The translations under genes were made by a program, and so were the position numbers. A stretch of 64,000 nucleotides of DNA from contig DASUOG010000011.1 of the NCBI GenBank assembly GCA_036276755.1, positions 3,125-67,124 of the forward strand, written 5' to 3'. The notes below the pieces were generated by a model. It ran no database searches. It was not told the origin of the DNA and saw nothing but the letters and a program-made list of their open reading frames with translations. Positions within the stretch are counted from its first letter, which is position 1; each line of letters opens with the position of its first letter. This DNA is from Candidatus Saccharimonadales bacterium (lineage in GTDB: Bacteria > Patescibacteriota > Saccharimonadia > Saccharimonadales > 2-12-FULL-41-12). This document shows, in pieces, positions 1 to 64,000 of this stretch.

Positions 1-569
1 GTCTGGAACAGGTGGAGTCCAATATAATCAGATGCCCTGATAACATAGCCGCCAACGAAATGATAAAGCTGGTGGAAGAAGTACGGGACAGCGGGGACTC
101 GGTCGGTGGCATAATAGTCGGATTGATAAAAAACTGCCCGGTGGGTTTGGGCGAACCTGTGTTTGACAAATTGAATGCCGATTTAGGCAAAGCCATGCTT
201 AGCATCAACGCGGTAAAAGGTTTCGATATCGGTTCGGGTTTTCGCGGAGCGGATATGCGCGGCAGCGAACATAACGATGAATTCTACAGCGAAAAGGACG
301 GCAGGATCAGGACTAAGACGAACAATGCCGGAGGCACCCTTGGTGGTATATCAAACGGCGAGGATATTTATTTCCGCGTAGCTATAAAGCCGGTTTCTAC
401 CATCAGCAAAAAACAAAATACGCTGGATTTGGACAAGAACGAAGTAGAAGTCGAAGCGACCGGTCGGCACGATCCTTGCGTACTACCCCGGGCCATACCC
501 ATAGTCGACGCTATGAGCGCGCTTACGATTATGGATCATTATCTTCGCAACAAGGCCCAAAACGGCTAA
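1..569 (+). CDS. aroC: chorismate synthase, C-terminal part (5' end outside window)
   Basis: The ORF runs to the window edge. The C-terminal region ...[30 protein letters not shown]... is typical of chorismate synthase. Confidence 0.85.
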
Positions 570-575
570 AAATTA

Positions 576-881
576 TTAACCTTCGCGGCGGACATGGTTA
601 AAGGCACCGCCTTCTATCTTTAATTTCATGAATTTAGGTACCGTATTTGGCTCAATTGGCATGGAACTGCCAATCAGCCTGCTCAACCCTAAAGAACACA
701 GCATCTCAGGATTTGCTTCACGTCGCTCTGCAAAATCAGATTCCGTCTGTAGCTCCGAAGGTGGGCCTTCGCACGTTTTTTCGCAGCTGGGATCTTCTAC
801 GCCAAAATACAATTTAGCGGGGCACAGCTCTGCTTTCTGCTCTCTTCTTCCAAGCCGATTCACTTTTATCTGGCCTTGCAT
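576..881 (-). CDS. hypothetical 101-aa protein, or alternatively a non-coding spacer
   Basis: The ATG directly abuts the fusA stop (TAAATG). The ORF ends in TAATAA 7 nt from the convergent aroC stop, so it fills the gap exactly. It has no recognisable domain, and an opposite-strand ORF is also open here. Confidence 0.35.
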   Translation of the reverse strand: MQGQIKVNRLGRREQKAELCPAKLYFGVEDPSCEKTCEGPPSELQTESDFAERREANPEMLCSLGLSRLIGSSMPIEPNTVPKFMKLKIEGGAFNHVRREG

Positions 882-2969
882 TTATTTTGAAGATTTGGCA
901 ATGATGGCTTCGGCTACGTTTGGCGGTACGTCTGCGTAATGGTCGAGCTCCATGCTTGAGCTGGCTCGGCCCTGGGTCATAGAACGCAGGTTTGTAGTGT
1001 AGCCGAACATTTCGCCTAATGGGACGAAACCGGTGATCTGCTTGATGTTATTGGCCAGATCTTCCATGGATTCGATGCGGCCGCGTTTGGAATTAAGGTC
1101 GCCTATCACATCGCCCATGAATTCTTCCGGCGTTACGACAACTACTTTCATAATCGGTTCGAGAAGTACCGGGTTAGCTTTTTTCACACCGCCTTGGAGG
1201 GCCATGGAACCGGCAATCTTGAAGGCCATCTCAGATGAGTCTACGTCGTGGTAGCTACCGTCGTAAAGCTCGGCCTTGATATCAACTACCGGATAGCCGG
1301 CCAGAACGCCATTGCTCATGGCTTCTTTGATGCCTTCTTCAACAGGCTTGATGTATTCTTGAGGAACTACGCCGCCTTTGATGGAGTTGATGAACTCAAA
1401 ACCTTTGCCGGCCTCGTTCTGGCTTAGGCGTAGCCAGACATCGCCATACTGGCCGCGTCCGCCGGACTGGCGGATGAATTTACCTTGTATCTCCACTGCG
1501 TCTTTGCGTATCGTTTCGCGGTAAGCAACCTGCGGTTCGCCGATGTTGGCTTCGACACTAAATTCACGTTTCATCCTATCCACCAGGATTTCCAGATGCA
1601 GCTCGCCCATGCCGCTGATGATAGTCTGGCCGGTCTCTTCATCAACCTTGATCCGAAAAGTCGGATCTTCTTCAGCAAGTCGCTGCAGAGCCAGGCTCAT
1701 TTTCTCCTGATCGGCCTTGGTCTTGGGCTCGATAGCGATACTTACCGGAGGCTCTGGGAAATTGATGCTTTCTAGGACAATAGGGTTGTTCTGGTCGCAA
1801 AGTGTATTTCCTGTAGTGGTCCCTTTGAGGCCGACTATCGCCGCTATATCTCCGGCGTTTACTTCTTTGACTTCTTCGCGCTTATCCGCCTGCATCCGGA
1901 CGATCCGGCCGACACGTTCCTTATCACCGGTTGAGCTGTTATAAACGTAGCTGCCAGCCACGATCTTGCCGGAGTAAACACGGAAGTAAGCCAGCTTTCC
2001 GACGAAAGGATCGGTCGCGATCTTAAATGCCAGGCCGGCAAAAGGTTCTTTGACATCAGGTTTCCGAAGAACCGTATCGTCGGTTTTAGGATGAGTGCCG
2101 GCAGTGTCTCCGCGGTCAATCGGACTTGGCAGATATTCTGTCGCAATATCCAGAAGTTTTTCAACTATCACTCCACGGCCGTCGCCGCCGCTGACGATAA
2201 AGAACTTGCCGGTCATCATGGCTGTTCTGATAGCGTGCTTGATCTCTTCCTCATTCAGACCTTCCTCGCCGACTTCCAGGTATTTTTCAAGCATTTTCTC
2301 ATCTTCGGCCACGGCATTCTCAATCAGCAGGCTACGGTATTTTTTGGCCTTGTCCAGCATATCGGCTGGAATTTCATCTACGCTTAGTTCCTTGTCGGTA
2401 AATTCCTTGTAGGTATAAGCCTTCATATCTACCAGGTCGACCACACCGTTGACTTTTTGTTCAAAACCTATCGGTAGATGTATCGGAAAGGCTCGTTTGG
2501 AAAGCCGTGCATGAATGGAGTCCAGTGATTTATAAAAATCCCCGCCGGTTTGGTTGATCTTATTGATGAAGCAAATTCTTGGCACATTGTATCCGTCGGC
2601 TTGGCGCCAGACGGTTTCTGATTGAGATTCTACGCCCATCTTGCCGTCAAAGACGGTGATCGCACCGTCAAGCACGCGTAAAGAGCGTTGTACCTCGACC
2701 GTAAAGTCAATATGACCCGGGGTGTCAATAATATTGATCTGATGATCTTTCCAATAACATGTAACAGCGGCGGATACGATAGTAATGCCGCGCTCGCGCT
2801 CCTGGGCCATCCAGTCGGTGGTGGTTTCGCCTTCATGCACCGCACCGATCTTGTGCTTTAATCCGGTCCGGTAAAGAATGCCTTCGGTTGTGGTGGTCTT
2901 GCCCGCGTCAATATGAGCGATGATACCGATGTTCCTGATGTCATTTATTGAATATTTCTTCTCTGCCAT
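882..2969 (-). CDS. fusA: translation elongation factor G
   Basis: 695 aa with GTPase motifs AHIDAGKTT and DTPGHIDF. Full-length EF-G architecture in the str operon position. Confidence 0.97.
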
Positions 2970-2979
2970 GTTTATCCCT

Positions 2980-3273
2980 TTAATTAAACAATAATGCTTC
3001 CTCGGCTACGCAACTGTCGCCTTCGCACTGTTTTGCCAACAGCTGATCATATTGCTCTTTTTTGCGTTTAGGCTCGTCTACGGGCGCACTTCCGATCTCG
3101 GTCATGAAGGGTAAAACCCTTGATGCGAACCTACCGATATTAGCAAGGACGGAACCGTTGGATCTTTCTGCCCGATCTGCAGCCTCCGCCCAATCGCGGC
3201 TGGCTATCAAACATACTCTTCTGGCCTCACACACTCTACCTATTCTTTCGCAAAAAGTAGTGTCACCGGACAT
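2980..3273 (-). CDS. hypothetical 97-aa Cys-containing protein between rpsG and fusA
   Basis: An internal ATG of the 2980..3378 track ORF lies 4 nt after the rpsG stop. The ORF's stop is 10 nt before the fusA ATG, and that spacer contains AAGGGA. The product [21 protein letters not shown]...QCEGDSC... matches no known family. Confidence 0.4.
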
Positions 3274-3277
3274 AGAA

Positions 3278-3757
3278 TTAATACCTTGCAAAGTGGGCAA
3301 AGGCGCGGTTGGCTTCGGCCATCTTGTGCGTGTCTTCTTTTTTCTTAACCGCCGGTCCGGTTTCGTTATAAGCGTCAACCAGCTCTAACGCAATACGATC
3401 TTCCATACTCATACCGGATCTAGCCCGGGCTGCCTCGACGAACCACATGATGGTCAGATGCGTCTGCCGCTGGCCTTTTACTTCGAACGGTATCTGGTAA
3501 TTCGCACCGCCTACGCGTCGTGAACGGGTTTCCAGATGCGGTTTTACGTTAGACATAGCTTTTTCAAAGACATCGAGCGGGTTTTGAACCTTTAGCTTAT
3601 CAGCCGCCTTTTGCATGCCGTGATATACCAAGCGTTCAGCCAGCTGCTTCTTGCCATCTTCCATAACCCGGTTGATAAGCCTCTGGACCATCACGCTGTT
3701 ATACACCCTATCCGGCTGGATTTCTCGGACTAATGATTTGGTCTTATGTCGCGGCAA
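3278..3757 (-). CDS. rpsG: 30S ribosomal protein S7
   Basis: S7 motifs (RRVGGANYQIPFEV, AFAHFARY). The likely start is TTG at 3757, 1 nt after the rpsL stop. The ORF-track GTG at 3817 would overlap rpsL by 59 nt and add a non-conserved 20-aa extension. Confidence 0.93.
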   Translation of the reverse strand: MPRHKTKSLVREIQPDRVYNSVMVQRLINRVMEDGKKQLAERLVYHGMQKAADKLKVQNPLDVFEKAMSNVKPHLETRSRRVGGANYQIPFEVKGQRQTHLTIMWFVEAARARSGMSMEDRIALELVDAYNETGPAVKKKEDTHKMAEANRAFAHFARY

Positions 3758-3758
3758 T

Positions 3759-4172
3759 TTATTTACCTGCTTTCTTGGCGCCGTACTTGCTGCGTCTTTG
3801 CTTGCGGTTTTCGACACCCTGCAAGTCCAGGTTACCGCGAACTACATGATACCGAACGCCGGGAAGGTCCGGAACCCTGCCGCCACGTATCAAAACTACC
3901 GCGTGTTCTTGCAAGTTATGTCCCTCGCCGCCGATATATGCCCATACCTCATGTCCGTTGGTAAGCCGCACACGAGCGACCTTGCGTAAAGCCGAGTTTG
4001 GTTTCTTCGGAGTCTTGGTCGTAACTTTCACGCATACGCCGCGCTTGAACGGTGAAGGTTTTTCATAATGGCGTGTTTTCAGGTTATTGGATACGCGTTG
4101 AAGCGCCGGCGACTTGCTTTTACTCGTCGTCTTGACTCTTGGTTTTCGGACTAATTGATTAATAGTCGGCAA
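3759..4172 (-). CDS. rpsL: 30S ribosomal protein S12
   Basis: [12 protein letters not shown]...[16 protein letters not shown]... is canonical S12. TTG start preceded by AAGGAG. Confidence 0.97.
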
Positions 4173-4231
4173 CTTCTACGGCTCCTTCTTCGACTGTTAT
4201 TACTAAAAATTTCATAGTAATTTTAACACCT

Positions 4232-7200
4232 TTACGCCTCTGGAGCAACTTCAGTCTTAGCCAGCTCCTGGATTTCCGATTCTTCATCCTCCGTATCATC
4301 TACAGCGCCGGTGCCTACTGGAATCCGCCGGCCTAGTATGACGTTTTCCTTCAAACCGAACAGATTATCAACCTTGCCGCTGGTGGCCGCAGCTATCAAT
4401 ACTCTCGTAGTGTCCTGGAACGAGGCGGCTGATAGGAAGGAGTCTGTGCTCAAACTCGCTTTGGTTATGCCAAGCAACAGCTGGTTGAATACGGCAGGCT
4501 TCTTACCCTGCTTGCTCAAAGCTTCGTTAGCTTCTACGACCGACAGCTTGCTGACTATATCACCGGTAACGAATTCACTGTCTCCTGGTTCTTCTATCTG
4601 GACACGGGAGAACATTTGGCGGACTATGATTTCCAGGTGTTTATCGGCAATATTCTGTCCCTGGCTGGCAAAGATCCGTAAAATCTCATTCATAATGTAA
4701 CGCTGAGTCGCTTCGACGCCTTTTAGCCGCATAAGGTCATGCAAATTGATAGAACCGCTGGTTAACCGATCGCCGGCTTCTACCATATCGCCGTCCTTTA
4801 CCAGTAGCTGTTTATAGGTAGGTATCTCGTATTTAACGATACTGTGTCCGGCCGGAGTGATCTTGATATATTTCTTGGTAACGGAAACTTTCCCGGCTAC
4901 GGGAGCTATCAAAGGATCCTCTCCGTCGTCGGATGACGCAACTACGTCGCCGACGGCTACCTCGCTGCCGGCCGCTACTTTGATAGTCCTCTCGCCTACG
5001 GTTAATTTGGCGGTCTGAGCTTTATCATCCGTAACCTGTACTGTGTAATTTTCATCCTCCTCGACTATAGAGACCTTGCCCGGTATTTCCGAAAGGAAGG
5101 CTTTTCCTTTAGGAACCCTGACTTCGAAAAGTTCCTCGACACGAGGCAAACCCTGGGTGATATCATCGGCGGCGGCTACGCCACCGCTGTGGAAGGTACG
5201 AAGTGTCAACTGGGTTCCCGGCTCGCCAATACTCTGGGCAGCTATAACGCCTATCGGATTATCGCTGGTGACCAATTTCCCGGTAGCCGGATCAAGCCCA
5301 TAACTCTTGGGGTTAACCCCGCGTACACCGCTGTAGCTGAGCACGCTCATTATCTTCACGCCGTCCAAACTGCTATCGGCATCTATTTTATCGGCTACTT
5401 CCTTAGTAATCAGCTTGCCCTTATTGATGTAACTACCGATTTTTTCAGCGGTATAGCGGCCGTACAGCCGGGATGCGTAAGAAACGCCAATCTCCTGGGC
5501 ATCCGATCTGTACATGGCGAATCCCGGATCAGCCGCCCCTTCCTCGGTAGTGAATACGTCTTGCGCCACATCTACAAGTCTGCGCGTTAGATAACCGGAA
5601 TCAGCGGTCTTAAGCGCAGTGTCGATAAGTCCTTTTCGCGCGCCGCGCGTCGAGGTGAAATACTCAAGCGGGTCCAAGCCATCACGATAATTGCTCTTGA
5701 CCGGTAACTCCATCGCGCGGCCCGTCGCATCCGACAATATACCGACCGAACCTATGATCTGTTTTACCTGGACTATGGAACCGCGTGCTCCCGATGTTAC
5801 GGCCAGTGACATCGCATTGTCCTCACCGAGGAACTGTTTGGTCAGAGACCGTTGAATCTCCGAATCGGCATCGGTCCAGGTTTCAATAGTCAACCGATAA
5901 CGTTCCTCGTCGGTTATGAAACCTTCATCGTATTGCTCGCTGACCGCTGTTGCTCGTTTTTCAGCTTTATCTAAGGTTTCACTTAGTTTTTCAATGTCGA
6001 CAAAGTCACTCATGCCCATGGAAAGACCGGAACGGGTAGCATATTCAAATCCCAAACTTTTTAAGTCGTCTGCGATTTCGGCGCTGATTGCCTGGCCGTA
6101 TTTCTGGTATATCCGGGCCATCACGGCGGCCAGTTTCTTCTTAGTCATCGCTTCGTCTTGGAACTCAAAATCTTCAGGGAAGATTTCATTGAATAAGAAC
6201 CGGCCGAAGGTACTTTCTCTCTTTTCTCCCCGGAAGTCGATATTTATTCTGTCCTGCAGATCCAGTTTTCCTTGGTCGAAGACCATGGAGGCTTCGGCTA
6301 TATTGAGGTAATGCTTGGTTGATTTTTTGTTACCCGGTTTCTCATATGTCAGATAAAAACATCCGAGTACTATGTCCTGTTCGATATGCAGAATCGGCGA
6401 TCCGTCGGCGGGCTTTAATAAATTCTTATTCGCCGCCATGATATCGCGGGCTTCCTCTTGGGCTTTCTCGCTCAACGGCAGATGAACAGCCATCTGATCG
6501 CCATCGAAGTCAGCGTTGAAGCCCTTACAGACCAGCGGGTGTAGCTGTATAGCCTTGCCCTCGATCAAAGTCGGCTTGAATGCCTGAATACTAAGACGGT
6601 GCAGACTTGGTGCGCGGTTGAGCAGCACATACTTGTCCTTTATGACTTCGTCTAACGCGTCCCAGACCGCGTTTTCGCTCATCTCTATCATTCTGGTTGC
6701 GCTGCGGATATTATGGGCCAGTTCCTTTTGAATAAGCTGGCCGATTACGAAAGGTTTGAACAATTCCAGCGCCATCATCTTCGGTAACCCGCATTGATTC
6801 ATCTTTAGTTCAGGGCCGGAAACAATAACCGAACGGCCTGAATAATCTACCCTTTTACCGAGCAGATTCTGGCGGAAACGACCCTGCTTGCCCTTCAACA
6901 TATCGCTTAAGGACTTAAGTCTGCGTCTTTGGCCGGTTGCCGCGACGGCCCGGCCGCTCCTGGTGCTGCTGTTATCTATCAGGGCGTCGACCGCCTCCTG
7001 AAGCATGCGCTGTTCGTTGCGACGGATAACTTCCGGGGCATTCAAATCAATCAGCTTCTTGAGCCGGTTGTTACGGTTGATAACCCTGCGGTAAAGATCG
7101 TTTAGATCAGAGGTAGCGAACCGGCCGCCGGTAAGCTGAACCATCGGTCGAAGATCCGGCGGAATCACCGGCAGTACGCTCAAGCAGGTGCTGGTCGGCT

Positions 7201-8065
7201 TGATATCGGCCTTATTCATGCTTTCCAGCAATCTAAGACGTTTCATTATCTTCTTTTTACGCTGGCCTTTGGCTTCTTCAGCTTCTACGGTCAGATCCTC
7301 GATAAGCTTTTCAAGGTCGATCTCGCTTAACAATTCCTGAAGTGCGGCTCCGCCCATACCTACGGTGATTAAGTTTTGCAATTCTTCCGGCAGGGCCCGG
7401 TAATCGTTTTCGCTGATCAGGTTGAATTTTTCCAGCCTCAGGATATTGTCCTTGAATTCGTCGAAATTTGTCTGGACTTCTTCAAGCTCCTTAGTCTGTG
7501 CTTCGGCCAGTGCCTTGACATTGGCGTCCTTTTGTTTGGCTTCTTTTTCATAGCGGGCTTTGATAGCCTCCTGGGCTGCGGCCGCCTCGGCTTCTTTATC
7601 GGCCAGTATCTTGTCGCGCTTCTCCTTGTCGACGGATTTGATTATATAGCTGGCAAAGTAAGCAATGCGTTCCAAATTTTTGACGGTCATACCGAGCAAT
7701 AGACCTATGGCGCTCGGCGTACCGCGCAAAAACCAGATGTGAGCCACCGGTGTAGCAAGCTGTATATGGCCCATCCGCTCACGGCGGACTATAGATTTGG
7801 TTACCAATTCGCCGTTCTTGTCCACGGCAGCTTCGCGCGAACGAACGCCTTTATATTTGGCATCGTGCGGGTTTATATCTTTGGCCGGCCCGAAAATCCG
7901 TTCGCAGAAAAGGCCATCGCGCTCCGGTTTTTGAGTTCGATAATTGATAGTTTCCGGCTTGGTTACTTCTCCGTAACTCCAATCCTGAATATCATCGCTG
8001 CTGGCTACAGCTAGGCGGACAGCATCAAAATCGGCAATGTTGGTACCGTTGGCATATCTTCGCAT
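4232..8065 (-). CDS. rpoC: DNA-directed RNA polymerase subunit beta'
   Basis: Catalytic [12 protein letters not shown] motif and full beta' architecture. I placed the start at the ATG at 8065 (or GTG at 8068), just after the rpoB stop. The track start at 8167 overlaps rpoB by about 100 nt and is rejected. Confidence 0.96.
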
Positions 8066-8069
8066 CACT

Positions 8070-11000
8070 TTACGCATCCTCCTTTTCTTCCGTATCATCA
8101 TCGCTCTTGTCGGATACCGCGGTAGTGGCCGGAATATCGTCCTCGAGCTCCATAACCATGTATTCATCTACTGACGCATCCTCGGATACATCTACATTGC
8201 TGGCCCGCGGATCGGGAACATCTACTTCTGACTGGTCTTCGGCTTCATCCTTGATATTTTCTGCCAGGATATCCTCGGCGTCGACTACTTTATCCTTCTC
8301 GATAAGATCGACTTTGAGTCCAAGCCCCTGCAATTCCTTGACTAGGACATTGAAGCTTTCCGGTACTTTCGGACCGACTATATCGGTCTGCTTGATTATC
8401 GATTCATAAGCTTTGCTTCGGCCGTAAACATCATCGGACTTGATAGTCAGCATTTCCTGAAGCGTATTGGCCGCGCCGTAAGCCTCAAGCGCCCACACTT
8501 CCATTTCGCCGAATCTCTGTCCGCCGTTCTGCGCCTTACCGCCGAGAGGCTGCTGGGTAACCATGGTGTAGGGGCCGGTCGAACGGGCATGTATCTTATC
8601 GGTCACCATGTGCGTCAGCTTAAGTATGTACATATTGCCGACCACGCTTTTTTCTTTGAAAACCTCCCCTGTCCGGCCGTCGAACAGCTGTAGTTTACCG
8701 TCTTCGGGCAGTTTAGCTTCTTTGAGGAGTTTCTTTATCTTATCTACCGGCGCGCCGCTAAACGACGGGGTAGCGAACTTAAACCCGAGCATCTCCGCGG
8801 CCATACCCAGATGAGTTTCAAACAGCTGGCCCAAGTTCATGCGTGATGGCACACCCATAGGGTTCAGGATTATGTCCACCGGTACGCCATCTTCGGAAAA
8901 AGGCATGTCTTCAGCCGGAAGAATCCTGGCTATGACGCCCTTGTTACCATGCCGGCCGGCCAGCTTGTCGCCGACCTGGATCTTGCGCATCTGGGCAACG
9001 AAAACCTGTATCTGTTTTATAACGCCTGCCTTGAGTTCATGGCCGTTGTCGCGGGAAAAAACTTTCACGCCGACAACCTTGCCATGCTTGCCGTTGCTCA
9101 TGCGCTGGGATGTATCACGGACTTCTTTAGCTTTCTCGCCGAAGATGGCACGCAGCAATCTTTCCTCGCTGGAAAGTTCCTGCTCACCCTTAGGGGTTAT
9201 CTTGCCCACCAGGATATCTCCCGGATGGACTTCGGCGCCGATTCGTACTATGCCTTCCTCATCAAGATGCCGCAAAGCGTCTTCTGAGACATTCGGTATG
9301 TCGCCGGTAACTATTTCCGGACCGAGTTTGGTTTCACGTACTTCCGTCATGTAGTCGACTATATGAATGCTGGTCAACGAATCGTCTTCGACCAGCCGGC
9401 GTGAGATGACTATCGCATCTTCGAAGTTATAGCCGCCCCATGGCATGAAGGCGACTCGCAGATCGCGACCCAGTGCCAGTTCGCCGTTTTCTATGGACAT
9501 GCCTTCTATCAGAACATCGCCGGCTTTGACTTTCTGGCCGCTGGAGACAACCACCCGTTGGTTTATGCAGGTGCCTTCGTTACTTCGTACAAAGTGAAGC
9601 GGTTTGTAAGTAATCTTTTTCTTCTTTTTATAATTGACGACTATTTCGTCGGCGGATGCCTTGATTACTTCGCCGGGTTCCTCGGCATAAACTACTTGGC
9701 CGCTGTTTTTGGCGACAGCAGACTCCAACCCTGTCCCGATGACGGGAGCTTTAGGTCTGACAAGCGGAACGGCCTGTTTCTGTTGGTTGGAACCAACCAA
9801 GGCACGGTCGACACGGTCCCTTTCAACGAACGGAATCAGCCCGGCTATCGAGCCGATAATCTGATTATTACTGGCATCCATGTGCGTCACATCGTTGGCA
9901 TCGGTCTCACCGACCTGCAGGCGTACTCTCGCAGCAACCCTCTCTTCGGCGAAATAACCGTCTTTGCCTACAGCATTTCCGGCACCGGCGATTACGGTCT
10001 TATCTTCTTCGGCAGCATCGAGATATTCGATTTTATCGGTAACTTTGGCTTTGACAGGCCAAGTTTTTTGGTTTTTAACCGCGGCAAGCTTCTTAGCATC
10101 CGCGGCAGTTATCTTGGAACCGGCCTTTACTATTACTTTGCCCTTTTCATTCTCCAGATTGACTCTGGCTATATGGCCGGCGGCCTCTTTAGCGGTTACG
10201 GCGTTGATGACCTTGCGGTAAGGAGTTTCGATAAAGCCGTATTCATTTATCCGGGCATAATTGGCCAGATTCAAAACCAGACCGATGTTGGCACCTTCCG
10301 GAGTCTCTACGGCGCAAATCCTGCCGTAATGAGTAGAATGCGCGTCGCGCACTTCGAATCCGGCCCGCTCACGTGATAAACCGCCTGGTCCCATTGAGCT
10401 TAAACGGCGTTTATGAGCAAGCTCGCTCACCGGATTTATCTGATCCATGAATTGGCTCAATTGCGAGCTGGCAAAAAATTCCCGTACAGCGGCTACTACC
10501 GGCCGGGCATTTATCAATTGTCCCGGGGTAACCGTTTCGATTTCACTCATGCTCATCCGGTCCTTGGTGTTGCGTTCCATCCGGAGCAAACCGATCCTAA
10601 ATTGTCTCTGCACCAGTTCTCCGACCAGCTTTACCCGGCGGTTAGCCAGACTATCGATGTCATCGGCCGGTTCCTGGGAGTTATTGAGACGGATTATTTC
10701 GCTGATTATAGCGGTCAAATCTTCGCGGCGCATAACCCGGTTTTCTATGGTATTAGGTATATCCAGATCAAGTCGTTTGTTTATCTTGTAGCGGCCGACG
10801 CGGCTGAAGTCGAAACGCTTGAAATTATAAAACATATTCTCAAGTAAGCTGCGTGCATTATCCACGGTGGCCAGATCACCGGGCCGAAGCCGCCTATAGA
10901 CTTCAATCAACGCCTCCGAGGACGTATTCGCAGGGTCCTTATCCAAAGTGTTTTCCAAATAGTTGGTCTCGCCCTGGTCGACGTGCTTGAACGTGTCTTT

Positions 11001-11633
11001 CATTTCGGCTTCGCTCATGCCCAAAGCACGGAGTAAAGTAGTCACAGGAATCTTACGCTTACGATCGATCTTGACGAACAAAGCGCCGTTGGCGGCGGTT
11101 TCGAATTCAAGCCAGGCGCCGCGGCCCGGTATGACTTTCGCGCCGTATACATTTCCGGTACCGGATTGCTCGGCAGTAAAGAAAACACCGGCCGAACGTA
11201 TAAGCTGGCTGACTACGACACGTTCTGCGCCGTTGATTACGAAGGTACCGCGGCTGGTCATCCAAGGGAAATCACCGAGGTAAATCTCATGTTCCTTGAC
11301 CTCACCGGTCACCTTATTACTCAGTACGACCTGGGCTTTTAAGGGTGCTTCGTAACTCACGTTATTCTCCCGGGCTTCATCCTCGGTCATCTTTGGGTCT
11401 TCAAAGTGATATTTTTTAAAACTCAAAGAAAGCTTGGCTCCCGTATAGTCCTCAATCGGGCTTATTTCCGCCAAAAGTTCACCTAAGCCCTCATCGACGA
11501 ACCATTGCCACGAAAGACTCTGGTGATCGACCAGATTGGGAAGATCCACGGACGCGGATGCATCACCCAGGTAAGTACGCTTGCTTTTTACTTGATCGGT
11601 ATTTTTTTTCTTTGCCGTTGCTGCCTTTGCCAT
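8070..11633 (-). CDS. rpoB: DNA-directed RNA polymerase subunit beta
   Basis: 1187 aa with conserved blocks (GDKLAGRHGNKGV, FGEMEVWALEAYGA). It has an acidic C-terminal tail of about 70 aa. Confidence 0.98.
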   Translation of the reverse strand: MAKAATAKKKNTDQVKSKRTYLGDASASVDLPNLVDHQSLSWQWFVDEGLGELLAEISPIEDYTGAKLSLSFKKYHFEDPKMTEDEARENNVSYEAPLKAQVVLSNKVTGEVKEHEIYLGDFPWMTSRGTFVINGAERVVVSQLIRSAGVFFTAEQSGTGNVYGAKVIPGRGAWLEFETAANGALFVKIDRKRKIPVTTLLRALGMSEAEMKDTFKHVDQGETNYLENTLDKDPANTSSEALIEVYRRLRPGDLATVDNARSLLENMFYNFKRFDFSRVGRYKINKRLDLDIPNTIENRVMRREDLTAIISEIIRLNNSQEPADDIDSLANRRVKLVGELVQRQFRIGLLRMERNTKDRMSMSEIETVTPGQLINARPVVAAVREFFASSQLSQFMDQINPVSELAHKRRLSSMGPGGLSRERAGFEVRDAHSTHYGRICAVETPEGANIGLVLNLANYARINEYGFIETPYRKVINAVTAKEAAGHIARVNLENEKGKVIVKAGSKITAADAKKLAAVKNQKTWPVKAKVTDKIEYLDAAEEDKTVIAGAGNAVGKDGYFAEERVAARVRLQVGETDANDVTHMDASNNQIIGSIAGLIPFVERDRVDRALVGSNQQKQAVPLVRPKAPVIGTGLESAVAKNSGQVVYAEEPGEVIKASADEIVVNYKKKKKITYKPLHFVRSNEGTCINQRVVVSSGQKVKAGDVLIEGMSIENGELALGRDLRVAFMPWGGYNFEDAIVISRRLVEDDSLTSIHIVDYMTEVRETKLGPEIVTGDIPNVSEDALRHLDEEGIVRIGAEVHPGDILVGKITPKGEQELSSEERLLRAIFGEKAKEVRDTSQRMSNGKHGKVVGVKVFSRDNGHELKAGVIKQIQVFVAQMRKIQVGDKLAGRHGNKGVIARILPAEDMPFSEDGVPVDIILNPMGVPSRMNLGQLFETHLGMAAEMLGFKFATPSFSGAPVDKIKKLLKEAKLPEDGKLQLFDGRTGEVFKEKSVVGNMYILKLTHMVTDKIHARSTGPYTMVTQQPLGGKAQNGGQRFGEMEVWALEAYGAANTLQEMLTIKSDDVYGRSKAYESIIKQTDIVGPKVPESFNVLVKELQGLGLKVDLIEKDKVVDAEDILAENIKDEAEDQSEVDVPDPRASNVDVSEDASVDEYMVMELEDDIPATTAVSDKSDDDTEEKEDA

Positions 11634-11852
11634 AATGAGGTGTAGTCAACATCTCCTATTAACTTTTATATTGATAAAGTTACACACAAGCGTATGTTAA
11701 GTGATACGCCTGATTTTTTATGCCCGTCAAAAAAACTGGGAATCATTTTGTTGTTTAATCTGTTAGCGCCGAAGATTTCTGCGTACATTGTTGTATTTTT
11801 TGCCTTAGTTTTTGGACAATATAACAATGCCGACCACTACTTCTTAAATACC

Positions 11853-11881
11853 AGTTTAGCGGACGTATTGTTCCGTGTCAA
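11853..11881 (-). promoter_or_regulatory. candidate sigma-70 promoter for rpoBC (TTGACA-N17-TAAACT)
   Basis: Read on the minus strand: TTGACA at 11881..11876 and TAAACT at 11858..11853. This would give an AT-rich 5' UTR of about 215 nt ahead of rpoB. Confidence 0.3.
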
Positions 11882-11892
11882 CTATTTACAGA

Positions 11893-13230
11893 CTAGCAAC
11901 CCGGGTCATTAGCTGCCAAAACCGCTTTGATTTCCCGTCTGCGCAGAAAACTTCTTCTTGGAGTGTGGTTTAAGGCTCTTAGGAGCGCTTGTTCTCTTAT
12001 TTCGCCGGCTACGCGAGAAACCGTATCTCCCGCCGAACCTTGAGCGCTGACTCCTAACTCATGCAGGTCCCGCACCGGCCTGATTACCGATTCCAGAACA
12101 TCATCCGCTCCCGGGCCGAACGATTCACCCGTGATTACCTTCCTTAAGGAGCCCGAATATACCGCTGATATCCTTTCTCTAATACTATCCATGACGGTCT
12201 CGGGTTGATACCCGATTGCGCTTTGCAGAGGGCCAAGGAACGCCAGTGTTTCCTCGGCTGTGGCAAGATTTACATCATCAACACCCCTCCGCGCAAGCAG
12301 ATCGTCCAAGGCATGGGCAAAATCCATATACAATCCGCCTTTTACGGCTGTCGGTAATTCCAAGTTTGAGAGCTCATCGGCGGAGCCAGTCACGCCCAAG
12401 CCCAGCATGCACCTTTTGGCCAGAGCCGCCGTCAAAGAATCTCTCTTTGCTATTTTAGCCGAGAGCGCATCAACAGCTTCGTTGCCGTATGCCACCATCG
12501 TAGGCAGACTTAATGCCCTTACCGTACTATGGTCAGCGAAGGGTCTTTTATCCGCGTTTAAGATATTGCCGACGGTACTTTCAACTTCCTGTGCAGAACC
12601 GGCAAAATGCACCCTATCAAAAGGCAGGTCATGATTGGCGTGCACGGAAGTGTAGGCCATGTCATCGCTGGCCTTCTTGGCAAAAACCTTGACCGAACCG
12701 GCTGTGACGTCATCGAGCGTAAATCCTCTTGCGGAGTGTACTGGTATAGTTAATTCGCGTTTACCCGGTTTGCTTCCCTCTTTTTTGCTAAAATGCGGTG
12801 CATAACTACCTAAAGCACCTCCGGCTTGACCGTAAACTACCCTTGCCAAGCCAAATTTGCTTACCTCATCCGCACTGCTGATGATTATTATCGGCTGAGG
12901 TCCGTCCGCGATCTTATCGACATGTGAAAAATAATCTTTTATTTCATCTGCCGACCTCCCCCTGACTGCCATGATTTCACGCAAGGTTTCCCTATCAAGA
13001 GCATCTTCGCCCGCGGTTTCAACCGCAGAAAGAACAGTGGTACGGACTTGGGCCAGATCCGAAGTTGCCGAGTCGACCGTTGCTTCCGCGTCCGCTAAAA
13101 AACCGGATGCCGCCTGGTAAGACATTTCCGCCTGCTCTTTTACGGTTTCGGCGGCGGTAACTCTTAGTTGCGCCATAGCTAAATCAGTACCAAACCGTTC
13201 GCGCGCCTCACCGGGACCCAGATCCCCCAT
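11893..13230 (-). CDS. hypothetical 445-aa soluble protein (Ala/Asp/Glu-rich, no Walker A, no TM segment)
   Basis: A long ORF with a strong SD (AAGGAG 9-10 nt upstream of the ATG) and a TTGCAA-N17-TATCGT promoter-like sequence. It has no motif I recognise. It lies immediately downstream of clpP. Confidence 0.8.
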   Translation of the reverse strand: MGDLGPGEARERFGTDLAMAQLRVTAAETVKEQAEMSYQAASGFLADAEATVDSATSDLAQVRTTVLSAVETAGEDALDRETLREIMAVRGRSADEIKDYFSHVDKIADGPQPIIIISSADEVSKFGLARVVYGQAGGALGSYAPHFSKKEGSKPGKRELTIPVHSARGFTLDDVTAGSVKVFAKKASDDMAYTSVHANHDLPFDRVHFAGSAQEVESTVGNILNADKRPFADHSTVRALSLPTMVAYGNEAVDALSAKIAKRDSLTAALAKRCMLGLGVTGSADELSNLELPTAVKGGLYMDFAHALDDLLARRGVDDVNLATAEETLAFLGPLQSAIGYQPETVMDSIRERISAVYSGSLRKVITGESFGPGADDVLESVIRPVRDLHELGVSAQGSAGDTVSRVAGEIREQALLRALNHTPRRSFLRRREIKAVLAANDPGC

Positions 13231-13307
13231 TCTTCATCACTCCTTTATTCCTACGGGACGATACCATCAAGAAAGGTTATTTGCAAGCATAGGCTTTTTA
13301 TTGTGTC

Positions 13308-13928
13308 TTATTTATTTTTAGGAGATTTTGTAAGGGTAGTTATGATTTCGTCAACAATACCATAATCTTTGGCTTCTTTAGCAGTCAGCCATTTGTCGCG
13401 CTCCATGTCACCATGGATTTTCTCGACTTTCTGGCCGGTGTTTTGGGCCATGATTTCTTCAAGCAGTTTTTTGACGCGCAAGGCTTCCTTCAGATCGATC
13501 TCCTGGTCGGTCACCTTGCCCCTGGTGCCGCTGGAAGGTTGATGGATCATAACGGTCGCATGCTGCAGCAGCGAACGTTTGCCCCTGGTGCCGCTGCTAA
13601 GCAGGAATGCGGCGGCGCTGGCCTGCACGCCGATACCGACGGTTTGAATATCATTTTTTACATACTGCATGGTATCGTAAATCGCCAACGCATCGTAAAC
13701 ACTACCGCCCGGACTGTTTATATAAAGCTTTATATCCTTGTTCGGGTTCTCGTTAGCCAGGAATAAAAGTTGGGCTACCACCAAGTTTGCGGTATGTTGG
13801 TTGACATCGGTGCCGAGAAAAATAATATTATCACGAAGCAACCGGCTGTAGATGTCATAAGCCCGCTCCATACGGCCCTCGGTTTCTATGACGGTCGGGA
13901 TCAATATCTGGCTTTTTGGTTCATTCAT
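13308..13928 (-). CDS. clpP: ATP-dependent Clp protease proteolytic subunit
   Basis: 206 aa with canonical ClpP blocks ([38 protein letters not shown]). Confidence 0.97.
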
Positions 13929-13948
13929 AGCAATTGATTATAAATTAA

Positions 13949-13975
13949 TTAGCACTCGGAAGTCAAGAGTGCCAA
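13949..13975 (-). promoter_or_regulatory. CIRCE-like inverted repeat (HrcA operator) overlapping the clpP promoter
   Basis: The plus strand reads TTAGCACTC-ggaagtcaa-GAGTGCCAA, against the consensus TTAGCACTC-N9-GAGTGCTAA. The spacer contains the -35 element TTGACT on the minus strand. TATAAT lies at 13942..13937, 8 nt before the clpP ATG. Confidence 0.8.
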
Positions 13976-13997
13976 TAAACCCCGCAAACGGGCCGAT

Positions 13998-14396
13998 TTA
14001 CTTCTGGCTTAACGCGGCCGTAAGCACGTCCTCATCAAAAAAATAACTTTTAATCAAATCTATTTCCTCCAAGGTGCCTCCGTTAGGTCCGCACAGATAA
14101 AGACTTTCTCCGTCTTCTATAGGTAACTCCACTACCACACCCTCGCTCACCACAAAATCACCGGCCGCAGACGGACGGATCAGCTCATTGACCGCAGACC
14201 TATCCAGCTCGCCGGGCGGAATCTCCTCTACGGCGTGGCCGGATAAGATAATGGACTTTGCTTGACCTCCCCGGCCGCTTTCAGCTTCGACCGCCTCAAA
14301 TCTTTTAAATATTCGGCTGGGGCATACGGTAACTGTTTGAAAACCCGACTTGTTTTCGCCTATTTCACCTATTTTCAACATTTTTTTCAAAACCAT
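13998..14396 (-). CDS. hypothetical 132-aa protein between tig and clpP
   Basis: The ORF fills the tig-clpP gap on the same strand. No recognisable domain. Confidence 0.55.
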   Translation of the reverse strand: MVLKKMLKIGEIGENKSGFQTVTVCPSRIFKRFEAVEAESGRGGQAKSIILSGHAVEEIPPGELDRSAVNELIRPSAAGDFVVSEGVVVELPIEDGESLYLCGPNGGTLEEIDLIKSYFFDEDVLTAALSQK

Positions 14397-14437
14397 ACAA
14401 GTATAAGCATGTCGTCATTGAAAGTAAAATGCTTGAG

Positions 14438-15724
14438 CTATTTGCCGGTAGCGTATTCTTCGAGTCTGGCCAGTACCTTATCAGTCAGCATCCTGGAAGC
14501 TACATCTTCCCGGGCTTCCGGTTTATCGAGCTCTGTCTGCATCTGCTGGTCCTTATACTGGCCCTTCAATATCTGCATCCTCACTTCGAGCTCTTCCGGC
14601 GTTACGCTCAGGCCTTCCGCATCGGCGATCTCGGACAAGATTATACTGCCTTTTATCTGCAATTCTGCCTGTGGCCGCAAAACTTCGTTGCGGTACCTTT
14701 CCTCCGTGGTGTTTTCCATCTTCAAGTATTCCTGCAATGTCTGGCCGCGGTAAGCGATATTACGCTTTACGTCTTCCAAATTGTGGCTTATCTGGTGCTC
14801 GATCATCGATTCAGGAATGGCCACCGAACTTTTTTCGGAAATTTTTTCCACCAGTTTGTTGGCATACTCCTTATTCGCTTGGGCCTGCTTCTCGTTTGTA
14901 AGCTGTTTTTTGACATCGGCCTTTAGGTCTTTGAGCGTCTTGAACGGCCCGACCTTCGAGGCGAAATCATCATCAAGCGGCGGTTTAGTTAACCCATGAA
15001 CGTTTTTGATATTCACACTAAAACGGACTTTTTTGCCGGCCAGGGCTTTCACGCTGTAATCCTTTGGAAAAGTAAGGTCAAATGTCTTCTCGTCGCCGGG
15101 TTTCAGACCGACTAGATTATCTTCAAAGCCCGGGATGAACGTGTTGCTGCCGATAGCCAGTGGATAATCTTTGCCTTCGGCGCCGTTTATAGGTGCGCCT
15201 TTTTCGTCAACGCCCCTAAAATCAATCACAACCTCGTCGGATTTTTTTATCGGCCGGCTGACTTCGCTTTTATCGGCCGTGCGCTGCTGCAGGGACTCCA
15301 ACACGTCATTTATATCCTGCGCACTAACTTCCGGGTCAGGTTTTTCAAGCTTGATATTTTTATAATCGGCCAGTTTTGCCTTTCCCACGACATCAGTAGT
15401 TATTTCAAACTCCAGTTGACTGAAAGGAACGAACTTCTTAACGTTGACTTCCGGTTTGCCTACCGGACGGATCTTTTCGCGGGCGGCGGCATGGCTGTAA
15501 AGAGCGGTCATCGCCTCATCCAAAAATTCCCTTTGCAGAACAGTCTGGTCGACATTCTTTTCGACCAGGTTCAACGGCGCTTTACCCGGACGGAAACCGG
15601 CTAACTTTACCTCTTTGCTTAATCTAGTGAGCACCGCCTGCTTGAACGGCGATAATTCATCGACACCGGCGCTTATCGCCAGCTTAACTTTGGTGCTCGA
15701 TATATTAGTAACGCTAACTTGCAT
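14438..15724 (-). CDS. tig: trigger factor
   Basis: 428 aa with the N-terminal ribosome-binding signature GFRPGKAP, a central PPIase region and a C-terminal arm domain. Confidence 0.95.
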   Translation of the reverse strand: MQVSVTNISSTKVKLAISAGVDELSPFKQAVLTRLSKEVKLAGFRPGKAPLNLVEKNVDQTVLQREFLDEAMTALYSHAAAREKIRPVGKPEVNVKKFVPFSQLEFEITTDVVGKAKLADYKNIKLEKPDPEVSAQDINDVLESLQQRTADKSEVSRPIKKSDEVVIDFRGVDEKGAPINGAEGKDYPLAIGSNTFIPGFEDNLVGLKPGDEKTFDLTFPKDYSVKALAGKKVRFSVNIKNVHGLTKPPLDDDFASKVGPFKTLKDLKADVKKQLTNEKQAQANKEYANKLVEKISEKSSVAIPESMIEHQISHNLEDVKRNIAYRGQTLQEYLKMENTTEERYRNEVLRPQAELQIKGSIILSEIADAEGLSVTPEELEVRMQILKGQYKDQQMQTELDKPEAREDVASRMLTDKVLARLEEYATGK

Positions 15725-15799
15725 AGCTGCATAGTCTAACAGATTAGAAGTTTTTTTGCTAATTACAGCTGCGTCCCGTTCACATCATCGCCCGGACCA

Positions 15800-16267
15800 T
15801 CAACTCCGGTAATTTAGAATACCTTGGTTAGTCTCTACTTTGATGCCCTTGATGCCCAGGTTCGCAGCGAATTGCATATCGGTTTCTCGATCGCCGATCA
15901 TTAGCGAGGTCGTTTTGGTTATATCTTTTAAGTGGCTTACCAGGCCGGTTTTCGGCTTGCGGCAAGCACAGCCGTCGTCCGGGCCATGCGGACAGATCAG
16001 GATCTGGTCAAAAAACACTCCTTTATTCTCGAGTCTGCGGGTCAACTCGGATTGGACGGTATTAAAGACATGATGCGGATTTTTCGACGTGCCCAGATGG
16101 TCCTGGTTGGTTACCATCACCAGCTTATAGCCTTCTGCATTTAACTTTTGTAAATATTTGACCATGCCGGGAGCAATACGCAGGCGTTCCACGGAATCGA
16201 CATATAATGTATCCTGCGGTTCAAAGATCAGCGTGCCATCGCGGTCAACAAACGCATATTTGCTCAT
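15800..16267 (-). CDS. HAD-IIIA phosphatase of the HisB-N/GmhB type (probable histidinol-phosphatase)
   Basis: Motifs DRDGT, TNQ and the Zn-loop CPHGPDDGCACRKP. It has a 4-nt ATGA overlap with the hisC stop. The substrate assignment rests on operon context only. Confidence 0.8.
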   Translation of the reverse strand: MSKYAFVDRDGTLIFEPQDTLYVDSVERLRIAPGMVKYLQKLNAEGYKLVMVTNQDHLGTSKNPHHVFNTVQSELTRRLENKGVFFDQILICPHGPDDGCACRKPKTGLVSHLKDITKTTSLMIGDRETDMQFAANLGIKGIKVETNQGILNYRS

Positions 16268-17325
16268 CGTTTCAAATATTCCTCATAAATGTTGATGAAT
16301 TTTTCGACCTGGGCTTTTGATCCTATGCTGACCCTGAACGTATCTTCGATGCCGGCCTGGCTTTGCGGTCGGATCAAAATACCGTTTTGTTCCATGTACG
16401 CGGTTAGTTTTTTTGGATTATCCGGTTTTACCAACATAAAATTGGCTCCGGATTCGTAAAACTCTATCTTATTCTCACGAAGAAAAGCTTCAAGCAAAGG
16501 CTTGGCGACACCCATGACATGCGAAGCGTAAGCACGGACTTCCTCCAGATCGTCCATGGCTGCGATACCGAGATTGTAAGCATACATGCTTACGTCATAA
16601 GGGCTCTTGATAAGCTTTAAAACCTCGGCGACTTTTTTATCGCAAACCGCATAGCCCAACCTGGCGGCGGCTATGCCGAAGGCCTTGCTGAACGTTCTGG
16701 TTACGATGATATTAGGATATTTTTTGATCACATCGACGCAGCTGACGCCGGAAAACTCTCCGTAGGCTTCATCGATCAAAAAAACCGTCTCGTCGTATTT
16801 GCCGGCCCAATCTTCGATCTGCCCTACCGGGACCAGATTGCCTGTCGGATTATTGGGATTACAGATCAAGGCAAGCTTTACTCCGCCGGATAGCTCGGTC
16901 TCGTATTCATCGGCCGGAAAGGCCAGCCTGTCGCCGGAAAAGTTAAGTTCAATCAATTCGGCTTCGGCCAATTGGGCGTATTGGTAAAACATCGTAAACG
17001 TCGGTACGCTTATCAGAACCTTATCCCCCGGATCAACATACCCTTCGAATATGGTCTTTAGGGCAATGTCCGATCCGTTGGTAACAACTACGTTCTCAGG
17101 GCTGACCTTAAGATAGTCCGCTATCTTATTTTCTAAAGTCCCGTCGTACTCCGGATATAACTTCGGCTCGATGTTTTTAAGGTCGGCCATGCCTTGTTTG
17201 ACCTTTAAGCCGGGCGGGATCGTACGCTCGCTGAAGTCCAGATGAATACCCTTGAAGGTCTGCCGGCCGGTCAAAGGCGGTTTGTATTTATTGAGGCTAG
17301 AAACTTTCCTGCTTGGCTTAATCAT
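16264..17325 (-). CDS. hisC: histidinol-phosphate aminotransferase
   Basis: Class II aminotransferase with NPNNPTG and the PLP-lysine context TFSKAFGIAAARLGY. It overlaps both the hisD stop and the phosphatase start. Confidence 0.9.
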   Translation of the reverse strand: MIKPSRKVSSLNKYKPPLTGRQTFKGIHLDFSERTIPPGLKVKQGMADLKNIEPKLYPEYDGTLENKIADYLKVSPENVVVTNGSDIALKTIFEGYVDPGDKVLISVPTFTMFYQYAQLAEAELIELNFSGDRLAFPADEYETELSGGVKLALICNPNNPTGNLVPVGQIEDWAGKYDETVFLIDEAYGEFSGVSCVDVIKKYPNIIVTRTFSKAFGIAAARLGYAVCDKKVAEVLKLIKSPYDVSMYAYNLGIAAMDDLEEVRAYASHVMGVAKPLLEAFLRENKIEFYESGANFMLVKPDNPKKLTAYMEQNGILIRPQSQAGIEDTFRVSIGSKAQVEKFINIYEEYLKR

Positions 17326-18605
17326 AGTCTTATCTCCATTGCCCGCTTATGTCCCTCCAAAGATTCCACCGTCGCCATAGCGGACACAATCGGAGCGATA
17401 TTTGCGGCGCCTGCTTTGGTAAGCTTCTGAAACGTAATACGTTTTTGAAAACTGCTGAGCGAAACCCCGGAATAAGTCCGGGCATAGCCATACGTTGGCA
17501 GGGAGTGATTGGTACCGCTGGCGTAATCGCCGGCAGATTCCGTAGAATACCGGCCTAAGAATACCGAGCCGGCGTTGGCTATTTCATCGACATAGTTTTC
17601 AGCCCCCTTAACGTTTAGGATAAGGTGCTCAGGTGCAAAACGATTGGCAAATTCTATGGCCTGGGAAACGTCTTTCACTATCAGCACGAAACTGTTGTCA
17701 AGTGTCTTCCGGGCTATTTCCTTGCGCGGCAACGAATCCAGCTGAGAAGTAAGCTGCTTTAAAATACTTTCGGCATTTTTTTCACTCGTGCTTACTAAAA
17801 TGACCTGCGAATCGGTTCCATGTTCGGCTTGGCTTAGCAGATCAGCAGCCACAAAATCCGGCCGCGCTTCTTCGTCGGCGACAACCAGAAGTTCCGTAGG
17901 ACCGGCGGGCATATCTATGGCCGCTCCGTCCATATCGGTCGACACGAGCATCTTGGCGGTCGTAACGTATTGGTTCCCCGGACCGAATATCTTATACGTT
18001 TTAGGTACGGTCTTTGTGCCGTAAGCCATGGCCGCGATTGCCTGGGCTCCGCCGGCTTTATAAATCTTATCTACCCCGCAGATATCCGCGGCATACAATA
18101 TGCTGCCTGGAATTTTTCCATCAGTCCCGGGCGGCGTACATATTATTATTTCCTTGCAACCTGCCAACTTGGCAGGGATAGCCAGCATCAACAGGGTCGA
18201 TGGCAAAGCAGCCGTACCGCCGGGCACATACAGACCGACTTTTTCTATGGGTCGCATTTCGGCGAAACAGGTTACTCCCGGCATGGTCTCAACACTCTGC
18301 CGACCAGTCAGTTGAACATCGTGGAACTTCTTTATATTTTCGGCCGCTTTTTTATACGCGTCCTTCAGCTTAACCGGCAAGTTGGCGGTCGCTTCTGCTA
18401 TTTCCTCTTTGCTAACCACCAGTGAATCCAAGTCGGCTTTGTCAAACTTCTTCGCCAGCTTAAATAATGCCGCATCACCTTCATTCCTTACCCGTGAGAT
18501 TATCCCCTCGACGGTCTTTCGCACGCCGGAAGAACCTATCGCTTTTCGTTTATAAAGCGACTCTAAATCATCTTTTTGGAGTCTGGCGATGTAATAAGTT
18601 TTCAT
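17322..18605 (-). CDS. hisD: histidinol dehydrogenase
   Basis: 427 aa with conserved HisD blocks (GPGNQYVTTAK, SQAEHG, APEHL). Confidence 0.95.
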   Translation of the reverse strand: MKTYYIARLQKDDLESLYKRKAIGSSGVRKTVEGIISRVRNEGDAALFKLAKKFDKADLDSLVVSKEEIAEATANLPVKLKDAYKKAAENIKKFHDVQLTGRQSVETMPGVTCFAEMRPIEKVGLYVPGGTAALPSTLLMLAIPAKLAGCKEIIICTPPGTDGKIPGSILYAADICGVDKIYKAGGAQAIAAMAYGTKTVPKTYKIFGPGNQYVTTAKMLVSTDMDGAAIDMPAGPTELLVVADEEARPDFVAADLLSQAEHGTDSQVILVSTSEKNAESILKQLTSQLDSLPRKEIARKTLDNSFVLIVKDVSQAIEFANRFAPEHLILNVKGAENYVDEIANAGSVFLGRYSTESAGDYASGTNHSLPTYGYARTYSGVSLSSFQKRITFQKLTKAGAANIAPIVSAMATVESLEGHKRAMEIRL

Positions 18606-18606
18606 C

Positions 18607-19857
18607 TTAATTCCTGGATAATCTGATAGTCTTTGCGGTGTTTTCGATATTATCTTTGGTTTCTTTGCCCGACTCCAGATCCTTGAGAGTAAAGATACCC
18701 TGGCTTATCTCATCGGGACCGACGAACAAGGCAAAACGGATGTTGTTCTTTACGGCCGATTTTATTTTCTTATCTATCTTCCTGTCTTCGTAATCAATGG
18801 CTACGTTTATTCCGAGCCTGCGCAATTCGTCCGCAAAGGGCTGGGCTTTTTCATTCACCTCGCCGATAAGCAGCATTGCTACGTCAGTAGCCGGGCCGAG
18901 TTTTGGCACAAGATTATTCGAGTTCAAAAAATTTAGGAGCGTCACGTCGCCCATGCCGAACCCGACGGTCGGCACCGGCTCCACGCCAAAGTTACCGACC
19001 AGCCCGTCATAGCGTCCGCCGCCGAACAGACTGCGGTTGTTCTGTGGATTCTTATCAAACACTTCAAAAACGATATCGGTGTAGTAATCAAATCCTCTTG
19101 CCAGCGAATATTTTGATTTGACGGAAATTCCTGATTTTTCACATCTGTTTTTTATCTCTTTTATTTCTTCGGTGTCGCCATCATAAACCAGAAATTCATA
19201 TAAATCTTCCGGTCTTTCGACGGCGTCAGCCAGCTTATTTTTAAATTCAGCCTTGTCGATCTTTTCGAACCCGTCGATGAGTCTCATAACTTGTTTCAAC
19301 TGCATCTTGGGTCCGGACTCTTTGATTCTTTTATCCAGTAGTAGTTTGGAGTTGATTCTTATTTCATACATCTCGGGATTGGCGTCCAATGCCTTCATGA
19401 TTGAATCGGCCAGTTTGATTATCTCAACGTCCGCTTCAATGCCTCCCACGCCGAAAATATCGGCATTCAACTGCCAAAATTCACGCAAGCGGCCCTTCTG
19501 CGGCCGTTCATAGCGGAAAAAGTTAGCGATGTTATATAGCCGGAGCGGATAGCCTAGTTCCTGCCGCCGCGCCGCCACCATCCGGCTGACCGATGGCGTC
19601 ATCTCCGGCCGCATGATCACCTTTCTGTCGCCGCGGTCGGTGAAGCTGTATGACTGTTCGTTTACTATCTCCTCGCTGGTTTTGGACAAATAGAGGTCCA
19701 CCGGCTCTAAAACCGGAGCGTCGTATTCCTCATAGCCATAAGATTCACAGACCCGGCGGATCACCGCGAACATCCAGTTGCGCACGCGCATATCTTCCGG
19801 GTAAAAATCCCTGGTTCCCTTATACGGTTGTGTACTTAACTTCATATTTTCTTCCAT
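18607..19857 (-). CDS. hisS: histidine--tRNA ligase
   Basis: Class II core (KGTRDFYP, FRYERPQKGRLREF, GGGRYDGL) plus a C-terminal HGTP anticodon-binding domain, so this is HisRS rather than HisZ. There is a 1-nt gap to hisD. Confidence 0.93.
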   Translation of the reverse strand: MEENMKLSTQPYKGTRDFYPEDMRVRNWMFAVIRRVCESYGYEEYDAPVLEPVDLYLSKTSEEIVNEQSYSFTDRGDRKVIMRPEMTPSVSRMVAARRQELGYPLRLYNIANFFRYERPQKGRLREFWQLNADIFGVGGIEADVEIIKLADSIMKALDANPEMYEIRINSKLLLDKRIKESGPKMQLKQVMRLIDGFEKIDKAEFKNKLADAVERPEDLYEFLVYDGDTEEIKEIKNRCEKSGISVKSKYSLARGFDYYTDIVFEVFDKNPQNNRSLFGGGRYDGLVGNFGVEPVPTVGFGMGDVTLLNFLNSNNLVPKLGPATDVAMLLIGEVNEKAQPFADELRRLGINVAIDYEDRKIDKKIKSAVKNNIRFALFVGPDEISQGIFTLKDLESGKETKDNIENTAKTIRLSRN

Positions 19858-19876
19858 TATATACTCAAACTTTTCT

Positions 19877-20110
19877 TTACTCTTCAGCGACGACCAATTT
19901 TACCCCCAAATCTTCCAAAAGAGGGTCAATCCAAGATAAGGTTTCGGGAGCTATCGTTAAGATGACCTCTAAATCGTCAGCTTCTCCGCTATTACCGTTC
20001 ATAGCTTGATCTTCCGGCTGTCTTATGTCTGTTACCGGCAGATAGGTGTAGGAAGGCTTTTGCCCTCTTTCAAACCCTGTGGCGCCGTTTATTCTAATGA
20101 CTTTTCTCAT
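19877..20110 (-). CDS. hypothetical 77-aa acidic protein, first ORF of the hisS operon
   Basis: GAAGGA lies 8 nt upstream of the ATG, and the ORF stops 19 nt before hisS. No recognisable domain. Confidence 0.5.
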   Translation of the reverse strand: MRKVIRINGATGFERGQKPSYTYLPVTDIRQPEDQAMNGNSGEADDLEVILTIAPETLSWIDPLLEDLGVKLVVAEE

Positions 20111-20145
20111 AATTTATCCTTCAACTTAAACTTAATAAAATCAAA

Positions 20146-20168
20146 AACGCCGGAGCGAGTCCGGCGTT
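20146..20168 (-). terminator. intrinsic terminator/attenuator hairpin in the hisS-operon leader
   Basis: The minus strand reads AACGCCGGA-CUCGC-UCCGGCGUU followed by UUUGAUUUUAUU. It lies 35 nt upstream of the orf77 ATG. The plus strand also shows a T-run after the stem. Confidence 0.65.
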
Positions 20169-20192
20169 AGAATTTTTTGAGACAATAGTTAA

Positions 20193-20252
20193 CTAACCGA
20201 CACGCTCCGGCAATATATGCAGATGATGCTGGTTAGTCATTTGTCTTAACAT
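20193..20252 (-). CDS. candidate leader peptide MLRQMTNQHHLHILPERVG (19 codons)
   Basis: ATG TTA AGA CAA ATG ACT AAC CAG CAT CAT CTG CAT ATA TTG CCG GAG CGT GTC GGT TAG. Three His codons fall within four positions. The 3' part overlaps the antiterminator segment. The ATG lies 7 nt after a TATAGT box. Confidence 0.45.
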   Translation of the reverse strand: MLRQMTNQHHLHILPERVG

Positions 20253-20259
20253 GCGGAAT

Positions 20260-20288
20260 ACTATAATACTTATTATGCTCAAAGTCAA
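20260..20288 (-). promoter_or_regulatory. candidate sigma-70 promoter TTGACT-N17-TATAGT for the his leader
   Basis: Read on the minus strand: TTGACT at 20288..20283 and TATAGT at 20265..20260. Confidence 0.5.
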
Positions 20289-20344
20289 TTATAGTTCTAT
20301 AAAATATAATGTACTTTTGCGTAAATTTATTATATATTATAAAA

Positions 20345-21037
20345 ATGTCTCAGGTATCTAAAGCAGAGTTGTATACAGCTTCGTTTGAAATAACCGCAAA
20401 ACATGAAGAACACGGCTTTGACCGGCGCCCGGAAGAAGCATTTGACCTGGATAGGGAGCCAGTTATGATTACCGGAGTTTATATGACCGGCGATGCCGAA
20501 GACCCGCCCTTAAACCAAGTCGGGCTGCTGCGCGAAGACTTGGCAAGACCGGGCATACAATCAGCTCTTTTCGTTCATGCAGCTAGCGAACTAGCTCTTA
20601 AGAATCTACCTTTTATTCCTGATCAAGAGATGAAAGGGATATGCAAACAAATAGCAGAAGCCGTAGATGAAATGGAAGAGCCTTCCGAAGGCGGAGGTTT
20701 CGCGATAATAGCTTTATATGCTATCTACAACGTACACAATCATCCAATACCACACACTTTTGTCTCTAGAAAATTCGTAGATGTGTTAAGTAAGAAGACA
20801 GAGTTGCCTACACCTACCGAGGATGAAATGAGGCGACTTTATTCAATCCAAGCCGAGCATAATTCCGATATAGAACCGTTTGAGGAATATGTTGCGGCAA
20901 TAGAAGAAGTGCTCGCCCAAGCCGGTTCTGACGAACAGGCAAACAGGGTCCTTGCTGAGAATTACTTGAATTTCCTTGTGGTGCCGAGAACCGACATGCA
21001 TCCCGTAATAGCCTCTGCACTTTTTAGCGAGAGATAG
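20345..21037 (+). CDS. hypothetical 230-aa acidic protein (orphan plus-strand gene)
   Basis: I placed the start at MSQVSK (ATG 20345) after a very AT-rich upstream region. The track start at 20309 lies inside that AT-rich region. No recognisable domain. Confidence 0.7.
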   Translation: MSQVSKAELYTASFEITAKHEEHGFDRRPEEAFDLDREPVMITGVYMTGDAEDPPLNQVGLLREDLARPGIQSALFVHAASELALKNLPFIPDQEMKGICKQIAEAVDEMEEPSEGGGFAIIALYAIYNVHNHPIPHTFVSRKFVDVLSKKTELPTPTEDEMRRLYSIQAEHNSDIEPFEEYVAAIEEVLAQAGSDEQANRVLAENYLNFLVVPRTDMHPVIASALFSER

Positions 21038-21140
21038 GGCAGCGCTCCGGTTTAGCCGTGTGGCTCTAACCGTTCGGAAGTAAAGGGACCGCGCGCAAAA
21101 TGAGTAATATGTTGTGGGTAGTAGGAAAGGGTCATGCATG

Positions 21141-21170
21141 AAAAAACATCAGAGACAATCTGATGTTTTT
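21141..21170. terminator. bidirectional rho-independent terminator
   Basis: AAAA-AACATCAGA-gacaa-TCTGATGTT-TTT: a perfect 9-bp stem with an A-run on one side and a T-run on the other. It lies between the plus-strand orphan gene and the 3' end of tRNA-Leu. Confidence 0.7.
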
Positions 21171-21172
21171 CA

Positions 21173-21257
21173 TGGTGGGCGAGAAAGGACTTGAACCTTC
21201 ACGCCTTGCGGCACTAGTTCCTAAGACTAGCGTGTCTACCAATTCCACCACTCGCCC
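21173..21257 (-). tRNA. tRNA-Leu, anticodon UAG, class II long variable arm, encoded CCA
   Basis: The reverse complement reads GGGCGAG-TG-GTGGAATTGGTAGACAC-G-CTAGT-CTTAGGA-ACTAG-TGCCGCAAGGCGT-GAAGGTTCAAGTCCTTC-T-CTCGCCC-A-CCA. It has a 7-bp acceptor stem, the GTTCAAGTC T-loop, and the anticodon loop CT-TAG-GA. Confidence 0.93.
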
Positions 21258-21287
21258 ATTTATTAAGTTCCTTCAATATACCATAAA

Positions 21288-22415
21288 TCAAGCTACGAAT
21301 TCGGCCGGGTCTTGAAACACACGGAGCACGGAATTGCCCAAAAAAATGAATTTGCCTTCCGGAATCAATCTTTCGACCAGGCTTTTGGCCCGGTCCATGG
21401 TGCTTTTGTCCATAACTACAGCTACTCCTACGCGTGACACAGGACTATCATCGTCATCTGCCGGTTCATAGCCGGTTGCTCCTAAAAGACGAGCCCTCTG
21501 CTCTTCCGCCTTGTCGGTATAGTGCTTACCCAGCTTGAGAGCTACTACATCCACATCCTCGCCTTTTCGCTGGGCTTCAAACGTGTCAGTACCGATAACT
21601 TGCGCCGCCATCATCCGCGGGAGGGACCACATCGCTTGACCCAGCGGTTTTCTGATTCTATCGAATCTCTGGCTGGTTTCGTCAAGCATATGATTTCCTT
21701 CACCAGCCGTTATGAGCGATGAGCCCGGCCTTTTAACAGGGATTACTCTGTTGCCGAAAGCTCCTTCGAGCACAGAGGCAAAATCGGCCTCTGCAGGCAG
21801 TCCGTAAGGAACCCCTCTTTCAACCATAAAGCCAAGTGGCTCGCTTAAGGCAAGTTCGCCGAGATTTAACGCAAGCGGTCGCCTAAGCGAATTGTTGATA
21901 TTGTTGGCGATATAACGAGCGTAAAGCGGGTCGTCTGTCCGGGCCAGACTGAGATGGGCACCGGAATATTTGTTCTCGTTAGGAATTCCCAAACGGTTTC
22001 TGAGCTTAGATGCTTCCCGCCTGGTAATTTTCTGCCCGGCCGTATCCAAATTAAATCCGATAAAATAATTCGAATCATGCTGTGGGAAAACGTCCGCTTC
22101 GGCCGTACTGCATGCCCGGGATTCAGGAAACTCAAAATGTGCGATAGCTTCGTTAACCAGATCCCTGGTGGCAAGGTAATTTCTGCCAGGTGTATGCATA
22201 GCGTGGGTCAATAAGGTATCAGTCCTGGTCAATACGGTAATGTGAGGTTTGACAACCTTCAAGTTACCGAAGGAATCCAGTACTTCCTGCAAGTAGGCTA
22301 TGTCCGCTTCGGCATTGCTCTCATCAAAGTCGGCAAGTCGTTCAGCAATAAACGGTCCATCATAAAGGGCAAGTTCTTCTTTATACAGACCGGAATCAAT
22401 TTCGCCCACTGGCAT
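21288..22415 (-). CDS. hypothetical 375-aa protein with an N-terminal 2H-phosphoesterase-like domain
   Basis: It carries two H-x-[TS]-x motifs in duplicated context about 95 aa apart (KPHITVLTRTD and GAHLSLARTDD), the hallmark of the LigT/2H superfamily. The C-terminal 170 aa or so are unknown. It has its own TTGATT-N16-TATAAT promoter 9 nt from the ATG. Confidence 0.6.
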   Translation of the reverse strand: MPVGEIDSGLYKEELALYDGPFIAERLADFDESNAEADIAYLQEVLDSFGNLKVVKPHITVLTRTDTLLTHAMHTPGRNYLATRDLVNEAIAHFEFPESRACSTAEADVFPQHDSNYFIGFNLDTAGQKITRREASKLRNRLGIPNENKYSGAHLSLARTDDPLYARYIANNINNSLRRPLALNLGELALSEPLGFMVERGVPYGLPAEADFASVLEGAFGNRVIPVKRPGSSLITAGEGNHMLDETSQRFDRIRKPLGQAMWSLPRMMAAQVIGTDTFEAQRKGEDVDVVALKLGKHYTDKAEEQRARLLGATGYEPADDDDSPVSRVGVAVVMDKSTMDRAKSLVERLIPEGKFIFLGNSVLRVFQDPAEFVA

Positions 22416-22476
22416 AATTATTTTATTATATCATTTTTTTGTAAAAAATCAATCAAGGCAGGTCTCAGTTTTTGCT

Positions 22477-22968
22477 TTATTTCTGCTGTAAAGTTTCGTA
22501 GGTAAGACAGGTTTCTTGTGTACCCAGCATAAGAAAAGCCCGCGTATATGTTACGGCTTCACCTAAGACTCTGATTGTTTCACCTTTTTCAACATCGTCA
22601 AAAGATTGTGGCTCCCCCTCTTGTGAATAGGCTTTGCTTTCTATACTTTTTGATGGCAGGCCGTAGCGCCCATCTGTACATATTTTTATAGTTCCGTCCG
22701 GGTTCCTGGCTATTAAGTCCGATGCCATAAAATCGTCGCTCGGGATTCTTATCCTGTTTGGTATTAAATTAAGAGACCCAGCCTTAGGATCAATCCTTGC
22801 TACCTGGCCTACAATATCAAATTTATCAGGAGTATCAGTTTTAGATGCCAATACAATGCCACCCAGAGCCCCTATTGTTCCTACCAGAGCAAGCAAGGTG
22901 GCTAGAGTAGTAGGCTCCTTCTCTTTTTTATCGTAAAGTTTAAATTTTTCTTTCAGCTTTTCGATCAT
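22477..22968 (-). CDS. hypothetical membrane-anchored 163-aa protein
   Basis: A single N-terminal TM segment (LATLLALVGTIGALGGIVLA) followed by a soluble domain. TATAAT lies 7 nt upstream of the ATG. Confidence 0.75.
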   Translation of the reverse strand: MIEKLKEKFKLYDKKEKEPTTLATLLALVGTIGALGGIVLASKTDTPDKFDIVGQVARIDPKAGSLNLIPNRIRIPSDDFMASDLIARNPDGTIKICTDGRYGLPSKSIESKAYSQEGEPQSFDDVEKGETIRVLGEAVTYTRAFLMLGTQETCLTYETLQQK

Positions 22969-22976
22969 AATATGTA

Positions 22977-23555
22977 TTATAATATATTTTTATAGTTTTG
23001 TCTACTATACGGTTCCCTCGTCTTTGTTAAGGGTTTATAAAAAATTAACATGGAATCACCATAATTCTTCTGCTTGATTATGCTCAGTCCCTTCAGTTCA
23101 AAAGGGTGCAGCCCGCCGGGAATATTGACGACGAATATCCCGGTAGGTGCCAGATGTTTAGCTAATTTTTGGAGCAAGGTTATTTTCAGTTGATCGAACG
23201 GCGGATCACAGAGAATGAGATCGAATTTCTGCTCCGGGTTATTATCGCTCCATCCGCCAGAATTAGCTCTAACGGATTTAATCTTATCGTTAATTTTTAA
23301 TTGTTTAACGTTATCAGTGATAGTTTTAACAGCATTTTTATCAATATCTATGGACGTGGCGTGCTCTGCCCCGCGGCTGACTGCCTCAAAAGATAATGCA
23401 CCGCTGCCGGCAAACGCATCCAGTACGGTCAACCCTTCTATGTCGCCAAGCGCTGAGAAAAGACCGCCGCGGACCTTTTCGCTCATCGGATGCGTCCTGT
23501 GACCTTTCGGCGCGTCAAATCGTCTGCCTCCCAAGCTGCCGGAGATTATCCTCAT
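22977..23555 (-). CDS. rsmD: 16S rRNA (guanine966-N2)-methyltransferase
   Basis: RsmD-type N-terminus (MRIISGSLGGRRF...HPMSEKVRGGLF), SAM motif LDAFAGSGALSFEA, and DPPF. Confidence 0.9.
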   Translation of the reverse strand: MRIISGSLGGRRFDAPKGHRTHPMSEKVRGGLFSALGDIEGLTVLDAFAGSGALSFEAVSRGAEHATSIDIDKNAVKTITDNVKQLKINDKIKSVRANSGGWSDNNPEQKFDLILCDPPFDQLKITLLQKLAKHLAPTGIFVVNIPGGLHPFELKGLSIIKQKNYGDSMLIFYKPLTKTREPYSRQNYKNIL

Positions 23556-23562
23556 ATTTTTA

Positions 23563-24252
23563 CTATACGCTACTTAGCGATAAGCCGAGCGGAGAGTCCG
23601 CCGGAACCGTCAATGTCAGCTCGTCTCGCCGGGCATTGACCTCGTCTTCAACAATTTTAAGCGCGTCCGGGTCACTTGCATAAATAGGGGGTGGTGTGAA
23701 GTCAAGCCATCGTTCAGTACCGTCCACGTCAAATGCAAGCGAATTAGCCAGCACATCCGACGCTACTACTTCACCATCTTCGTTTGGAAAAGCCCTGACC
23801 AAAGCCTTCCTTGCGGATTCACTGGCGGCGGTCTCTTCAATCGGCAATTTGCCGCCATAGGTTGCGTCTTCTGTAATAAGTGCGGCCGGGTTATCGGCAT
23901 CTTCCACAGCCAATAAGATAACAAAGGCGGGCACCTTTTTCCTAAGGGACGGCGCTCTTCTGACGATCTCGTCGATGGCAGGAAGTTCATCGCGCAACTT
24001 CTCCATAGGATCACTTTTATCCCGGGGTATTTTAATCGCCAAGTCCCGGCTTATTGGGAAGCGTATGGTTCCTAATGGAGTCAAGGCTAAGCTCTGGCCC
24101 ATGCCTATCACGCCTGAACCGATGCTTTGTACTCTATAGCTGTCACTGGCTCCAAGACGTTTGCCGGGTTTACGGGAGGCTAGTTCTTGCCAGGAGCGGT
24201 TTAGATAGGCAGCCGCCTCAACGCACTTCTCCAGATATGGATATTCGGCCAT
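23563..24252 (-). CDS. hypothetical 229-aa protein between recG and rsmD
   Basis: I placed the start at MAEYPYLEK (ATG 24252), with TAATAT 7 nt upstream. The track start at 24288 would overlap recG. No recognisable domain. Confidence 0.7.
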   Translation of the reverse strand: MAEYPYLEKCVEAAAYLNRSWQELASRKPGKRLGASDSYRVQSIGSGVIGMGQSLALTPLGTIRFPISRDLAIKIPRDKSDPMEKLRDELPAIDEIVRRAPSLRKKVPAFVILLAVEDADNPAALITEDATYGGKLPIEETAASESARKALVRAFPNEDGEVVASDVLANSLAFDVDGTERWLDFTPPPIYASDPDALKIVEDEVNARRDELTLTVPADSPLGLSLSSV

Positions 24253-24284
24253 TTTATTTATATTACAATATTTTGGTAATAAAA

Positions 24285-26318
24285 TCAATTAAGGATCGTG
24301 ATTAGTCTGTTTTTGCGAACTTCGCGGGCAAGCCAAGGATAATCGGCGAGTTTGTCGCTTCGATCGAGGAATTTCTGGGCAGACGCACGGGCAGAAGCTA
24401 TTAGCTTGGTATCCGTTATATTTGCCAGTCTCAGATCCAATTCGCCATGCTGGGCGACACCGTAAACAGCTCCCGGGCCGCGTAAACGCAAATCCAGCTC
24501 GGCCAGTTCAAAGCCGTCATTTGTCCCTTCCAGCGCGCGGATCCGCTCGCTCGGCGCGCTGCTATCACTCATCAGCAAATAGCAATAGCTCTGGTGTTTA
24601 CCGCGACCGATACGCCCCCTAAGCTGGTGTACTTGAGCCAAGCCGAACCTTTCTACGCCATCGATGAGCATTATCGTCGCGTTCGGCACGTCCACGCCGA
24701 CTTCTATGACGGTAGTCGAGACCAGCACGTTTGTCTTGCCACCTACAAATCTTTGCATGATCCGCTCCTTGTCGTCAGTCTTTAGCCTGCCATGCAGCAG
24801 TTCGACTTTGCGATGCTTGAAAATTTTTGTCGAAAGCTCGCTATAAACTTCTTCGGCGGATAAATAGTGCAGTTTGTCGGATTCGGATATCAAAGGGCAG
24901 ACTACGAACATTTGCCGTCCGGCCGCGAGTTCCTTCTCGATATCAGCATACAGTTTTTGTTTGGAATTAGGAGAAACGATCTTGGTTATCGGCGGCTTTC
25001 TTCCGGGCGGCATCTCATCTATGACCGATATGTCCATCTCGCCGTAAACGGTCAGTGCCAGCGAACGGGGTATCGGCGTAGCAGTCATTGAAATCAGATG
25101 AGGTATATGGCCGGCTTTTTTAAGCAGGTGTTTCCGCTGGTCGACGCCGAACCGGTGTTGTTCATCGATAATAGCCAGTCCCAGGTTATGCATATCTACA
25201 TTTTCGCTGATTAAGGCGTGAGTACCGATGATCAGACCGGCTTTGGCAGATTTTATAGACGTTTGGGCCGTTTTTTTCTGTGCCGGTTTCATGGAGCCCA
25301 GCAAAAGGACCGTCCGATCCGCCATATCAAGCGGTTTTAGCATCTCGTGCAGATTATGGGCATGCTGGCGCGCCAATATTTCCGTCGGTGCCATAAGTGC
25401 CACCTGATACCCTTGCTTGAGCGCCATTAAGGCCGCCATAGCAGCCACGACGGTCTTGCCTGAGCCGACATCACCTTCAACCAGCCGGTTAGCCGGAATT
25501 TCTTTTTGCATGTCCATATAAATCTGCCAAACGACCTTGCGCTGCGCATTGGTCAATTTGTAGGGTAGTTTAGCTACGAACTGTTTTGCCAGCTTTTCAT
25601 CGAACGGTATTTTTATAGCCTTGGCACGAGTGTTTTCCTGCTTGTTAATCAGGGCCGCCAGGACAAGCGTAAATACTTCTTCAAAAGCCAGGCGTTCCTT
25701 AGCCTTGATTATGTCATCCAACGATTTAGGAAAATGGATACCTAGCAAAGCGGCGGCTCTGTCTATGAGCTTATGTTCCTTGATGACAAATTCAGGCAAC
25801 CCTTCCTCGATATCTCTGATATCGTCAATAAGACCGGCCAGTATCTTTCTGATGGCGGCCGACTTCAGTCCCTTTGTTTCCCGATAGATCGGTATAATAC
25901 GCGCGGTGTTGAGCGGAAAGTTCTTTGCCAGCTCCGCCCCCGGATTCATAATCGCGAAACGGCCGCGGCTTAATTCGTAATTACCGGAGATGTAGTATTT
26001 CTGCCCGGTTTTCAAAGCGGCGGGCCGGTACGGCTGGTTGAACCATACCAAACGCACGCTGTCAGTATCATCGCTGGCTACGGCTTCGGTGATGTGCATA
26101 CCGCGGCGGACATAACGGCCTCTTGCCTGTTTGATTTCGGCCTTGATGGTGACATGTCCGGGCTTCAATTTTGCTACCGGAGTTACCGTGGAGTAATCCT
26201 CATACTTGCGCGGGAAGTTCCAAATTAAATCTCTTTTCGTTTTGATCCCCAAGATTCCAAGCCTTGCCGCGACGCTATCGCCCACTCCTTTTATTTCATT
26301 GACCGGGGTCTCGTCCAT
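24285..26318 (-). CDS. recG: ATP-dependent DNA helicase RecG
   Basis: An OB-fold wedge region plus SF2 helicase motifs (GDVGSGKT, IIDEQHRFG, QLRGRIGRG). Confidence 0.96.
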   Translation of the reverse strand: MDETPVNEIKGVGDSVAARLGILGIKTKRDLIWNFPRKYEDYSTVTPVAKLKPGHVTIKAEIKQARGRYVRRGMHITEAVASDDTDSVRLVWFNQPYRPAALKTGQKYYISGNYELSRGRFAIMNPGAELAKNFPLNTARIIPIYRETKGLKSAAIRKILAGLIDDIRDIEEGLPEFVIKEHKLIDRAAALLGIHFPKSLDDIIKAKERLAFEEVFTLVLAALINKQENTRAKAIKIPFDEKLAKQFVAKLPYKLTNAQRKVVWQIYMDMQKEIPANRLVEGDVGSGKTVVAAMAALMALKQGYQVALMAPTEILARQHAHNLHEMLKPLDMADRTVLLLGSMKPAQKKTAQTSIKSAKAGLIIGTHALISENVDMHNLGLAIIDEQHRFGVDQRKHLLKKAGHIPHLISMTATPIPRSLALTVYGEMDISVIDEMPPGRKPPITKIVSPNSKQKLYADIEKELAAGRQMFVVCPLISESDKLHYLSAEEVYSELSTKIFKHRKVELLHGRLKTDDKERIMQRFVGGKTNVLVSTTVIEVGVDVPNATIMLIDGVERFGLAQVHQLRGRIGRGKHQSYCYLLMSDSSAPSERIRALEGTNDGFELAELDLRLRGPGAVYGVAQHGELDLRLANITDTKLIASARASAQKFLDRSDKLADYPWLAREVRKNRLITILN

Positions 26319-26320
26319 GA

Positions 26321-27574
26321 TCAGCCAAGTTCGATTATGGCGTATTTGTTCTTGCCTCTTTTGATAATCGCATGGCCGGCGGCGACTTCATCGGTCTTTT
26401 TAAGAGAGTAGTTTTCATCTATTGTTTTGCCATTGAGTGAAATGGCGCCTTGAGCGAACATCCGTCGGGCCTCGCTATTGGAGGTCACCAAACCCGTGGC
26501 AACCAGAACGGAGATCAAGTTCTCCCCTGTTTTAGTGTTGTATACAGGCAGAAAACCTTTCATGGTTGAGATGTCTTTGGCAGTCAGTCCGCCGTAATCG
26601 GCCGAACCGAACAGGCAAGCGTTAATACGCTCAATGGATTCGGTCTCTTCCTGACCGTGCACAAGCTTAGTAACTTCATGGGCAAGTACCTTTTGGGCTT
26701 GACGGCGGCTTGGATCTTTCTTGAATTCAGTAATTATACTTTCTACTTCATTTCTTGGCAGCAATGTATAAATTTTCAGGTAATCCGCAGCGCTGTCATC
26801 GTCAAGGTTCAGCCAGAACTGATAAAAGTCAAACGGGCCGGTCTTGTTAGCATCGAGCCAGACAGCACCTTCTTCGGTTTTGCCGAATTTTTCGCCGGTC
26901 GATTTGTTGATTACCAGCGGCGCTGACCAAATATGAGCCTCTTTGCCTTCAATACGCCGGATAAGTTCTACGCCGGCGATGCTGTTGCCCCACTGGTCGG
27001 AACCGCAGACCTGGAGCGTAACGCCCTTCTCTTTGAAAAGATGCAGGAAGTCATAGCCCTGGATAAGCGAATAACTGAATTCCGCGTAGCTGATGCCGCT
27101 GCCATCCTCGCCCAGCCGGGACTGTACGAATTCTCGTCCGAGCATCTGGCGCAACGGTACATGCTTGCCGACATCCCTTAGGAAATCTATGTATTTTATA
27201 TTCTTGAACCATTCCTGATTATCTACTATCTCGAACTTTTCGTGAGCAAAAATCGTCTTGTACTGTTTGATTATCGTTTCTTTGTTCTTCTCTATATCCT
27301 CCTTGCTTAGGAGCTGTCTTTCCTTGGTTTTGCCGTCAGGGTCACCTATCACCCCAGTGGCTCCGCCGACCAGCAATACCGCTCTGTGTCCGTGGTCGAT
27401 GAAATGTCGGACCATCATGGCGATAGCCAGATTACCTATGGTCATTGAGTCCGAGCTCGGGTCTACACCCCAGTAAAACGTGAATTTCTTTTTATCGAGT
27501 TCAGACGTGTCTCCAAGCGTAGTTTGGTGCGCAAAACCGCGCCAAATCAATTCTTCGGATAAAGCTGTAGCCAT
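26321..27574 (-). CDS. tyrS: tyrosine--tRNA ligase
   Basis: Class I TyrRS with the KMSKS-type KFGKT motif and a C-terminal S4 domain. I placed the start at MATALSEEL (ATG 27574), with TATACT 6 nt upstream. The track start at 27679 is rejected. Confidence 0.94.
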   Translation of the reverse strand: MATALSEELIWRGFAHQTTLGDTSELDKKKFTFYWGVDPSSDSMTIGNLAIAMMVRHFIDHGHRAVLLVGGATGVIGDPDGKTKERQLLSKEDIEKNKETIIKQYKTIFAHEKFEIVDNQEWFKNIKYIDFLRDVGKHVPLRQMLGREFVQSRLGEDGSGISYAEFSYSLIQGYDFLHLFKEKGVTLQVCGSDQWGNSIAGVELIRRIEGKEAHIWSAPLVINKSTGEKFGKTEEGAVWLDANKTGPFDFYQFWLNLDDDSAADYLKIYTLLPRNEVESIITEFKKDPSRRQAQKVLAHEVTKLVHGQEETESIERINACLFGSADYGGLTAKDISTMKGFLPVYNTKTGENLISVLVATGLVTSNSEARRMFAQGAISLNGKTIDENYSLKKTDEVAAGHAIIKRGKNKYAIIELG

Positions 27575-27681
27575 GACGCTAGTATAGCGAAAACTCATGT
27601 TGCGATGAACTAAAAATGCTATAATAAAGGTCTCAACTGATAATGAATTTACCGTTTTTAAGGAGTTAGTCGTAAACAAGC

Positions 27682-30681
27682 ATGGCAGATCCTAATAAGA
27701 AAATCCGCTTGAGGATAAAGAAACCTTCGGCCAAAACACGCAGTCATTACATCACAAAAAAAGGCAACAGAGTAAAACTCCACAGTAATTTCCAGAGTAG
27801 GTGGCAGGCTAAACGTGATGCCCGAGCCCGCAAACGGGCGGCGTATCTGGCTACCCTACCGAAAAACCGTTTCAAGCGTATCTTATACAGGATGCATCCT
27901 AAGCGGGCGGCTCAGTACTGGTTCAGTCGCGAAGGCGGCATCATGGCCCTTAAGCTGACCGGTGTCGGTATTCTGGCAGTATTTTTGCTTTTGGTCGGCG
28001 TATTCGCTTATTTCAGGAAGGACTTGCCGAATCTGCGTGATATATCCGGTAATAACATTGGCGGATCTATCAGGTATTACGACCGGACCGGCAAAGTCCT
28101 GCTCTGGGAAGATTATGATGCAGTAAAACGCAACCCGGTCCAAGATGACGACATATCGCAAAAGATAAAAGATGCCACTGTAGCCATAGAAGACAAGGAT
28201 TTCTTCAACCATAGCGGTTTTGATGTCAAAGGTATTGTAAGAGCCGGTGTCAACAATTATCTCGGAGACGGCGGCCAGCAAGGTGGTTCCACCATCACCC
28301 AGCAGTTGGTAAAGCTAACACAGAACTGGACCAAGGACCGCACCTACGCCCGGAAGATAAAAGAGTTGATACTGTCCGTCGAGCTGGAGCGTACTTATAG
28401 CAAGCAGGAAATCCTGACGGGTTATCTCAACACCGCTCCATACGGAGATATCCAGTATGGGGTGGAGGCGGCGATGCGCGACTATTTCCAGAAGAATGCC
28501 AAAGACATGACACTGGACGAGGCCGCGTTTTTGGCGGCTATCCCTAAGTCGCCATCCGTATATTCACCCTACGGAGCCAGATTCAATCGTCAGGAGCTGA
28601 TTGGCAGGCAGCATTACATTTTAGATCTGATGCAACAACAAGGCTATATTACGGCGAAGGAGCGCGACAAGTCTAAAAAAGTTAATACCCTGAAAAAAAT
28701 AAAGCCCCGGAAGCCCAAATATTCGAACATCAGAGCGCCATGGTTTGTCCTGACTGCCAAAGAAAGGTTGATCGAGGAACGCGGCGCCGAAACGGTCAAG
28801 CTGGGTGGTTTGAAAGTAACTACCACGCTTGATCTGAACAAACAAAAGGTAGCAGAAAAGGCGATTGCCGACGGCATGTACCGGGTACGTGCCCAGGGCG
28901 GTGATACGGCCGCGTTGGTATCCGAAGACGTAAAAACCGGACAAGTGGTGGCCCTTGTCGGCGGTCCGGACTTTCAAGACCCTGTGTTCGGACAGAATAA
29001 TTACGCTCGCTTGAAACTGCCGCCCGGCTCCAGCTTTAAACCATATGACTATATTTCGCTGATAGAAAATACCGATCAGTTCGGTGCCGGTTCGGTATTA
29101 TATGATGAATACGATTCCCTGCCGGGCTATCCCTGTACGGATAGAAGCCGCGACGGCAACTGTCTGCATAATTATGACTTCCGTACGCCCGGACCGCTGA
29201 CTCTGCGCTATGCATTGGGCGGCTCCCGGAACATCCCGGCAGTAAAAGCTATGCTTATCGCCGGTGTCGATAAAACCATTAAAACGGCGGGCAAACTGGG
29301 GCTGGAAGACACCGGCAACGAAAATATCAAAGGCAGCGGCTACCACTGTTATAGCGACGAGAAACTGACCAAGGAATCCCAATGTTACGCCTCGTCAGCC
29401 ATCGGTGACGGTGCCTACCTGAAGCTTGATGAGCATGTCCATGCCTTTAGCACCATATCGCGAAACGGCCGGCTGATACCGCAGACATACATACTCAAAA
29501 TCGAAGACGCCAGAGGCAAGGTGATCGACGAATGGAAACCGTCGGAAGGCAAACAAGCGGTACGACCGCAATCGGCATACATAGTAGCCGATATCTTAAG
29601 CGATCCCCGGGCAAGTTATATGGCTCGAAAAAGCCATGAATTCAACGGCTGGAAGTTTTCGATGAAGACCGGTACGACGAACGACTCCAAGGACGGCTGG
29701 ATGATGGGATTTTCAACACGCTATTCTACGGGAATCTGGGTCGGTTACCACAACCGGACAGTAGAAATGAGCGGGTTCATGGAAAGCATGACTCAACCTA
29801 TCTGGGTAGATTATATGTACAAAGTCCATGAGAATTTGGAACCTGAAGAAAGAGAAAAGCCCAAAGGTATCCAGGAGCTGCCGGCTTATGTGGTACGTAG
29901 CCATGTAGGTGCCAGCTCGATCGAACCGGGACCGTCGACCGATCTGTTCCCTTCTTGGTATAAGAAAGGCACGCGCAATAAAAACGCCACCATAGACAAG
30001 GTCTCAAACAAATTAGCGACCGATTGTACCCCACCGCTAGCCAGAATTACCGGCTATAACGCACAAGCCAATGAGTTTTCCGGTGACAAATTCCACGGCG
30101 GCGGAGGTGGTTATAGTACCAGCACGAACGAAAAGGATGACATACATAATTGCGAGGATGCCAAACCGATAGTAACTCTAAGCGCCCCGGGCAGTTGTAC
30201 CGATTCTTGTATCTTTACGGCGACTGTCAGGCAAGGCACGCATCCGATATCCAGCGCCGAGTTCCCCGGCACACTGAATTTTTATGTAGATGGTAACCAG
30301 GTCGCTTCCCGCCACATAGGCGCCAGCCCGGATAAGGAATCCTATAAATACAAGGTTGCGGTTTCCGGTAAGAAAACCGTGCGGGCACAGATAATCGACA
30401 GCGTGTTATATGACTCCAGCGATAGCCGGTCCGTGTCCTTCAGCAGTAACAATGAATCCGAAGATTTTGAGATTACCGGAGCATCAGCTGGCGGGGGCGA
30501 TGTCACCGCATCCTGGGATGGTGGCAGCGGAACGGTCAAAGTTTACCGGGAAGACAACGACCACTTAATATGTCAAGCGTCGGCTTCGGCTGGCGTATGT
30601 TCCGGTTCGTGGGGTCCGGGCGGAGAACCGGACGGGATTTATGCCAGAAGTGGCAGCGAAGAAGATGAATATGATTTCTAA
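27682..30681 (+). CDS. class A penicillin-binding protein (transglycosylase/transpeptidase) with a long C-terminal extension
   Basis: N-terminal TM segment. GT51 motifs (EDKDFFNHSGFD, GGSTITQQL). Transpeptidase motifs SSFKP, SRN and KTGTT. An extra C-terminal region of about 250 aa. Confidence 0.93.
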   Translation: MADPNKKIRLRIKKPSAKTRSHYITKKGNRVKLHSNFQSRWQAKRDARARKRAAYLATLPKNRFKRILYRMHPKRAAQYWFSREGGIMALKLTGVGILAVFLLLVGVFAYFRKDLPNLRDISGNNIGGSIRYYDRTGKVLLWEDYDAVKRNPVQDDDISQKIKDATVAIEDKDFFNHSGFDVKGIVRAGVNNYLGDGGQQGGSTITQQLVKLTQNWTKDRTYARKIKELILSVELERTYSKQEILTGYLNTAPYGDIQYGVEAAMRDYFQKNAKDMTLDEAAFLAAIPKSPSVYSPYGARFNRQELIGRQHYILDLMQQQGYITAKERDKSKKVNTLKKIKPRKPKYSNIRAPWFVLTAKERLIEERGAETVKLGGLKVTTTLDLNKQKVAEKAIADGMYRVRAQGGDTAALVSEDVKTGQVVALVGGPDFQDPVFGQNNYARLKLPPGSSFKPYDYISLIENTDQFGAGSVLYDEYDSLPGYPCTDRSRDGNCLHNYDFRTPGPLTLRYALGGSRNIPAVKAMLIAGVDKTIKTAGKLGLEDTGNENIKGSGYHCYSDEKLTKESQCYASSAIGDGAYLKLDEHVHAFSTISRNGRLIPQTYILKIEDARGKVIDEWKPSEGKQAVRPQSAYIVADILSDPRASYMARKSHEFNGWKFSMKTGTTNDSKDGWMMGFSTRYSTGIWVGYHNRTVEMSGFMESMTQPIWVDYMYKVHENLEPEEREKPKGIQELPAYVVRSHVGASSIEPGPSTDLFPSWYKKGTRNKNATIDKVSNKLATDCTPPLARITGYNAQANEFSGDKFHGGGGGYSTSTNEKDDIHNCEDAKPIVTLSAPGSCTDSCIFTATVRQGTHPISSAEFPGTLNFYVDGNQVASRHIGASPDKESYKYKVAVSGKKTVRAQIIDSVLYDSSDSRSVSFSSNNESEDFEITGASAGGGDVTASWDGGSGTVKVYREDNDHLICQASASAGVCSGSWGPGGEPDGIYARSGSEEDEYDF

Positions 30682-30686
30682 CCTTC

Positions 30687-31376
30687 TTAAATAACTTTCG
30701 CGAATATCATCTTACCGGACTCGGTCTGGTGATAACGGCTTATTTCGACATCGACAGTCTTGCCGATCAGCCGGTACGCGTTCTCAACCACGACCATGGT
30801 GCCGTCTTCCAGATAACCCACGCCTTGATTCCTGCCGCTTCCCTTTTGCACTATCTTAACTTTTTTCTTCTCGCCGGGCAGGATAAGCGGCCGCATGGTT
30901 AGCGCCAACTCGTTGATGTTAAGGACTTTGACACCTTCTACCGTAGCTACCTTGTTAAGGTTATAGTCGGTCGTGTAAAGGTCCGCTGACAGTTTCTTAG
31001 CCAGGCGGATAAGTTTGTCATCGGTAGCCTTCTCGTCGGGAAATTCCTGCCGGTCTATAGTAACCGTACAATGTTTATTTTCCTGCAGTCTGTTAGCCAC
31101 ATCCAGCCCGAAGCGGGCCCGTTCGCGTTTTTGCGAATCGCGGCCGTCGGCTAATAGCTGAAGTTCTTTCAGGATGAATTTCGGTATTACCAGCTCGCCA
31201 TGTACGAAACCAGCGTTCACCAGCTCGATTATCCGGCCGTCGATAAGGGCGCAACTATCAAGGATGAGTTTTTTGTTCTTGGCCATGCGTACGGCGCTCC
31301 CGGCCGTCCGTTTGTAGAACAATAAGGCTATGATGCCCAGTAGCAGTAATGTTTGGATTATATCTATTATTTCCAT
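30687..31376 (-). CDS. yacL: PIN and TRAM domain membrane protein (YacL-like)
   Basis: N-terminal TM segment, PIN core (LILDSCALIDGRI, TTDYNLNKVA) and C-terminal TRAM domain (GKTVDVEISRYHQTESGKMIFA). It occupies the conserved position after radA. Confidence 0.85.
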   Translation of the reverse strand: MEIIDIIQTLLLLGIIALLFYKRTAGSAVRMAKNKKLILDSCALIDGRIIELVNAGFVHGELVIPKFILKELQLLADGRDSQKRERARFGLDVANRLQENKHCTVTIDRQEFPDEKATDDKLIRLAKKLSADLYTTDYNLNKVATVEGVKVLNINELALTMRPLILPGEKKKVKIVQKGSGRNQGVGYLEDGTMVVVENAYRLIGKTVDVEISRYHQTESGKMIFAKVI

Positions 31377-31383
31377 GAGTTAC

Positions 31384-32733
31384 CTATTTCTTTAAGTATG
31401 TATTAAGTGCTTCTTTTATGTTTGTAACCGGCTTTAGGATCTTGTCGGCCTTTCCTGTCAGCTTTGGCCCTATCACCGTGTCGAATCCGAGCTTTTTGGC
31501 TTCGGCTATGCGCTTATCGCCAAAGTTAACCCGGCGGACTTCGCCGGAGAGGCCGACTTCGCCGAACACCACCGCATTCCCTTTGAGCTGCAAGCCTTTG
31601 GCGGCCGAACCGATAGCCATGCATATCGCAAGATCCGCCGCCGGTTCGCTGATTCTGATGCCGCCGACGATATTGATGTAGATGTCCTGATCGGCGAGGT
31701 TCAACTTGGTGCGTCTTTCCAGCATGGCTACCAGCAGATTGACGCGGTTAAGGTCTATTCCGCTGGCGGCACGCTTAGGATAACCGTATGACGTTTTGTT
31801 GACCAAGGCCTGGACTTCGACCAATACCGGCCGCATGCCCTCCATGGTCGCCAATACTACCGATCCGTCGCTTTCCTGTCGTTCGGCTAATAAGCTGGCC
31901 GACGGGTTTTCTACTTGAACCAAGCCTTCGTTTTTCATCTCGAATATGCCCGCCTCATTGGTAGAGCCGAAACGGTTTTTGACGCTTCTGAGCAGTTTGA
32001 ATCCGCCGTAGCGGTCACCCTCCAGATTCAGTACTACATCAACCACATGCTCCAGGATTTTCGGTCCGGCTATCGAACCTTCTTTCGTAACATGACCGAC
32101 CAGAACAACCGCCGTATTCGCTCGTTTAGCTGCGTTCATTATCAGATGCGTGCTGTTGGTAATCTGGCTCACACTGCCGGCTGACGATGCCACGGCACCG
32201 ACCGTCATGGTCTGGATAGAATCAACGAACACGACGTCATAATCTTTCGAAGAAATGGTAACCGCGATGTCATCGGCGCTGGTAGATGTAGCCAAAGCCA
32301 GTTTGGAATTATCAACACCCAATCTATTGGCCCGTAAAGCTATCTGGTGCGCCGATTCCTCGCCGCTGACATATAAGACAGAGTTGTTTTTGGCAATGTT
32401 AGCAGCCGCTTGGAGTAACAAGGTGCTTTTACCGATTCCCGGCTGACCGGCGGTTAAGCAGATGCCACCTCGGACAAAGCCGCCGCCCAAGACATTATCG
32501 AAGTCTTTGATCCCGCTGGAAATCCGGCTCGAGGTTTCTTTTGATTTGGCATTTTTGGCTTCAATTGTTTTAAGAACATCCCCGGAACCAGCAGAGCCGC
32601 CGACGCTGACCAGCCCCGGTTCTTCCTGGATGGTGTTCCATTCACCGCACACGCTGCATCTCCCTGCCCATGCCGAATGCTGTGCGCCGCAGTTACTGCA
32701 GACGAACCTGGACGTTTGTTTTTTGGCTGCCAT
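31384..32733 (-). CDS. radA: DNA repair protein RadA/Sms
   Basis: Zn finger (CSNCGAQHSAWAGRCSVCGEW), Walker A (GQPGIGKST), the KNRFG motif and a Lon-like C-terminal domain. Confidence 0.96.
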   Translation of the reverse strand: MAAKKQTSRFVCSNCGAQHSAWAGRCSVCGEWNTIQEEPGLVSVGGSAGSGDVLKTIEAKNAKSKETSSRISSGIKDFDNVLGGGFVRGGICLTAGQPGIGKSTLLLQAAANIAKNNSVLYVSGEESAHQIALRANRLGVDNSKLALATSTSADDIAVTISSKDYDVVFVDSIQTMTVGAVASSAGSVSQITNSTHLIMNAAKRANTAVVLVGHVTKEGSIAGPKILEHVVDVVLNLEGDRYGGFKLLRSVKNRFGSTNEAGIFEMKNEGLVQVENPSASLLAERQESDGSVVLATMEGMRPVLVEVQALVNKTSYGYPKRAASGIDLNRVNLLVAMLERRTKLNLADQDIYINIVGGIRISEPAADLAICMAIGSAAKGLQLKGNAVVFGEVGLSGEVRRVNFGDKRIAEAKKLGFDTVIGPKLTGKADKILKPVTNIKEALNTYLKK

Positions 32734-32759
32734 TACAGTCTAGTGTAACATTGACCGAA

Positions 32760-33227
32760 TTATTCCGACGGGGGATTCTCGGGAGGATTTGTTTCTACTT
32801 CGCTAAGCACCCCCCGTACATAATCCTCGCTTGCCTCGCCTATGCGCGGTATCATACCCAAAGTGCCCTCCCTGACCGCTTTATAAAGGCCATTGTAAGA
32901 CAGGGTAGCGCCATCGATGGCAATATTGTATGGGAACTGCTCAAGGTCATCGGTTGGCTCCCGGAAAGTCCAGGCATTTTTAATCAGAGAATTCCAAGTC
33001 ATGGTAGCCACGCGACTTGACACGTCAGGATTACTTTCTGCATAGCCCTTAAAATAATCTTCATCTATCGGTATATCCGTGTCGTCCTCGGCTTTTACGT
33101 TAATCCCCATCGCCCTCCATATCCTGACCATCCGGTTCAACTGTGATAAACCCGCCTTGGACAAACCCTCACCGGAAAGAATCAGACGCGACGGTACACT
33201 CTCAAATCCATCTTTAAGATTGGCCAT
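32760..33227 (-). CDS. hypothetical 155-aa protein
   Basis: TATAAT lies 9 nt upstream of the ATG. No recognisable domain. Confidence 0.7.
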   Translation of the reverse strand: MANLKDGFESVPSRLILSGEGLSKAGLSQLNRMVRIWRAMGINVKAEDDTDIPIDEDYFKGYAESNPDVSSRVATMTWNSLIKNAWTFREPTDDLEQFPYNIAIDGATLSYNGLYKAVREGTLGMIPRIGEASEDYVRGVLSEVETNPPENPPSE

Positions 33228-33267
33228 AAGGTTACTATTATACTGTTATTTTGACGGATAAGCAATA

Positions 33268-34239
33268 CTATCTGATTGCCTTTTCATTGATACTATTGCT
33301 GTCCATAGCCTGGTAGAGTTCCTGCTGCTGGATGACCAGCTCGTTGCGTTCCTTGATAAGTTCATTGTAACGGTTTATCAGCTGTTTGGTCTCATTGACC
33401 AGAACATTATATTCGTCGATGGCATTGTTATAAGGGGAAACCTGACTGTTATATTCTTCTATCCGATCCTCCGCCAAAAGCCGGTTCAGTTCTTGCTGAC
33501 GCTCATTTATCTCTGTATTTTTAGCATCTAAAACGGCTTCGTTAGAGGTTATAGTCTGTTTTAAATCCGCTAATTGCCGTTCGTAAGCCTTAGCCTTGTT
33601 CCCGATATCGATGAATGTCTGCTCATAGTCTTCGGAGTAATCCACTATCTTGCTACGGTCATTGAAATATTTCTTGTAATGATTTTCAAGTTCAGGGTTC
33701 AGATTACGAACTTCCGTACCGAGAATAGAGTGTAATTCGGTCGGCACTACGCCGGGGTCCATGGCGCGATAGTTCTCAATAGTTTTCTTGATCCGCTCAT
33801 TATCCAGGGTTCTGAAGAAGTCGGCCGTCATCTTATCGACTTCCCGTCTCTCCTTGCTGCCGAGCCGTTCATACATGGCATGAAGGACTTCATGCGCCGC
33901 CGTAACTTCGACGACTCCGCTTAATCTTGGATCAGTTACATCAAGCAGATAGATCCCGTCTCCGTTTATGAAGCACCCGAGTACTATGGTCTGCTCCTGG
34001 GCCTTACAATGAGTATTAAACTCCTGTTTCCCATCAAGCTCCGGGTGATTGACATAAAAGACCCGGCGGGCGGTGTCCTTCATGGTCGTGTCATCGGCAA
34101 GTCCGGCTATGCGCGCACTCGGTTCATAACCCCGCAGATGCAACCAATCATAAATAGCCTGAGCGTTGGTAAAACCAAAGACGGCGACAGCCAGAAGCAA
34201 CACAACTATCAGCCAGCTTATCGTATTTTTTATGCGCAT
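33268..34239 (-). CDS. membrane-anchored HEXXH protein with a C-terminal coiled coil (putative metallopeptidase)
   Basis: N-terminal TM segment (ISWLIVVLLLAVAVFGF), the motif VTAAHEVLHAMYE, and a C-terminal heptad-rich region of about 120 aa. Confidence 0.75.
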   Translation of the reverse strand: MRIKNTISWLIVVLLLAVAVFGFTNAQAIYDWLHLRGYEPSARIAGLADDTTMKDTARRVFYVNHPELDGKQEFNTHCKAQEQTIVLGCFINGDGIYLLDVTDPRLSGVVEVTAAHEVLHAMYERLGSKERREVDKMTADFFRTLDNERIKKTIENYRAMDPGVVPTELHSILGTEVRNLNPELENHYKKYFNDRSKIVDYSEDYEQTFIDIGNKAKAYERQLADLKQTITSNEAVLDAKNTEINERQQELNRLLAEDRIEEYNSQVSPYNNAIDEYNVLVNETKQLINRYNELIKERNELVIQQQELYQAMDSNSINEKAIR

Positions 34240-34273
34240 AAATACAGCACCCAGTATAAAACAGGCGGGGAAG

Positions 34274-36754
34274 TTAGGCTACGGCGGCGGCTTCTTTTTT
34301 GCCGGAGAAGAAAATCTTGCCTTTTTTTACACCGATATTTATGACCGTGCCTTTGCCGTATCTGCCGGACAATAGTCCGTCTGAAATCTCATCTTCCACG
34401 GTATCTTGCAGGAGCCGGCGCATTGGACGCACGCCGTTCTGCGGATCATAACCTTTCTCGACCAGTAGCTTCTTGGCGGACTCACTGAGCCTGACGGCGA
34501 GACCCTGGCGTACCAACCGATCGTTAAGCTCCTTAAGCTGGAGATCCAGTATCCTGGCGACTTCGGGCTTGGTGAGCGCTCTAAAAACGATTGTCTTATC
34601 TATCCTGTTTAGAAGTTCCGGCCGCATGGTTTTTTTCAAACTTTCCATCACGTTTTCCTTGTTCGATTCATGGAGTTCTACGAGATCCTCTATATCTTTT
34701 CTGGATTCTACTCTAAAGCCGAATTGCGATTCCTTCTGCAGCTTTTCGGCGCCTATATTGCTGGTCATTATCACTATGGTGTTCGAAAAATCAATTTCCC
34801 GGCCTTTGCCGTCAGTCAACCGTCCGTCTTCCAATATTTGCAGCATCATATTGAAAACGTCGGGATGAGCCTTCTCAATCTCATCGAACAGTACCAAGCT
34901 GTACGGCTGGCGGCGAATTTTATCAGTCAATTGTCCGCCGTCGTCATATCCTACATAGCCGGCAGGCGCCCCCATCAGGCGGGAAACATTGTGGTGCTCA
35001 CCGAATTCACTCATGTCTATCTTTATCAGAGCGTTTTCACTGCCGAAGAATTCCCGAGCTAAAACTCTAGCGAGTTCAGTCTTACCGACGCCGGTAGGAC
35101 CCAGGAAGATGAACGAGCCGATAGGCCGTTTATCGTCGGTAACTCCGCTTCGGCTGCGGCGTACTGCCGAAGATACCGCTGCAATAGCTTCTTGCTGACC
35201 GATGATGTATTTGCTTAACGTTTTCTCCAGATTCAATAAATAGCGGGCCTCACTCCTGATTACCTTCGACACCGGCACACCGGTAATCCGGGCAACCACC
35301 TCCGCTACATCATCACTGGTAAGTTTGATGATTTTCCCATCATTATATTTGGATTGCAGCTTGATGATTTCTTCGCTCAGCCGGGAAGCCTTGGTCTTCA
35401 GATTGGCCGCGGTCTCATAATCCTCAGCGGTGGCGGCATCTTCTATCCTGACCTGCAATAAGCGAAGTTCCTTTTGGGCCTTGCGTAATTCAGGCGGCGT
35501 CTTGCCTTTGCCGACACGTACATATGCCGAAGCTTCATCTATAAGGTCGATAGCCTTGTCCGGCATGAACCGGTCGTTGATGTATCTTTTGGCAAACCGT
35601 ACCGTGTCTTCGATTACCTCGTCGCTGATTTTTACATTATGAAACGATTCATAATGCTTCCTCAGACCGCGCAATATACCGACGGTCTCGGTGTCGGTAG
35701 CTTCGGGGACTATAACCGGCTGGAAACGCCTTTCTAAAGCCGCGTCTTTTTCTACGTGTCTGGTGTATTCGGCTATGGTGGTAGCGCCGATAAGCTGTAT
35801 CTTGCCTCTGGCCAATGCCGGTTTGAGCATATTGCCGGCATCCATAGCGCCTTCTGCTGCACCGGCGCCGACTATCAGGTGTATCTCGTCGACAAATACG
35901 ATTGTTTTCTTATCCTGTTCCAGCTCGGTCATGACTTTTTTCAGCCTGTCTTCAAATTCACCGCGATACTTGGTACCGGCAATCATGCTGGCCAGGTCAA
36001 GCATTATCAAACGTTTGCCGATGAGGCTGTCCGGGACATCCTCCGCAATGATACGGGCCGCGAGTCCTTCCACTATAGCGGTCTTCCCTACTCCGGGTTC
36101 ACCGATGAGTACGGGATTATTCTTGGTACGCCGGCTTAATATTGTTATGACTCGTGCCAGCTGGGCATCCCGTCCGATTACCGGATCAAGCCCGCCCTGG
36201 CGAGCCTTGGCGGTAAGATCGGTCCCAAAAAAGTCCAGGGCGGTTTTGCGGCCTTTTTTCTGTTTGCGTGCCGCGCTCAGATGGCTGCTGTTACCCTGCT
36301 GACGATTTAGAAACTGTTCCAGTTCGCCGAGCAAAGGCTCTACGGCTACGCCCATGGAACGCAGCATTTCACTGGCACGGGCGTTCTTTTGGCTTAAGAT
36401 GCTAAACAGTATATGTTCGGTACCGCAGTTTTCCTGGTTGTAATCCTGTGCAATCTCATAAGCCATGTTCAACGTGAGTTTTGCAACCTCGCTCAGCCCC
36501 TTGGAAACAACCGATCCGAGGGGTGCCGGATTCACGTTCAGGGCCAGCTTGGCCTTCTGCAAGGTAACGCCGGCATTATCCAGCATCTTCGCACCTATGG
36601 AGGCTTCCTGCGCTAAAACGCCGAGCAATAAGTGCTCGGTACCGACATAAGGACTACCGGTACTTCTGGCAATACCGTCCGCATTACGTAGACTGGCTAA
36701 TGCGTTCTCGGTCAGATGATTCAAAAAATCTTGGAAATCTGCTGATGGAGGCAT
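34274..36754 (-). CDS. clpC: ATP-dependent Clp protease ATP-binding subunit ClpC
   Basis: Clp_N repeats and two AAA+ modules (GEPGVGKT, GPTGVGKT). I placed the start at MPPSADF (ATG 36754), 6 nt after a TATAAT box. The track TTG start at 36781 lies inside the CIRCE element. Confidence 0.95.
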   Translation of the reverse strand: MPPSADFQDFLNHLTENALASLRNADGIARSTGSPYVGTEHLLLGVLAQEASIGAKMLDNAGVTLQKAKLALNVNPAPLGSVVSKGLSEVAKLTLNMAYEIAQDYNQENCGTEHILFSILSQKNARASEMLRSMGVAVEPLLGELEQFLNRQQGNSSHLSAARKQKKGRKTALDFFGTDLTAKARQGGLDPVIGRDAQLARVITILSRRTKNNPVLIGEPGVGKTAIVEGLAARIIAEDVPDSLIGKRLIMLDLASMIAGTKYRGEFEDRLKKVMTELEQDKKTIVFVDEIHLIVGAGAAEGAMDAGNMLKPALARGKIQLIGATTIAEYTRHVEKDAALERRFQPVIVPEATDTETVGILRGLRKHYESFHNVKISDEVIEDTVRFAKRYINDRFMPDKAIDLIDEASAYVRVGKGKTPPELRKAQKELRLLQVRIEDAATAEDYETAANLKTKASRLSEEIIKLQSKYNDGKIIKLTSDDVAEVVARITGVPVSKVIRSEARYLLNLEKTLSKYIIGQQEAIAAVSSAVRRSRSGVTDDKRPIGSFIFLGPTGVGKTELARVLAREFFGSENALIKIDMSEFGEHHNVSRLMGAPAGYVGYDDGGQLTDKIRRQPYSLVLFDEIEKAHPDVFNMMLQILEDGRLTDGKGREIDFSNTIVIMTSNIGAEKLQKESQFGFRVESRKDIEDLVELHESNKENVMESLKKTMRPELLNRIDKTIVFRALTKPEVARILDLQLKELNDRLVRQGLAVRLSESAKKLLVEKGYDPQNGVRPMRRLLQDTVEDEISDGLLSGRYGKGTVINIGVKKGKIFFSGKKEAAAVA

Positions 36755-36770
36755 GCCCCTATTATACCAA

Positions 36771-36797
36771 TTAGCACTCAATATGCAAGAGTGCCAA
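36771..36797 (-). promoter_or_regulatory. CIRCE-like inverted repeat (HrcA operator) overlapping the clpC promoter
   Basis: The plus strand reads TTAGCACTC-aatatgcaa-GAGTGCCAA. The minus-strand spacer contains the -35 element TTGCAT, followed by 16 nt and then TATAAT at 36766..36761. Confidence 0.8.
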
Positions 36798-36838
36798 AAT
36801 TGTACTGTTTATCCCTGTTGACGCTTCGCTCGTGTCTA

Positions 36839-36863
36839 CGAAACAGTCCCCGGGACTGTTTCG
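36839..36863 (-). terminator. perfect 25-nt palindrome downstream of nusA (hairpin without a U-tract)
   Basis: CGAAACAGTCCC-C-GGGACTGTTTCG, 12 nt after the nusA stop. Neither strand has a flanking T-run, so its function as a terminator is uncertain. Confidence 0.45.
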
Positions 36864-36874
36864 GATCAAGAGTG

Positions 36875-38077
36875 CTAATTTGGATTTTTTTCTTGCTTGG
36901 ATTCGGGCTGTTCGTCGCCGTGTTCTTCTATGGCTTCGAGTAGGCTGGATTCCAATTGTTCCTTCTTCTTTAGTTTCTGGCCGCCCTTGGGTTTAGAGGT
37001 AGAAGGCTCGGTCTTCGGCGTTTCCTTTTCGCCGCCTCCGCTCTCGGACACTATGTCAAGCTCATATCCGGTCAGCTTGCTGGCTAGCCGTACATTCTGT
37101 CCATTCTTGCCGATAGCGATACTTAACTGGTCTTCAGGCACCATGATGACAGCTTTTTTCTCCGCTTCATCTATATTTACGTTCGCTACTTTGGTCGGAC
37201 TCAGGGCATTTTCAATAAACTGCTGGGGTGATTCATTCCACACTATAATGTCTATCTTCTCTTGCTCACCTACTTCGCTCATCACAGCGTTTACGCGCGT
37301 ACCGTGACCGCCCACGAAAGTTCCTACCGGATCGACTCCCGGCACCGTGCTGGCGACCGCTATCTTACTGCGCACACCGGCTTCGCGGGCTATAGCCTTT
37401 ATGGATACTGCGCCGCTTTCCATCTCGGGCACTTCCGCGCGGAACAGCCACTCCATGAATTCAGTATTACCGCGGGAGACCACAAGTTGAGGACCGCGAG
37501 ATGTGCGTTCCACATCTTTTAAATAGATCTTCAGGCGCTGTCCGGGATAGTATTTTTCGCCTTGGATCTGCTCGCTAGCCGGCATGATAGCCTGTGTCTT
37601 ACCCAGATCCAAACGTACAATACGACCTTCCACGCGCGAAACTACGCCATTGATCACCGTGCCGATTTTGTCCTGGAACTCATTGATAATGATTTCGCGT
37701 TCTGCTTCGCGTAACCTTTGCAGGATTACCTGCTTAGCAGTCTGGGCAGCTACCCGGCCAAAGGCCTCCGGCTGTTCCTCTATCTCTACTACATCGCCGG
37801 CTTTGGCACCTTTTTTGTATTTCTGTGCATCCGTAACGGTTATTTCGAAATGCTCGTCTTCGATATTTTCGACGACTTCTTTGGAAGTATAAATACTGAT
37901 TGTGCCGGTATTAAGATTTATCTCCGTGCGGATTTCTTGTTCGCGCTCACCGAAATCCTTTCGATAAGCGGCGGCCAAGGCCTGCTCAACCACTTCTTTG
38001 ACCGAATCTTCAGGTAAGCTCTTCTCTTCGGCGATGGATTTGATAACCACTGCCAGCTGCTTAAAATCTAATTCCAT
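36875..38077 (-). CDS. nusA: transcription termination/antitermination factor NusA
   Basis: NusA N-terminal, S1 and two KH domains (IAIGKNGQNVRLASKLTG). It has an acidic/lysine-rich C-terminal tail. Confidence 0.96.
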   Translation of the reverse strand: MELDFKQLAVVIKSIAEEKSLPEDSVKEVVEQALAAAYRKDFGEREQEIRTEINLNTGTISIYTSKEVVENIEDEHFEITVTDAQKYKKGAKAGDVVEIEEQPEAFGRVAAQTAKQVILQRLREAEREIIINEFQDKIGTVINGVVSRVEGRIVRLDLGKTQAIMPASEQIQGEKYYPGQRLKIYLKDVERTSRGPQLVVSRGNTEFMEWLFRAEVPEMESGAVSIKAIAREAGVRSKIAVASTVPGVDPVGTFVGGHGTRVNAVMSEVGEQEKIDIIVWNESPQQFIENALSPTKVANVNIDEAEKKAVIMVPEDQLSIAIGKNGQNVRLASKLTGYELDIVSESGGGEKETPKTEPSTSKPKGGQKLKKKEQLESSLLEAIEEHGDEQPESKQEKNPN

Positions 38078-38201
38078 AGTTGTTTAATCCTTTTTAATTA
38101 ATCTAAATCAAGTCTTTATGCTTGGATTGTGAATGAAAAAAGCCGACCGCTGTGGCCGACCGATATAGTCGATTATACATAAATCCCCGGCAGGCCGCAA
38201 A

Positions 38202-39710
38202 CTATTTTTCGGGTTCGGTTTCGCGTTCGGGATATAATCCGGTTTCCCTGATAGCTTCCGCCCCTTCGTTCAGAGCCTGTTCAAATTGGCTTCTGGCTAA
38301 TTTTAATTCCCCCTCCAATCTTTCGATCCGGTCATACGCCCGGCTAGCTCTGGCGGTAGCGAACCACATATTTTGCCGGGAACGTTCCGCTTCAGTCTGA
38401 GCGCGAAGCTCCGGATCCCTGGCTATCCTTACCGCCTGAAGCGCCCGTCGGAGCGCGGCTCCGCCCCATGCGCCGCCGTATACGTCGTTTTTTAAATACT
38501 CTTCTATTTCCTTAGGCAGACGTTCCAGTAGTAAGCTGCCTCTTACGAAAGCTATCTCGCCGGCTTCCTGCTTGGCTTTTATCTCTTCAAACCACCGGTG
38601 TTGGAGCTTTAGCTGCTCGTCTGTCCATTGCGGAATATCGCCTTTTACTTCTCTATCTGCCTGCTCCGTTCCAGCTTGTGACTCCGCATATACGCTCAAG
38701 TCAAAGGCATATCGTCTTTTCGTAGCGATGTATAATTTGTCAATCGCATAGGTTTCGATCTGACGGATACGTTCCTTTGTCAAACCAAGCCTGTATCCAG
38801 CCTCGTCTAGAGTATGCACGTCGGCGTATCTACGGCCCAGGACATCGAACAGTAACTCGGCGCCGGATCTTTCGCGGCCCGTCGGGGATTTGTCTTCAGC
38901 GAATTCTTCATCAGAGAACTCATCCACAGATGGTGCTTCTTCAGACATTTCTTCTTCTAAAGCTTCCTCTTTGGATAGGCCCAAGCCGGTGCGAAGATTT
39001 AATACTTTGCGTTCCCTATGGGTAAGTCCGGCTTGCTCCAGCCATTGATCCAGCAATAACTTATCAAGTATTTCATCCTCGCTTATTCCGTAACTTTCCG
39101 CCGCCACCAAACGGTTAAGCGTACCTGTCTCGCTCTCCGGATCCTCAACGGGCTCCACTGCTTCTTCTACGGGCGAGAAGTCCCCCGGCGGCAGGCCGTG
39201 TAGCACCTTTTTACTCTTACTGCTCACCGGTGGCAGAAGCTTGGATTCCGTCATCAGGTGATCCATGATTTTTGCGACAGCATTGGCGAATATAGTCACA
39301 GCGTTCTTTTTGGCAGGCTTTTTTACCCTTCTAGCGCCTTCGAGCGTCGCCAGACAACCCATATGCATGACGTCTTCCAGGGTAAGGTCATCTCGTGTGG
39401 CGATTTCATCCCTCTGGGCGTATTTATATATCCATGACAGGCGCGTGGCGATCAAGGCCTCGCTGGCCGTTGGATCGCCAGCTTTGGCACCGGCTATCAT
39501 CTCTTGCATCTCCGCCAGTGGGACACCAGGTCGCGGGCGGAAATGCAAACGTGCATCCGGCATTATGCCGGTAATTGCTTGGATCTGCCGCGCCTGGGCA
39601 TCCAAATCATCTTCAAACTCTACTTGCGGCATCGGCAACTCACGCCGATGAACCATAGGTTCGGCTTCAAATTGCACCTCCGGCGAAGGAATATCGTAAT
39701 AAGTCCCCAT
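38202..39710 (-). CDS. divergent sigma-70-like protein with an acidic insertion and a ~190-aa C-terminal extension
   Basis: Region 4.1/4.2-like segments (LTHRERKVLNLRTGL ... HTLDEAGYRLGLTKERIRQIETYAIDKLY). A degenerate region 2-like segment (ALIATRLSWIYKYAQR...LEDVMHMGCLATLEGARRV...TIFANAVAKIMDHL). I placed the start at MGTYYDIPS (ATG 39710). The track start at 39818 is rejected. Confidence 0.7.
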   Translation of the reverse strand: MGTYYDIPSPEVQFEAEPMVHRRELPMPQVEFEDDLDAQARQIQAITGIMPDARLHFRPRPGVPLAEMQEMIAGAKAGDPTASEALIATRLSWIYKYAQRDEIATRDDLTLEDVMHMGCLATLEGARRVKKPAKKNAVTIFANAVAKIMDHLMTESKLLPPVSSKSKKVLHGLPPGDFSPVEEAVEPVEDPESETGTLNRLVAAESYGISEDEILDKLLLDQWLEQAGLTHRERKVLNLRTGLGLSKEEALEEEMSEEAPSVDEFSDEEFAEDKSPTGRERSGAELLFDVLGRRYADVHTLDEAGYRLGLTKERIRQIETYAIDKLYIATKRRYAFDLSVYAESQAGTEQADREVKGDIPQWTDEQLKLQHRWFEEIKAKQEAGEIAFVRGSLLLERLPKEIEEYLKNDVYGGAWGGAALRRALQAVRIARDPELRAQTEAERSRQNMWFATARASRAYDRIERLEGELKLARSQFEQALNEGAEAIRETGLYPERETEPEK

Positions 39711-39717
39711 GTATATA

Positions 39718-39769
39718 TTATTACAATAATATATCAAGTTTGTCAATATATTCTTCCCTGTTGTACAAT
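39718..39769. promoter_or_regulatory. back-to-back divergent promoters with overlapping -35 boxes
   Basis: Minus strand: TTGACA (39746..39741)-N17-TAATAA (39723..39718), then 7 nt to the ATG at 39710. Plus strand: TTGTCA (39740..39745)-N18-TACAAT (39764..39769), then 6 nt to the ATG at 39776. Confidence 0.5.
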
Positions 39770-39775
39770 GCCAGG

Positions 39776-42325
39776 ATGAGCAAAAAGGTGAAGAGACTTT
39801 ATTCGGATATAAAACCAAACCATTACGACCTGGGGCTGTCTTTGGACATAGATAAACGGCTTTTCTCCGGAACGGTGAAGATCAGGTTTAAAAAGACAGG
39901 CCGGCCTAGCAAACGGATAACATTTCACCAAAAAGACCTTAAGTTCACCGCCACTAAATTGAAAAGCCTTTCTAAAGATAAAGAGATCGTCATCAAGCGT
40001 ATAAATACCCAAAGAAGCCTGGATGAAGTAAGACTGCACAGTGACGAAACACTGTTTCCGGGGGAGTACGAAGCGTATCTGGAATTCGCCGGTCGGATAA
40101 CCGACCCGATGCACGGCCTGTACCCCTGCTATTTCGACCACGAAGGCAAGCAGAAAGTCATGCTGGCTACCCAATTCGAAAGCCATCATACCCGCGAAGT
40201 CTTCCCGTGTATAGACGAGCCGGAAGCCAAAGCAACGTTCCAATTATCGCTGGATGCCCCGGCCGGTTTAACCATCCTTTCCAACACCCCGCCGAAAGAT
40301 CAAGCCAAGTCCGGGCAGCGGCTTATGACCACCTTTGAAAAAACACCGGTTATGAGTTCCTATCTGTTGGCTTTCATCATCGGCGAACTCCACTGCGTAG
40401 AAGCAGAGACGAAGACCGGCATTACCATGCGTACCTGGGCGACGGTTGCCCAGCCCGAAAAATTCCTGGAATACGCGAACAATGAAGCAGTGTCGGCCTT
40501 GGAGTTCTTTAGCGATTATTTCCAAACCCCTTATCCGCTTGTCAAATGCGACCAGGTAGCCCTGCCCGATTTTGAGAGCGGAGCCATGGAAAACTGGGGA
40601 CTTATCACTTACCGGGAGATTGCGCTACTGGCCGATCCGGACAACCGTTCGCTGTCCACCGAACAGTATATTTCGATGGTCATCGCCCACGAGATATCGC
40701 ATCAGTGGTTCGGCAACCTAGTTACCATGAAGTGGTGGGATGACCTCTGGCTGAACGAAAGCTTCGCGAGCCTGATGGAGCATATCGCGTTGGATCATAC
40801 CCACCCAGACTGGCACTGGTGGGAACACTATGTAATATCCGATGTCCTGTCCGCGGCAAACCGGGATATATATAAGGATGTCCAGCCGGTCGGCGTGAAT
40901 GTATCGCATCCGGACGACATACACACGCTATTCGATCCGGCCATCGTCTATGCCAAAGGCGGCCGTTTGCTCAAGATGATGCGCGAGTTCATAGGTGATA
41001 CGGCTTTTAGAAAAGGATTGAAGAATTATTTTACGCAGAATGCTTATAAAAACGCTGAACGAAACGATCTATGGGAAGCATTATCTTCCAGTAGCAATGC
41101 CGCGGTCTCATCTCTTATGACACCTTGGATCGAACAATCTGGCATGCCGGTACTTACGGTAAAAAAAACCGGCAATACCATCAGTTTGAGCCAGGAAAGG
41201 TTTTTGCTCGAGGGAGAAGACAGTGGGGCAATCTGGCCCATCGCTCTGCTTTCGGACAAGCCGCTGGCTGAAAAACTCCTTGTTAAGAAAACGGACGAAT
41301 TAAGCGCGAGCAAACCGGTAATTTTTAATGTATTGGGCAGCGGACATTATTTGGTCAATTATAAAAACAGGGATGAAAAACAGGCCCTGGCCAAGGCTAT
41401 CGCCGATCGATCGATACCTACCGAAGGACGGATTATCCGTCTGAACGATATACTCCTGCTGGCTAGAAGGGGTGACACCTCACTGATTGAAGCTCTGGAC
41501 ATAATCAAGAATTGTCAGAACGAGCCGCGGGAAGCAGTGTGGAATATGATGAGCCGGGTGGTCGGGCTTGTACGTATGCTTACCGAGGGTGACGAAAAAA
41601 CCGAGGCCGGGATCAAGAAATTAAGGGTCAAAATGGCGAACAATCAGTATACAAGACTCGGCTGGGAACAAAAGCCCGGCGAAGATCCGAATGACACTCT
41701 GCTGAGACAAACCGTGATCGGGATAATGCTCGCCGGAGAATACAAAGAGGTTATAGATAAATCTATAGCCATGTACGAGCAGACCAAAGATATAAGCCGT
41801 CTGCCAGCAGAAATCAGAACCGTGATATTAACCGCGGTCGTGAGATTCGGTAAAGCTAAAGAAATAGATAACCTGCTAAAAATATATGAGCAATCCGCCA
41901 ACCCGGACCTCAAACTTGCCATCAGTCTAGCATTATGCGAAACGCGCGATCCGGCAATCGGCCAAAAGATAATCAAACGCACTATCTCAGAAGACGGAAT
42001 CGCCCGTCCACAGGATATCTTCCGGTGGTACGCTTACCTCATGCGTAACCAATATACTCGGCAAACCGCCTGGCAGTGGATGACCATTGATTGGCAAAGA
42101 CTGGAAAAGCTTTTCGGAGGCTCCAAGAGCTTGGATTACCTGCCGGTATATTCAGCCGCGCCTCTGACCACATTCGAGTGGTATGAAAAATACGAGGACT
42201 TTTTCAAGCCGCTGCTCCATAGACGCCAATTGGAACGGAATATCAAAATAGGCTTTTCGGAAATCAAAGCACGCATAGAGTGGCGCAAGCGCGAGGAACC
42301 GAAACTAAAGCGATATTTCGACTAG
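39776..42325 (+). CDS. pepN: aminopeptidase N (M1 family)
   Basis: The GAMENWG exopeptidase motif and HEISHQWFGNLVT-X-WLNESFA zinc site, plus an ERAP1-like C-terminal domain. I placed the start at MSKKVKRLY (39776). Confidence 0.93.
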   Translation: MSKKVKRLYSDIKPNHYDLGLSLDIDKRLFSGTVKIRFKKTGRPSKRITFHQKDLKFTATKLKSLSKDKEIVIKRINTQRSLDEVRLHSDETLFPGEYEAYLEFAGRITDPMHGLYPCYFDHEGKQKVMLATQFESHHTREVFPCIDEPEAKATFQLSLDAPAGLTILSNTPPKDQAKSGQRLMTTFEKTPVMSSYLLAFIIGELHCVEAETKTGITMRTWATVAQPEKFLEYANNEAVSALEFFSDYFQTPYPLVKCDQVALPDFESGAMENWGLITYREIALLADPDNRSLSTEQYISMVIAHEISHQWFGNLVTMKWWDDLWLNESFASLMEHIALDHTHPDWHWWEHYVISDVLSAANRDIYKDVQPVGVNVSHPDDIHTLFDPAIVYAKGGRLLKMMREFIGDTAFRKGLKNYFTQNAYKNAERNDLWEALSSSSNAAVSSLMTPWIEQSGMPVLTVKKTGNTISLSQERFLLEGEDSGAIWPIALLSDKPLAEKLLVKKTDELSASKPVIFNVLGSGHYLVNYKNRDEKQALAKAIADRSIPTEGRIIRLNDILLLARRGDTSLIEALDIIKNCQNEPREAVWNMMSRVVGLVRMLTEGDEKTEAGIKKLRVKMANNQYTRLGWEQKPGEDPNDTLLRQTVIGIMLAGEYKEVIDKSIAMYEQTKDISRLPAEIRTVILTAVVRFGKAKEIDNLLKIYEQSANPDLKLAISLALCETRDPAIGQKIIKRTISEDGIARPQDIFRWYAYLMRNQYTRQTAWQWMTIDWQRLEKLFGGSKSLDYLPVYSAAPLTTFEWYEKYEDFFKPLLHRRQLERNIKIGFSEIKARIEWRKREEPKLKRYFD

Positions 42326-42402
42326 CTTCTTTCAGATATAGTCATCAGGAACGAACCGCAGAATACGATAGAGATGATTGGCGCGTTCGTGCTGGTGACG
42401 GC

Positions 42403-42744
42403 CTAAATCTCATCTATAAATTCAATCTCAAAATTTTCGCCAGAAACTTCGGCGGCGCTTAAGGTATATTCACCTCCCCATTGGTTGATCTCAACCCAAC
42501 TGCGAGCCGCCAGGTTCATCTGTCGCAGTTTTTTGGCGGTTATATAATCAAAGCCGCTGCCCTGGGAGGCCGAGCTGCGATATTTGACCTCCACGAAATA
42601 AATACAATCATCTTTCTTAGCAATGACATCTATTTCGCACCATCTGGTCTTCCAGTTTTGATCGATTACTTTAAAACCACGGTTTTTCAAGTATTCAACC
42701 ACCTCGTCCTCGGCCGCTTTACCGGAGACATTATGTAATGCCAT
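42403..42744 (-). CDS. yraN: YraN family (UPF0102) endonuclease-like protein
   Basis: 113 aa. The segment GKAAEDEVVEYLKNRGFKVIDQNWKTRWCEIDVIAKK...YFVEVKYR is typical of UPF0102. Confidence 0.88.
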   Translation of the reverse strand: MALHNVSGKAAEDEVVEYLKNRGFKVIDQNWKTRWCEIDVIAKKDDCIYFVEVKYRSSASQGSGFDYITAKKLRQMNLAARSWVEINQWGGEYTLSAAEVSGENFEIEFIDEI

Positions 42745-42769
42745 GATAACCGATTATATCATCTGAAAA

Positions 42770-42805
42770 CTAACACTTTTTGTCCGATCGGACACATTTT
42801 GTTAG
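42770..42805. repeat. imperfect 36-nt inverted repeat with a perfect 14-bp palindromic core, TGTCCGATCGGACA
   Basis: CTAACA-ctttt-TGTCCGATCGGACA-catttt-GTTAG, between the rnhB stop and the yraN -10 box (TATAAT at 42758..42753). Confidence 0.5.
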
Positions 42806-42808
42806 TGT

Positions 42809-43369
42809 TTATGCCAGCTTGAGTATTGGTTTGTAGCTTAACCGGTGAAAACCGGTTATACCATGGACTCTGAGGGCATTGATATGTTTTTTCGTACCGT
42901 AGCCGACATGCGTTTCAAAGCCGTACCCGGGATAATCTATGGCAATTTTTCGCATATATTCGTCACGGGCAACCTTCGCTATGATACCGGCCGCGCTTAC
43001 TTCCGGCACGGTCATATCGGCCTTGATAATACACTTGGAATTTTTAAGATGCTTCAAGTAATTTATGTTTCCGTCGATGATTATCTCATTTTCGTCACAG
43101 TTTAATGTGGAAAGGGCGCGGTTAATCCCCAACGATGTTGCTTCCGTTAGGCCCATGGAATCTATTTCTTGCGGGTTGACCCAGCCAAGAGTTACCGAAA
43201 CAGACTCCCGGTAAATGCTTTCGGCAAATTTTTCTCGCATGTGTTTCGGCAAAAGCTTGGAGTCCGTCAAGCCGTCCAGAACAAAATCGCCCATTATGAC
43301 CGCCCCGACCACCAACGGCCCGGCCCATGCACCCCGGCCAGCTTCATCAATACCTAATACGTAGCCCAT
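42809..43369 (-). CDS. rnhB: ribonuclease HII
   Basis: GIDEAGRGAWAGPLVVGAV and DSK motifs. 186 aa. Confidence 0.95.
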   Translation of the reverse strand: MGYVLGIDEAGRGAWAGPLVVGAVIMGDFVLDGLTDSKLLPKHMREKFAESIYRESVSVTLGWVNPQEIDSMGLTEATSLGINRALSTLNCDENEIIIDGNINYLKHLKNSKCIIKADMTVPEVSAAGIIAKVARDEYMRKIAIDYPGYGFETHVGYGTKKHINALRVHGITGFHRLSYKPILKLA

Positions 43370-43465
43370 CTATCGCTTTATTGTAGCAAAGCTCGAAGAC
43401 AATATATTTGCAAATCATCGAACAATGGGAGTATCATCAAAATATTAAAAAGGAGGATAATAACA

Positions 43466-43927
43466 ATGTTAAGTACGCTTGCTCATTCCCTTTATTCGGG
43501 TGACATATACGGACCGGCGGTTTCCGTGAGCTGGCTGGGGATCATCCTGGCGGTAGCGGCCGCAATGGTTATCGGCTCCATATGGTACGGACCGCTTTTT
43601 GGCAAAAGGTGGATGCAACTGGTCAAACTATCCAAAAAGGATGTTGGCAATCCTGTAGGCCCGATGCTGGTCATGGTGGTGCTGGCTTTCGTGCAGGTTT
43701 TGATCCTAGCGCATTTCATTAATTACGTAGGTTACTTCTACCCGGACTACAGCGAACTTGCGACCGGAGTACTGACCGGACTTTGGGCGTTCGTAGGGTT
43801 CGTGGTACCGGTGCTGGTGTCTAACGCCGTGTTTGCCAAAGGCTCCATGGAACTACTCAAAATGAATCTCGGCAACCAGCTGGTTACCTTGCTTGCTATC
43901 GGAGCTATCCTGGGTACGGTCAATTAG
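43466..43927 (+). CDS. DUF1761 family membrane protein
   Basis: Four predicted TM segments and the signature GSIWYGPLFGKRWM. It has a strong SD, AGGAGG, 9 nt upstream of the ATG. Confidence 0.8.
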   Translation: MLSTLAHSLYSGDIYGPAVSVSWLGIILAVAAAMVIGSIWYGPLFGKRWMQLVKLSKKDVGNPVGPMLVMVVLAFVQVLILAHFINYVGYFYPDYSELATGVLTGLWAFVGFVVPVLVSNAVFAKGSMELLKMNLGNQLVTLLAIGAILGTVN

Positions 43928-44489
43928 CTTTCTTGGGTTTTGAAGAGTCGGCTGATTCATCTTCGGCCGGTTTTTCTTGTTGGCCTTCGGGCTTTTTATC
44001 GCCGGCTTTTTGTTCGGGTTCGGTTGATTCTGTCTTTTCGCTCGATAGTTCTTTCGGTTCAGTATCTTCCCTCGTTTCACCGCTAGCTTCCGGTTGTTCT
44101 GGCGGTTTTTCCGGTTCGGGTATTTTGTTCACCGCTTCCTGATCGAAGTCAACGCTTGAAAGACGGGCTGATTTGCCGGTACGCTCGCGCATGTAGCTTA
44201 GGTAATTACGTCGGACCTTGCTGCGTTTGACGACTTGTACTTTGGTTATCGTCGGACTGTGCAAAAGGTAAGTCTTTTCTACGCCCACGCCGCTGGCGAT
44301 CCGTCTCACGGTTATCGATGCCGTCAAGGAATTTTTGCGTGAAGTCCGGATGACCAAACCTTCGAAGACCTGTACCCTCTCTTTGTTGCCTTCGCGCACT
44401 TTTTGATGCACCTTTACAGTATCGCCGCTTCTCACGTCAACGACGTGCGGCTTCATGTATTTTTTCTCGACAGCTTTAATTACCGACAT
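43920..44489 (-). CDS. rplS: 50S ribosomal protein L19 with a ~70-aa acidic/Pro-rich C-terminal extension
   Basis: L19 core (RSGDTVKVHQKVREGNKERVQVFEGLVI...RRIASGVGVEKTYLLHSP) followed by PEPEKPPEQPEASGETREDTEPKE... There is an 8-nt convergent overlap with the DUF1761 gene. Confidence 0.94.
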   Translation of the reverse strand: MSVIKAVEKKYMKPHVVDVRSGDTVKVHQKVREGNKERVQVFEGLVIRTSRKNSLTASITVRRIASGVGVEKTYLLHSPTITKVQVVKRSKVRRNYLSYMRERTGKSARLSSVDFDQEAVNKIPEPEKPPEQPEASGETREDTEPKELSSEKTESTEPEQKAGDKKPEGQQEKPAEDESADSSKPKKAN

Positions 44490-44600
44490 TGCTTCTAAAA
44501 ACCTTGATTTTATTGCTTAGAGGCAAAGTATATCACATCTGTTAATGAAATAAAAGTCTGGTCGCGGAACCGTATAAATATAGCTGGTTCTAATAAGTTT

Positions 44601-46199
44601 TCAACTTACTACCCGATAAACTTCCTCTATGGTCGTCTGGCCATTGATGATCTTGAGTACGCCATCCTGAAGCATGGTCAACATGCCTTCCTCCACCGCC
44701 TTTTTCTCCAGCATCTCAGTCGTGATTTCGTTGGGCGGCAACCTCAGGAGTTTTTGAACTCCCGGCGTCATTAGCAACTGTTCGCGGATTGCTATCTGGC
44801 CTTTGTAGCCGAAGGGGTTTGCCTTGTTCGGTTTGGCTTTATACAAAGTAGCCTTACTTAAATCCGGTTTTTCCACTTTGGGAGGCAAGGTATCTATAAC
44901 TTTTTGCAATTGGCCACGCAGTTCCTTATCCGGCTTGAACGGTTCTTTGGTGTAGTCGTCAAGTCTTCTGACCAGACGTTGGGCCATGATAAGGTGCATA
45001 GCGCTGGAAAAAAGCGGGTTGATCCCTATTGCATCGAGCATGCGGGTCAAAGCCGCTGCCGCTGAGGAAGCATGGAAGGTCGATAACACCAGATGTCCGG
45101 TAAGCGCACCCTGGAGAGCGGTCCTGGCAGTATCCCGATCCCTTATCTCGCCGACCATCACCACATCCGGATCAAGCCTAAGCACTGCCCTAAGATGATT
45201 CGCAAAACCCATCGCGTCCTGGTCACCGGCCACCGGTATCTGCACCACGCCGGGCAGGAAATATTCCACCGGATCTTCGAGAGTGATTATCTTGCGTTCC
45301 GGCGAATTCAATGTGTTGATAAGCGAATATAGCGTTGTGGTCTTGCCTGAACCCGTCGGTCCGACAATCAAGACCAAACCTGTAGGGTGTTTGATCACGT
45401 CGTCGACGGCAGAGCGTTCCTTTTCGCTTAGACCCAGATTATCCAGCTTGAGCAATTCCATCCTCAGATTAAAGATACGCATGACCACGTCCATACCATA
45501 GACTGTCGGCACGGTCTCAACGCGTAAGTTAACGGTGACTTCATCGCCCGTGGCAAGCTTATACTTGTGGTTTATATGGCCGGTCTGTGGGTCCGCGTTG
45601 CCGGTGGATACGTTTGCCGCAATCGCGATCGAAGAGAGCAGTTGATGATATTTTTCATGCGACAGTGAAGCAATCGGGTGAAGCACACCGTCAACCCGGA
45701 TACGCACCCGCACTGCTTCTTTTTGGTTTTCCAGATGTATGTCCGAACCTTTGAGTTGGTAAGTCTGCTTGACCAGATAAGCCAGGATGTCGTCAGCCAA
45801 GACTTTATCCAACGTCTGTGTAACTTCAGTGAATAAGTCGATGTCGGTTTCCTTTGAAAGCTTGACGTCCTGATACTCGATTTTTTTCGGTGGGTCATAA
45901 AGCAGCATATAGTCCTTGAAGCCGGTGTCCGATATGAGCGAAAAGGATACCCTCTGGTCCAAAAATCTGTCCTGTAGGGTCTTCATGGTCTGCTGGGAAG
46001 TAGTATTGGTAACACCGAAATTTATATGATGCGGGTCGGCATATATCGGAATGGCGCGGTATTGGCGAAGCTCGTCCGAAGTGAGTAAATCCTTATAGAG
46101 CGGTTTTTCGCCGATAGAGGTATCGGCATAAGACAAGCCCAGCACCATGGCGCGGCGCTGAGTTGCTCGCTCTTCATTGACACGCGCATCTTGACTCAT
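44601..46199 (-). CDS. pilB: type II secretion/type IV pilus assembly ATPase (GspE/PilB family)
   Basis: T2SSE N-terminal domain, Walker A GPTGSGKTTT, Walker B DPDVVMVGEIRD and a His box (LVLSTFHA). Confidence 0.88.
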   Translation of the reverse strand: MSQDARVNEERATQRRAMVLGLSYADTSIGEKPLYKDLLTSDELRQYRAIPIYADPHHINFGVTNTTSQQTMKTLQDRFLDQRVSFSLISDTGFKDYMLLYDPPKKIEYQDVKLSKETDIDLFTEVTQTLDKVLADDILAYLVKQTYQLKGSDIHLENQKEAVRVRIRVDGVLHPIASLSHEKYHQLLSSIAIAANVSTGNADPQTGHINHKYKLATGDEVTVNLRVETVPTVYGMDVVMRIFNLRMELLKLDNLGLSEKERSAVDDVIKHPTGLVLIVGPTGSGKTTTLYSLINTLNSPERKIITLEDPVEYFLPGVVQIPVAGDQDAMGFANHLRAVLRLDPDVVMVGEIRDRDTARTALQGALTGHLVLSTFHASSAAAALTRMLDAIGINPLFSSAMHLIMAQRLVRRLDDYTKEPFKPDKELRGQLQKVIDTLPPKVEKPDLSKATLYKAKPNKANPFGYKGQIAIREQLLMTPGVQKLLRLPPNEITTEMLEKKAVEEGMLTMLQDGVLKIINGQTTIEEVYRVVS

Positions 46200-46271
46200 C
46201 GGTAGTTATTATACATTGACATAAGCTTTTTAAACTATGAACAAAACATTTTTAGCGCTAAGCTGTATTTT

Positions 46272-46772
46272 ATGCGTATGCGACGGGAAATAATAGTAAT
46301 AGCTCATAATATTCGTAGCGCGCACAACGTCGGTTCGCTTATACGCACCTGCGAAGGAATGGGCGTGGAAAAATTATTTTTGAGCGGTTATACACCTTAT
46401 CCGCCTATTAACGGCGACCAGCGGCTACCGCATATAATAAAAAGATTGCAGAAACAGATCGATAAGACCGCGCTTGGTGCGCAAGATTATTTGTCTTGGC
46501 AGCACGAATCGGATGTCGAGAAAATATTCCGACAGTTGCGAGATCGAGGTTACAGTATCTGCGCCCTGGAACAATCGTCGAAAAGCCGGGATATAAGGAA
46601 GTTCAAGCCTCCGGACAAAATAGCTTTAATAGCAGGTAATGAGCTGAGCGGTTTGGAAGAAGCGATACTGGACGAGGCCGACTGCATCTTGGAGATCCCG
46701 ATGTTTGGTAAAAAAGAATCGTTTAACGTTGTCCAGGCCTGTGCTATGGCACTGTTTAGACTACGGATTTAA
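46272..46772 (+). CDS. SpoU/TrmH family RNA 2'-O-methyltransferase
   Basis: SPOUT blocks (AHNIRSAHNVGSLIRTCEG, LIAGNELSGL, IPMFGKKESFNVVQACAMALF). Confidence 0.85.
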   Translation: MRMRREIIVIAHNIRSAHNVGSLIRTCEGMGVEKLFLSGYTPYPPINGDQRLPHIIKRLQKQIDKTALGAQDYLSWQHESDVEKIFRQLRDRGYSICALEQSSKSRDIRKFKPPDKIALIAGNELSGLEEAILDEADCILEIPMFGKKESFNVVQACAMALFRLRI

Positions 46773-46810
46773 GCGATAAATGTTAACATGTTTATAGATA
46801 AATTCGTACA

Positions 46811-47689
46811 ATGACAAAACCAAAATCCCGAACACCAGGCAAGTACCCGCCCCATAGGCGCACAACATTCAAAAAACATTCGAAGCGTTATTTGAAGGTT
46901 TATACCCCTTATCTGCCAGTGGTCATCGGGCTGCTTATCGGGGTCGGTGTTTTATTTGCCGACAAACTTCATGATTCTAAATCCGTCCTAAGCTATGCTC
47001 CGTCCATATCAAGCAGTTCCCTGCTCGATCAGACCAATCAACGCAGAACCCAGCAAGACATAGGCAAACTGGCGATAAACCAAACCCTTGCCCGCGCCGC
47101 ACAGTCGAAAGCCGAGGACATGGCCGCCCGTAATTATTGGTCTCATCAAACGCCCGACGGCAAACAACCATGGTATTTTGTAAAAAAGGCAGGTTATGAG
47201 TACAGCCGGATAGCCGAAAATCTGGCTTATGGATTCAATTCCAGCAAGGATACCATAAACGGCTGGATGAACAGTAGCGGCCATCGTACGGCAATGTTGG
47301 GTGACGACTTTTCGGATGTAGGGTTCGGCATAGCAAACGTAGCCGATTACCAGGGCAAGGGAGAAGAAACCATAGTCGTAGCTTTTTACGGCAAACCTAG
47401 TACTCTGGCATCAAACAAAGTCGAGGCTGACTTTTCCGACAAAGTGCCGACCACTATCAGCTTTATACAAACCCTGAGCGGTGGAAGCTGGCCGTGGATA
47501 AATTTTCTAAGCGGACTACTTATCGGCGTGATAGCGATGTATCTGATAGCCAAACATTCATTGAAACTGCGCCGGAAAATACGGCACGGTGAAGAATACA
47601 TATTGCGCCACCCTGCACTCGATATGAGTCTGCTGGCCCTGCTGGTACTACTTATATTACTGTCTCAAACAGCCGGTTTCATCCATTAG
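46811..47689 (+). CDS. CAP/SCP (YkwD-like) domain protein with N- and C-terminal TM segments
   Basis: LARAAQSKAEDMAARNYWSHQTPDG...AENLAYGF...GWMNSSGHRTAML is the CAP-domain signature. It has flanking hydrophobic helices. Confidence 0.85.
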   Translation: MTKPKSRTPGKYPPHRRTTFKKHSKRYLKVYTPYLPVVIGLLIGVGVLFADKLHDSKSVLSYAPSISSSSLLDQTNQRRTQQDIGKLAINQTLARAAQSKAEDMAARNYWSHQTPDGKQPWYFVKKAGYEYSRIAENLAYGFNSSKDTINGWMNSSGHRTAMLGDDFSDVGFGIANVADYQGKGEETIVVAFYGKPSTLASNKVEADFSDKVPTTISFIQTLSGGSWPWINFLSGLLIGVIAMYLIAKHSLKLRRKIRHGEEYILRHPALDMSLLALLVLLILLSQTAGFIH

Positions 47690-50600
47690 TTATTGGAGCT
47701 TTATACTTGTTTCGCCAAACAAATTTTTAGCAGTAGCTAAAAATTCCTCGCTGGGATCAACCAGCGTCGGTATTTTAATAACCTGTTTGTCATCATCGGG
47801 TCCTATGACCAGTACTACCGGGACAAGTCCCGGCGTTTTGTCTATAGCTGTTTTCAGACCAGCGAGAGCATGTTGATCGCCCGTACTCGGAACCCTTATG
47901 TAAATCCTGGGTCCGGAATTCTTGGGTAGTTTATCGTCGGTAATATAGCCACCGGATTCTTCCAGCGCTATCTCTTTCGCTGAGTCCACTATAATTTTGG
48001 CTTCCTCAGTGTTTCCCTGCCGGCCTTTTCGCGACACTTTGCCGCTTATCAGCAATACCAGATCGCGTTTCCACAGCTCGGGAGTTTTTTCATGCACGCC
48101 CGGGAAAACGACCAGCTCGATATCACCGCTCATGTCGGCGACACGGATAAAGGCCATCCGTTTGCCATTCTTCGCCGTTATTTCTCTTAGTTCCGTTATC
48201 GAACCGCCTACGGTGAGTCTTTCGCCTTCCTTTTTTTGCGGCACATCGGCTATGGGCACGGCTTCTTTTTTAAGGATATCCTGATATTCCACCAGGGGAT
48301 GGCTTGATAGATAAATGCCGAGCAGTTCTCTTTCCCAGGCAACTTTTTGCCGGGGCGACAACTCGGAGGAGGCGGGTAAAAAGCTGAATTTTACTTTTAG
48401 TTCGGCATCATCGAGCCTGTCTCCGAACAAATCGGTCTGGCCGCTTAAAAGATCCTTCTGCCGCCGGCCGCCAAAAGCCAGCATATTTTCAAGGTTTTCT
48501 ACCAGGATCTGCCGGTCGGCGAAAATATCCAAAGCGCCGGCTTTGACCAGGCTCTCTAAAGCCTTGCGATTAACGGCCTTAGTACTTACATTGGACAAAA
48601 AACTTTCCAAGTCCTTGAACCCGCCAAGCTTTTCGCGGTTGTTTATTATCTCTTCGACCGCTCCCGACCCGACATTTTTGATGGCATGCATGCCGAAGCG
48701 TATTTTTTCGCCAGCTTCATCATGAATGACCGCAAACTCGCCGAATGATTCATTAACGTCGGGTGGCAATACCTCGATGCCCATGGATTTGCACTCGGAT
48801 ATCTCTATAGCCAGACGGTCGGTATCATCATAGTCGCTGGTCATCAGTGCCGCCATGAACGCCGCCGGGTAATTGGCTTTTAGATAAGCCGTCTGGTACG
48901 CTATCATGCCATAACAGGCCGCATGAGCCTTATTGAATGAGTAATCGGCAAAAGGCTGTATCTGCTCCCATATTTTTTCCGCTTCTTTTTCAGACAAGCC
49001 CTGTTTTTTGCAACCTTCTAAGAACCTTGGCTTTTCCGATTGCATGATGTGACGGTTCTTTTTGCCGATAGCCTTTCTTACAAGGTCGGCTTCGCCGGGC
49101 TTATAACCTGCTAAAAGTTGCAGAAGCTCTATTATTTGTTCCTGAAAAACCATTACGCCGTAGGTGTTTTTCAATATCGGCTGCAGAGAAGGATGAGGGT
49201 ACGATATGGTATCGGGATTGTTTTTTCCGGCGATAAAACGAGGAATTTCCGGCATCGGACCCGGCCTGTACAATGCGACCATCGCGATTATATCCTCGAA
49301 TACAGTGGGCTTCAGATCCTTCAGATAGCGCTTCATGCCAGCAGACTCAAGCTGGAAAACACCAGTCGTGTCGCCCTTTTGCAACAGCTCAAACGTCCTT
49401 CCATCATCCAACGGGAGATTATCGATGTCGATATCCTTGTTATAGACCCTGTTGACTATACGGAGTGTATTGTTGATTATCGTCAAGTTTGACAGACCGA
49501 GGAAATCCATTTTTAAAAGCCCGATTTTTTCAATCGGTACCATCGAATACTGGGTGGCTATCACGCCTTTTTGGGCCTTTTCGAGCGGAGTGAATTTTAC
49601 TATATCATCCGGCGCTATGACAACTCCGGCCGCATGTACGCCATGGCTTCTGATAGTGCCTTCCAGGTTCATCGCCAGATCGAATACTTTTTTCGCGTCT
49701 TCATTATTCGCATATTCCTTCTTGAGTTCGGAATTGCTCTTGAGCGACTCGACTAAGGGTATATGCCGGCCCTGCACAGGAGGGGGGATCATCTTAGCCA
49801 GCCTATCGGCTTCGGCATAAGGCACCTGAAGAACACGCGCTACGTCGCGTACGGCGTTTCGCGCAGCCATGGTGCCGAACGTAACAATGTTGGCAACCCG
49901 GTCCTCGCCGTATTTTTCCACACAATATTGGATAACTTCATCGCGGCGGGTATCCTGTATATCGATGTCAAAGTCCGGCATGCTGATCCGATCCGGGTTT
50001 AGAAATCTTTCGAACATGAGATCATACTTAAGCGGATCCAACTCGGTTATCCGAAGGCCGTACGCTACTATGGAACCGGCACCGCTGCCCCGTCCCGGCC
50101 CGAACACTATGCCCTGATCCTTGCCCCAGTTTATGAAGTCGGCGACGATGAGAAAATAACCGTCAAAACCCATCTTTTCTATTACATTCAGCTCATATTC
50201 GGCGCGCTCTACGATGTTTTTCGGCAAGCTCTTTTTGATTTCCGGCAATTTATCTGAAATTTTCGGTTCCTGCAAATACCTGTTAGCAAGGCCTTGGAAA
50301 GTCAATAACTCCAAATAACTCTTCTCTGTTTCGCCTTTAGGTACCGGGAATTTCGGGATCAGATAATTGCCCAGCTCTATCTCAATTTCGCATCTATCGG
50401 CTATGGCTTTACTGTTGGATACGGAGCTAGGATGCTGCTTGCCCCACCGGGCGATTATATCTTTCGGGTCGGTCACATAAAGTTCGAATTCCTTGAGTGT
50501 CATCCGGTCTTCGTCTGACAGAAAAGCACCGGTCTGCACACACAGCAGGATCTCGTGCGCTTCTTGATCGTCCTTTTCCAGATAATGGGCATCGCCGGTG

Positions 50601-51286
50601 ATGACGGTAGGTATATCGAGTTCTTCGGCGATTTTGAAACTTGCGTCCGTAACTTTTATCTGTTCATCCCACGCGCTAGTGTGATGCGGATGTCCATGAT
50701 CCTGAATCTCGATGTAATATCGGTCACCAAAAACTTTTTTGTACCATTTTGCGGTTTCTTTGGCCTGGGCTATTTGGTCCTGACGTATCGCGTCACCGAA
50801 TTCACCGTTGATACATCCGGACAGTACAATGAGCCCTTCGCCGTATTTTTCCAGCAATTCCTTATCAATCCTCGGCTTATAATAAAACCCTTCCAGATTG
50901 GAGATGGTACTTAGGCGCATCAGGTTCTTATAACCTTGGTTATTCATAGCCAGAAGAGTCAGATGAAAATATTGTTTGTCTTTGGCCGGATCCTTATCAG
51001 TATATCGGCGGGGAGCAATGTACGCTTCCAAGCCGATGATCGGATTGATGCCGCTTTTTTTAGCCTGGGTGTAGAATTCTACTGCTCCGGAGAGAGTACC
51101 GTGGTCCGTCATGGCTATAGATTCCATACCCATGGACTTTACCCGGCTGATTAGTGCCGGAATTTTCGTAAGTCCGTCCAGCAAAGAGTACTGCGTATGA
51201 TTATGCAGATGTACAAAGTCCGCAGGCCCGAGCTCGCCGCTTGCCTTGTTTTTGGTTTTTTTGTTTGATCGTGAAGTATCGGACAA
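47690..51286 (-). CDS. dnaE: DNA polymerase III alpha subunit
   Basis: PHP domain (HLHNHTQYSLLDG), polymerase core (PDFDIDI) and an OB fold. Apparent TTG start with GAGG 11 nt upstream. Confidence 0.96.
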   Translation of the reverse strand: MSDTSRSNKKTKNKASGELGPADFVHLHNHTQYSLLDGLTKIPALISRVKSMGMESIAMTDHGTLSGAVEFYTQAKKSGINPIIGLEAYIAPRRYTDKDPAKDKQYFHLTLLAMNNQGYKNLMRLSTISNLEGFYYKPRIDKELLEKYGEGLIVLSGCINGEFGDAIRQDQIAQAKETAKWYKKVFGDRYYIEIQDHGHPHHTSAWDEQIKVTDASFKIAEELDIPTVITGDAHYLEKDDQEAHEILLCVQTGAFLSDEDRMTLKEFELYVTDPKDIIARWGKQHPSSVSNSKAIADRCEIEIELGNYLIPKFPVPKGETEKSYLELLTFQGLANRYLQEPKISDKLPEIKKSLPKNIVERAEYELNVIEKMGFDGYFLIVADFINWGKDQGIVFGPGRGSGAGSIVAYGLRITELDPLKYDLMFERFLNPDRISMPDFDIDIQDTRRDEVIQYCVEKYGEDRVANIVTFGTMAARNAVRDVARVLQVPYAEADRLAKMIPPPVQGRHIPLVESLKSNSELKKEYANNEDAKKVFDLAMNLEGTIRSHGVHAAGVVIAPDDIVKFTPLEKAQKGVIATQYSMVPIEKIGLLKMDFLGLSNLTIINNTLRIVNRVYNKDIDIDNLPLDDGRTFELLQKGDTTGVFQLESAGMKRYLKDLKPTVFEDIIAMVALYRPGPMPEIPRFIAGKNNPDTISYPHPSLQPILKNTYGVMVFQEQIIELLQLLAGYKPGEADLVRKAIGKKNRHIMQSEKPRFLEGCKKQGLSEKEAEKIWEQIQPFADYSFNKAHAACYGMIAYQTAYLKANYPAAFMAALMTSDYDDTDRLAIEISECKSMGIEVLPPDVNESFGEFAVIHDEAGEKIRFGMHAIKNVGSGAVEEIINNREKLGGFKDLESFLSNVSTKAVNRKALESLVKAGALDIFADRQILVENLENMLAFGGRRQKDLLSGQTDLFGDRLDDAELKVKFSFLPASSELSPRQKVAWERELLGIYLSSHPLVEYQDILKKEAVPIADVPQKKEGERLTVGGSITELREITAKNGKRMAFIRVADMSGDIELVVFPGVHEKTPELWKRDLVLLISGKVSRKGRQGNTEEAKIIVDSAKEIALEESGGYITDDKLPKNSGPRIYIRVPSTGDQHALAGLKTAIDKTPGLVPVVLVIGPDDDKQVIKIPTLVDPSEEFLATAKNLFGETSIKLQ

Positions 51287-51365
51287 GACCGTTAACCCTC
51301 GCTTTTTCTATGTTGATTATAAACCAATCCCGGTTCTTTGACTGTTGTTAAAAGTCGCACGAATG

Positions 51366-52085
51366 TCAAACCGATACGCCGAAAAGTTTACCGATGAAAT
51401 AAGTTATGGTCATAGCTAAAGCTCCGCCGGCGACAACCCTCAGGATGGCTTTGCGGGCCTTGGCACCACCGACGCGGGCACTCAGATAGCCTGTTATCGT
51501 CAAAGCAAAGATTACTGATATGAAAGTAGCCCAGATTCTTTCTTGGGGTGGTGGCAGCAGAATTACACTCATCGGAATGGATGCACCGATAACGAACGCC
51601 GCAGCCGAGGCATAGGCCGCATGCCAGGGATTGGTAAGCACATCCGGATTTATACCAAGCTCCGCTTCGACGTGCGCCCTGAAGGGGTCATGTTCTGTCA
51701 GCTCTTTGGCCACCTGTTTCGCTGTCGCATCACTTAAACCTTTTTTCTTGTAGATGCTTTCCAATTCGGAAAGTTCTTCCCTGGGAAAATTTTTAAGTTC
51801 GTATTTTTCTTTTTCCAGCAGCGCCTTTTCGCTATCGCGCTGAGAGCTTACCGATACATACTCACCGGCTGCCATTGACATCGCGCCGGCAAGAATCCCC
51901 GCCAACCCCGCTGCAAGGATTATGCCTTTATTGCTAGTGGCACTCGCTACACCGACTACCAGGCCGGCAATCGATACTATGCCGTCGTTCGCACCCAAAA
52001 CAGCCGCACGCAACCAGTTCAGTTTCGAACTGCTATGATTGCTATGAAATTCCGGATGTTTCTTTTGTTCCGGCATTTCCTTCAA
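51366..52085 (-). CDS. VIT1/CCC1 family iron/manganese transporter
   Basis: NWLRAAVLGANDGIVSIAGLVVGVA plus C-terminal TM helices. Confidence 0.88.
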   Translation of the reverse strand: MKEMPEQKKHPEFHSNHSSSKLNWLRAAVLGANDGIVSIAGLVVGVASATSNKGIILAAGLAGILAGAMSMAAGEYVSVSSQRDSEKALLEKEKYELKNFPREELSELESIYKKKGLSDATAKQVAKELTEHDPFRAHVEAELGINPDVLTNPWHAAYASAAAFVIGASIPMSVILLPPPQERIWATFISVIFALTITGYLSARVGGAKARKAILRVVAGGALAMTITYFIGKLFGVSV

Positions 52086-52484
52086 TTATTTCTTGAGGAA
52101 CTTAGCCAGATCAGCCTTGGCGTTTTTGGCTTCGGCGATCATTTTTTGCAGATCAGGATCATCCGCTTCTCCGCTATGAAGTGCGCTGAGTATAAGCTTG
52201 ACTTTCTCTTTGGTATCTTTTGCCGCAGCGACCCGTTTTTTAAGTTCCGCGGCGGCACCTTTTTTGGCTTTTTTTAGCTTCGCATCGGCATCGGACAATA
52301 AAACGTTCAGTTCGCCATATAATTTTTTAAGCTGTTTCTCACTGTCAATCTTGGCCTGGTTTGCCGATTTTGCCAATTTTTTGCGTGTTCGTTTTCCGCT
52401 ACGCGGAGCGGATAATAATCCGGCTACATAACCGACACCGGCCGCTATAGCCGCACCTATCGCTAGTTTGCCTTCACGTTTCAT
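52086..52484 (-). CDS. YtxH domain protein
   Basis: N-terminal hydrophobic segment with LLSAPRSGKRTRKKL, then a Lys/Ala-rich helical region. Confidence 0.75.
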   Translation of the reverse strand: MKREGKLAIGAAIAAGVGYVAGLLSAPRSGKRTRKKLAKSANQAKIDSEKQLKKLYGELNVLLSDADAKLKKAKKGAAAELKKRVAAAKDTKEKVKLILSALHSGEADDPDLQKMIAEAKNAKADLAKFLKK

Positions 52485-52765
52485 TTCCTACCCTTTTTCT
52501 TCTTGTTTATCTTTTCCGCAGTGCTCGCAACCTTCTCGCTGATGTTAGCGATGATCTTCATCAATGCTACCGGGGTCGCCGTCTTTTCGAAGAACGAAGC
52601 TACTTCTTCTGCCTTATCAACGGCATGCTCGGCGTAATCCGTGATGTGCTTGATCTGGCGGGTTATTTGAATAAATCTGACTAACAGTATGATGGCCAGT
52701 AATAAGAACAAAGCCAACATGACCGAGAGAATAATGACTAACGCTTCAAACCACCTAGAATCCAT
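52481..52765 (-). CDS. DUF948-like small membrane protein
   Basis: 94 aa with a single N-terminal TM segment followed by a helical region. It has a 4-nt overlap with the YtxH gene, a pairing common in Gram-positive genomes. Confidence 0.6.
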   Translation of the reverse strand: MDSRWFEALVIILSVMLALFLLLAIILLVRFIQITRQIKHITDYAEHAVDKAEEVASFFEKTATPVALMKIIANISEKVASTAEKINKKKKGRK

Positions 52766-52788
52766 GTCTTAAATTATAGACTATCTTG

Positions 52789-53682
52789 TCAATTATTCAC
52801 CCTTGTCTTTATATGCGCTAAGACTTCGTCTTTCATGTCCGAACGCTGAAGTGCGAAATCTATGACCGTTTTCATATATTCGAGTTTATTGCCGGTATCA
52901 TAAAACTTACCGCCTTTGACCTTGAGTGCCCATACTTTATGGCCGTCACCGGCCATGCGCTGCAATGCCGGCTGCATAATGAACTCCTGGTCCGGCTTAA
53001 GGTTCTTCATATCTTCTTTAAGGTAGTCGAAGAGATTAGACTCAAACAGATAGCCGCTTACCGATGCGGTCTTTGAACGTACCTTTTCGTAGCTTCCCGG
53101 TTTTTCGAATATTTTATCCACGGCTATGACATTACCGTCGGCCTGTTCTTTACCGACTACGTAAGCGTATTTTTTGTAATCGTCCTTCTGGTCCGCCTCG
53201 ACGCAAGTCAGGATATTTCCGCCATATTTATCGTGCGCTTCTATGAGCTGTCGGAAGCGGCTAGGTTCCGCTACAACAAAATCGTCGGCAAAAGCGAATA
53301 TAAACGGGCCGTCGCCCAGTAGATGTTCGGCATTAAGCAAGGGTGTAGCGTTGCCGTAAGGGCCTTTTTGCCTGATATAAGCGAAGTTAGCTAGGTCTGA
53401 AATTTTCTTGGTGTGCTTTAATAGCTCTTCTTTGTCGCCTTGCAGCAGATTCTCCCGTAAATCTGCACTCATCTGGTCAAAATGATCTTCAATGGAACGT
53501 TTATGATAACCGGTTACGATTACTATGTCCTCTATACCGGCTCCGACAAGTTCTTCGACGATATATTGGATTATCGGCTTATCTACTATCGGCAACATTT
53601 CCTTGGGCATAGCCTTGGTCTGCGGTAAAAAGCGGGTACCGAAACCGGCGGCGGCTATTACTGCTTTGGTGACTTTTGCCAT
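52789..53682 (-). CDS. galU: UTP--glucose-1-phosphate uridylyltransferase
   Basis: KAVIAAAGFGTRFLPQTKAMPKEMLPIVDKPIIQY is the canonical GalU N-terminus. Confidence 0.93.
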   Translation of the reverse strand: MAKVTKAVIAAAGFGTRFLPQTKAMPKEMLPIVDKPIIQYIVEELVGAGIEDIVIVTGYHKRSIEDHFDQMSADLRENLLQGDKEELLKHTKKISDLANFAYIRQKGPYGNATPLLNAEHLLGDGPFIFAFADDFVVAEPSRFRQLIEAHDKYGGNILTCVEADQKDDYKKYAYVVGKEQADGNVIAVDKIFEKPGSYEKVRSKTASVSGYLFESNLFDYLKEDMKNLKPDQEFIMQPALQRMAGDGHKVWALKVKGGKFYDTGNKLEYMKTVIDFALQRSDMKDEVLAHIKTRVNN

Positions 53683-53692
53683 AATTTAACTA

Positions 53693-55129
53693 TTATACCT
53701 TAAGCCGCTTTCTTATTAATTTCTGGGCTAAGGCCGGGTCAGCCTTGCCTTTACTCTCTTTCATCACTTGCCCTACTAAGAAACCTACCGCTTTCATCTC
53801 GCCGCGCCGCACATCTTCAGCCGCTTTCGGATTGTCATTTATGATCTTCGTGACGATTTTTTCGACTACGTCCTCATCACTCAATGTCTGATTATCGCCG
53901 ATGAACTTGTCGGCATCAAAAGTATCGGCTTCAAACAGTTCTTTGACGCCCTCTTTGGCCTTGGTCGAAACAAGCCTGCCTTCATCAAAAGCTTTTGCCA
54001 GCGCTAACAGTCCATCGATTTTGGCCTCGTTTAATCTCGCATAATCATCGATGAAGCTCGGGATGAAATTAATAAGCCAGTCAAACAATTTTGAAATGGA
54101 ACCCGGCGACGCTTCGTCTTTCTCAAGAACGGCGACGGCGAAATCCACTGATTGCGGATTATTGAAAAGCGTGTCCAGATCCGCTGTTGATAAGTGCCCG
54201 GCACTGACCAGTTTATCCCTGATGGTATAGAAGTTCTTTTTGTCAAAATCTTTTTTAACCTTTTCCAGATATTCATCGGATAGGTTCAAGGGCGGGATAT
54301 CAGGATCCGGGAAGTAACGGTAATCGTGTGCTTCTTCTTTGCCGCGTTGGCTCGTTGTCTTTTGCTTGGCATCATCCCAGCCACGGGTTTCCTGGATTAT
54401 GGTCTGTCCTTTTTCGAGCATTTCGGTTTGTCGCTTTATTTCGTATTCAACCGTTTTTTCCACGGCCTTGAAACTGTTAAGATTCTTGGTTTCACTGCGG
54501 GTGCCCAGTTTCTTCGGATCATCGCTCACACTGACGTTCACATCGAACCGCATATTTCCGTGGTAAAGGTCTACGTCGCTGATATCAGCGTATTTCATGA
54601 GCAGATATAGCTTTTGCGCGTAAGCCTTGGCTTCCTTGGCGCTATGAATGTCCGGTTCGGACACGATTTCCAACAGCGGCGTTCCTGCCCGGTTAAGATC
54701 GACTAAACTGTAATCCTTTGCCGCCGGATGAGTGGTCTTGCCGGCGTCTTCTTCCAGATGAGCCCTTACTATGCCGATCTTCTTGGTCTTGCTGTCAACT
54801 TCTATATCAACATGGCCGCCAATGACTATAGGGTCGGAGAACTGACTTATCTGATAACCCTTAGGTAGGTCCGGGTAAAAATAATGTTTACGGTCGAATT
54901 TGGAAAATTTCTGCGGTTTTACACCCAGCGCAAAGCCGGCTTTGCATGAAAGCTCCACCGCCCGAGCATTCAGTGACGGCAGGGCTCCGGGCAGGCCAAG
55001 ACATATATGGCTAATCAAGGTGTTGGGTTCGGCAGCCCTAGCGTCATTGGAGACGGCGGCAAACAGCTTGGTCTTAGTTTTCAGCTGTACATGACATTCT
55101 ATACCGATGGTTGGCACGTAAGCGCTCAC
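53693..55129 (-). CDS. gatB: Asp/Glu-tRNA amidotransferase subunit B
   Basis: 478 aa with the GatB N-terminus (PTIGIECHVQL) and a YqeY-like C-terminal domain. GTG start overlapping the upstream stop by 1 nt. Confidence 0.96.
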   Translation of the reverse strand: MSAYVPTIGIECHVQLKTKTKLFAAVSNDARAAEPNTLISHICLGLPGALPSLNARAVELSCKAGFALGVKPQKFSKFDRKHYFYPDLPKGYQISQFSDPIVIGGHVDIEVDSKTKKIGIVRAHLEEDAGKTTHPAAKDYSLVDLNRAGTPLLEIVSEPDIHSAKEAKAYAQKLYLLMKYADISDVDLYHGNMRFDVNVSVSDDPKKLGTRSETKNLNSFKAVEKTVEYEIKRQTEMLEKGQTIIQETRGWDDAKQKTTSQRGKEEAHDYRYFPDPDIPPLNLSDEYLEKVKKDFDKKNFYTIRDKLVSAGHLSTADLDTLFNNPQSVDFAVAVLEKDEASPGSISKLFDWLINFIPSFIDDYARLNEAKIDGLLALAKAFDEGRLVSTKAKEGVKELFEADTFDADKFIGDNQTLSDEDVVEKIVTKIINDNPKAAEDVRRGEMKAVGFLVGQVMKESKGKADPALAQKLIRKRLKV

Positions 55130-55560
55130 TATATGGCTCCCAAGTCTTTCAGTGCCTGGCGGAGCGCTACAAGCGCCCGCTTGACGTCATCTTTTTTTAG
55201 CTTCAGGTTCGGATTCTCCTGATGTCGTTTGCACAATTTGTGGCCATACCAGACTTCGTCCTTATCTTTAAAGTCCTTTTGGGCGTTTACCAAACGCTCC
55301 CCCATGGTCGCTCCCTTTATATTTTTCTTTTTCATGGCATCATCAAGCAGATTGTCGGCTTCGACCAAGGCCTCCAGCCAACTTTCCCGATTAGGTAGTT
55401 TGCGCTGGAGGTTCCGCCATCGTTCGCGGAATTTTTTAGGCCTCACCCGTTTATGGGATAACCGGTAAAAAATAAAACCGGTTACAACAATAGCCAGTAA
55501 AAGTCCCCCGACCGCAGCTACCAGTGCTTCCGGCGTAACTTCTCTTGATAGTATGGTCAT
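55129..55560 (-). CDS. hypothetical 143-aa single-pass membrane protein embedded in gatCAB
   Basis: N-terminal TM segment (LVAAVGGLLLAIVVTGFIFY) followed by a basic helical domain. ATGA overlap with the gatA stop, and its TAG stop overlaps the gatB GTG. Confidence 0.75.
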   Translation of the reverse strand: MTILSREVTPEALVAAVGGLLLAIVVTGFIFYRLSHKRVRPKKFRERWRNLQRKLPNRESWLEALVEADNLLDDAMKKKNIKGATMGERLVNAQKDFKDKDEVWYGHKLCKRHQENPNLKLKKDDVKRALVALRQALKDLGAI

Positions 55561-56987
55561 CGATTAATCTCCTCAAATCCTTTTGAAATTCCTAGTAATT
55601 CCCGGTCGCGGTGCTGGGGCGCAAGTATCTGTAAGCCCACCGGCAAACCTTCTACCATGCCAGCCGGTACGCTTATGGATGGTATCCCGGCTAAGTTAGC
55701 TCCGGTCATGAAAAGATCGGCCAGATACATTTTGAGTGGATCTTGTGACTTTTCACCAATTCTAAACGGCAGCGTCGGAGAAACCGAACCAATCAGAAAA
55801 TCGTGATCTATAAACGCCTTGTTGAATTCATTTATCGTCTTGGTTCTAACAATCTGCGCCTTCTTATAATAAGCGTCATAATACCCACTGCTCAGCACAT
55901 AAGTACCAATCATTATCCTCCGCTTGGCTTCGGCGCCAAAACCGACATCGCGGCTAAGCGTATAACTTGCGTCCAGATCCTTCGCGTCCTTATAGCTATA
56001 CCCGTAGCGCTGGCCGTCGTAACGGCTTAGGTTGCTGCTGACCTCGGCCGGACAAAGTATATAGTAAACGGCTAACGAAAGTGGCATCGAGGGGATGCTT
56101 ACACTGGAAATTTTCGCGCCGGCTTTTTCCAATTTATTTATGGATTCTTCTATTTTTTTCTTAACTTTAGGATCGGTATTATCGTCCATATATTCTTCAA
56201 GGACGGCTATTTTTTTGCCCTTTATAAGTGTGTCCAGCTTCGTATAGCTTTGTGTGTCCCTGTCTATAGTAGTCATATCCAGAGGGTCTTTACCGGAGAT
56301 TACATCCAGGATCAAAGCGGTGTCATCCACCGTTCCGGCTATCGGGCCTATAACATCCAAGCTTGAACCCATCGCAACTACGCCGCTTCTGCTTACAAGT
56401 CCATAAGTCGGTTTAAGTCCGACCACGCCGCAGAAACTGGCCGGCAAGCGAACCGAACTGCCGGTATCGGTCCCCACTGCAAACGGAGCCATTCCTAAGG
56501 CTACTGAGGCCGTGGAGCCGCCTGAACTGCCACCTGGAACGCGGGTCTTGTCGTAAGGGTTAAGCGTGGTAAAGAAATCACTGTTTTCGGTACTACTGCC
56601 GTGAGCGAATGCGTCGAGGTTGGCTTTGGCGACACAGACAGCCCCCTCGGCTTCGAGCCTGTTTATCGCCGTAGCCTGATACGGCGCTTTAAAACCTCGC
56701 AAAATATTGCTGGCAGCGGTAGTATCAGCCCCGAATACCAAAAAATTATCCTTGGCTATGAAGGGTACTCCGGCCAGACGCCCGGCTTTTCCGCCTTTTT
56801 TGATTGTCGCGTCGATTTGTTTTGCCCGCGTCTTTGCGCTTTTCTCAAGAGTAGTTATTACGGCTTTATATTCTTTATGCTTCTCTATCAGGCCCAGAGA
56901 TTTTTCAACTAAATCCAACGCCCTAACTCGTCCGGCTCGGACGTCTTCTGCAATATCGGCAATAGGTTTCCAGACTTTATCCGACAT
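55557..56987 (-). CDS. gatA: Asp/Glu-tRNA amidotransferase subunit A
   Basis: Amidase signature region (GGSSGGSTASVA, GTDTGSSVRLPASFCG). Confidence 0.96.
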   Translation of the reverse strand: MSDKVWKPIADIAEDVRAGRVRALDLVEKSLGLIEKHKEYKAVITTLEKSAKTRAKQIDATIKKGGKAGRLAGVPFIAKDNFLVFGADTTAASNILRGFKAPYQATAINRLEAEGAVCVAKANLDAFAHGSSTENSDFFTTLNPYDKTRVPGGSSGGSTASVALGMAPFAVGTDTGSSVRLPASFCGVVGLKPTYGLVSRSGVVAMGSSLDVIGPIAGTVDDTALILDVISGKDPLDMTTIDRDTQSYTKLDTLIKGKKIAVLEEYMDDNTDPKVKKKIEESINKLEKAGAKISSVSIPSMPLSLAVYYILCPAEVSSNLSRYDGQRYGYSYKDAKDLDASYTLSRDVGFGAEAKRRIMIGTYVLSSGYYDAYYKKAQIVRTKTINEFNKAFIDHDFLIGSVSPTLPFRIGEKSQDPLKMYLADLFMTGANLAGIPSISVPAGMVEGLPVGLQILAPQHRDRELLGISKGFEEINR

Positions 56988-56990
56988 CAG

Positions 56991-57284
56991 CTAGCTTAGG
57001 ATTCTTTTAACTTTGATCTGGTTCTTTTCCGTAGCCGGAGCATTCTTGAGCAACTCCTTGCTGGACACCCCGTAATCAATAACTTCGTCCGGGCGCATGA
57101 CGTTTTGCAGGCCGGTAACCTGATCGGTCGGCTCAATGCCTGTTATATCGGCTGAATTTATCTGTTCGACGTATTCGACGATTGAATCCAATTCTTTGAC
57201 GAATCGTTCGACTTCTTCGTCGGTAAGTTTTATTTTGGACAAAGAAGCCAACTTCAATACGTCCACGCGGGTTATCTTAGACAT
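56991..57284 (-). CDS. gatC: Asp/Glu-tRNA amidotransferase subunit C
   Basis: 97 aa. Typical GatC (VLKLASLSKIKLTDEE...RPDEV). TATAAT lies 9 nt upstream of the ATG. Confidence 0.92.
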   Translation of the reverse strand: MSKITRVDVLKLASLSKIKLTDEEVERFVKELDSIVEYVEQINSADITGIEPTDQVTGLQNVMRPDEVIDYGVSSKELLKNAPATEKNQIKVKRILS

Positions 57285-57293
57285 TATTTAATA

Positions 57294-57345
57294 ATTATAT
57301 CTTACAGACAAACGCATTGACAAACATCATAAAAAACCCTATGAT
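57294..57345. promoter_or_regulatory. back-to-back divergent promoters with overlapping -35 boxes
   Basis: Minus strand: TTGTCA (57323..57318)-N18-TATAAT (57299..57294) for gatC. Plus strand: TTGACA (57317..57322)-N17-TATGAT (57340..57345), 36 nt upstream of the ATG at 57382. Confidence 0.45.
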
Positions 57346-57381
57346 TCGCTTTGAAGATAGGATACAAAAAGAGCTTGAAAA

Positions 57382-58455
57382 ATGCCGATTACCGTAGCAA
57401 CACAAGCTGGCGGAGTACCTGCCCTACAAGAAGCAGGCTTTGAATTTAGCGGCCAAGGCCCTCGGATTTCCGAGGGTTCTTCAATAGACGGAATTGTTGC
57501 AGTAGAAAGATTATACGAGAATGTGCAATCCGGCCACCATAGGCGACTTGATAGATACATCATGGGTGACGGCAATGTTTATGAAACGGAGCTCACCCGG
57601 GCGGCCGATGAGCGCAGTGATACGGCAATCGCCGACAGTACCCCTTGGATAGTAGGTAGAAAAGGATTCAACGAGAAGGTTAACGGACAATTTAATGAAA
57701 TGGGTTATTCGACAATTTCAGTCAGCCCTGTAGGCAGCGCATTAGGAGCTAGCCTGCGGCATTCCGCACATAATATGAACTCAATCGTTGGCCATGTATT
57801 GCAAAACAGTGATCTGCGCCCGGCGGTGCTGGGTTATGGCTCGTCCCGGGCAGCTGCTATTGCGCTTGGTTTACGCGGCATGGAATATGCGGATGTCATT
57901 GCGCCTTGTTTTCCACGGGCCCCCAGAGCTGAGGAGCTGCTTGGAACTGTTGCCCAGGCCGGCTTTGAAGCGATAGAGCTCGGTAAACATGTGCTGAGGA
58001 TAGGTCCCGGAGGGGTAGCCCGTCAGCGCAAAACATTCAGCACCAGCCCCTCGGATTGGTTGCATTATCTGGAAGTTGTTCCGCATCTTTGGAGCGGAGA
58101 TGCAGGCAGGCTAGCTTGGTCAAACAGACATACGCCCACCCATATAACACTGTTCGATAAAGACGGCTGGTCACAGCCGGACGATTGGAAAGCCATGGCA
58201 GAAGACAGACCGAATACGGCTATTACCATGCTGGAAGGCCGCCATATGCGGATACCTGATCCACGAGTGCTGGCGGGACCTTTCCACAGGTTTGATGTTT
58301 TGGCTGAGATGCGAGGTTACGACGGAAGCTTTGAGAGCGTGGACTTTGACAGTCTAGCTGAAGCCCAACCTCCCGAACCGGATAGAAGATCCGGCCCTTT
58401 AGGCAATATCAGTCTGGGCAATATAATAAAAGCCGGTTTTAGATTTGCTGCTTAA
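57382..58455 (+). CDS. hypothetical 357-aa protein, possibly alpha/beta-hydrolase fold
   Basis: A long ORF with a weak nucleophile-elbow-like GYGSSRAA, followed by later Asp (FDKDGW) and His (EGRHMRI) residues in the Ser-Asp-His order. The function is uncertain. There is a 4-nt convergent overlap with uvrB. Confidence 0.65.
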
Positions 58456-60416
58456 ATTTTAGATTCTATTTCTTTTATCATGTCCCTAAGCTCGGCGGCT
58501 CGTTCGAACTGAAGGTTTGCGGCGGCCAGATCCATCTGCCTGCTTAGGTCACGAACGAGATGTTTGTATTCATCTTTCGGTATCTTCTTAAGGTCCAGTT
58601 TGGGCTTTTCGCTGTCTGGTAGATCAGGACGCAATCCCTTGTCGATATTCTTGGCGATACTCTTCGGTGTGATCCCATGCTTCTTATTGTGTTCCTGCTG
58701 GATTTTACGGCGGCGTTCGGTCTCGTCGATCGCCCGCTTCATGCTCTTTGTGACGTTCTCGGCATACATTATTACCCGTCCATCCTGATGCCGCGCCGCG
58801 CGGCCTATTGTTTGTATCAATGCTTGATCGCTGCGCAAAAAACCTTCCTTATCGGCATCCAAAATCGCGACCAGGGATACTTCCGGCAGATCCAGTCCCT
58901 CTCTTAAGAGGTTTATGCCGACAAGCACGTCGTATACGCCCAACCTTAAATCGCGCAGGATATCACTTCGTTCCAGCGTATCTATTTCACTGTGGAGATA
59001 CGAGACCTTGATATTCAGTTCCTTAAGATATTCGCTAAGGTCCTCGGCCATACGTTTGGTAAGCGTTGTAACAAGTACCCTGTGGTGTTTATCCACCGAG
59101 CTGCGGATCTCGGCTATCAAATCATCGACCTGGTGTTTGACCGGGCGTACTTCGATCACGGGATCAACCAAACCGGTAGGCCGTATGATCTGTTGTACAG
59201 GCTTCGGACTGCGCCTAAGCTCATACTCAGCGGGTGTTGCGCTGACATATACGACGTTATTTATATGCCGTTCAAACTCAGGAAATGTCAGAGGGCGATT
59301 ATCTAGGGCGCTCGGCAGCCGGAATCCATGTTCTACCAGAACTTCCTTGCGTGCCCGATCGCCGTTGTACATCCCCCGGACCTGTGGGATGGTCATGTGG
59401 CTTTCGTCGATGAACATCAGGTAATCGTCGGGAAAATAATCCAGCAAGGTCGCCGGCTGTTCACCGGGCTCCCGATTAGTAAGGTACCGGCTATAATTCT
59501 CGATACCTTTCACGAATCCGGTTTCTTCCAGCATTTCAAGGTCGAATTTGGTGCGCTGGGCCAGCCTTTGCGCTTCTAAAAGCAGGTTGTTTTTTTTGAA
59601 ATATTCCAGACGCCCGTCCAGCTCGTCCCGTATACTGCCGAGGACCATTTTTAATTTTTCATTAGGGGTTACGAAATGACTGCCCGGGTAAATCTTGATT
59701 GCTGTTAAATCGGCTATTATCTCTCCGGTTAACGGATCGATTCTGGTTATTTTCTCTATCTCATCGCCGAAGAACTCAACCCTATAAGCTACTTCCTCGC
59801 CGGCTGGGAAAATATCCACCACGTCCCCTCTGACCCGAAACGTCCCGCGATGGAAATCAATATCATTCCTTTGATATTGGATATCGGTCAAGTGCCGGAG
59901 CAATTTATCGCGTTTTCTAATCTCGCCGGTTTTTATGGTGACGGATAAATCGTTGTAATCTTCGACCGAGCCGATGCCGTAGATACAGCTGACGCTGGCC
60001 ACTATCAGAACGTCGCGGCGGCTAAGCAGCGATGAAGTCGCCGCATGGCGCAGCCGATCTATCTCTTCATTTATTTGGGAATCCTTCTCTATATAAGTAT
60101 CGGACTGGACAATATAAGCTTCCGGTTGATAATAATCGAAATAACTCACGAAATAATGGACAGCATTATCAGGGAAAAAACTTTTGAATTCGCTATAAAG
60201 TTGAGCCGCCAGAGTTTTGTTATGACATAGCACCAAAGTCGGTTTTTGGCAGTTATTGACTATGTTAGCCATGGTAAAAGTTTTGCCTGAGCCGGTTACA
60301 CCCAGCAGAACCTGTTCTTTACGGCCGGCTTGCAAGCCATCGGAAAGCTTGGCTATGGCTTCCGGCTGATCCCCGGTAGGTTTATAGCTGGAGCTGAGTT
60401 TGAATTTCCCGCGCAT
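58452..60416 (-). CDS. uvrB: excinuclease ABC subunit B
   Basis: Walker A GVTGSGKT, the DESH box (IDESHMT), helicase motifs, and a C-terminal UVR domain ([11 protein letters not shown]). Confidence 0.97.
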
Positions 60417-60446
60417 ATAGTCAATTGTATCAACTGTGGGGATTAA

Positions 60447-61010
60447 TCACTCGTAAAGATTTCGATATTTCTTATTGCGTCTATCGAGCAGTTCGGTTAA
60501 GCGGGTTACTAGGTCTTCGGCATCATCGCTAAAGATAGTGTCCTGACTTTCTTCCCTTCCCGCAGCATGCAGTATGTCCATGATTTCGGTGCTGATACCG
60601 CCGGCGCCTTGCAAAAAACCTATCGGCGTACGGGTTTCCAAAGCAACCGCAAATTCATGCAAAGTACCGATACGCCCGCCGATGCTGACGATGCAGTCGC
60701 TGGAGTTTATCAGCAATACATCACGGCCCACGTAGTGCATACCGGTATAAAGAATGGTGTCATACGGTTTGGTCGGCAAGCGATATTTCATGACATGTTC
60801 GACTTTGCTGGTAGCCGGACTTATGCCGACGTTCATGGTTCCGCCGGCTTTTTTATATCCTTCGGCGGCAGAAAGGGCTATACCTACCGTAGCGCCGGTC
60901 AGCAGACTATGACCGGCTCTGGCGATAACTTTGCCGGTTTCATACGCCAGTTCCCTGCCTTCTTCAAGGCTTTTGCCTTTGGCGGCGCCGGATACACATA
61001 TCTGATACAT
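60447..61010 (-). CDS. TIGR00725/LOG-family Rossmann-fold protein
   Basis: LLTGATVGIALSAAEG plus the LOG-like motif IGGRIGTLHEF. 187 aa. Confidence 0.8.
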   Translation of the reverse strand: MYQICVSGAAKGKSLEEGRELAYETGKVIARAGHSLLTGATVGIALSAAEGYKKAGGTMNVGISPATSKVEHVMKYRLPTKPYDTILYTGMHYVGRDVLLINSSDCIVSIGGRIGTLHEFAVALETRTPIGFLQGAGGISTEIMDILHAAGREESQDTIFSDDAEDLVTRLTELLDRRNKKYRNLYE

Positions 61011-61011
61011 C

Positions 61012-62211
61012 TTACGTCTTCCCGCTTTTCGGCGGATCCTTGATATTAATTACGATTTCTCGGACCGGTTCATGATGTAGATACCTCCCGAACAATTCTT
61101 TTTTTAAGTGTTTGCGGCTATTCTCCTTGTATGCTCTTTCCGGTTCGACACCGTTGACCGCGTTGATAATCATGTCGGAAAGATTAAACGGCACGATTAT
61201 ATCCGCTTCTTTATAAGCGCCGAACGGGTGTTTCCAGAAACCGAAGCCCGCCAGCTGCGGCAGGGTGGGCACCAACAAATCTTCACTGCCGATAGACAGT
61301 TCTTCGTCGTCCAACAAACCGGGGATCCTAAGTTCGGTAGCCGCATAAACCATTGCCGGCCAATCAATCGGCATATCGTCAGACCCGACCGAGTTAAAAC
61401 CGCTTCCGCGAATCTTGGCAACTTTGTTGAAAAATCCCGGATTAAGACTTTGTTTTCTGTAATACGCAGAGATTTCGAGCATATTTTTTATCAGCAGCAA
61501 TATGGAATCGACGATAAATAGCACGTCGCCTCTGAATCTTTTATCCGGCAGTGCAACTACGATGCCTGCCGTTTCCTGATGGCTGTAGACTATGTGTCTC
61601 GGACTTATTCCGGCTTTGATCAAGCGTTGCTTGCGATTTTCAGAAAGTATTGAAACCGTAATGTTTTGCTCATCGAAATCACTTAGCGTAAGTTTAGTGG
61701 CCTGGTTGGCATACCTGCTGACCCATGTCGCCGGTTCTACCAGGCTTGCAAAACAATAAAACAACGAAGATTTATCCCGCTTCAGCGCGGAATCAATAGA
61801 CCGGATGCCAAAAATATTCATCAACTTTTTCGGGGGGTTTTCTTTGAGCTGACGGCGGGCGGCGGAGGTTTTCAGTGCCCAGATTTTTTTTACGCCGATC
61901 CTTTTTTCAATGAAACCTATGGACTGCTTAACCATTTTTTCCGGAGAATCATCGGGTTTTATCGCAATCGTTTTAGCAAGTTCATCCGAATGCTTAAAAA
62001 CCAGATGTGCCATAGCGAAATAAAGTTCGCTGGGCGTCGTGTCGTTTTCATCCAATCCTAAATGCCCGGCCTTTTCCTTAAAAAGCAATTTCAGTTCATT
62101 GGCCAGCCGTATATCCAGTCCCGGTTTTCCGGAAATACGTTCTAACTCCTGGATCTGTTTAAACAATAAAGGCTGCGGAATATCCAATATTTCGGATATC
62201 AGTTTTGTCAT
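61012..62211 (-). CDS. hypothetical 399-aa protein
   Basis: A long ORF with a 1-nt gap to the LOG-family gene and a 12-nt gap from the PfkB gene. No recognisable domain. Confidence 0.8.
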   Translation of the reverse strand: MTKLISEILDIPQPLLFKQIQELERISGKPGLDIRLANELKLLFKEKAGHLGLDENDTTPSELYFAMAHLVFKHSDELAKTIAIKPDDSPEKMVKQSIGFIEKRIGVKKIWALKTSAARRQLKENPPKKLMNIFGIRSIDSALKRDKSSLFYCFASLVEPATWVSRYANQATKLTLSDFDEQNITVSILSENRKQRLIKAGISPRHIVYSHQETAGIVVALPDKRFRGDVLFIVDSILLLIKNMLEISAYYRKQSLNPGFFNKVAKIRGSGFNSVGSDDMPIDWPAMVYAATELRIPGLLDDEELSIGSEDLLVPTLPQLAGFGFWKHPFGAYKEADIIVPFNLSDMIINAVNGVEPERAYKENSRKHLKKELFGRYLHHEPVREIVINIKDPPKSGKT

Positions 62212-62223
62212 ATCGTTTCTGCT

Positions 62224-63222
62224 TTAAAGCCGCTCCGGTTTATACGAAGCAGGGGCATGTTTTAAATAAGCCGCCAATTCCTTTTCATCCAGCAGACCGG
62301 CCTGGGCGCCTACATGCTGTACTACATTCATGGAACTGATAGGAGCCCACTGCAAAGCCCCATCCACGGTATTGCCCATGATTATTGCCGCGACAAATGT
62401 CGATGTAAATGCATCGCCGGCACCCGTCCGCTCAAACGGAGGTTTGGGGTCGGGGTAAATGGGCATCTTGAACCTGTTTGTCCCATCACTTGCATAACTG
62501 CCGGCCGGCCCGTCACTTATCACCACGATTTTAGGGCCGAGTTCGTGCAGCCTATCAATCAAATCATTGATATCGTCATGTTTGCCACCGGTAACATAAG
62601 CCGCTTCTTCTCGATTCATGGCGACCACTTCACTGCGTTTGTATACGTGCTTCATTCTTCCGACACCAGCTTCCATTTGAAACGTGCCGGGCTGAAAGGC
62701 GAGCTTGACTTCCGGATGTTTGTCCAGCCATTCGACAAGATCATCATGAAACTCAAGCGCGTTTTTGCTGATCGAGCTGAAGTAGATCCACTTGGGGATT
62801 TCTTTAATCTTGACGTGCGGCCAATGGTATTCGTATTCTTCATGTTTGATAAGTATGGTTCTTTCTTCTTTGTACCAGAGTACATAGTGATAATTGCTTT
62901 TCTTTTTGGTATTAATACGCACGAATCGTGTGTCGACGTCCGCCTTCTCGAGGGTGTGTATTATGTCTCTGCCGGCAGAATCAGCCCCTACGTTGGTTAC
63001 CATTCCGGTTTTAAGACCGAGTTTGGCAAAATTAACCGCGGCATTCGGGGCATTGCCGACGGCATGTACGATCTCAGTGTGATCGAACGGTATCTTGGTA
63101 GCGAAAGGCATAATGAGCAGAGGGCCGTGATCGGTCTCTTGCACCTGAGCCCGTTCATCCAAAAGTTTTATAAAAGCGTCCGTTACGATGTCGCCGACAC
63201 TTAACACATCAAACTGACTCAT
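62224..63222 (-). CDS. PfkB/ribokinase-family carbohydrate or nucleoside kinase
   Basis: N-terminal GDIVTD, the NAPNAA region, and the C-terminal anion-hole motif TGAGDAFTSTF. SD AAAGGTGG lies 6 nt upstream of the ATG. Confidence 0.9.
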   Translation of the reverse strand: MSQFDVLSVGDIVTDAFIKLLDERAQVQETDHGPLLIMPFATKIPFDHTEIVHAVGNAPNAAVNFAKLGLKTGMVTNVGADSAGRDIIHTLEKADVDTRFVRINTKKKSNYHYVLWYKEERTILIKHEEYEYHWPHVKIKEIPKWIYFSSISKNALEFHDDLVEWLDKHPEVKLAFQPGTFQMEAGVGRMKHVYKRSEVVAMNREEAAYVTGGKHDDINDLIDRLHELGPKIVVISDGPAGSYASDGTNRFKMPIYPDPKPPFERTGAGDAFTSTFVAAIIMGNTVDGALQWAPISSMNVVQHVGAQAGLLDEKELAAYLKHAPASYKPERL

Positions 63223-63304
63223 TCATTCCCACCTTTTTGATTACTTATTGATATCATTTTGTCAAACGTAGCTTATCATTGCAATACTACCCCGGGTTTA
63301 TCGG

Positions 63305-64000
63305 TCAACGCATCATCCTATCTGCATGCATCACAATGTTTTTTGCATTCAGACCGTAATGTTCCAGCAACTCCTGGGGTTTACCGGATTGGCCGAACCT
63401 GTCCCTAACGCCGATTCTCTTAAGAAGAGTCGGTGATTCTTCGCTTAAAAGTTCCGCGACGGCGCCGCCAAGACCGCCGTTGATCTGATGCTCCTCTACA
63501 GTGATGACTTTTTTGGTCTTATGCACGCTTTTTAATATGGTCACCGCATCCAGAGGCTTTATGGTAGGTACATGCACCACTTCCGCATCGATTCCCGCAT
63601 CATGTAGTTTTTCGGCCGCGACCAGTGCCTGATAAGTCATCGTACCGGTAGAGATGATGCTCAGGTCTTTGCCTTCGGTAAGTATGTATGCCCGGCCTAT
63701 TTCAAACGGCGTTTTCCCGGTGGTTATTATCGGCGTAGCTTCTCGTGCAAGTCTTATATAATTGGGGCGTTTGTCCGCGGCCATTGCCAAGGTCGCCTTT
63801 TCTGCCTCCAGGCTGTCGCAAGGTGCGATGACAACCATGTTCGGCAATACACGCATCAACGCGATATCTTCCAGCATCTGGTGCGTGGCGCCGTCAGGGC
63901 CTACGCTGACCCCCGCGTGCGAACCGACGATTTTGACCGGACGGTCATTAAGACAGATGGTCGTTCTTATCTGCTCCCAATTGCGGCCCGGGCTGAAAGC
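63305..64000 (-). CDS. transketolase, C-terminal (pyrimidine-binding plus C-terminal domain) subunit; 5' end outside window
   Basis: The frame stays open to the window edge (...EQIRTTICLNDRPVKIVGSHAGVSVGPDGATHQMLEDIALMR...). The C-terminal domain resembles split TktB. Confidence 0.9.
   Translation of the reverse strand, partial: AFSPGRNWEQIRTTICLNDRPVKIVGSHAGVSVGPDGATHQMLEDIALMRVLPNMVVIAPCDSLEAEKATLAMAADKRPNYIRLAREATPIITTGKTPFEIGRAYILTEGKDLSIISTGTMTYQALVAAEKLHDAGIDAEVVHVPTIKPLDAVTILKSVHKTKKVITVEEHQINGGLGGAVAELLSEESPTLLKRIGVRDRFGQSGKPQELLEHYGLNAKNIVMHADRMMR

Follow-up and report, generated by a model that had tools for sequence, protein, structure and literature searches.

The window, by which we mean the whole 64-kb stretch of DNA that was analysed (G+C content 48.8%), encodes on its minus strand a ClpP protein, a trigger factor (tig) 5′ of clpP, and a ClpC-type Hsp100 ATPase (Table 1). 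The best matches to this ClpP among 185,579 species genomes are Saccharimonadales MAGs from soil and groundwater, which share 85–90% identity with it and by which the window is assigned to the Saccharimonadales (Saccharibacteria/TM7, Patescibacteria). Directly 5′ of clpP lies an inverted repeat that reads TTAGCACTCGGAAGTCAAGAGTGCCAA on the plus strand, i.e., TTAGCACTC-N9-GAGTGCCAA, and that matches 17 of the 18 positions of the CIRCE consensus used here (TTAGCACTC-N9-GAGTGCTAA, a 9-bp inverted repeat separated by a 9-nt spacer). The single deviation is a T to C exchange on the plus strand; read on the gene strand, it turns an A of the left arm into G. In the direction of clpP transcription the elements follow one another in the order TTGGCACTC TTGACTTCC GAGTGCTAA TTAATT TATAAT CAATTGCT ATG, so that the spacer of the repeat harbors a −35 box. 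The pair TTGACT-18-TATAAT was also recovered, with 11 of 12 matches, by a consensus promoter scan that is independent of the CIRCE motif. An initial annotation of this DNA had proposed both the 17/18 CIRCE and the enclosed promoter at clpP; the sequence reading and the motif scan agree with the former, and the coordinates of the hexamers and the promoter scan agree with the latter.

A second copy of the element precedes clpC. Here the gene strand reads TTGGCACTC TTGCATATT GAGTGCTAA TTGG TATAAT AGGGGC ATG, and both the layout and the A to G deviation are the same as at clpP; the recurrence of the element with this deviation had been noticed in the initial annotation. The −35-like hexamer in the spacer of this copy, TTGCAT, is weak; it falls under the threshold of the promoter scan and was not called. 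A TTGCA variant of the −35 box also occurs in the clpP spacers of two related loci (L004, L009). The 826-aa ATPase encoded downstream is predicted from its domain make-up to be ClpC-like and not ClpB-like. Its residues 677–679 form an FGF tripeptide at the position of the ClpP-docking loop, where the relative at locus L263 has LGF. The short middle domain and the FGF at the docking-loop position together make this ATPase a plausible partner of ClpP.

The surroundings of both genes are conserved. Trigger factor lies 5′ of clpP in 15 of the 16 relatives for which upstream DNA is available, and transcription reading through from tig would traverse the clpP CIRCE. A small GC hairpin is found between the stop codon of orf132 and the CIRCE and may act as a weak terminator. 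The order nusA / clpC-orf323-radA is likewise maintained at Saccharibacteria clpC loci, with nusA 5′ in nine of 11 and orf323 and radA 3′ in 10 of 11 each. With regard to translation, the −10 boxes stand 6–8 nt from the start codons and no Shine-Dalgarno sequence is present, which suggests that the clpP and clpC mRNAs are leaderless or nearly so. The same arrangement, TAnnnT positioned 6–10 nt before an ATG that lacks a Shine-Dalgarno sequence, characterizes approximately 12–15 of the 40 gene starts in the window, including those of tig, radA, a pilB-like gene, and uvrB; its frequency supports the assignment of the −10 boxes at the clp genes.

Table 1. Genes and promoter elements at the clpP and clpC loci, in positions of the 64-kb window
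Feature	Positions	Strand	Remarks
clpP, 206 aa	13308..13928	−	PF00574, E 8.5e-74; NCBIfam NF001368, 285 bits (cut-off 249)
−10 box TATAAT, clpP	13937..13942	−	18 nt past TTGACT, 8 nt ahead of ATG at 13928
CIRCE, clpP	13949..13975	−	gene strand TTGGCACTC-TTGACTTCC-GAGTGCTAA, 17/18
−35 box TTGACT, clpP	13961..13966	−	within 9-nt CIRCE spacer TTGACTTCC
Small GC hairpin CCCG-UUUG-CGGG, then GUUUAUU	13981..13992	−	between orf132 stop codon and CIRCE; RNA fold
tig (trigger factor)	14438..15724	−	TIGR00115, E 3.5e-111; conserved neighbor 5′ of clpP
clpC-type Hsp100 ATPase, 826 aa	34274..36754	−	two Clp_N repeats, two AAA modules, short middle domain
−10 box TATAAT, clpC	36761..36766	−	4 nt past CIRCE, 6 nt ahead of ATG at 36754
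CIRCE, clpC	36771..36797	−	gene strand TTGGCACTC-TTGCATATT-GAGTGCTAA, 17/18
Weak −35-like hexamer TTGCAT, clpC	36783..36788	−	in spacer, 16 nt 5′ of −10 box

When up to three mismatches were allowed, the clpP and clpC sites were the only CIRCE matches in the 64 kb, where 0.02 would be expected, and none of 100 shuffled sequences gave two matches. Both sites are intergenic, and each overlaps a −35/−10 pair directly 5′ of its gene; the scan for random occurrence within genes, which had been suggested along with the initial annotation, thus returned these two intergenic sites only within the window. The possibility that the clpP element is a chance palindrome has nothing in its favor beyond the fact that short motifs in general can arise by chance and is, in view of the shuffling result, the identical geometry of the two sites, and their phylum-wide conservation described below, negligible.

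For an assessment of this conservation, clpP and clpC loci were picked by protein homology and not by motif, clpP loci being restricted to those with upstream DNA; this choice keeps the motif from biasing the test. A CIRCE matching the consensus at 16–18 of 18 positions is present within approximately 75 nt of the gene in all 16 Saccharibacteria clpP loci, and in each of them the spacer contains TTGAC or TTGCA, followed by a −10-like hexamer approximately 17 nt further on. At clpC, the element is present in 10 of 11 Saccharibacteria loci, with the same range of consensus matches and the same two spacer variants. No CIRCE was found at any of the 18 control loci from outside the Saccharibacteria, i.e., nine clpP loci (from Acidobacteriota, Kapaibacteriales, Gracilibacteria, Peregrinibacteria, Desulfocapsaceae, and a MAG labelled Gammaproteobacteria) and nine clpC loci (from Firmicutes, Actinomycetes, and others). 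In an alignment anchored on the element, information content is high at three places only, namely, both arms, the −35 TTG(A/C), and the two bases (TT) that follow the right arm, the flanks being unconstrained. Such a profile reads as the footprint of a predicted protein-binding site merged with a promoter.

Two registers of the −35 box can be distinguished. In the window and in most relatives, it follows directly on the left arm; in a second group of loci (L001–L003, L007, L081, L083, L088, L090), it occupies the 3′ end of the spacer and overlaps the first G of the right arm. The −10 box is found 16–18 nt further on in both registers, and the distance class between −10 box and ATG seen at clpP recurs in the closest relatives (L001–L003, L006, L007). 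The clp genes are not universal members of the CIRCE-bearing set: the MAG JBASLU01 has hrcA and a CIRCE at dnaK, but its clpC is without the element, which indicates that the clp membership of the regulon varies.

The fusion of operator and promoter extends to further stress genes. The composite motif TTAGCACTC-TTGAC-N4-GAGTGCTAA was scanned in the 185,579 species genomes and found at a minimum of 120 loci, mostly from Saccharibacteria among the matches listed. For the Saccharibacteria-labelled loci among these matches, 71 of the 73 callable first downstream ORFs, taken in the direction of TTGAC, fall into five classes, namely, DnaK (26), ClpC-type ATPase (24), HrcA (10), ClpP (8), and Hsp20 (3). 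Six more of the loci listed are labelled just "bacterium" and have DnaK, Hsp20, or HrcA downstream. No groES or groEL gene lies behind the composite in Saccharibacteria among the matches listed, nor was one seen in the Saccharibacteria loci examined. The idea that Saccharibacteria lack GroESL and that HrcA works there without it was rejected, since the cultured Saccharibacterium TM7x encodes both GroES (TM7x_00180) and GroEL (TM7x_00185). The composite is also located 5′ of hrcA in Streptococcus mitis, Streptococcus oralis, and other CPR phyla, as well as 5′ of groEL in some cyanobacteria, and a −35 box within the CIRCE spacer is therefore not unique to Saccharibacteria.

The repressor itself, identified in this lineage by the Pfam domains PF03444 (wHTH) and PF01628, is widespread. 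A scan by HrcA alignment detected hrcA in at least about 35 Saccharibacteria-labelled MAGs at 29–79% identity, most of them at 55–79%. Among the matches listed, 31 of the 33 closest Saccharibacteria hrcA loci bear a CIRCE of at least 15/18 within 140 nt 5′ of the gene; judged by sequence, this is the classical autoregulatory arrangement. Individual genomes combine several of these features. One MAG (CAYSOP01) contains a CIRCE at clpP (L006) together with hrcA and a CIRCE at dnaK (L211), another locus (L263) has hrcA directly 5′ of clpC with a cassette of its own at each gene, and L242 presents the cassette at both clpC and clpP. In the window, neither hrcA nor dnaK nor groESL is present, and none of the 80 hrcA loci among the matches listed comes from the reference MAGs closest to the window (DASSOT01, DASUKF01, JANWLD01, JACRNE01). 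Exact protein matching beyond the window led, for ClpP, to a single 7.3-kb Logan contig (SRR25158519) and gave no match for EF-G or a sugar kinase. The source genome of the window presumably encodes hrcA nonetheless.

The HrcA proteins of Saccharibacteria and other CPR bacteria are short. They comprise 225–250 aa and retain the wHTH and both halves of the C-terminal domain, while one contiguous internal block of approximately 100 aa that is present in the 340-aa HrcA of Firmicutes is missing. This block is what we take to be the "inserted dimerizing domain" of the Thermotoga maritima HrcA structure. A search of PDB sequences with HrcA from this lineage aligned the wHTH domain alone, to T. maritima HrcA (1STZ). 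Given the difference of some 100 aa, the behavior of the lineage HrcA cannot simply be assumed from that of Bacillus or Chlamydia.

HrcA is described as a repressor that occupies CIRCE elements situated within promoters or close to them and that ceases to bind under stress, with GroEL proposed to maintain its activity (PMC8762339; PMC7737663). Against this background, the 27-bp repeat is very probably an HrcA operator fused to a σ70-type clpP promoter, with a second copy serving clpC in the same manner and repression exerted by occlusion. According to the geometry of the site, an HrcA dimer seated on both arms would mask the −35 region and keep RNA polymerase out. As the half-sites flank the −35 box on either side, with 4–6 nt between the right arm and the −10 box, binding of the dimer and of σ region 4 would be mutually exclusive. 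Inactivation of HrcA by proteotoxic stress would then allow the clpP and clpC promoters to fire together. The resulting transcripts would begin at the ATG or within approximately 2 nt of it, yielding leaderless mRNAs, and a joint rise of ClpC and ClpP would supply the ClpCP protease. Since the CIRCE is placed 5′ of the −10 box, it lies outside the transcript of its own promoter, so that RNA-level effects ascribed to a transcribed CIRCE would not apply.

Alternatively, the inverted repeat could serve at the level of RNA. In such an account, the repeat would mainly form a hairpin that terminates or insulates read-through from tig and orf132 in the case of clpP, or from nusA in the case of clpC, the likeness to CIRCE being secondary; a milder form would be a dual operator and terminator. 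The gene strand does fold into hairpins of 9–10 bp at the two sites, with −12.5 and −12.6 kcal/mol and z = −5.0 and −3.5, a U-rich stretch follows (UUAAUUUAUAAU at clpP), TT is conserved past the right arm with T-runs there in many relatives, and each element lies directly 3′ of a co-oriented gene. A hairpin with a U-rich tail on tig or nusA read-through transcripts could thus also insulate the clp promoters. However, a terminator needs pairing and not a fixed sequence, whereas the arms are identical at the unlinked clpP, clpC, dnaK, hrcA, and hsp20 genes across dozens of species and fit the HrcA consensus. Moreover, the 9-nt loop holds a conserved −35 box that would be superfluous for a terminator, neither site was called by a terminator scan, and the tail at clpC contains just four T in eight bases. 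Termination as the sole function is unlikely, and we give the RNA-based account as a whole little credence.

Less probable still is the view that the CIRCE sequences are real but non-functional here, either because hrcA has been lost or because they are served by a different factor or by none at all, with clpP and clpC being constitutive or controlled elsewhere. Compatible with it are the lack of hrcA within the 64-kb window, the one consensus deviation at each site, the relative whose clpC is without a CIRCE, and the divergent expression of a clp ATPase gene and dnaK in TM7x. In the symbiosis transcriptome of the latter, the Clp ATPase gene TM7x_03020 changes by +0.79, in contrast to −2.18 for dnaK, −1.34 for dnaJ, −1.38 for groES, and −1.14 for groEL (log2, same comparison). 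The pattern is ambiguous: it is unlike a simple co-regulation of clp and chaperone genes, and it stems from a different family, so that it counts only as a caution. An earlier TM7x preprint had clpB and clpP up together. On the other hand, a genome that had lost the repressor would not be expected to keep both arms intact at two independent loci, the deviating arm TTgGCACTC recurs commonly among accepted sites (PMC545781, Table 8; also L004, L007, L084), and hrcA is present in the many Saccharibacteria-labelled MAGs mentioned above. With two sites intact and hrcA ubiquitous in the phylum, relic sites are very improbable.

Control by CtsR was considered in addition. The CtsR box, a direct repeat of RGTCADNNANRGTCADN, has two one-mismatch matches in the 64 kb (1.27 expected), at 3100 and 14252, and neither is at a clp promoter. 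The ctsR-mcsA-mcsB genes do not precede clpC; nusA stands there, as it does in most relatives. A dual control of clpP and clpC involving CtsR was rejected, as no CtsR box is near either promoter.

The sequence data are best read as evidence of an HrcA regulon that probably spans the phylum and has the ClpCP protease among its targets. A more far-reaching proposal is offered tentatively, and we regard it with some doubt: an HrcA of approximately 235 aa might be the single master regulator of DnaK, DnaJ, Hsp20, ClpC, ClpP, and itself in Saccharibacteria, perhaps in Patescibacteria generally, acting through a standardized cassette with the −35 box in the operator spacer and often giving rise to leaderless mRNAs. 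Control of ClpCP would in that event have moved from a CtsR-type to an HrcA-type repressor, and stress sensing would possibly be unlike the GroEL-titration model.

Saccharibacteria are a large, mostly uncultured epibiotic lineage with very few predicted regulators. A regulon defined by sequence across the phylum (dnaK, hrcA, hsp20, clpC, clpP) would be among the first circuits of these organisms that can be read directly from genomes. The cassette of CIRCE and promoter might furthermore provide a ready stress-responsive promoter-operator for Saccharibacteria genetic tools (PMC10633639). The system would also illustrate how, in a reduced genome, control over proteases can be transferred to the class I repressor, a parallel to Mycoplasma. 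No new mechanism is involved. A literature search found no report linking HrcA or CIRCE with Saccharibacteria, TM7, or Patescibacteria. The element and its mechanism are already known, and what is new is the lineage and the make-up of the regulon, i.e., ClpC, ClpP, Hsp20, DnaK, and HrcA, apparently without CtsR.

Among the heat-shock repressor systems of bacteria, none is more widespread than CIRCE/HrcA. The predicted Saccharibacteria system resembles its classical forms (dnaK and groESL in Bacillus subtilis; hrcA-grpE-dnaK and groESL in Chlamydia) in the 9-N9-9 operator, in the HrcA family with its wHTH and C-terminal domain, and, as far as the lineage can be judged by sequence, in the autoregulation of hrcA, the targeting of dnaK, and the placement of the operator within or near a housekeeping-σ promoter. 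Despite these similarities, several differences exist. The predicted targets in the window are clpP and clpC, two genes that CtsR controls in Firmicutes, no groESL appears among the Saccharibacteria matches listed, and the lineage HrcA is some 100 aa shorter. The geometry differs as well: in the window and in the relatives closest to it, the −35 box sits inside the operator and transcripts are predicted to be leaderless, whereas the CIRCE of B. subtilis is situated downstream of the transcription start. In comparative work, groESL has been described as the sole constant member of the CIRCE/HrcA regulon and dnaK as a frequent one, with clp genes under σ32 or CtsR (PMC545781).

The initial annotation had held that an expansion of HrcA control to proteases is reported mainly in mycoplasmas. 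HrcA of Mycoplasma pneumoniae indeed controls dnaJ, dnaK, clpB, groESL, lon, pepA, and pip (PMC7737663), so that lon and clpB bear out this part of the statement. As a generalization it is too narrow, because clpP of Streptococcus salivarius is reported to be under dual control by CtsR and HrcA (Chastanet & Msadek 2003, J Bacteriol 185:683) and clpL of Lactobacillus gasseri is reported to be HrcA-regulated (cited in PMC3192767). M. pneumoniae shares with the present lineage a reduced genome and the use of HrcA as a specific regulator of chaperones and ATP-dependent proteases, and a CIRCE separates its lon from the preceding tig, an arrangement that closely parallels the order tig-(orf)-CIRCE-clpP in the window. 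It differs in that the protease is Lon, the phylum is another one, and regulation is backed by experiment (a Lon-depletion response), while it is predicted here. The S. salivarius case, as reported, is similar with respect to a CIRCE-type control of clpP itself. That control is shared with CtsR, in contrast to the window, where neither promoter has a CtsR box and no ctsR operon precedes clpC. Finally, the CtsR regulon of Firmicutes (ctsR-mcsA-mcsB-clpC-radA, clpP, clpE) comprises the same target genes and exhibits the same clpC-...-radA order, but it employs a heptad direct-repeat operator and another repressor, and the position of ctsR-mcsA-mcsB is taken by nusA in the window.

Membership of the predicted HrcA regulon appears to vary among relatives of the window's genome. 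One Saccharimonadales metagenome-assembled genome, JBASLU01, has no CIRCE before clpC (locus L089, JBASLU010000061.1), where just a TATAAT lies close to the ATG. This genome still carries a dnaK-associated CIRCE and hrcA (locus L163, JBASLU010000020.1), so the place of clpC in the regulon would have been lost, or never gained, in some lineages. Among the matches listed for the composite operator-promoter, i.e., a CIRCE with a TTGAC −35 box in its 9-nt spacer (loci L161-L280), groES or groEL follows in none of the 73 Saccharibacteria matches with a callable downstream ORF. Both chaperonin genes are encoded by the cultured Saccharibacterium TM7x, according to the supplement of PMC10768705 (TM7x_00180 and TM7x_00185). 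Saccharibacterial groESL either carries a differently arranged CIRCE or lies outside the regulon.

In the window, clpP and clpC each possess one CIRCE and no second repeat. At the stop codon of nusA, the gene upstream of clpC, lies an overlapping solitary CIRCE half-site (TTAGCACTC on the gene strand, 36878..36870), followed by TTGAT and then by a perfect 10-bp hairpin (36840..36862) devoid of a U-tract; this region may represent a decayed second operator or a structure at the nusA 3′ end. Besides the CIRCE surrounding the −35 box, the dnaK and hrcA genes of relatives often have a second, weaker CIRCE-like repeat 3′ of the −10 box.

Roughly 12-15 of 40 window genes display a TAnnnT hexamer 6-10 nt 5′ of the ATG and no Shine-Dalgarno sequence, and leaderless mRNAs therefore seem to be common in this genome. 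The clpP genes of more distant relatives feature a 25-45 nt leader and a Shine-Dalgarno sequence.

The gene following clpP is not clpX, which is absent from the entire 64-kb window, but a 445-aa ORF that shares about 30% identity with its positional counterpart in two relatives' loci, L002 and L003. Between the trigger factor gene, tig, and clpP resides a 132-aa ORF, which the gene call on the Logan contig (SRR25158519) gives as 127 aa. No homologue of this ORF was found at the clpP loci of relatives; it is either restricted to this lineage or no real gene. Upstream of nusA, a further ORF yields only weak matches to sigma-70 regions 2 and 4 (best E value 3.9e-9, below cut-offs) and may encode a divergent sigma factor.

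Coordinates of the features discussed (positions refer to the window unless a relative's locus is named)
Feature	Position	Strand	Remark
Short hrcA	L263:1678-2424	+	
Short hrcA	L203:6845-7552	-	
Short hrcA	L259:2300-3007	-	
Short hrcA, other CPR loci	L199, L220, L313-L331		
TAnnnT-preceded gene starts	15724, 22415, 22968, 23555, 32733, 33227, 43369, 46199, 53682, 60416	all -	besides 13928 and 36754
Half-site and hairpin near nusA stop	36840-36878		
Second CIRCE-like repeat	L203; L270, L239		dnaK leader; hrcA leaders
445-aa ORF	11893-13230	-	no Pfam match
132-aa ORF	13998-14396	-	no Pfam match
ORF of up to 538 aa	38202-39818	-	weak sigma-70 family matches

The predicted repressor itself is unusually built. 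Sequence comparison of the loci revealed an HrcA of only 225-250 aa in Saccharibacteria and other CPR phyla, a form of which we found no mention in the literature searched. In these proteins the wHTH domain is retained, as are the two halves of the C-terminal domain, but one contiguous internal block comprising about 100 aa of the canonical 340-aa HrcA is missing. This block probably corresponds to the inserted dimerizing domain of Thermotoga maritima HrcA (1STZ).

Follow-up and report, generated by a model that had tools for sequence, protein, structure and literature searches.

Organization of the hisS locus

The window (the whole stretch of DNA analyzed here, 64,000 nucleotides or 64 kb in length) comes from a genome of the Saccharibacteria (TM7/CPR). 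It carries hisS, hisD, hisC and hisN behind an orphan ORF, and these genes are preceded, inside a divergent intergenic region, by a 5′ leader that contains the elements of a candidate attenuator, all on the minus strand. The features are as follows.

20283–20288, minus strand: −35 hexamer TTGACT (promoter scan and sequence reading)
20260–20265, minus strand: −10 hexamer TATAGT, after a 17-nt spacer from the −35 hexamer and 7 nt before the leader ATG
20193–20252, minus strand: leader ORF MLRQMTNQHHLHILPERVG, 19 codons and a UAG stop, with its ATG at 20252 (sequence reading)
20231–20239, minus strand: region 1 UGACUAACC, 5′ arm of the P1 hairpin, codons 5–8, just 5′ of the His codons
20217–20228, minus strand: His codons in CAU CAU CUG CAU (His9 at 20228–20226, His10 at 20225–20223, His12 at 20219–20217)
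20190–20212, minus strand: region 2 UGCCGGAGCGUGUCGGUUAGUUA, of which the 5′ part is the predicted antiterminator strand and the 3′ part, GGUUAGUUA (20198–20190, with the UAG), is the 3′ arm of P1
20180–20185, minus strand: UUGUCU, 3′ strand of an outer P1 extension formed with AGACAA at 20246–20241 and present in the minimum free energy (MFE) fold of the window
20146–20168, minus strand: intrinsic terminator hairpin AACGCCGGA-CUCGC-UCCGGCGUU, 9 bp, GC-rich, −14.3 kcal/mol
20134–20145, minus strand: U-rich tract UUUGAUUUUAUU following the terminator (sequence reading and terminator scan)
19877–20110, minus strand: orf77, a putative orphan gene with its ATG at 20110, first ORF after the attenuator
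18607–19857, minus strand: hisS, histidyl-tRNA synthetase (TIGR00442, 350.5 bits with a cutoff of 286.75, and an HGTP_anticodon domain)
15800–18605, minus strand: hisD (18605–17322), hisC (17325–16264) and hisN, a HAD histidinol-phosphatase (16267–15800)

An earlier note on this DNA had proposed a histidine attenuator here, made up of a promoter (TTGACT at 20288–20283, N17, TATAGT at 20265–20260), an ORF spanning 20252–20193 from an ATG at 20252 with three CAU codons, and a terminator hairpin at 20168–20146 with a U-tract, in front of an operon of orf77, hisS, hisD, hisC and a phosphatase gene. Promoter, ORF, codons, hairpin and U-tract were all found in these places, with the hairpin ending 35 nt before the orf77 ATG at 20110, and profile matches bore out the operon. 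A reading of hisS as hisZ was ruled out by the TIGR00442 score above cutoff and the anticodon-binding domain. Successive genes from hisS through hisD and hisC to hisN have overlapping stop and start codons, and on this arrangement of the sequence hisD, hisC and hisN are translationally coupled to hisS. The first ORF, orf77, belongs to no Pfam or NCBIfam family, has no homologs by tblastn in 80 related loci even at E = 20, is unrelated to the HisG that relatives carry as cargo and occurs in public data in one identical 1.8-kb contig only. An exact-sequence look-up of the HisD of the window returned no record. A tRNA-Leu gene lies ∼0.9 kb upstream of the leader in the window and directly upstream of it in several relatives.

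Promoter, transcript start and leader ORF

The promoter is of the sigma-70 type and scored 10/12, the joint-best promoter-like score in a 6-kb scan. With only 7 nt between its −10 box and the leader ATG, the transcript is predicted to be leaderless or nearly so. The same arrangement recurs across 23 family members, in which the −10 box lies 5 to 12 nt (mostly 6 to 9 nt) from the start codon and is of the extended TGnTATAAT form in 18; from this spacing the predicted 5′ UTR is ∼0 to 3 nt. No Shine-Dalgarno sequence was found before the leader ORF in the 23 members or in the window. Transcription would thus be expected to start at or near the leader AUG at 20252.

Homologous in-frame ORFs of 14 to 21 codons are present in all family members, while the other two reading frames are closed by stops in 23/23 and 18/23 members. 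CAY triplets are concentrated in the ORF frame, with 59 in frame versus 7 and 11 in the other two. Among 33 independent metagenome members, His codons occur at −16, −13 and −7 nt from region 2 in 27, 28 and 33 sequences, respectively; the codon at −10 is His in none of them and takes 14 different identities. CAU and CAC swap among members, so that the His codons are kept at the level of the codon. Almost all members have 2 to 4 His codons, non-contiguous, and in the Nanosynbacter-group species genomes sampled the leader variant is MILPKFHHSHVLPR. The earlier note had seen a weak point in the presence of only three His codons; this falls away, as family members normally have 2 to 4 of them, set in a fixed H-H-x-H register. 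Downstream of the His codons the nucleotides GCCGGAG are retained even where the encoded residue shifts between L, S and Q. Read from these patterns, the 3′ half of the leader ORF is conserved as RNA and the His codons are conserved as codons.

Distribution of the leader and its cargo

Of 80 Saccharibacteria species genomes searched with a covariance model (CM), about 40 have the leader upstream of hisS and on the same strand; their HisS proteins are only 46 to 64% identical to that of the window. In metagenomes the leader was found on at least 38 contigs. The earlier note had suggested aligning orthologous hisS upstream regions, and the short ORF and its His codons are indeed kept in many distant genomes. 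The pattern used for the metagenome scan contained no His codons, and the hits with hisS downstream nevertheless all had at least two in-frame His codons (CAY; 26/26), compared with 2/48 of the hits without hisS. Those two are not family members. Family members without a detected hisS all lie on contigs that end within about 1.2 kb. About two thirds of the metagenome pattern hits are unrelated, among them a recurrent class ending in PVPPPVG before the stop, which is embedded in long ORFs on high-GC contigs and lacks the features of a leader.

The leader had no Rfam match at E ≤ 10 in the window or at E ≤ 1 in nine other divergent loci, and at the Rfam gathering score the window matches neither His_leader nor T-box. 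No further attenuators were found in the 64-kb window, where the space at tyrS is too small for a leader.

Wherever the sequence of a locus extends far enough, hisS is downstream of the leader. In relatives hisS is followed directly by tig, and on this comparison of gene orders hisS is the conserved target and hisD-hisC-hisN are lineage-specific cargo inserted between hisS and tig. The operon target proposed in the earlier note therefore holds for hisS; the three his genes behind it belong to one lineage. Histidine-related genes follow the leader in several lineages (HisG-PRA-PH, i.e. HisG-HisE, and HisG, hisD, hisC and hisN). Two other cargo modules recur, one composed of an M20 enzyme and a 262-aa protein and the other of an AstE/AspA-family enzyme and a 221- to 238-aa protein.

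Three mutually exclusive helices

Under strict criteria the 64-kb window has no intrinsic terminator besides that of the leader. The hairpin of this terminator is a palindrome with a terminator score on either strand, and in 26/26 leader sequences examined the hairpin has a U-tract behind it. The leader as a whole folds with z = −4.6 against dinucleotide shuffles.

Region 2 overlaps leader codons 14 to 19 and the stop codon. The antiterminator pairing of the earlier note, UGCCGGAGCG (20212–20203) with CGCUCCGGCG (20157–20148), is present, though its length was set too short, for region 2 pairs with almost the entire terminator hairpin. In the modeled antiterminator fold, region 2 (20211–20190) forms 16 pairs with the hairpin at −27.8 kcal/mol versus −14.3 kcal/mol for the terminator, which answers the comparison of energies that the note had called for. 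The duplex of region 2 with its cognate terminator reaches −29.3 kcal/mol in the window (z = −5.05 versus shuffles), and such duplexes have a mean z of −3.8 versus shuffles across the family. The mean energy was −24.8 kcal/mol for cognate and −20.2 kcal/mol for non-cognate combinations of region 2 and terminator, and 0 of 20,000 permutations reached the cognate mean.

The earlier note described a switch between two structures, antiterminator and terminator, and these stand; it missed a third element, the P1 hairpin, an anti-antiterminator in which 20239–20231 pair with the stop-codon region 20198–20190 and which is part of the free-RNA MFE in the window. P1 duplexes are likewise matched within each leader, at −10.05 kcal/mol for cognate versus −7.83 kcal/mol for non-cognate arms (0/20,000 permutations) and, in a replicate, −8.35 versus −6.87 kcal/mol (2/20,000 permutations). 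The outer extension of P1 is paired in only 48.6% of cases (55 sequences), is not conserved and, from this sequence comparison, is probably specific to the sub-clade of the window.

For the assessment of covariation, a MAFFT alignment of full leaders (A1) was replaced by anchor-based fixed-register blocks (A3) and a CM-fitted alignment (A4), because A1 misplaces the P1 5′ arm in distant members, where the number of codons between this arm and the His codons differs. In the fixed-register alignment two rows, L009 and L042, whose terminator cores are not CGCC, were anchored by hand. Counted over related sequences, so that independent compensatory events are fewer than the cells counted, the terminator helix was paired in 86.5% of cells with 6/8 pairs changed on both sides, the antiterminator helix in 84.6% with 7/10 pairs changed on both sides (slid controls, 34–51%), and inner P1, in A4, in 79.6% with 6/9 pairs changed on both sides. 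The covariation score of the antiterminator was reached by 0/500 shuffles. L009 illustrates the point: its terminator is rewritten to GCUCCG/CGGAGC and its region 2 is altered in parallel. The compensatory changes proposed as a check in the earlier note are thus found in all three mutually exclusive helices.

Switch behavior in masked folding

Folding with the ribosome footprint masked gave opposite outcomes for the two ribosome positions. With a ribosome stalled at the first His codons (His(−2)) the antiterminator formed in 22/24 and 33/33 sequences, and with a ribosome at the stop codon the terminator formed in 24/24 and 33/33. For the window this result was robust for ribosome leading edges from +8 to +15. 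In the free fold the partner of region 2 is region 1; once region 1 is masked, region 2 pairs with the terminator region instead. The free-RNA MFE was, however, the antiterminator rather than P1 plus terminator in 9/24 and 18/33 sequences, which indicates that P1 is weak in many lineages and that the default state is not uniformly termination. A stall at the third His codon, with a +11 leading edge, masked region 2 and was predicted to cause termination in 21/24 sequences. In these models the third His codon is probably too near region 2 to promote readthrough; since this codon is invariant, at 7 nt from region 2, and a stall there leads to termination, its conservation is unexplained by the simple model.

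A probable ribosome-read histidine attenuator and its alternatives

A mini-gene with three His codons and a terminator, conserved across the phylum, is very probably a histidine gauge read by the ribosome. We consider it likely, on sequence comparison and modeled folding, that the leader works by ribosome-mediated (leader-peptide) transcription attenuation, gauging the supply of charged tRNA-His and setting how much the hisS operon is transcribed. The histidine attenuator of the earlier note is supported by conservation, by the distinction between selection on codons and on RNA, by helix covariation, by masked folding and by the his cargo. The thermodynamic logic of the switch and the association with hisS and other his genes emerge from the analysis itself; the proposal further supposes that the ORF would be translated, that transcription and translation would be coupled and that the leader would respond to charging of His-tRNA.

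Under this proposal, transcription would start at or within about 1 to 3 nt of the AUG at 20252, and a ribosome would load on the leaderless 5′ end. When His-tRNA(His) is plentiful, the ribosome would reach the UAG at 20195–20193 and cover region 2 (20212–20190), the terminator (20168–20146) would fold and RNA polymerase would halt in the U-tract before orf77-hisS-hisD-hisC-hisN. When His-tRNA(His) is scarce, the ribosome would stall with His9 or His10 in the A site, where it would cover region 1 (20239–20231) and block P1, its leading edge falling just short of region 2. The free region 2 could then pair with the emerging terminator, first with the end of its 5′ arm and the loop and next with the 3′ arm, and the antiterminator (−27.8 kcal/mol, modeled) would beat the terminator (−14.3 kcal/mol) and give readthrough. 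If the leader were not translated at all, region 2 would have its 3′ part tied up in P1, and the terminator would form.

We regard it as very unlikely that the leader is a T-box-like sensor independent of the ribosome, in which a CAY triplet would act as specifier and uncharged tRNA-His would stabilize the antiterminator. Such a sensor would share the antiterminator/terminator output stage, the GUG anticodon of the tRNA would also tolerate CAU/CAC interchange and hisS is under T-box control in many Firmicutes (PMC2965389). Yet no T-box match was obtained from the window at E ≤ 10 or from nine further loci at E ≤ 1, the leader of about 110 nt has neither a Stem I platform nor a UGGN bulge, and the UGGN motif is absent from the internal loops of the antiterminator. 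Distances between the CAY triplets are multiples of three, and the triplets share their frame with a start codon at the predicted transcription start; the stop codon of this frame lies inside P1 and the other two frames are closed. A specifier would need one His codon, whereas 2 to 4 are kept.

Just as improbable, in our estimation, is another translation-dependent route, instead of or besides intrinsic termination, such as Rho-dependent polarity or control of downstream ribosome access. In the leaderless Cys attenuators of mycobacteria a stalled ribosome unfolds RNA that conceals a downstream RBS (10.1101/834739), and the distance from the terminator to the next start is short in the window (35 nt) and also in many other loci. 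The GC-rich hairpin and U-tract are nonetheless present in every member, though strict terminators are otherwise absent from the window, and the competing helix targets the terminator itself, not a downstream Shine-Dalgarno sequence. The cargo, and therefore the context of the downstream RBS, differs between loci while the leader stays the same.

Still less credible is a role for the peptide, either as a TnaC/SpeFL-like arrest peptide sensing free histidine in the exit tunnel or as a small protein acting in trans. In its favor, members of the main clade share a strongly conserved C-terminal stretch, H-[IL]-L-P-E-R-x-G, with a Pro close to the stop codon. The N-terminal half is variable, however, and divergent members change the peptide (SLEQAG, LLRLIG, SPEVV, or LPR before the stop) with compensatory changes that keep the RNA pairings; the residue before the Pro may be L, S or Q with the nucleotides preserved, which places the constraint on the RNA.

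Least probable of all is a constitutive terminator or insulator, for example against read-through from tRNA-Leu, with an incidental ORF and complementarity and a separate promoter for hisS: the tRNA gene directly upstream in several relatives (about 0.9 kb upstream in the window) and the palindromic hairpin that scores on both strands would suit it, but a consensus promoter lies between tRNA and ORF in all loci, many loci have no upstream tRNA, the neighboring gene on the tRNA side of the window is divergent, and the in-frame His codons and the covariation of region 2 and P1 with terminator and stop codon would be left unexplained.

Comparison with known systems

The ribosome-mediated attenuator that we favor resembles the enterobacterial hisL leader (His_leader, RF00514), which senses His-tRNA charging via ribosome speed (PMC3896937), in its short His-codon ORF, its 1:2, 2:3 and 3:4 helices and a terminator before the first structural gene. 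It has no sequence or covariance-model similarity to hisL and is found in a different phylum. In place of the seven His codons in a row of hisL, the Saccharibacteria leader has 2 to 4 in H-H-x-H register; its start is predicted to be leaderless rather than led by a Shine-Dalgarno sequence; it precedes hisS and variable cargo instead of a full biosynthetic operon; and, unlike in hisL, the pairing of its antiterminator strand takes in almost all of the terminator hairpin, 3′ arm included.

In Streptomyces lividans, leuS, trpS, alaS and thrS are preceded by leaderless leader-peptide ORFs of 12 to 22 codons with 1 to 6 cognate codons, the clearest being that of leuS, with a hairpin and U-stretch (PMC8079986). 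Here too a short ORF stands in front of the cognate synthetase gene with a hairpin and U-stretch behind it. The amino acid and phylum differ, no His/hisS case is listed in that study (PMC8079986), and no homology is expected; the Streptomyces cases come from RNA-seq and inspection of one genome, the Saccharibacteria family from phylum-wide covariation. For bacilli, a His leader peptide has been predicted before a hisS paralog and hisZ (Naville & Gautheret 2010, PMC2965389), which, compared by description only, shares a His-codon peptide and premature terminator on a HisRS-family gene. That leader is from Firmicutes, has a stretch of His codons, precedes the paralog and hisZ and not the housekeeping hisS, and was not reported as leaderless (PMC2965389). 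The earlier note had held both a leaderless leader peptide and a synthetase under a His attenuator to be unusual; each has a precedent in these studies (PMC8079986 and PMC2965389). Since leaderless leader peptides and aminoacyl-tRNA synthetase attenuators are known in Actinobacteria, the mechanism itself is not new.

Mycobacterial polycysteine leaderless sORFs, in which several loci answer to one amino-acid signal and form a "ribulon" (Canestrari et al., 10.1101/834739), are alike in that a ribosome stalled on a leaderless (here predicted) sensory sORF remodels the downstream RNA. Their output is translational, by RBS unmasking, and Cys is sensed, whereas the Saccharibacteria leader would act on His by intrinsic termination. 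The Firmicutes hisS T-box (RF00230) acts on the same gene with the same tRNA-His charging signal and a terminator/antiterminator output; it senses uncharged tRNA directly without translation, and the Saccharibacteria leader has no T-box sequence or structure feature.

Implications for histidine use in Saccharibacteria

Full-text literature searches brought up no description of an attenuator or natural riboswitch from Saccharibacteria and, to our knowledge, hardly anything is known of how Patescibacteria/CPR regulate their genes. The leader provides these bacteria with a concrete, conserved and sequence-defined regulatory RNA of a kind not previously described in the group. It would imply that they make use of leaderless translation, of transcription-translation coupling and of intrinsic termination, and it points to histidine, or the charging of tRNA-His, as a nutrient signal that these epibionts monitor. 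The co-regulated genes of unassigned function are flagged as possible players in the acquisition of histidine. For some Saccharibacteria, cultivation on hosts and genetic manipulation are possible (PMC10633639), and tools for switching expression are said in the field to be lacking (PMC11665869); the leader could double as a native histidine-responsive expression switch.

More tentatively, and with considerable doubt, the leader may define a phylum-wide histidine "ribulon" whose swappable cargo would show how host-dependent epibionts obtain histidine. Were this so, HisG-HisE, hisD, hisC and hisN would finish or tap host intermediates such as histidinol phosphate, and the deacylase/peptidase modules would free histidine from host-derived acyl-histidine or peptides, all cargo being switched on by one signal read by the ribosome. 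Such a ribulon would also provide the first evidence, for the Candidate Phyla Radiation, of metabolite sensing by way of transcription-translation coupling and intrinsic termination.

Leader elements and operon context

When the minus-strand sequence was reread, the promoter, short ORF and terminator lay exactly where an earlier note on this DNA had placed them. The elements used below are as follows.

20288-20283, minus strand: -35 hexamer TTGACT, with a 17-nt spacer to the -10
20265-20260, minus strand: -10 hexamer TATAGT, 7 nt before the leader ATG
20252-20193, minus strand: leader ORF, ATG at 20252, encoding MLRQMTNQHHLHILPERVG and then a stop; CAU at codons 9, 10 and 12 (His9, His10, His12)
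20239-20231, minus strand: region 1, the 5' arm of helix P1
20212-20190, minus strand: region 2 (UGCCGGAGCGUGUCGG…), antiterminator strand and 3' arm of P1
20168-20146, minus strand: terminator AACGCCGGA-CUCGC-UCCGGCGUU, -14.3 kcal/mol, followed by a U-rich tract

TTGACT-N17-TATAGT has a promoter-like score of 10/12, joint best in a scan of the surrounding 6 kb, and the leader folds with z = -4.6 relative to shuffled versions. The leader occupies the spacer between divergent genes, so the hairpin is not the terminator of an upstream gene; 35 nt separate its end from the ATG that opens a 77-codon ORF. By a strict definition (a perfect stem of 7 bp or more, 4 or more G/C, and 5 or more T among the following 8 nt) it is the sole intrinsic terminator in the entire 64-kb window (1-64000); gene ends in this genome are evidently without canonical terminators. 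The 77-codon ORF itself (19877-20110, minus strand) has a plausible Shine-Dalgarno sequence, AAGGA; it matched no family and no homolog in 80 related loci, and was found in a single identical public contig (Logan SRR25158519).

The downstream genes named earlier, hisS, hisD, hisC and a phosphatase, are borne out. The first scores 350 bits against TIGR00442, above the cutoff, and carries the anticodon-binding domain, and is therefore a genuine hisS rather than hisZ; hisD, hisC and a HAD-type histidinol-phosphatase gene follow with overlapping stop and start codons. The conserved gene order in related Saccharibacteria genomes is hisS then tig, so the hisD-hisC-hisN genes of the window are an insertion. 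The leader promoter is directly preceded by a tRNA gene in several relatives (L006, L007 and L008). The window has a tRNA gene, read as tRNA-Leu, at 21176-21257 (minus strand), about 0.9 kb from the leader, and the 242-codon ORF between them (20309-21037, plus strand), which gave no Pfam or NCBIfam match, is possibly an insertion. The other synthetase gene of the window, tyrS (26321-27679, minus strand), has no hisS-type leader because a divergent penicillin-binding-protein gene (27682-30681, plus strand) adjoins it; with the longest-ORF starts, the two genes have practically no space between them.

Conservation and coding signal

In one-genome-per-species collections, HisS of the window finds its closest counterparts exclusively in Saccharibacteria (TM7, Patescibacteria/CPR; 46-64% identity), and a short ORF of the same design with a GC-rich terminator is found upstream of hisS in many distant genomes. 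The encoded peptides include MNIFLTNQVHAHLLPERIG (L008), MFIVTNQHHQHILPERLG (L027), MNYVSNHHAHLLPERVG (L060), MSYYKNHHHEHMLPRRVG (L047), MNIYCNNHQSHTSLEQAG (L005) and, in the Nanosynbacter group, MILPKFHHSHVLPR (L066-L079). A covariance model made from 14 instances matched about 40 of 80 loci on the hisS strand and the window only once. At permissive thresholds, no Rfam family matched the leader, either that of the window or those of nine divergent loci, and a T-box identity was rejected on this basis.

Conservation differs between the two halves of the ORF: the His codons are kept as codons, the later part as RNA. CAU and CAC alternate, the intervening codon is free, and the His codons are always in frame with the promoter-adjacent start and the stop. 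Among 23 instances, 59 CAY triplets fall in this frame versus 7 and 11 in the other two; stop codons close those frames in 23/23 and 18/23, respectively. Further 3', the bases GCCGGAG are retained as the encoded residue varies between Leu (UUG), Ser (UCG) and Gln (CAG), and distant members keep the antiterminator, P1 and terminator pairings with a peptide tail that can no longer be recognised; on these comparisons, the constraint 3' of the His codons is judged to act on RNA. In 18 of the 23 instances the -10 box takes the extended form TGnTATAAT; the box stands 5-12 nt (mostly 6-9) before the start codon, a spacing that predicts a leaderless or near-leaderless message. None of the 23 has a Shine-Dalgarno sequence before the leader ORF.

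Three competing helices

In the terminator helix, 86.5% of cells are paired and both sides have changed in 6 of 8 pairs. Region 2 is complementary to almost the entire hairpin: the antiterminator in the earlier note was rightly paired with the loop and 3' arm, and its extent was drawn too short. The energies of the alternative structures suit the proposed switch, at -18 to -31 kcal/mol for region 2-terminator duplexes versus -12 to -18 kcal/mol for terminators. Cognate antiterminator pairs average -24.8 versus -20.2 kcal/mol for non-cognate pairs (0 of 20,000 permutations at the cognate mean), and relative to shuffles of region 2 the z-score averages -3.8. A gapless block alignment took its register solely from a constant 7-nt distance to the last His codon and from each terminator's own stem, with two rows (L009 and L042) set by hand. 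The antiterminator helix is here 84.6% paired versus 34-51% in slid controls, with both-side changes in 7 of 10 pairs and a covariation score matched by 0 of 500 shuffles. The clearest co-change is in L009 (terminator GCUCCG/CGGAGC, region 2 GCUCCG…GAUCGG).

The third helix, P1, had been overlooked. It pairs the ORF codons immediately 5' of the His codons with the stop-codon region, and its arms vary between lineages (5' ACUAACC / 3' GGUUAGU in the window, 5' GUUACCC / 3' GGGUAAC in L037, 5' GAAUAUUUA / 3' UAAAUAUUC in L005). Cognate exceeds non-cognate P1 pairing in both the genome and the metagenome sets. A model-fitted alignment of 55 sequences shows 79.6% pairing for inner P1, with both sides changed in 6 of 9 pairs; the outer extension of the window is not conserved (48.6% paired).

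Two leader copies seem to be degenerating, and regulation may be being lost in these lineages. That at L039:2861-2980 contains a single His codon, stops prematurely (MTTTVSMFSHILPV, then stop) and retains region 2-terminator complementarity; that at L076:392-505 stops after two codons.

Independent metagenome test

Metagenome contigs were scanned with a pattern of region 2 and the terminator core only, containing no His codon, start codon or P1 arm.

In-frame His codons in metagenome scan hits
hisS downstream: n = 26; at least 2 in-frame CAY in 26; mean CAY 2.73 in the ORF frame, 0.38 and 0.15 in the others
no hisS within at least 1.5 kb: n = 48; at least 2 in-frame CAY in 2; mean CAY 0.58 in the ORF frame, 0.19 and 0.83 in the others

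A further 12 family members lie on contigs that end before hisS could be reached. Across the 33 distinct new sequences, the codons at -16, -13 and -7 nt from region 2 are His in 27, 28 and 33, and the codon at -10 nt is His in none. The remaining hits are unrelated to the attenuator. They include a recurrent class, '…AFHMPI.PVPPPVG*', on high-GC contigs (L090, L101, L103, L106, L109, L110 and about 22 other metagenome loci), which was rejected as an attenuator, being located within long open reading frames; on visual inspection, it resembles the complementary strand of a conserved enzyme gene.

Folding with a stalled ribosome

Leaders were folded with all bases masked up to the ribosome leading edge, taken as the first base of the A-site codon + 11 nt.

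Predicted antiterminator/terminator outcomes (genome set, n = 24; metagenome set, n = 33)
Stall at the His codon at -13 nt from region 2: 22/2; 33/0
Stall at the last His codon: 2/21; 1/32
Ribosome at the stop codon: 0/24; 0/33
No ribosome: 9/15; 18/15

In the window, the His9, His10 and stop-codon outcomes are constant for leading edges from +8 to +15. Free RNA forms P1 and the terminator in only 15/24 and 15/33, so P1 is weak in many lineages. With the +11 edge, termination is also the predicted outcome when the ribosome stalls at the last His codon, at -7 nt from region 2, and the invariance of this codon is thus unexplained by the simple model.

Genes behind the leader

Every locus with enough sequence has hisS downstream; variable genes have been inserted in front of it, on the leader side, or behind it.

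Cargo genes
HisG-PRA-PH fusion (PRA-PH, the HisE domain): L013:727-1695, L036:2342-2977
HisG or HisG-like: L016:1572-2312, L040:1714-2151, L060:2519-2974
hisD: L013, L142, window
hisC and hisN: window
M20 ArgE/DapE-type deacylase and an unknown 262-264-aa protein: L018:1044-2988, L027:1007-2931
Unknown 221-238-aa protein (Cys-rich in L007) and AstE/AspA-family deacylase: L003:2276-3007, L005:1614-3007, L007:1566-2998

Histidine genes have been captured behind the leader repeatedly, which independently supports its reporting of histidine status. Both deacylase two-gene modules are situated between the leader and hisS, and their co-regulation with hisS suggests that they help to free histidine from acylated or peptide forms. 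In two species the HisG-like gene is seemingly split (L040:1563-2151, L060:2389-2974) into a 37-38-codon ORF (MKNIFISKGNK…RRLHRR…), shared by both loci, and after it a 145-151-codon HisG-domain ORF in another frame; a frameshift, a pseudogene or a wrongly called start could account for the split. Downstream of hisS on the Saccharimonadales contig L009 (4759-4813, plus strand) is a sub-threshold match to a type III hammerhead ribozyme (33.9 bits versus a gathering score of 48.5, E = 0.0018).

Discussion

The leader is very probably a His-responsive leader-peptide transcription attenuator, and the interpretation in the earlier note is essentially right. The analysis shows the sequence elements and how they are conserved, the covariation of the helices, selection at the codon level, the thermodynamics of the switch and the association with histidine genes. 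The hisS operon would be controlled by classical ribosome-mediated attenuation. With His-tRNA plentiful, a ribosome at the UAG inside region 2 would cover it, the terminator would form and transcription would stop at 20145-20134. With His-tRNA scarce, a ribosome stalled at His9 or His10 would hold region 1 and block P1, leaving region 2 free to capture the emerging terminator sequence, and the operon would be transcribed. The transcription start, translation of the ORF, coupling of transcription with translation and the response to histidine are inferred parts of this scheme.

Its logic is common to the enterobacterial his leader, whose Rfam family was not matched by the window or the nine loci searched. 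In contrast to that leader, the Saccharibacteria leader has fewer, non-contiguous His codons and a predicted leaderless start, targets hisS, and has an antiterminator that also engages the terminator 3' arm. The synthetase target and the leaderless peptide, both deemed unusual in the earlier note, have precedents: RNA-seq in Streptomyces lividans found leaderless leader peptides with 1-6 cognate codons before leuS, trpS, alaS and thrS (PMC8079986), a His leader is predicted before a hisS paralog and hisZ in bacilli (PMC2965389), and leaderless Cys-rich sORFs act as attenuators with translational output in mycobacteria (10.1101/834739).

In full-text literature searches, of incomplete coverage, neither attenuators nor natural riboswitches turned up for Saccharibacteria or any other Patescibacteria. 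The phylum is usually described as having no amino-acid biosynthesis; the HisG-like genes and the hisD-hisC-hisN genes of the window are pieces of the histidine pathway present in it. The leader would represent a new family, defined by its sequence, within a well-known mechanism; regulation in this phylum is almost unexplored.

Follow-up and report, generated by a model that had tools for sequence, protein, structure and literature searches.

A tandem 2H phosphoesterase-like protein with an intact N-terminal signature and a probably degenerate C-terminal copy, encoded between rsmD and tRNA-Leu(UAG) in a Candidatus Saccharimonadales genome

In the window, which is the whole 64,000-nucleotide stretch of DNA analysed here, a gene for a 375-aa protein lies between rsmD and tRNA-Leu(UAG), together with a smaller orphan frame. 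The features of this region are listed in the direction of transcription.

22977..23555, minus strand: rsmD (16S rRNA m2G966 methyltransferase family; PF03602, E 7e-42), the upstream anchor of a variable gap
22477..22968, minus strand: orphan ORF of 163 aa with one N-terminal hydrophobic helix (membrane anchor), the second occupant of the gap (ORF listing)
22425..22452, minus strand: promoter-like site TTGATT-16-(TG)TATAAT (consensus scan, 10/12 matches plus TG)
21288..22415, minus strand: whole gene of the tandem 2H-like protein, an active-type N-domain followed by a degenerate C-domain (ORF listing, identical NCBI protein, homologue P0002)
21840..22358, minus strand: N-terminal 2H phosphoesterase-fold domain, aa ~20-192 (AF2, Foldseek against PDB, BFVD, stand-alone homologues)
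22233..22244, minus strand: first catalytic-type motif, H58-I-T-V (sequence; predicted strand 53-62; alignment to LigT H43-L-T-L)
21939..21956, minus strand: second catalytic-type motif, H154-L-S-L-A-R159 (sequence; predicted strand 154-160; alignment to LigT H125-I-T-L-L-R130)
21291..21830, minus strand: C-terminal degenerate 2H-like domain, aa 196-375, a probable pseudo-enzyme duplicate of the N-domain (hhalign, shuffles)
21711..21731, minus strand: C-domain counterpart of the first motif, R229-P-G-S-S-L-I, with His replaced by Gly231 (hhalign pairing KPHITVL / RPGSSLI)
21417..21437, minus strand: C-domain counterpart of the second motif, S327-R-V-G-V-A-V, with His replaced by Arg328, Ser by Gly and Arg by Val (hhalign pairing AHLSLAR / SRVGVAV)
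21275..21283, minus strand: extended -10-like element TGgTATATT, 17 nt upstream of the tRNA 5' end (conserved between the window and locus L001)
21173..21257, minus strand: tRNA-Leu(UAG), CCA encoded (ARAGORN; Rfam RF00005, 58.4 bits)
21141..21170, minus strand: terminator-like hairpin and T-run after the tRNA, AAAAACATCAGA-ttgtc-TCTGATGTTTTTT (sequence)

The ORF listing confirms a frame of 375 aa with an ATG start at 21288..22415(-), and its product is identical to the NCBI entry 'hypothetical protein VFX86_01820' of a Candidatus Saccharimonadales MAG. It is a real gene, since a homologue of the same length (P0002, 380 aa, 42-43% identity) occurs in another metagenome with the same gene order. 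The stop codon (21288-21290) leaves a 30-nt gap to the 5' end of tRNA-Leu(UAG) on the same strand, as an earlier sequence-only reading had placed it, and ARAGORN and Rfam agree on the tRNA. That reading had also put a small membrane-anchored protein upstream, at 22477..22968, where both the ORF and its hydrophobic helix are present; this ORF has no match in Pfam or NCBIfam and no homologue in 88 related loci, being unique to this genome. The gene was further said to have its own promoter. A promoter-like site is indeed found at 22452..22425, as a consensus match only, with 9 nt between its -10 and the ATG; if this predicted promoter is used, the mRNA would be near-leaderless.

Searches with the 375-aa protein itself place it in no curated family. 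Among 5.8 billion proteins, a word-indexed search retrieves the query only. Pfam gives no 2H match at E<=10, the HVSL family included, NCBIfam gives no match, and a PDB sequence search gives nothing useful. A match to MsddA (E 0.26) was dismissed as noise. No signal peptide is found.

The protein contains four H-x-[TS]-x tetrapeptides (H58 HITV, H113 HDSN, H154 HLSL and H298 HYTD), with 0.83 expected from its composition. Hydrophobic x positions together with conservation in homologues occur at H58 and H154 only. HDSN and HYTD, considered as extra motifs, are not conserved in P0002 and were therefore rejected as chance occurrences. The remaining two motifs stand 96 residues apart, in agreement with the pair about 95 residues apart described from the sequence. 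They lie on predicted β-strands and within the 80-100 residue spacing of the 2H signature, which has two hydrophobic-x H-x-[TS]-x motifs on such strands, and both are conserved in P0002-P0004. In the members that bear the histidine, the second motif reads H-[LVI]-S, being HLSL or HVSL in both full-length proteins. One might regard the motifs as accidents of an unrelated or spurious ORF, given the number expected, the two of four that are indeed chance and the lack of a curated family match. Yet homologues with both motifs aligned and the confident 2H fold prediction described below effectively refute this, and we give it next to no probability.

The AF2 model of the N-domain, with pLDDT 75-93 over aa ~20-192, has the bilobed α+β fold of 2H enzymes. 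All of its top 29 Foldseek matches in PDB are 2H enzymes (29/29; E 3.1e-5 to 3.5e-2, TMt about 0.4-0.54), including phage PDE-9 (9q2g, E 3e-5), Usb1, Arabidopsis CPDase, poxvirus cGAMP PDE, drCPDase, AKAP18 and LigT. In BFVD, the structural matches are proteins of the 2'-5' RNA ligase superfamily and Acb1 proteins.

At the level of sequence, the homologue P0002 scores 26.1 bits (E 1e-5) against PF13563, below the cut-off of 27, and P0004 and P0008 give weak matches, that of P0008 being to PF13563. The family profile aligns by hhalign with a 4-sequence LigT alignment over 116 columns (E 1.1e-3), a weak match of 20% probability, in a register that pairs H58/H154/R159 with LigT H43/H125/R130. Against the single sequence of E. 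coli LigT the alignment is insignificant, and motif 1 is paired with LigT motif 2. Run as a profile against PDB, the N-domain alignment returned nothing, and NCBIfam, this PDB profile search and hhalign give no significant similarity to LigT/ThpR models or structures. The HMM search that had been proposed as a check finds no 2H family in Pfam for the protein itself, and for its homologue the near-threshold match to PF13563. The structural matches, this near-threshold match and the LigT register support the model-based reading of aa ~20-192 as a domain of the 2H fold that carries the two catalytic-type motifs, as the sequence-only reading had it. The fold, and with it a plausible chemistry, would thereby be assigned to an orphan of the candidate phyla radiation that curated sequence models do not recognise.

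The C-terminal half had been called unassignable, over some 170-180 aa. We find instead that it most likely arose by duplication of the N-domain and then diverged, with both histidines replaced. Comparing the N-family with the C-family by hhalign gives a probability of 85.5% and E 5.7e-6 over 143 columns, with the motif positions in register. The profile score is 43.7, whereas 120 column shuffles score 11.6±1.8 (max 18.0) and the reversed alignment 12.4. The pseudo-motifs are spaced by 97 residues, versus 96 for the motifs of the N-domain, and the equivalent columns hold G231 and R328, so that the two-motif signature is missing from the C-domain. Its AF2 model is of low confidence (pLDDT 56.5), and the first Foldseek matches are Usb1 and the poxvirus cGAMP PDE; all matches have E >0.01, the best of them E>=0.015. 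Structural comparison of both halves, also proposed earlier, leads to 2H enzymes for the N-terminal half; for the C-terminal half the best matches are again 2H, from a low-confidence model. A PDB profile search with the C-domain alignment returned only chance matches to ribosomal S9 (E 0.1). Two stand-alone homologues of the C-domain are found, P0007 and P0008, and the latter keeps AHVS.

Tandems of an enzyme and a pseudo-enzyme are known, for example the D1 and D2 domains of receptor tyrosine phosphatases. There, likewise, one chain carries an active domain and, behind it, a paralogous domain that has lost catalysis, although the fold and chemistry are unrelated to those of the 2H protein. 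Our literature search on tandem or pseudo-enzyme 2H architectures found no described example of an active-type 2H domain fused to a dead duplicate, which is an absence of evidence only.

Among known 2H systems, LigT/ThpR proteins (E. coli LigT 5ldi/4qak, TT0787 1iuh, drCPDase 5h7e and PH0099 1vdx) are structural matches of the N-domain. As in the N-domain, their single 2H fold spans ~175 aa, the two HxT/S motifs are separated by 80-100 residues, and the fifth residue after the second His is an Arg. The protein described here differs in that its 2H domain is fused to a dead second copy, is limited to a few Saccharimonadales, has two predicted helices (64-74 and 80-94) after motif 1 and shows no significant sequence membership. 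Usb1 (HVSL family, PF09749), the U6 snRNA 3'-5' exoribonuclease, is a high-ranking structural match and has Ser in its second motif, as in the HLSL/HVSL seen here. Usb1 is eukaryotic, however, and the first motif here uses Thr.

The family is small, with 8 representatives among 1.8 billion proteins. Besides P0002, stand-alone N-type homologues of 189-209 aa were found. The gene is absent from L009, the nearest GTDB genome (RsmD 72%), and no relatives turned up in GTDB genomes or JGI metagenomes when these were scanned with the protein or a 4-member alignment; with the N-domain alignment as query, the word-indexed search across 5.8 billion proteins gave two known members only. Pairwise identity is 24-42% within the family versus 54-70% for RsmD and 61-77% for RecG, which puts the rate of change of the 2H-like protein at about double that of its neighbours. 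The gene is accessory, changes quickly and is confined to a few Saccharimonadales.

We notice that P0005 has lost the first His, and P0006 and P0007 both, while sitting at the same genomic position; catalysis is therefore not conserved throughout the family. The members at this one position form a small natural series (with two, one or none of the His residues, fused or split) that could help to ask how a 2H enzyme becomes a pseudo-enzyme. These losses also bring in the idea that the whole family, this member included, binds RNA or a nucleotide without cleaving it, the histidines being a relic or serving in binding, as in the AMP-binding central domain of AKAP18. AKAP18 is among the structural matches, one half of the 375-aa protein is already a dead copy, and the six-member N-type alignment has 13 invariant residues, none of which is a catalytic His. 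The four closest N-type members, however, retain H58, T60, H154, S156 and R159 at an overall identity of 34-41%, which argues for selection on these five residues. We consider binding without cleavage unlikely.

We lean, with moderate confidence, towards a tandem 2H protein whose intact-signature N-terminal copy is likely catalytic and whose C-terminal duplicate is dead. By analogy, it most likely acts as a phosphodiesterase on 2',3'-cyclic phosphates or oligonucleotides, needing no metal, with a pseudo-enzyme domain as partner. The protein would be cytoplasmic and consist of two domains, each a copy of the 2H phosphoesterase fold. The N-terminal copy (aa ~20-192), with the full signature H58-x-T60, H154-x-S156 and R159, may use its two histidines in metal-independent acid-base chemistry on a ribose-linked phosphodiester, likened to LigT/ThpR, CPDase, Usb1 and Acb1. 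One candidate reaction opens 2',3'-cyclic phosphates at the ends of RNA or on mononucleotides; another cuts a short or cyclic oligonucleotide via a 2',3'-cyclic intermediate. The C-terminal copy (aa 196-375), which retains neither of the histidines, nor the Thr/Ser or the Arg, probably plays a part other than catalysis, such as helping to bind the substrate or forming an internal pseudo-dimer. With so tiny a family in a well-studied superfamily, the practical value is limited.

The sequence-only reading had proposed three possible roles, namely end healing of tRNA or RNA, breakdown of a second messenger, and immunity or counter-immunity. The candidate substrate might also be an immune messenger. 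The best Foldseek matches of the N-domain are Acb1, 2H PDE-9 (9q2g) and the poxvirus cGAMP PDE (9bkq), with TMt 0.5-0.66 and the same two-His core, and the best PDB match, phage 2H PDE-9, is an enzyme that degrades CBASS messengers (bioRxiv 10.1101/2025.08.21.671373). Viral 2H phosphodiesterases are also often undetectable by sequence (bioRxiv 10.1101/2025.08.21.671373). Several Acb1 proteins in BFVD match at E ~2e-4 with TMt up to 0.66, and fast evolution, patchy presence and domain gain or loss are typical traits of conflict genes. An Acb1/PDE-9-like enzyme could cleave cyclic di- or oligonucleotide messengers of immunity, whether the bacterium's own, in a regulatory role, or ones made by a host or a competitor. 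Against this, Usb1 and plant CPDase are nearly equal as structural matches. The similarity to Acb1 is at the level of the fold only. No PHROG or PADLOC match was found for the protein, the sole match being that of P0003 to PDC-M38B (E 0.002). The viral 2H enzymes are single-domain proteins. The gene here is chromosomal and not of a phage, with the housekeeping neighbours rsmD, recG, tyrS and hisS. There is neither a signal peptide nor an adjacent cyclase or effector gene. Cleavage of immune messengers is accordingly improbable in our view.

The other neighbours of the gene are the orphan membrane ORF and tRNA-Leu, and none of the neighbours is a partner gene that indicates a pathway. RNA repair cassettes of the Pnkp/Hen1, RtcA/RtcB or Trl1-like (kinase-CPDase-ligase) kind were looked for, and no ligase or kinase is adjacent.

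The sequence-only reading had implied a link to tRNA-Leu. One form of such a link would be that the protein is co-expressed with tRNA-Leu(UAG) and acts on it, for example in end healing or processing. The 30-nt gap, in which no terminator was found, would fit such a link, as would the presence of tRNA-Leu(UAG) directly after family members in five of six contexts, with L001, L005, L006 and L007/L008 among the loci where it follows a member; P0005, by contrast, is followed by FemAB and no tRNA. The gene order is, however, an ancestral adjacency. rsmD lies upstream of every family member with a recovered 5' flank, and in 43 of 80 other Saccharimonadales genomes it is followed by tRNA-Leu(UAG) at <=100 nt; among loci with enough sequence, the tRNA is downstream of rsmD in 67/75. 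Unrelated genes fill the same gap, including an AAA_33 kinase (L060), FemAB, membrane proteins and orphans. The tRNA also has its own conserved -10-like element. In nearly all of 76 loci a TAAAAT/TATAAT-like hexamer precedes tRNA-Leu(UAG) by 15-25 nt, and in the window the TGgTATATT element is promoter-like and predicted to be the tRNA's own. Since the rsmD-tRNA neighbourhood is widespread and the tRNA has this promoter-like element, the adjacency says little about function. It is inherited gene order and not a functional link, and we hold action on tRNA-Leu(UAG) to be very improbable; for annotation, proximity to a tRNA gene should not be taken here as a functional link.

The varied occupants of the gap were also considered as one hyper-divergent family. 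This was rejected, since the profiles recognise only the occupants of L033 (E 1.1e-4) and, at E 2-4e-3, weakly those of L076/L081; the others are FemAB, an AAA_33 kinase, membrane proteins or orphans. A broader idea is that the gap is a hotspot of fast-diversifying, sequence-orphan 2H-like proteins, active, half-dead, dead or fused, which would form a conflict or signalling module not recognised before. Such a module of these episymbionts might, for example, degrade or sequester a nucleotide messenger of the host or of the cell itself, with the dead domain as a sponge or specificity subunit. We regard this as decidedly improbable.

Downstream of the tRNA, the terminator-like hairpin at 21141..21170 is too A+T-rich for the rule of our terminator scan. 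An equivalent hairpin with a T-run is present in L001 and L005.

The gene at 21288..22415 (-) is borne out, with an ATG start and a product of 375 aa; NCBI has an identical protein under the bare title 'hypothetical protein', recorded for a metagenome-assembled genome of Candidatus Saccharimonadales. This window protein has no signal peptide or hydrophobic N-terminus, and we place it with confidence among predicted cytoplasmic proteins. It contains four H-x-[TS]-x tetrapeptides, against 0.83 expected from its composition. Only two of them, H58-I-T-V and H154-L-S-L, have hydrophobic x positions, and their spacing of 96 residues agrees with the sequence-only reading, which had placed two such motifs about 95 residues apart. 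The other two, HDSN (113) and HYTD (298), were considered as further motifs and are attributed to chance; they are not kept in the closest homologue.

A Pfam HMM search had been proposed as a check of the N-terminal half (N-domain, residues ~20-192). The window protein itself gives nothing meaningful against Pfam, NCBIfam or PDB sequences, but its full-length homologue P0002 matches PF13563 (2'-5' RNA ligase superfamily) with E 1e-5 and 26.1 bits, just below the curated cut-off of 27. The AlphaFold2 model of the N-domain, built on a six-sequence alignment, is confident over residues ~20-190 (block pLDDT 75-93), and H58 and H154 both locate on strands in its strand-helix order. The first 29 PDB matches of this model are all enzymes of the two-histidine (2H) phosphoesterase superfamily, with probability 0.87-1.0 (Foldseek).

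PDB matches of the N-domain model (Foldseek)
Phage 2H PDE-9, 9q2g, E 3e-5
Usb1, human and yeast
Arabidopsis cyclic phosphodiesterase
Penguinpox cGAMP phosphodiesterase
Deinococcus CPDase
AKAP18
E. coli LigT

In a viral structure library, the model finds 2'-5' RNA ligase-superfamily proteins and Acb1. We also compared the family profile with a four-sequence LigT-family alignment rebuilt from the PDB matches, in which the E. coli LigT sequence is identical to 4qak/5ldi. The two align over 116 columns with E 1.1e-3 and an hhalign probability of only 20%, in register at H58/LigT H43, H154/H125 and R159/R130, which may serve as corroboration, not proof. Model, Pfam match and in-register alignment uphold the earlier reading of the N-terminal half as a 2H domain, a predicted fold that is well supported. 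Membership in one particular 2H family is not supported: the window protein has the motifs and predicted fold of the superfamily, whereas its sequence does not qualify it for LigT/ThpR, Acb1 or Usb1. The outcome is a tidy fold assignment; specialists on 2H proteins would find it unsurprising, and it raises no question of long standing.

The C-terminal half (C-domain, residues 196-375) had been called unassignable, a view that the profile comparison overturns. The alignment of proteins matching the N-terminal half (N-type) and that of proteins matching the C-terminal half (C-type) align with each other over 143 columns (profile-profile probability 85.5%, E 5.7e-6). The score is 43.7; 120 controls with shuffled columns score 11.6±1.8 (maximum 18.0), and the alignment in reverse scores 12.4. 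Both motif strands are in register.

Pairing of the motif strands
Motif 1: N-domain K-P-H-I-T-V-L, C-domain R-P-G-S-S-L-I
Motif 2: N-domain A-H-L-S-L-A-R, C-domain S-R-V-G-V-A-V

Because the motif columns are in register, the counterparts of the two histidines in the C-domain are Gly231 and Arg328, 97 residues apart, compared with 96 in the N-domain; the Thr/Ser and Arg are likewise gone. The stand-alone C-type protein P0008 keeps A-H-V-S at the second position and has a weak PF13563 match. The structure comparison proposed for both halves, confident for the N-domain, is less so here: the separate C-domain model, built on four sequences, is poor (pLDDT 56.5), and its best PDB matches, Usb1 and the poxvirus cGAMP phosphodiesterase, are nevertheless 2H enzymes, with probability as high as 0.99 but E of at least 0.015 throughout. 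We are fairly confident that the C-terminal half arose as a duplicate of the N-domain that has diverged and is catalytically dead, and that the architecture is an active-type 2H and a pseudo-2H in one chain. A shallow literature survey turned up no description of such an active-plus-dead tandem, and large protein databases may well contain others.

Searched exhaustively with HMMER, 1.84 billion representative proteins yield eight family members, the query included. P0002 is the one full-length homologue (380 aa, 43% identity). Of the stand-alone proteins, four (P0003-P0006, 189-209 aa) match the N-terminal half only, and two (P0007 and P0008, 187 and 221 aa) the C-terminal half only. Both histidines are kept in four of the six N-type members; P0005 has lost the first and P0006 both. 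P0007 has no histidine, and no other member of the family was found between rsmD and the tRNA in its genome. Members are 24-42% identical to the window protein, compared with 54-70% for RsmD and 61-77% for RecG at the same loci. The family thus evolves fast, with domains gained and lost and catalytic residues lost more than once, which argues against an essential conserved catalytic role family-wide. We view it as an orphan subfamily of 2H proteins, marked by an internal duplication and a pseudo-enzyme domain and confined to a few Saccharimonadales.

The losses in P0005 and P0006 would suit a non-catalytic binder. On the other hand, H58, T60, H154, S156 and R159 are retained in the four closest members at just 34-41% overall identity, which argues that the window protein is still an enzyme and makes a mere binder unlikely. 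What we demonstrate is a predicted 2H fold whose catalytic signature is intact and which is fused to a dead copy, and we lean towards the view that the protein is an active phosphodiesterase and its partner domain a pseudo-enzyme. Judging by the established chemistry of other 2H enzymes, one histidine would serve as general acid and the other as general base on a phosphodiester at the ribose 2'/3' oxygens, without metal, while the Thr/Ser and Arg would keep the phosphate in place. The enzyme could hydrolyse a 2',3'-cyclic phosphate, like ThpR, CPDase and CNPase, or cut a 3'-5' or 2'-5' linkage via a cyclic intermediate, like Usb1, Acb1 and PDE-9. A role for the dead domain could be to widen the substrate-binding surface or to stand in for a dimer partner. 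Phage PDE, Usb1 and plant CPDase score alike against the N-domain model, which therefore does not discriminate substrates. A conflict protein degrading a messenger seems quite improbable. Specificity resides in subtle core features, according to the study of 2H PDE-9 (bioRxiv 10.1101/2025.08.21.671373).

The gene lies in the interval between rsmD and tRNA-Leu(UAG) (21258..22976); the other features in this interval, and the tRNA that borders it, are as follows.

22477..22968 (-): 163-aa ORF with one N-terminal transmembrane helix
22452..22425 (-): promoter-like site TTGATT-16-TATAAT with TG before it, consensus match
21275..21283 (-): -10-like element TGgTATATT of the tRNA, conserved in the related locus L001
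21173..21257 (-): tRNA-Leu(UAG), 30 nt past the stop codon (ARAGORN, Rfam)

The promoter claimed for the gene thus exists as a consensus match, which is not evidence of use. Its -10 hexamer ends 9 nt before the ATG; if the site is used, the mRNA is possibly leaderless or near-leaderless. A Shine-Dalgarno-like sequence is absent from 22413..22452 (-).

In every family member with fetchable upstream DNA, rsmD precedes the family gene, directly or with one inserted gene between (L004, window), and the shared block runs PBP, tyrS, recG, an unknown gene, rsmD, 2H-like gene. In the window, L001, L005, L006 and L007/L008, the family gene lies 30-54 nt before tRNA-Leu(UAG). We scanned 80 rsmD loci from GTDB Saccharimonadales genomes for this tRNA past the rsmD stop.

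rsmD stop to tRNA-Leu(UAG) in the 80 loci
100 nt or less: 43 genomes
101-300 nt: 6 genomes
Insertion of 0.3-1.35 kb: 18 genomes
tRNA not found downstream: 8 genomes
Contig too short: 5 genomes

L009, whose rsmD is the most similar of all (72%), lacks an insertion. Nearly all 76 loci carry a -10-like hexamer (TAAAAT/TATAAT/TAGAAT) ~15-25 nt before the tRNA 5' end. In the 50 nt upstream at these loci, a TTTTAC/TTTTAT element often occurs ~17 nt further upstream, within the rsmD 3' end, implying a short leader and a putative promoter embedded in the preceding gene. A hairpin and T-run follow the tRNA. Since rsmD-tRNA adjacency is common without a 2H gene and the tRNA has its own -10-like element, rsmD then tRNA-Leu is the ancestral order, the tRNA is a predicted transcription unit of its own, and the gap between the two is variable, with the 2H-like gene as an accessory, lineage-restricted occupant. 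The position directly upstream of tRNA-Leu is confirmed but gives weak evidence for a tRNA-related role; a tRNA-Leu-specific factor is hardly credible, and annotators should treat this adjacency as a weak guide to function.

Across the window and L009-L088, the interval is empty in most genomes. Its other occupants are varied single genes.

L033, 3555..4115 (+): 186 aa, distant 2H-like, motifs T-H-I-S-S and A-H-I-S-L
L076/L081: C-type-like proteins, E 2-4e-3
L060: AAA_33 P-loop kinase
L010, L016: FemAB, opposite strand
L066, L083, L086: polytopic membrane proteins
L025, L054, L069, L084: orphans

The L033 protein, from a more distant Saccharimonadales genome, aligns with the N-type profile in the profile's second half (hhalign E 1.1e-4, probability 57%), and HMMER may miss part of the 2H-like family in this gap. 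It is a long shot that conflict or signalling proteins derived from 2H enzymes diversify in this gap as a hotspot in these episymbionts. The 163-aa ORF, correctly read earlier as a small membrane-anchored protein, is the second occupant of the window's gap, between rsmD and the 2H gene; it matches nothing in Pfam or NCBIfam, lacks a homologue in the 88 related loci, and appears unique to this genome.

Between recG and rsmD, we notice a 241-aa ORF of unknown function (23563..24288 (-)), whose only detected homologue has the same position in L003 (721..1389, 42% identity); in L006, an unrelated ORF of 272 aa takes this place. Another ORF of unknown function, of 242 aa (20309..21037 (+)), converges on the tRNA terminator, and L005 has a partial homologue of it at the corresponding position (1891..2190 (-), 29% identity). 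Histidine biosynthesis genes lie directly downstream of hisS (15800..19857 (-)).

17322-18605 (-): histidinol dehydrogenase
16264-17325 (-): class I/II aminotransferase
15800-16267 (-): HAD phosphatase

Amino-acid biosynthesis is usually considered absent from the reduced-genome group of Saccharimonadales. In L006 (7900..10605), a fused HisF/HisH-like gene adjoins hisS.

Follow-up and report, generated by a model that had tools for sequence, protein, structure and literature searches.

A predicted HrcA operator fused to the clpC promoter of a Saccharibacteria genome

The best-described counterparts of the element analyzed here are the HrcA/CIRCE system of Bacillus subtilis and the CtsR regulon of Bacillota. 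In B. subtilis, CIRCE is located at or downstream of the transcription start site of the genes repressed by HrcA, while clpC of Bacillus belongs to the CtsR regulon. At clpP of Streptococcus salivarius, HrcA reportedly acts jointly with CtsR. The CIRCE reported upstream of that clp protease gene is a precedent for the arrangement considered below (Chastanet & Msadek 2003, J Bacteriol 185:683, cited in PMC3842655). According to the B. subtilis model, HrcA is released from its operators through the titration of GroEL, as summarized in PMC7737663, and the HrcA regulon of Mycoplasma pneumoniae comprises dnaK, dnaJ, groESL, clpB, lon, pepA, and pip (PMC7737663). How transcription is regulated in Saccharibacteria and other CPR bacteria has hardly been explored; a full-text search found no published link of these bacteria to HrcA/CIRCE, and the TM7x transcriptome papers contained no usable evidence of co-regulation.

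The window, that is, the whole 64-kb stretch of Saccharibacteria DNA that was analyzed (Table 1), contains upstream of clpC an inverted repeat that is, with high probability, a functional CIRCE operator for HrcA fused to a sigma-70-type clpC promoter, as judged from its sequence and its recurrence in related genomes. On the forward strand, positions 36771..36779 read TTAGCACTC, the spacer at 36780..36788 reads aatatgcaa, and positions 36789..36797 read GAGTGCCAA, so that the element appears on the clpC gene strand as TTGGCACTC-ttgcatatt-GAGTGCTAA, with 16 nt between the end of its proximal arm and the clpC ATG. When the entire window was searched for the CIRCE consensus TTAGCACTC-N9-GAGTGCTAA with up to three mismatches, only two matches were found, the clpC copy and a companion in the clpP promoter, against an expectation of 0.02 from dinucleotide-preserving shuffles, and none of 100 shuffled windows contained two. 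In both operators the GCACTC-N9-GAGTGC core is perfect and the 9-nt spacing exact. A preliminary description of this DNA had reported the sequence, coordinates, and spacings of the clpC operator, all of which proved correct on rechecking, and had noted that it has the same arms as the clpP copy, with which a direct comparison of the two sequences agrees. Every feature of a CIRCE operator that could be looked for was present in the clpC element, and those of a CtsR regulon were absent.

Table 1. Positions of the operator, promoter elements, and neighboring genes within the window
Feature	Position	Strand	Description
CIRCE-type HrcA operator (predicted)	36771..36797	-	27-base inverted repeat; one outer-position mismatch to consensus
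-35-like TTGCAT	36783..36788	-	inside the operator spacer; 3/6 matches to TTGACA
Extended -10, TGgTATAAT	36761..36769	-	TATAAT 36766..36761, TG 36769..36768; 16 nt after the -35
clpC start codon ATG	36752..36754	-	6 nt after the -10; opens MPPSADFQDF
clpC	34274..36754	-	826 aa; Pfam Clp_N x2, AAA, AAA_lid_9, AAA_2, ClpB_D2-small
Hairpin GAAACAGTCCC-g-GGGACTGTTTC	36840..36862	-	perfect 11-bp stem, between nusA and the operator
Orphan CIRCE half-site, TTAGCACTC then TTGAT	36870..36878	-	73 nt upstream of the complete operator; overlaps the stop codon of nusA
nusA	36875..38077	-	upstream of clpC; NusA_N, S1, KH (Pfam); stop TAG 36877..36875
Companion CIRCE, clpP promoter	13949..13975	-	TTGGCACTC-TTGACTTCC-GAGTGCTAA; arms identical to the clpC copy
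clpP	13308..13928	-	Pfam CLP_protease, E = 8.5e-74
radA	31384..32733	-	downstream of clpC, beyond two ORFs

The predicted product of the gene behind this operator is a class I Clp/Hsp100 unfoldase and a ClpC-type partner of ClpP. It has two AAA+ modules, Clp_N, a short middle domain, and a ClpP-docking loop in D2; this loop, QFGFRV, aligns with YVGFNV of ClpC from Cytobacillus gottheilii, and because the hydrophobic-G-F loop for ClpP docking is absent from a ClpB of Saccharibacteria (L092), its presence assigns the protein to the ClpC type. A search among 185,579 species genomes returned metagenome-assembled genomes of Candidatus Saccharibacteria/Saccharimonadales as the top relatives of this ClpC (up to 85% identity), followed by ClpC proteins of Bacillota, the best cultured ones, at 46-49% identity.

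The promoter of clpC is interlaced with the operator. The -35-like hexamer lies in the operator spacer, and on the gene strand the operator is followed by ttgg, TATAAT, the 6-nt stretch aggggc, and ATG. This arrangement had already been claimed in the preliminary description and was confirmed here, orthologues having TTGAC[N] at the place of the -35; the description had, however, overlooked the extended form of the -10, TGgTATAAT. A generic scan of positions 36600..37000 called neither a promoter nor a terminator. Since TTGCAT agrees with the consensus hexamer at three of six positions, such a scan misses the clpC promoter, which is assigned from its extended -10 and from the geometry seen in the orthologues. 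In the companion promoter, TTGACT is present in the CIRCE spacer, followed after 18 nt by TATAAT and after a further 8 nt by the clpP ATG. The 27 non-redundant clpC upstream regions that were compared share a constant architecture, with a -35 TTGAC[N] located at one or the other end of the 9-nt operator spacer and a promoter spacer of 16-19 nt before a TAnnnT -10 element.

Because the ATG follows only 6 nt after the -10, the clpC mRNA is probably leaderless and would begin with the A of the ATG, as appears to be the case in at least seven orthologues. The same 6-nt gap was observed in six other clpC loci and a gap of 7 nt in one more, and among the 27 non-redundant clpC promoters, 10, that of the window being one, place the ATG 6-10 nt past the -10; in the others, a leader of 37-186 nt carries a Shine-Dalgarno sequence. 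A mechanically called clpC ORF begins further upstream, at the TTG at 36781, and would give a product of 835 aa. This start was rejected because alignment of the homologues places their N-termini at the ATG at 36754, where the opening MPPSADFQDF corresponds to MSPASDFQDF, MTPNSADFQDF, and similar sequences in relatives; the nine codons that begin at the TTG consist of operator and -10 sequence and are missing from the homologues.

Conservation of the element was assessed in the 11 Saccharibacteria clpC loci that were recovered by protein similarity. A perfect-core CIRCE is found 44-183 nt upstream of the clpC start in 10 of them, mostly right after nusA, and 19 further CIRCE-clpC loci are among the matches listed in the pattern scan of the genome collection that is described below. 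The closest relative of the window (L001, the one with 85% ClpC identity) has its -35 in another register and a 48-nt leader, and still retains the operator; retention amid a remodeled promoter argues for selection on the operator itself and not on the surrounding sequence. The earlier proposal that a CIRCE/HrcA operator is embedded in the clpC promoter under selection, not by coincidence, is thus borne out by its persistence in the orthologues and by the constant position of the -10 across the phylum. The idea that the palindrome arose by chance and has no function could draw on the short length of the site and on nothing further, and it is effectively refuted by the two occurrences where 0.02 are expected and by the conservation in 10 of 11 relatives. 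Nor is clpC a fixed member of the regulon, since in one locus (L009, JBASLU010000061.1) clpC has a leaderless-type promoter without a CIRCE, and so clpC can evidently drop out. In the same Saccharimonadales species, dnaK keeps its CIRCE (JBASLU010000020.1).

The space between nusA and the operator may carry traces of rearrangement. The order nusA-CIRCE-clpC is repeated in L001, and a NusA-like C-terminal coding sequence is present just upstream of the operator in six other loci. The half-site that overlaps the nusA stop codon in the window is the sole other occurrence of TTAGCACTC there. It was considered as part of a second operator, and this was rejected because a matching right arm could not be found, for which reason the half-site is treated as an orphan; it is possibly the relic of an older operator position, and in L001 a complete operator lies directly after the nusA stop, at the place that the half-site occupies in the window. 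The hairpin between the half-site and the operator is unique in the window, and the 88-nt region that includes it folds at -23.2 kcal/mol (z = -2.4). It has no U-tract and was not called by the terminator scan, and it is a probable nusA terminator of the kind that lacks a U-tract. Taken together, the half-site and the hairpin suggest an insertion or duplication that displaced the operator.

The inverted repeat might alternatively work as RNA, either as the terminator hairpin of nusA or as a stability element in the 5'-UTR of a clpC mRNA that is started upstream, possibly with the TTG at 36781 as its initiation codon. An influence on mRNA stability has also been reported for CIRCE of B. subtilis, and such a role would suit the position of CIRCE directly after the nusA stop in some relatives, the failure to call a canonical terminator in the nusA-clpC intergenic region, and the mechanical ORF that begins at the TTG. 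We nevertheless consider it improbable. The sequence of the arms, beyond their mere ability to pair, is conserved in front of six unrelated gene classes, which marks a site bound by a protein; nusA is already followed by the separate and far stronger hairpin; the TTG-initiated codons are not found in the homologues; and the -10 stands at a fixed distance from the spacer TTGAC in 80 of the 82 sites among the matches listed.

The breadth of the predicted regulon emerged when the genome collection was scanned for GCACTC-TTGAC-N4-GAGTGC, a pattern that gave at least 120 loci, about 82 of them in Saccharibacteria. Among the matches listed, the first gene downstream of the Saccharibacteria sites encodes DnaK in 26 cases, ClpC in 19, a short HrcA in 14, Hsp20 in 11, ClpP in 9, and ClpB in 1, with 2 sites unassigned. 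A TAnnnT element is placed 16-19 nt after the spacer TTGACN at 80 of these 82 sites (matches listed, all with enough flank), compared with 4-10 of the same 82 at control offsets, and the TTGAC of the spacer is therefore regarded as a true -35. A CIRCE also precedes groES-groEL in 78 of 80 Saccharibacteria loci. At these loci, the -35 TTGAC precedes the left arm of CIRCE by about 5 nt, and it is the -10 (TATAGT, TATTAT, or TATACT) that the spacer holds; given this difference from clpC, the CIRCE spacer hosts either promoter hexamer within a single phylum. Often a tandem CIRCE of more degenerate sequence lies 3-4 nt further downstream at groESL.

Two points of the preliminary description are amended by this survey. 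The regulon had been called Clp-centered on the strength of the two clp promoters, but the same operator stands before the chaperone genes and hrcA of the phylum (dnaK, hrcA, hsp20, clpB, and groESL), so the regulon is better described as a broad proteostasis regulon, in which clp genes have been added to the classical HrcA set. At the canonical members hrcA, dnaK, and groESL, the motif was found in relatives of the source genome. The A-to-G exchange in the arm, which had been proposed for comparison with groESL and dnaK, is not special to the clp copies but an ordinary variant: of 77 hrcA operators, 15 contain TTGGCACTC and 11 contain GAGTGCCAA, and the consensus of the phylum, YTRGCACTC-N9-GAGTGCYAR, whose outer arm positions vary freely, allows it. 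Outside the CPR, a CIRCE whose spacer begins with TTGAC was observed before a Clp ATPase gene of Fervidobacterium, groES of Dehalococcoides, groEL of a cyanobacterium, and hrcA of Streptococcus mitis (two loci), and the design with the -35 in the spacer is accordingly recurrent across phyla.

The repressor that would act on these operators is itself unusual. HrcA of Saccharibacteria and other Patescibacteria has about 234 aa (range about 225-250), not the approximately 340 aa of the B. subtilis protein. It matches both PF01628 (HrcA) and PF03444 (HrcA_DNA-bdg) of Pfam, the former only at profile positions of about 108-215, which is the second half, and about 100 residues that follow the winged helix are missing by comparison with the canonical C-terminal region. 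For a profile built from twelve short HrcAs, the match to the winged-helix domain (residues 16-100) of HrcA from Thermotoga maritima (1STZ) had E = 5e-24. The hhalign comparison with a full-length streptococcal HrcA aligned only the N-terminal 75 residues, and the missing segment is for this reason not precisely placed; it may be the inserted dimerizing domain of the T. maritima structure. With these roughly 100 residues of the C-terminal region absent, dimerization and GroEL dependence of the short HrcA may differ from the B. subtilis model.

The genome collection contains at least 555 relatives of the short HrcA, and the best 80 of these are all from Saccharibacteria or Patescibacteria. Within the best 80, a CIRCE with up to three mismatches was found upstream of hrcA in 77 of the 79 cases whose upstream sequence is long enough, and the other two have perfect cores, a pattern that is read as classical autoregulation. 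In two assemblies, JBBSJF01 and CAWENB01, such an hrcA was found together with a CIRCE-clpC locus. Neither hrcA nor dnaK, hsp20, groES, or groEL was detected in the window by Pfam and tblastn searches, and hrcA is presumably present elsewhere in the source genome, as its relatives indicate. The shortening of the protein and the failure to find hrcA in the window could be taken as hints that a different regulator recognizes the CIRCE-like palindrome in this phylum. We regard this as unlikely, given that the winged helix of the short HrcA is close to that of T. maritima HrcA, that the operator is present on hrcA itself in the proportion just stated, and that dnaK, groESL, and hrcA are precisely the canonical HrcA set. 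It is less likely still that the operator is a decaying relic which regulates nothing because the source genome has lost hrcA. Besides the missing gene in the 64-kb window, the drift of the spacer -35 to TTGCAT and the nearby orphan half-site, an indication that operators do decay at this locus, could be cited for such a loss, but the two operators of the window have the same arms and retain perfect 6-bp cores, hrcA occurs widely in Saccharibacteria, and the weakness of the -35 is offset by the extended -10.

CtsR, the regulator of clpC in Bacillota, left no trace in the window. The preliminary description had stated that there is no CtsR-type direct repeat at clpC, and a pattern search agrees, extending the statement to the clpP promoter: GGTCAAA-N3-GGTCAAA was not found near either promoter, and although the window contains 11 matches at three mismatches, against 6.2 expected, none of them falls in a promoter. 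It had likewise stated that no ctsR-mcsA-mcsB genes precede clpC, and this stands as well, for nusA occupies their place and tblastn of the window with CtsR, McsA, and McsB of C. gottheilii as queries gave no significant match. Some parallels with the CtsR regulon of Bacillota (the ctsR-mcsA-mcsB-clpC operon, clpP, and clpE) are nevertheless clear. The targets clpC and clpP are shared with the Saccharibacteria regulon, the logic of a stress-released repressor that overlaps the promoter is the same, and in both loci clpC is followed by radA, while the operator and the repressor differ and nusA stands before clpC in the window. In contrast to clpP of S. salivarius, where both repressors are involved, no CtsR system is detectable in the window, and HrcA would be the sole regulator. 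Between clpC and radA, the otherwise Bacillota-like arrangement is interrupted by two ORFs of 323 and 155 aa (32760..34239, minus strand; gaps of 26-40 nt), which matched no family and are probably co-transcribed.

For clpC, we infer HrcA binding, repression, the position of the transcription start site, and GroEL feedback. Assuming a start site at the A of the ATG, about 7 nt past the -10, the operator would extend from about -43 to -17, its 9-nt spacer would supply the -35, and its proximal arm would end 4 nt short of the -10. Because the operator covers the -35 and borders the -10, an HrcA dimer bound to it would occlude RNA polymerase and keep clpC off in the absence of stress, and the genes downstream of clpC, through radA, may be silenced as well. 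Under proteotoxic stress, by analogy with B. subtilis, GroEL/ES would be titrated from HrcA, the activity of the repressor would be lost, and the freed promoter would permit derepression of clpC along with clpP, dnaK, hrcA, hsp20, and groESL. Feedback through GroEL is plausible in Saccharibacteria because groESL belongs to the same regulon. Since a leaderless transcript excludes the operator, the operator would act on DNA only, and control would be exerted purely at the initiation of transcription.

The likeness to the B. subtilis HrcA/CIRCE system lies in a shared inverted repeat, whose 9-bp arms flank a 9-nt spacer, in the same repressor family, and in the autoregulation of hrcA and the inclusion of groESL in the regulon, which makes GroEL feedback possible. 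The differences are that the targets of HrcA in Saccharibacteria include clpC, which in Bacillus is left to CtsR, that the operator in the window overlaps the -35 and promoter-spacer region, that the clpC mRNA is probably leaderless, and that the repressor of the phylum is much shorter. With the Mollicutes, which are also genome-reduced, Saccharibacteria would share the use of HrcA/CIRCE as one dedicated regulator of both chaperones and AAA+ proteases or unfoldases (PMC7737663). The two groups belong to different phyla, differ in operator-promoter architecture, and have different targets, the Lon protease and the Hsp100 ClpB in Mollicutes as opposed to the ClpC-ClpP pair and a small heat-shock protein in Saccharibacteria. 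One repressor would have taken on proteases in addition to chaperones convergently in both. The mechanism proposed for the clpC operator is a known one and not new, and HrcA control of proteases has precedents; what the locus adds is a Clp protease predicted to stand under a regulator that is normally limited to chaperones.

On a broader reading, which we hold to be reasonably probable though less secure than the assignment of the clpC operator itself, the truncated HrcA would serve as the single master repressor of DnaK, GroESL, Hsp20, ClpB, and ClpC-ClpP, replacing CtsR and acting through operators that are fused to promoter hexamers. The CIRCE spacer would provide the -35 at clpC, clpP, dnaK, hrcA, and hsp20 and the -10 at groESL, and leaderless transcripts would leave regulation wholly to the occlusion of promoters. 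The analysis defines a compact regulon that is predictable from sequence (hrcA, dnaK, groESL, hsp20, clpB, clpC, and clpP) and a promoter model for a host-dependent, genome-reduced phylum, namely TTGAC, 16-19 nt, and TAnnnT, often in front of a leaderless gene. Such compact, stress-responsive promoter-operator cassettes could be of use in the new genetic systems for Saccharibacteria.

Some further observations concern the surroundings of the clp genes. The usual gene order is tig-clpP-clpX, but in the window the place of clpX directly downstream of clpP is taken by an ORF of 445 aa (11893..13230, minus strand) that had zero Pfam or NCBIfam matches. A ClpX was not encountered anywhere in the window, and ClpC may be the main or sole partner of ClpP in the source bacterium. 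An Rfam scan of the window detected a single tRNA (21176..21257) and no RNA family at the clpC locus. Near nusA, an ORF of 538 aa (38202..39818, minus strand) contains sigma-70 region 4 and only a weak ECF-type region 2, and its product, which scores far under the cut-offs for RpoD, may be an unusual sigma-like factor.
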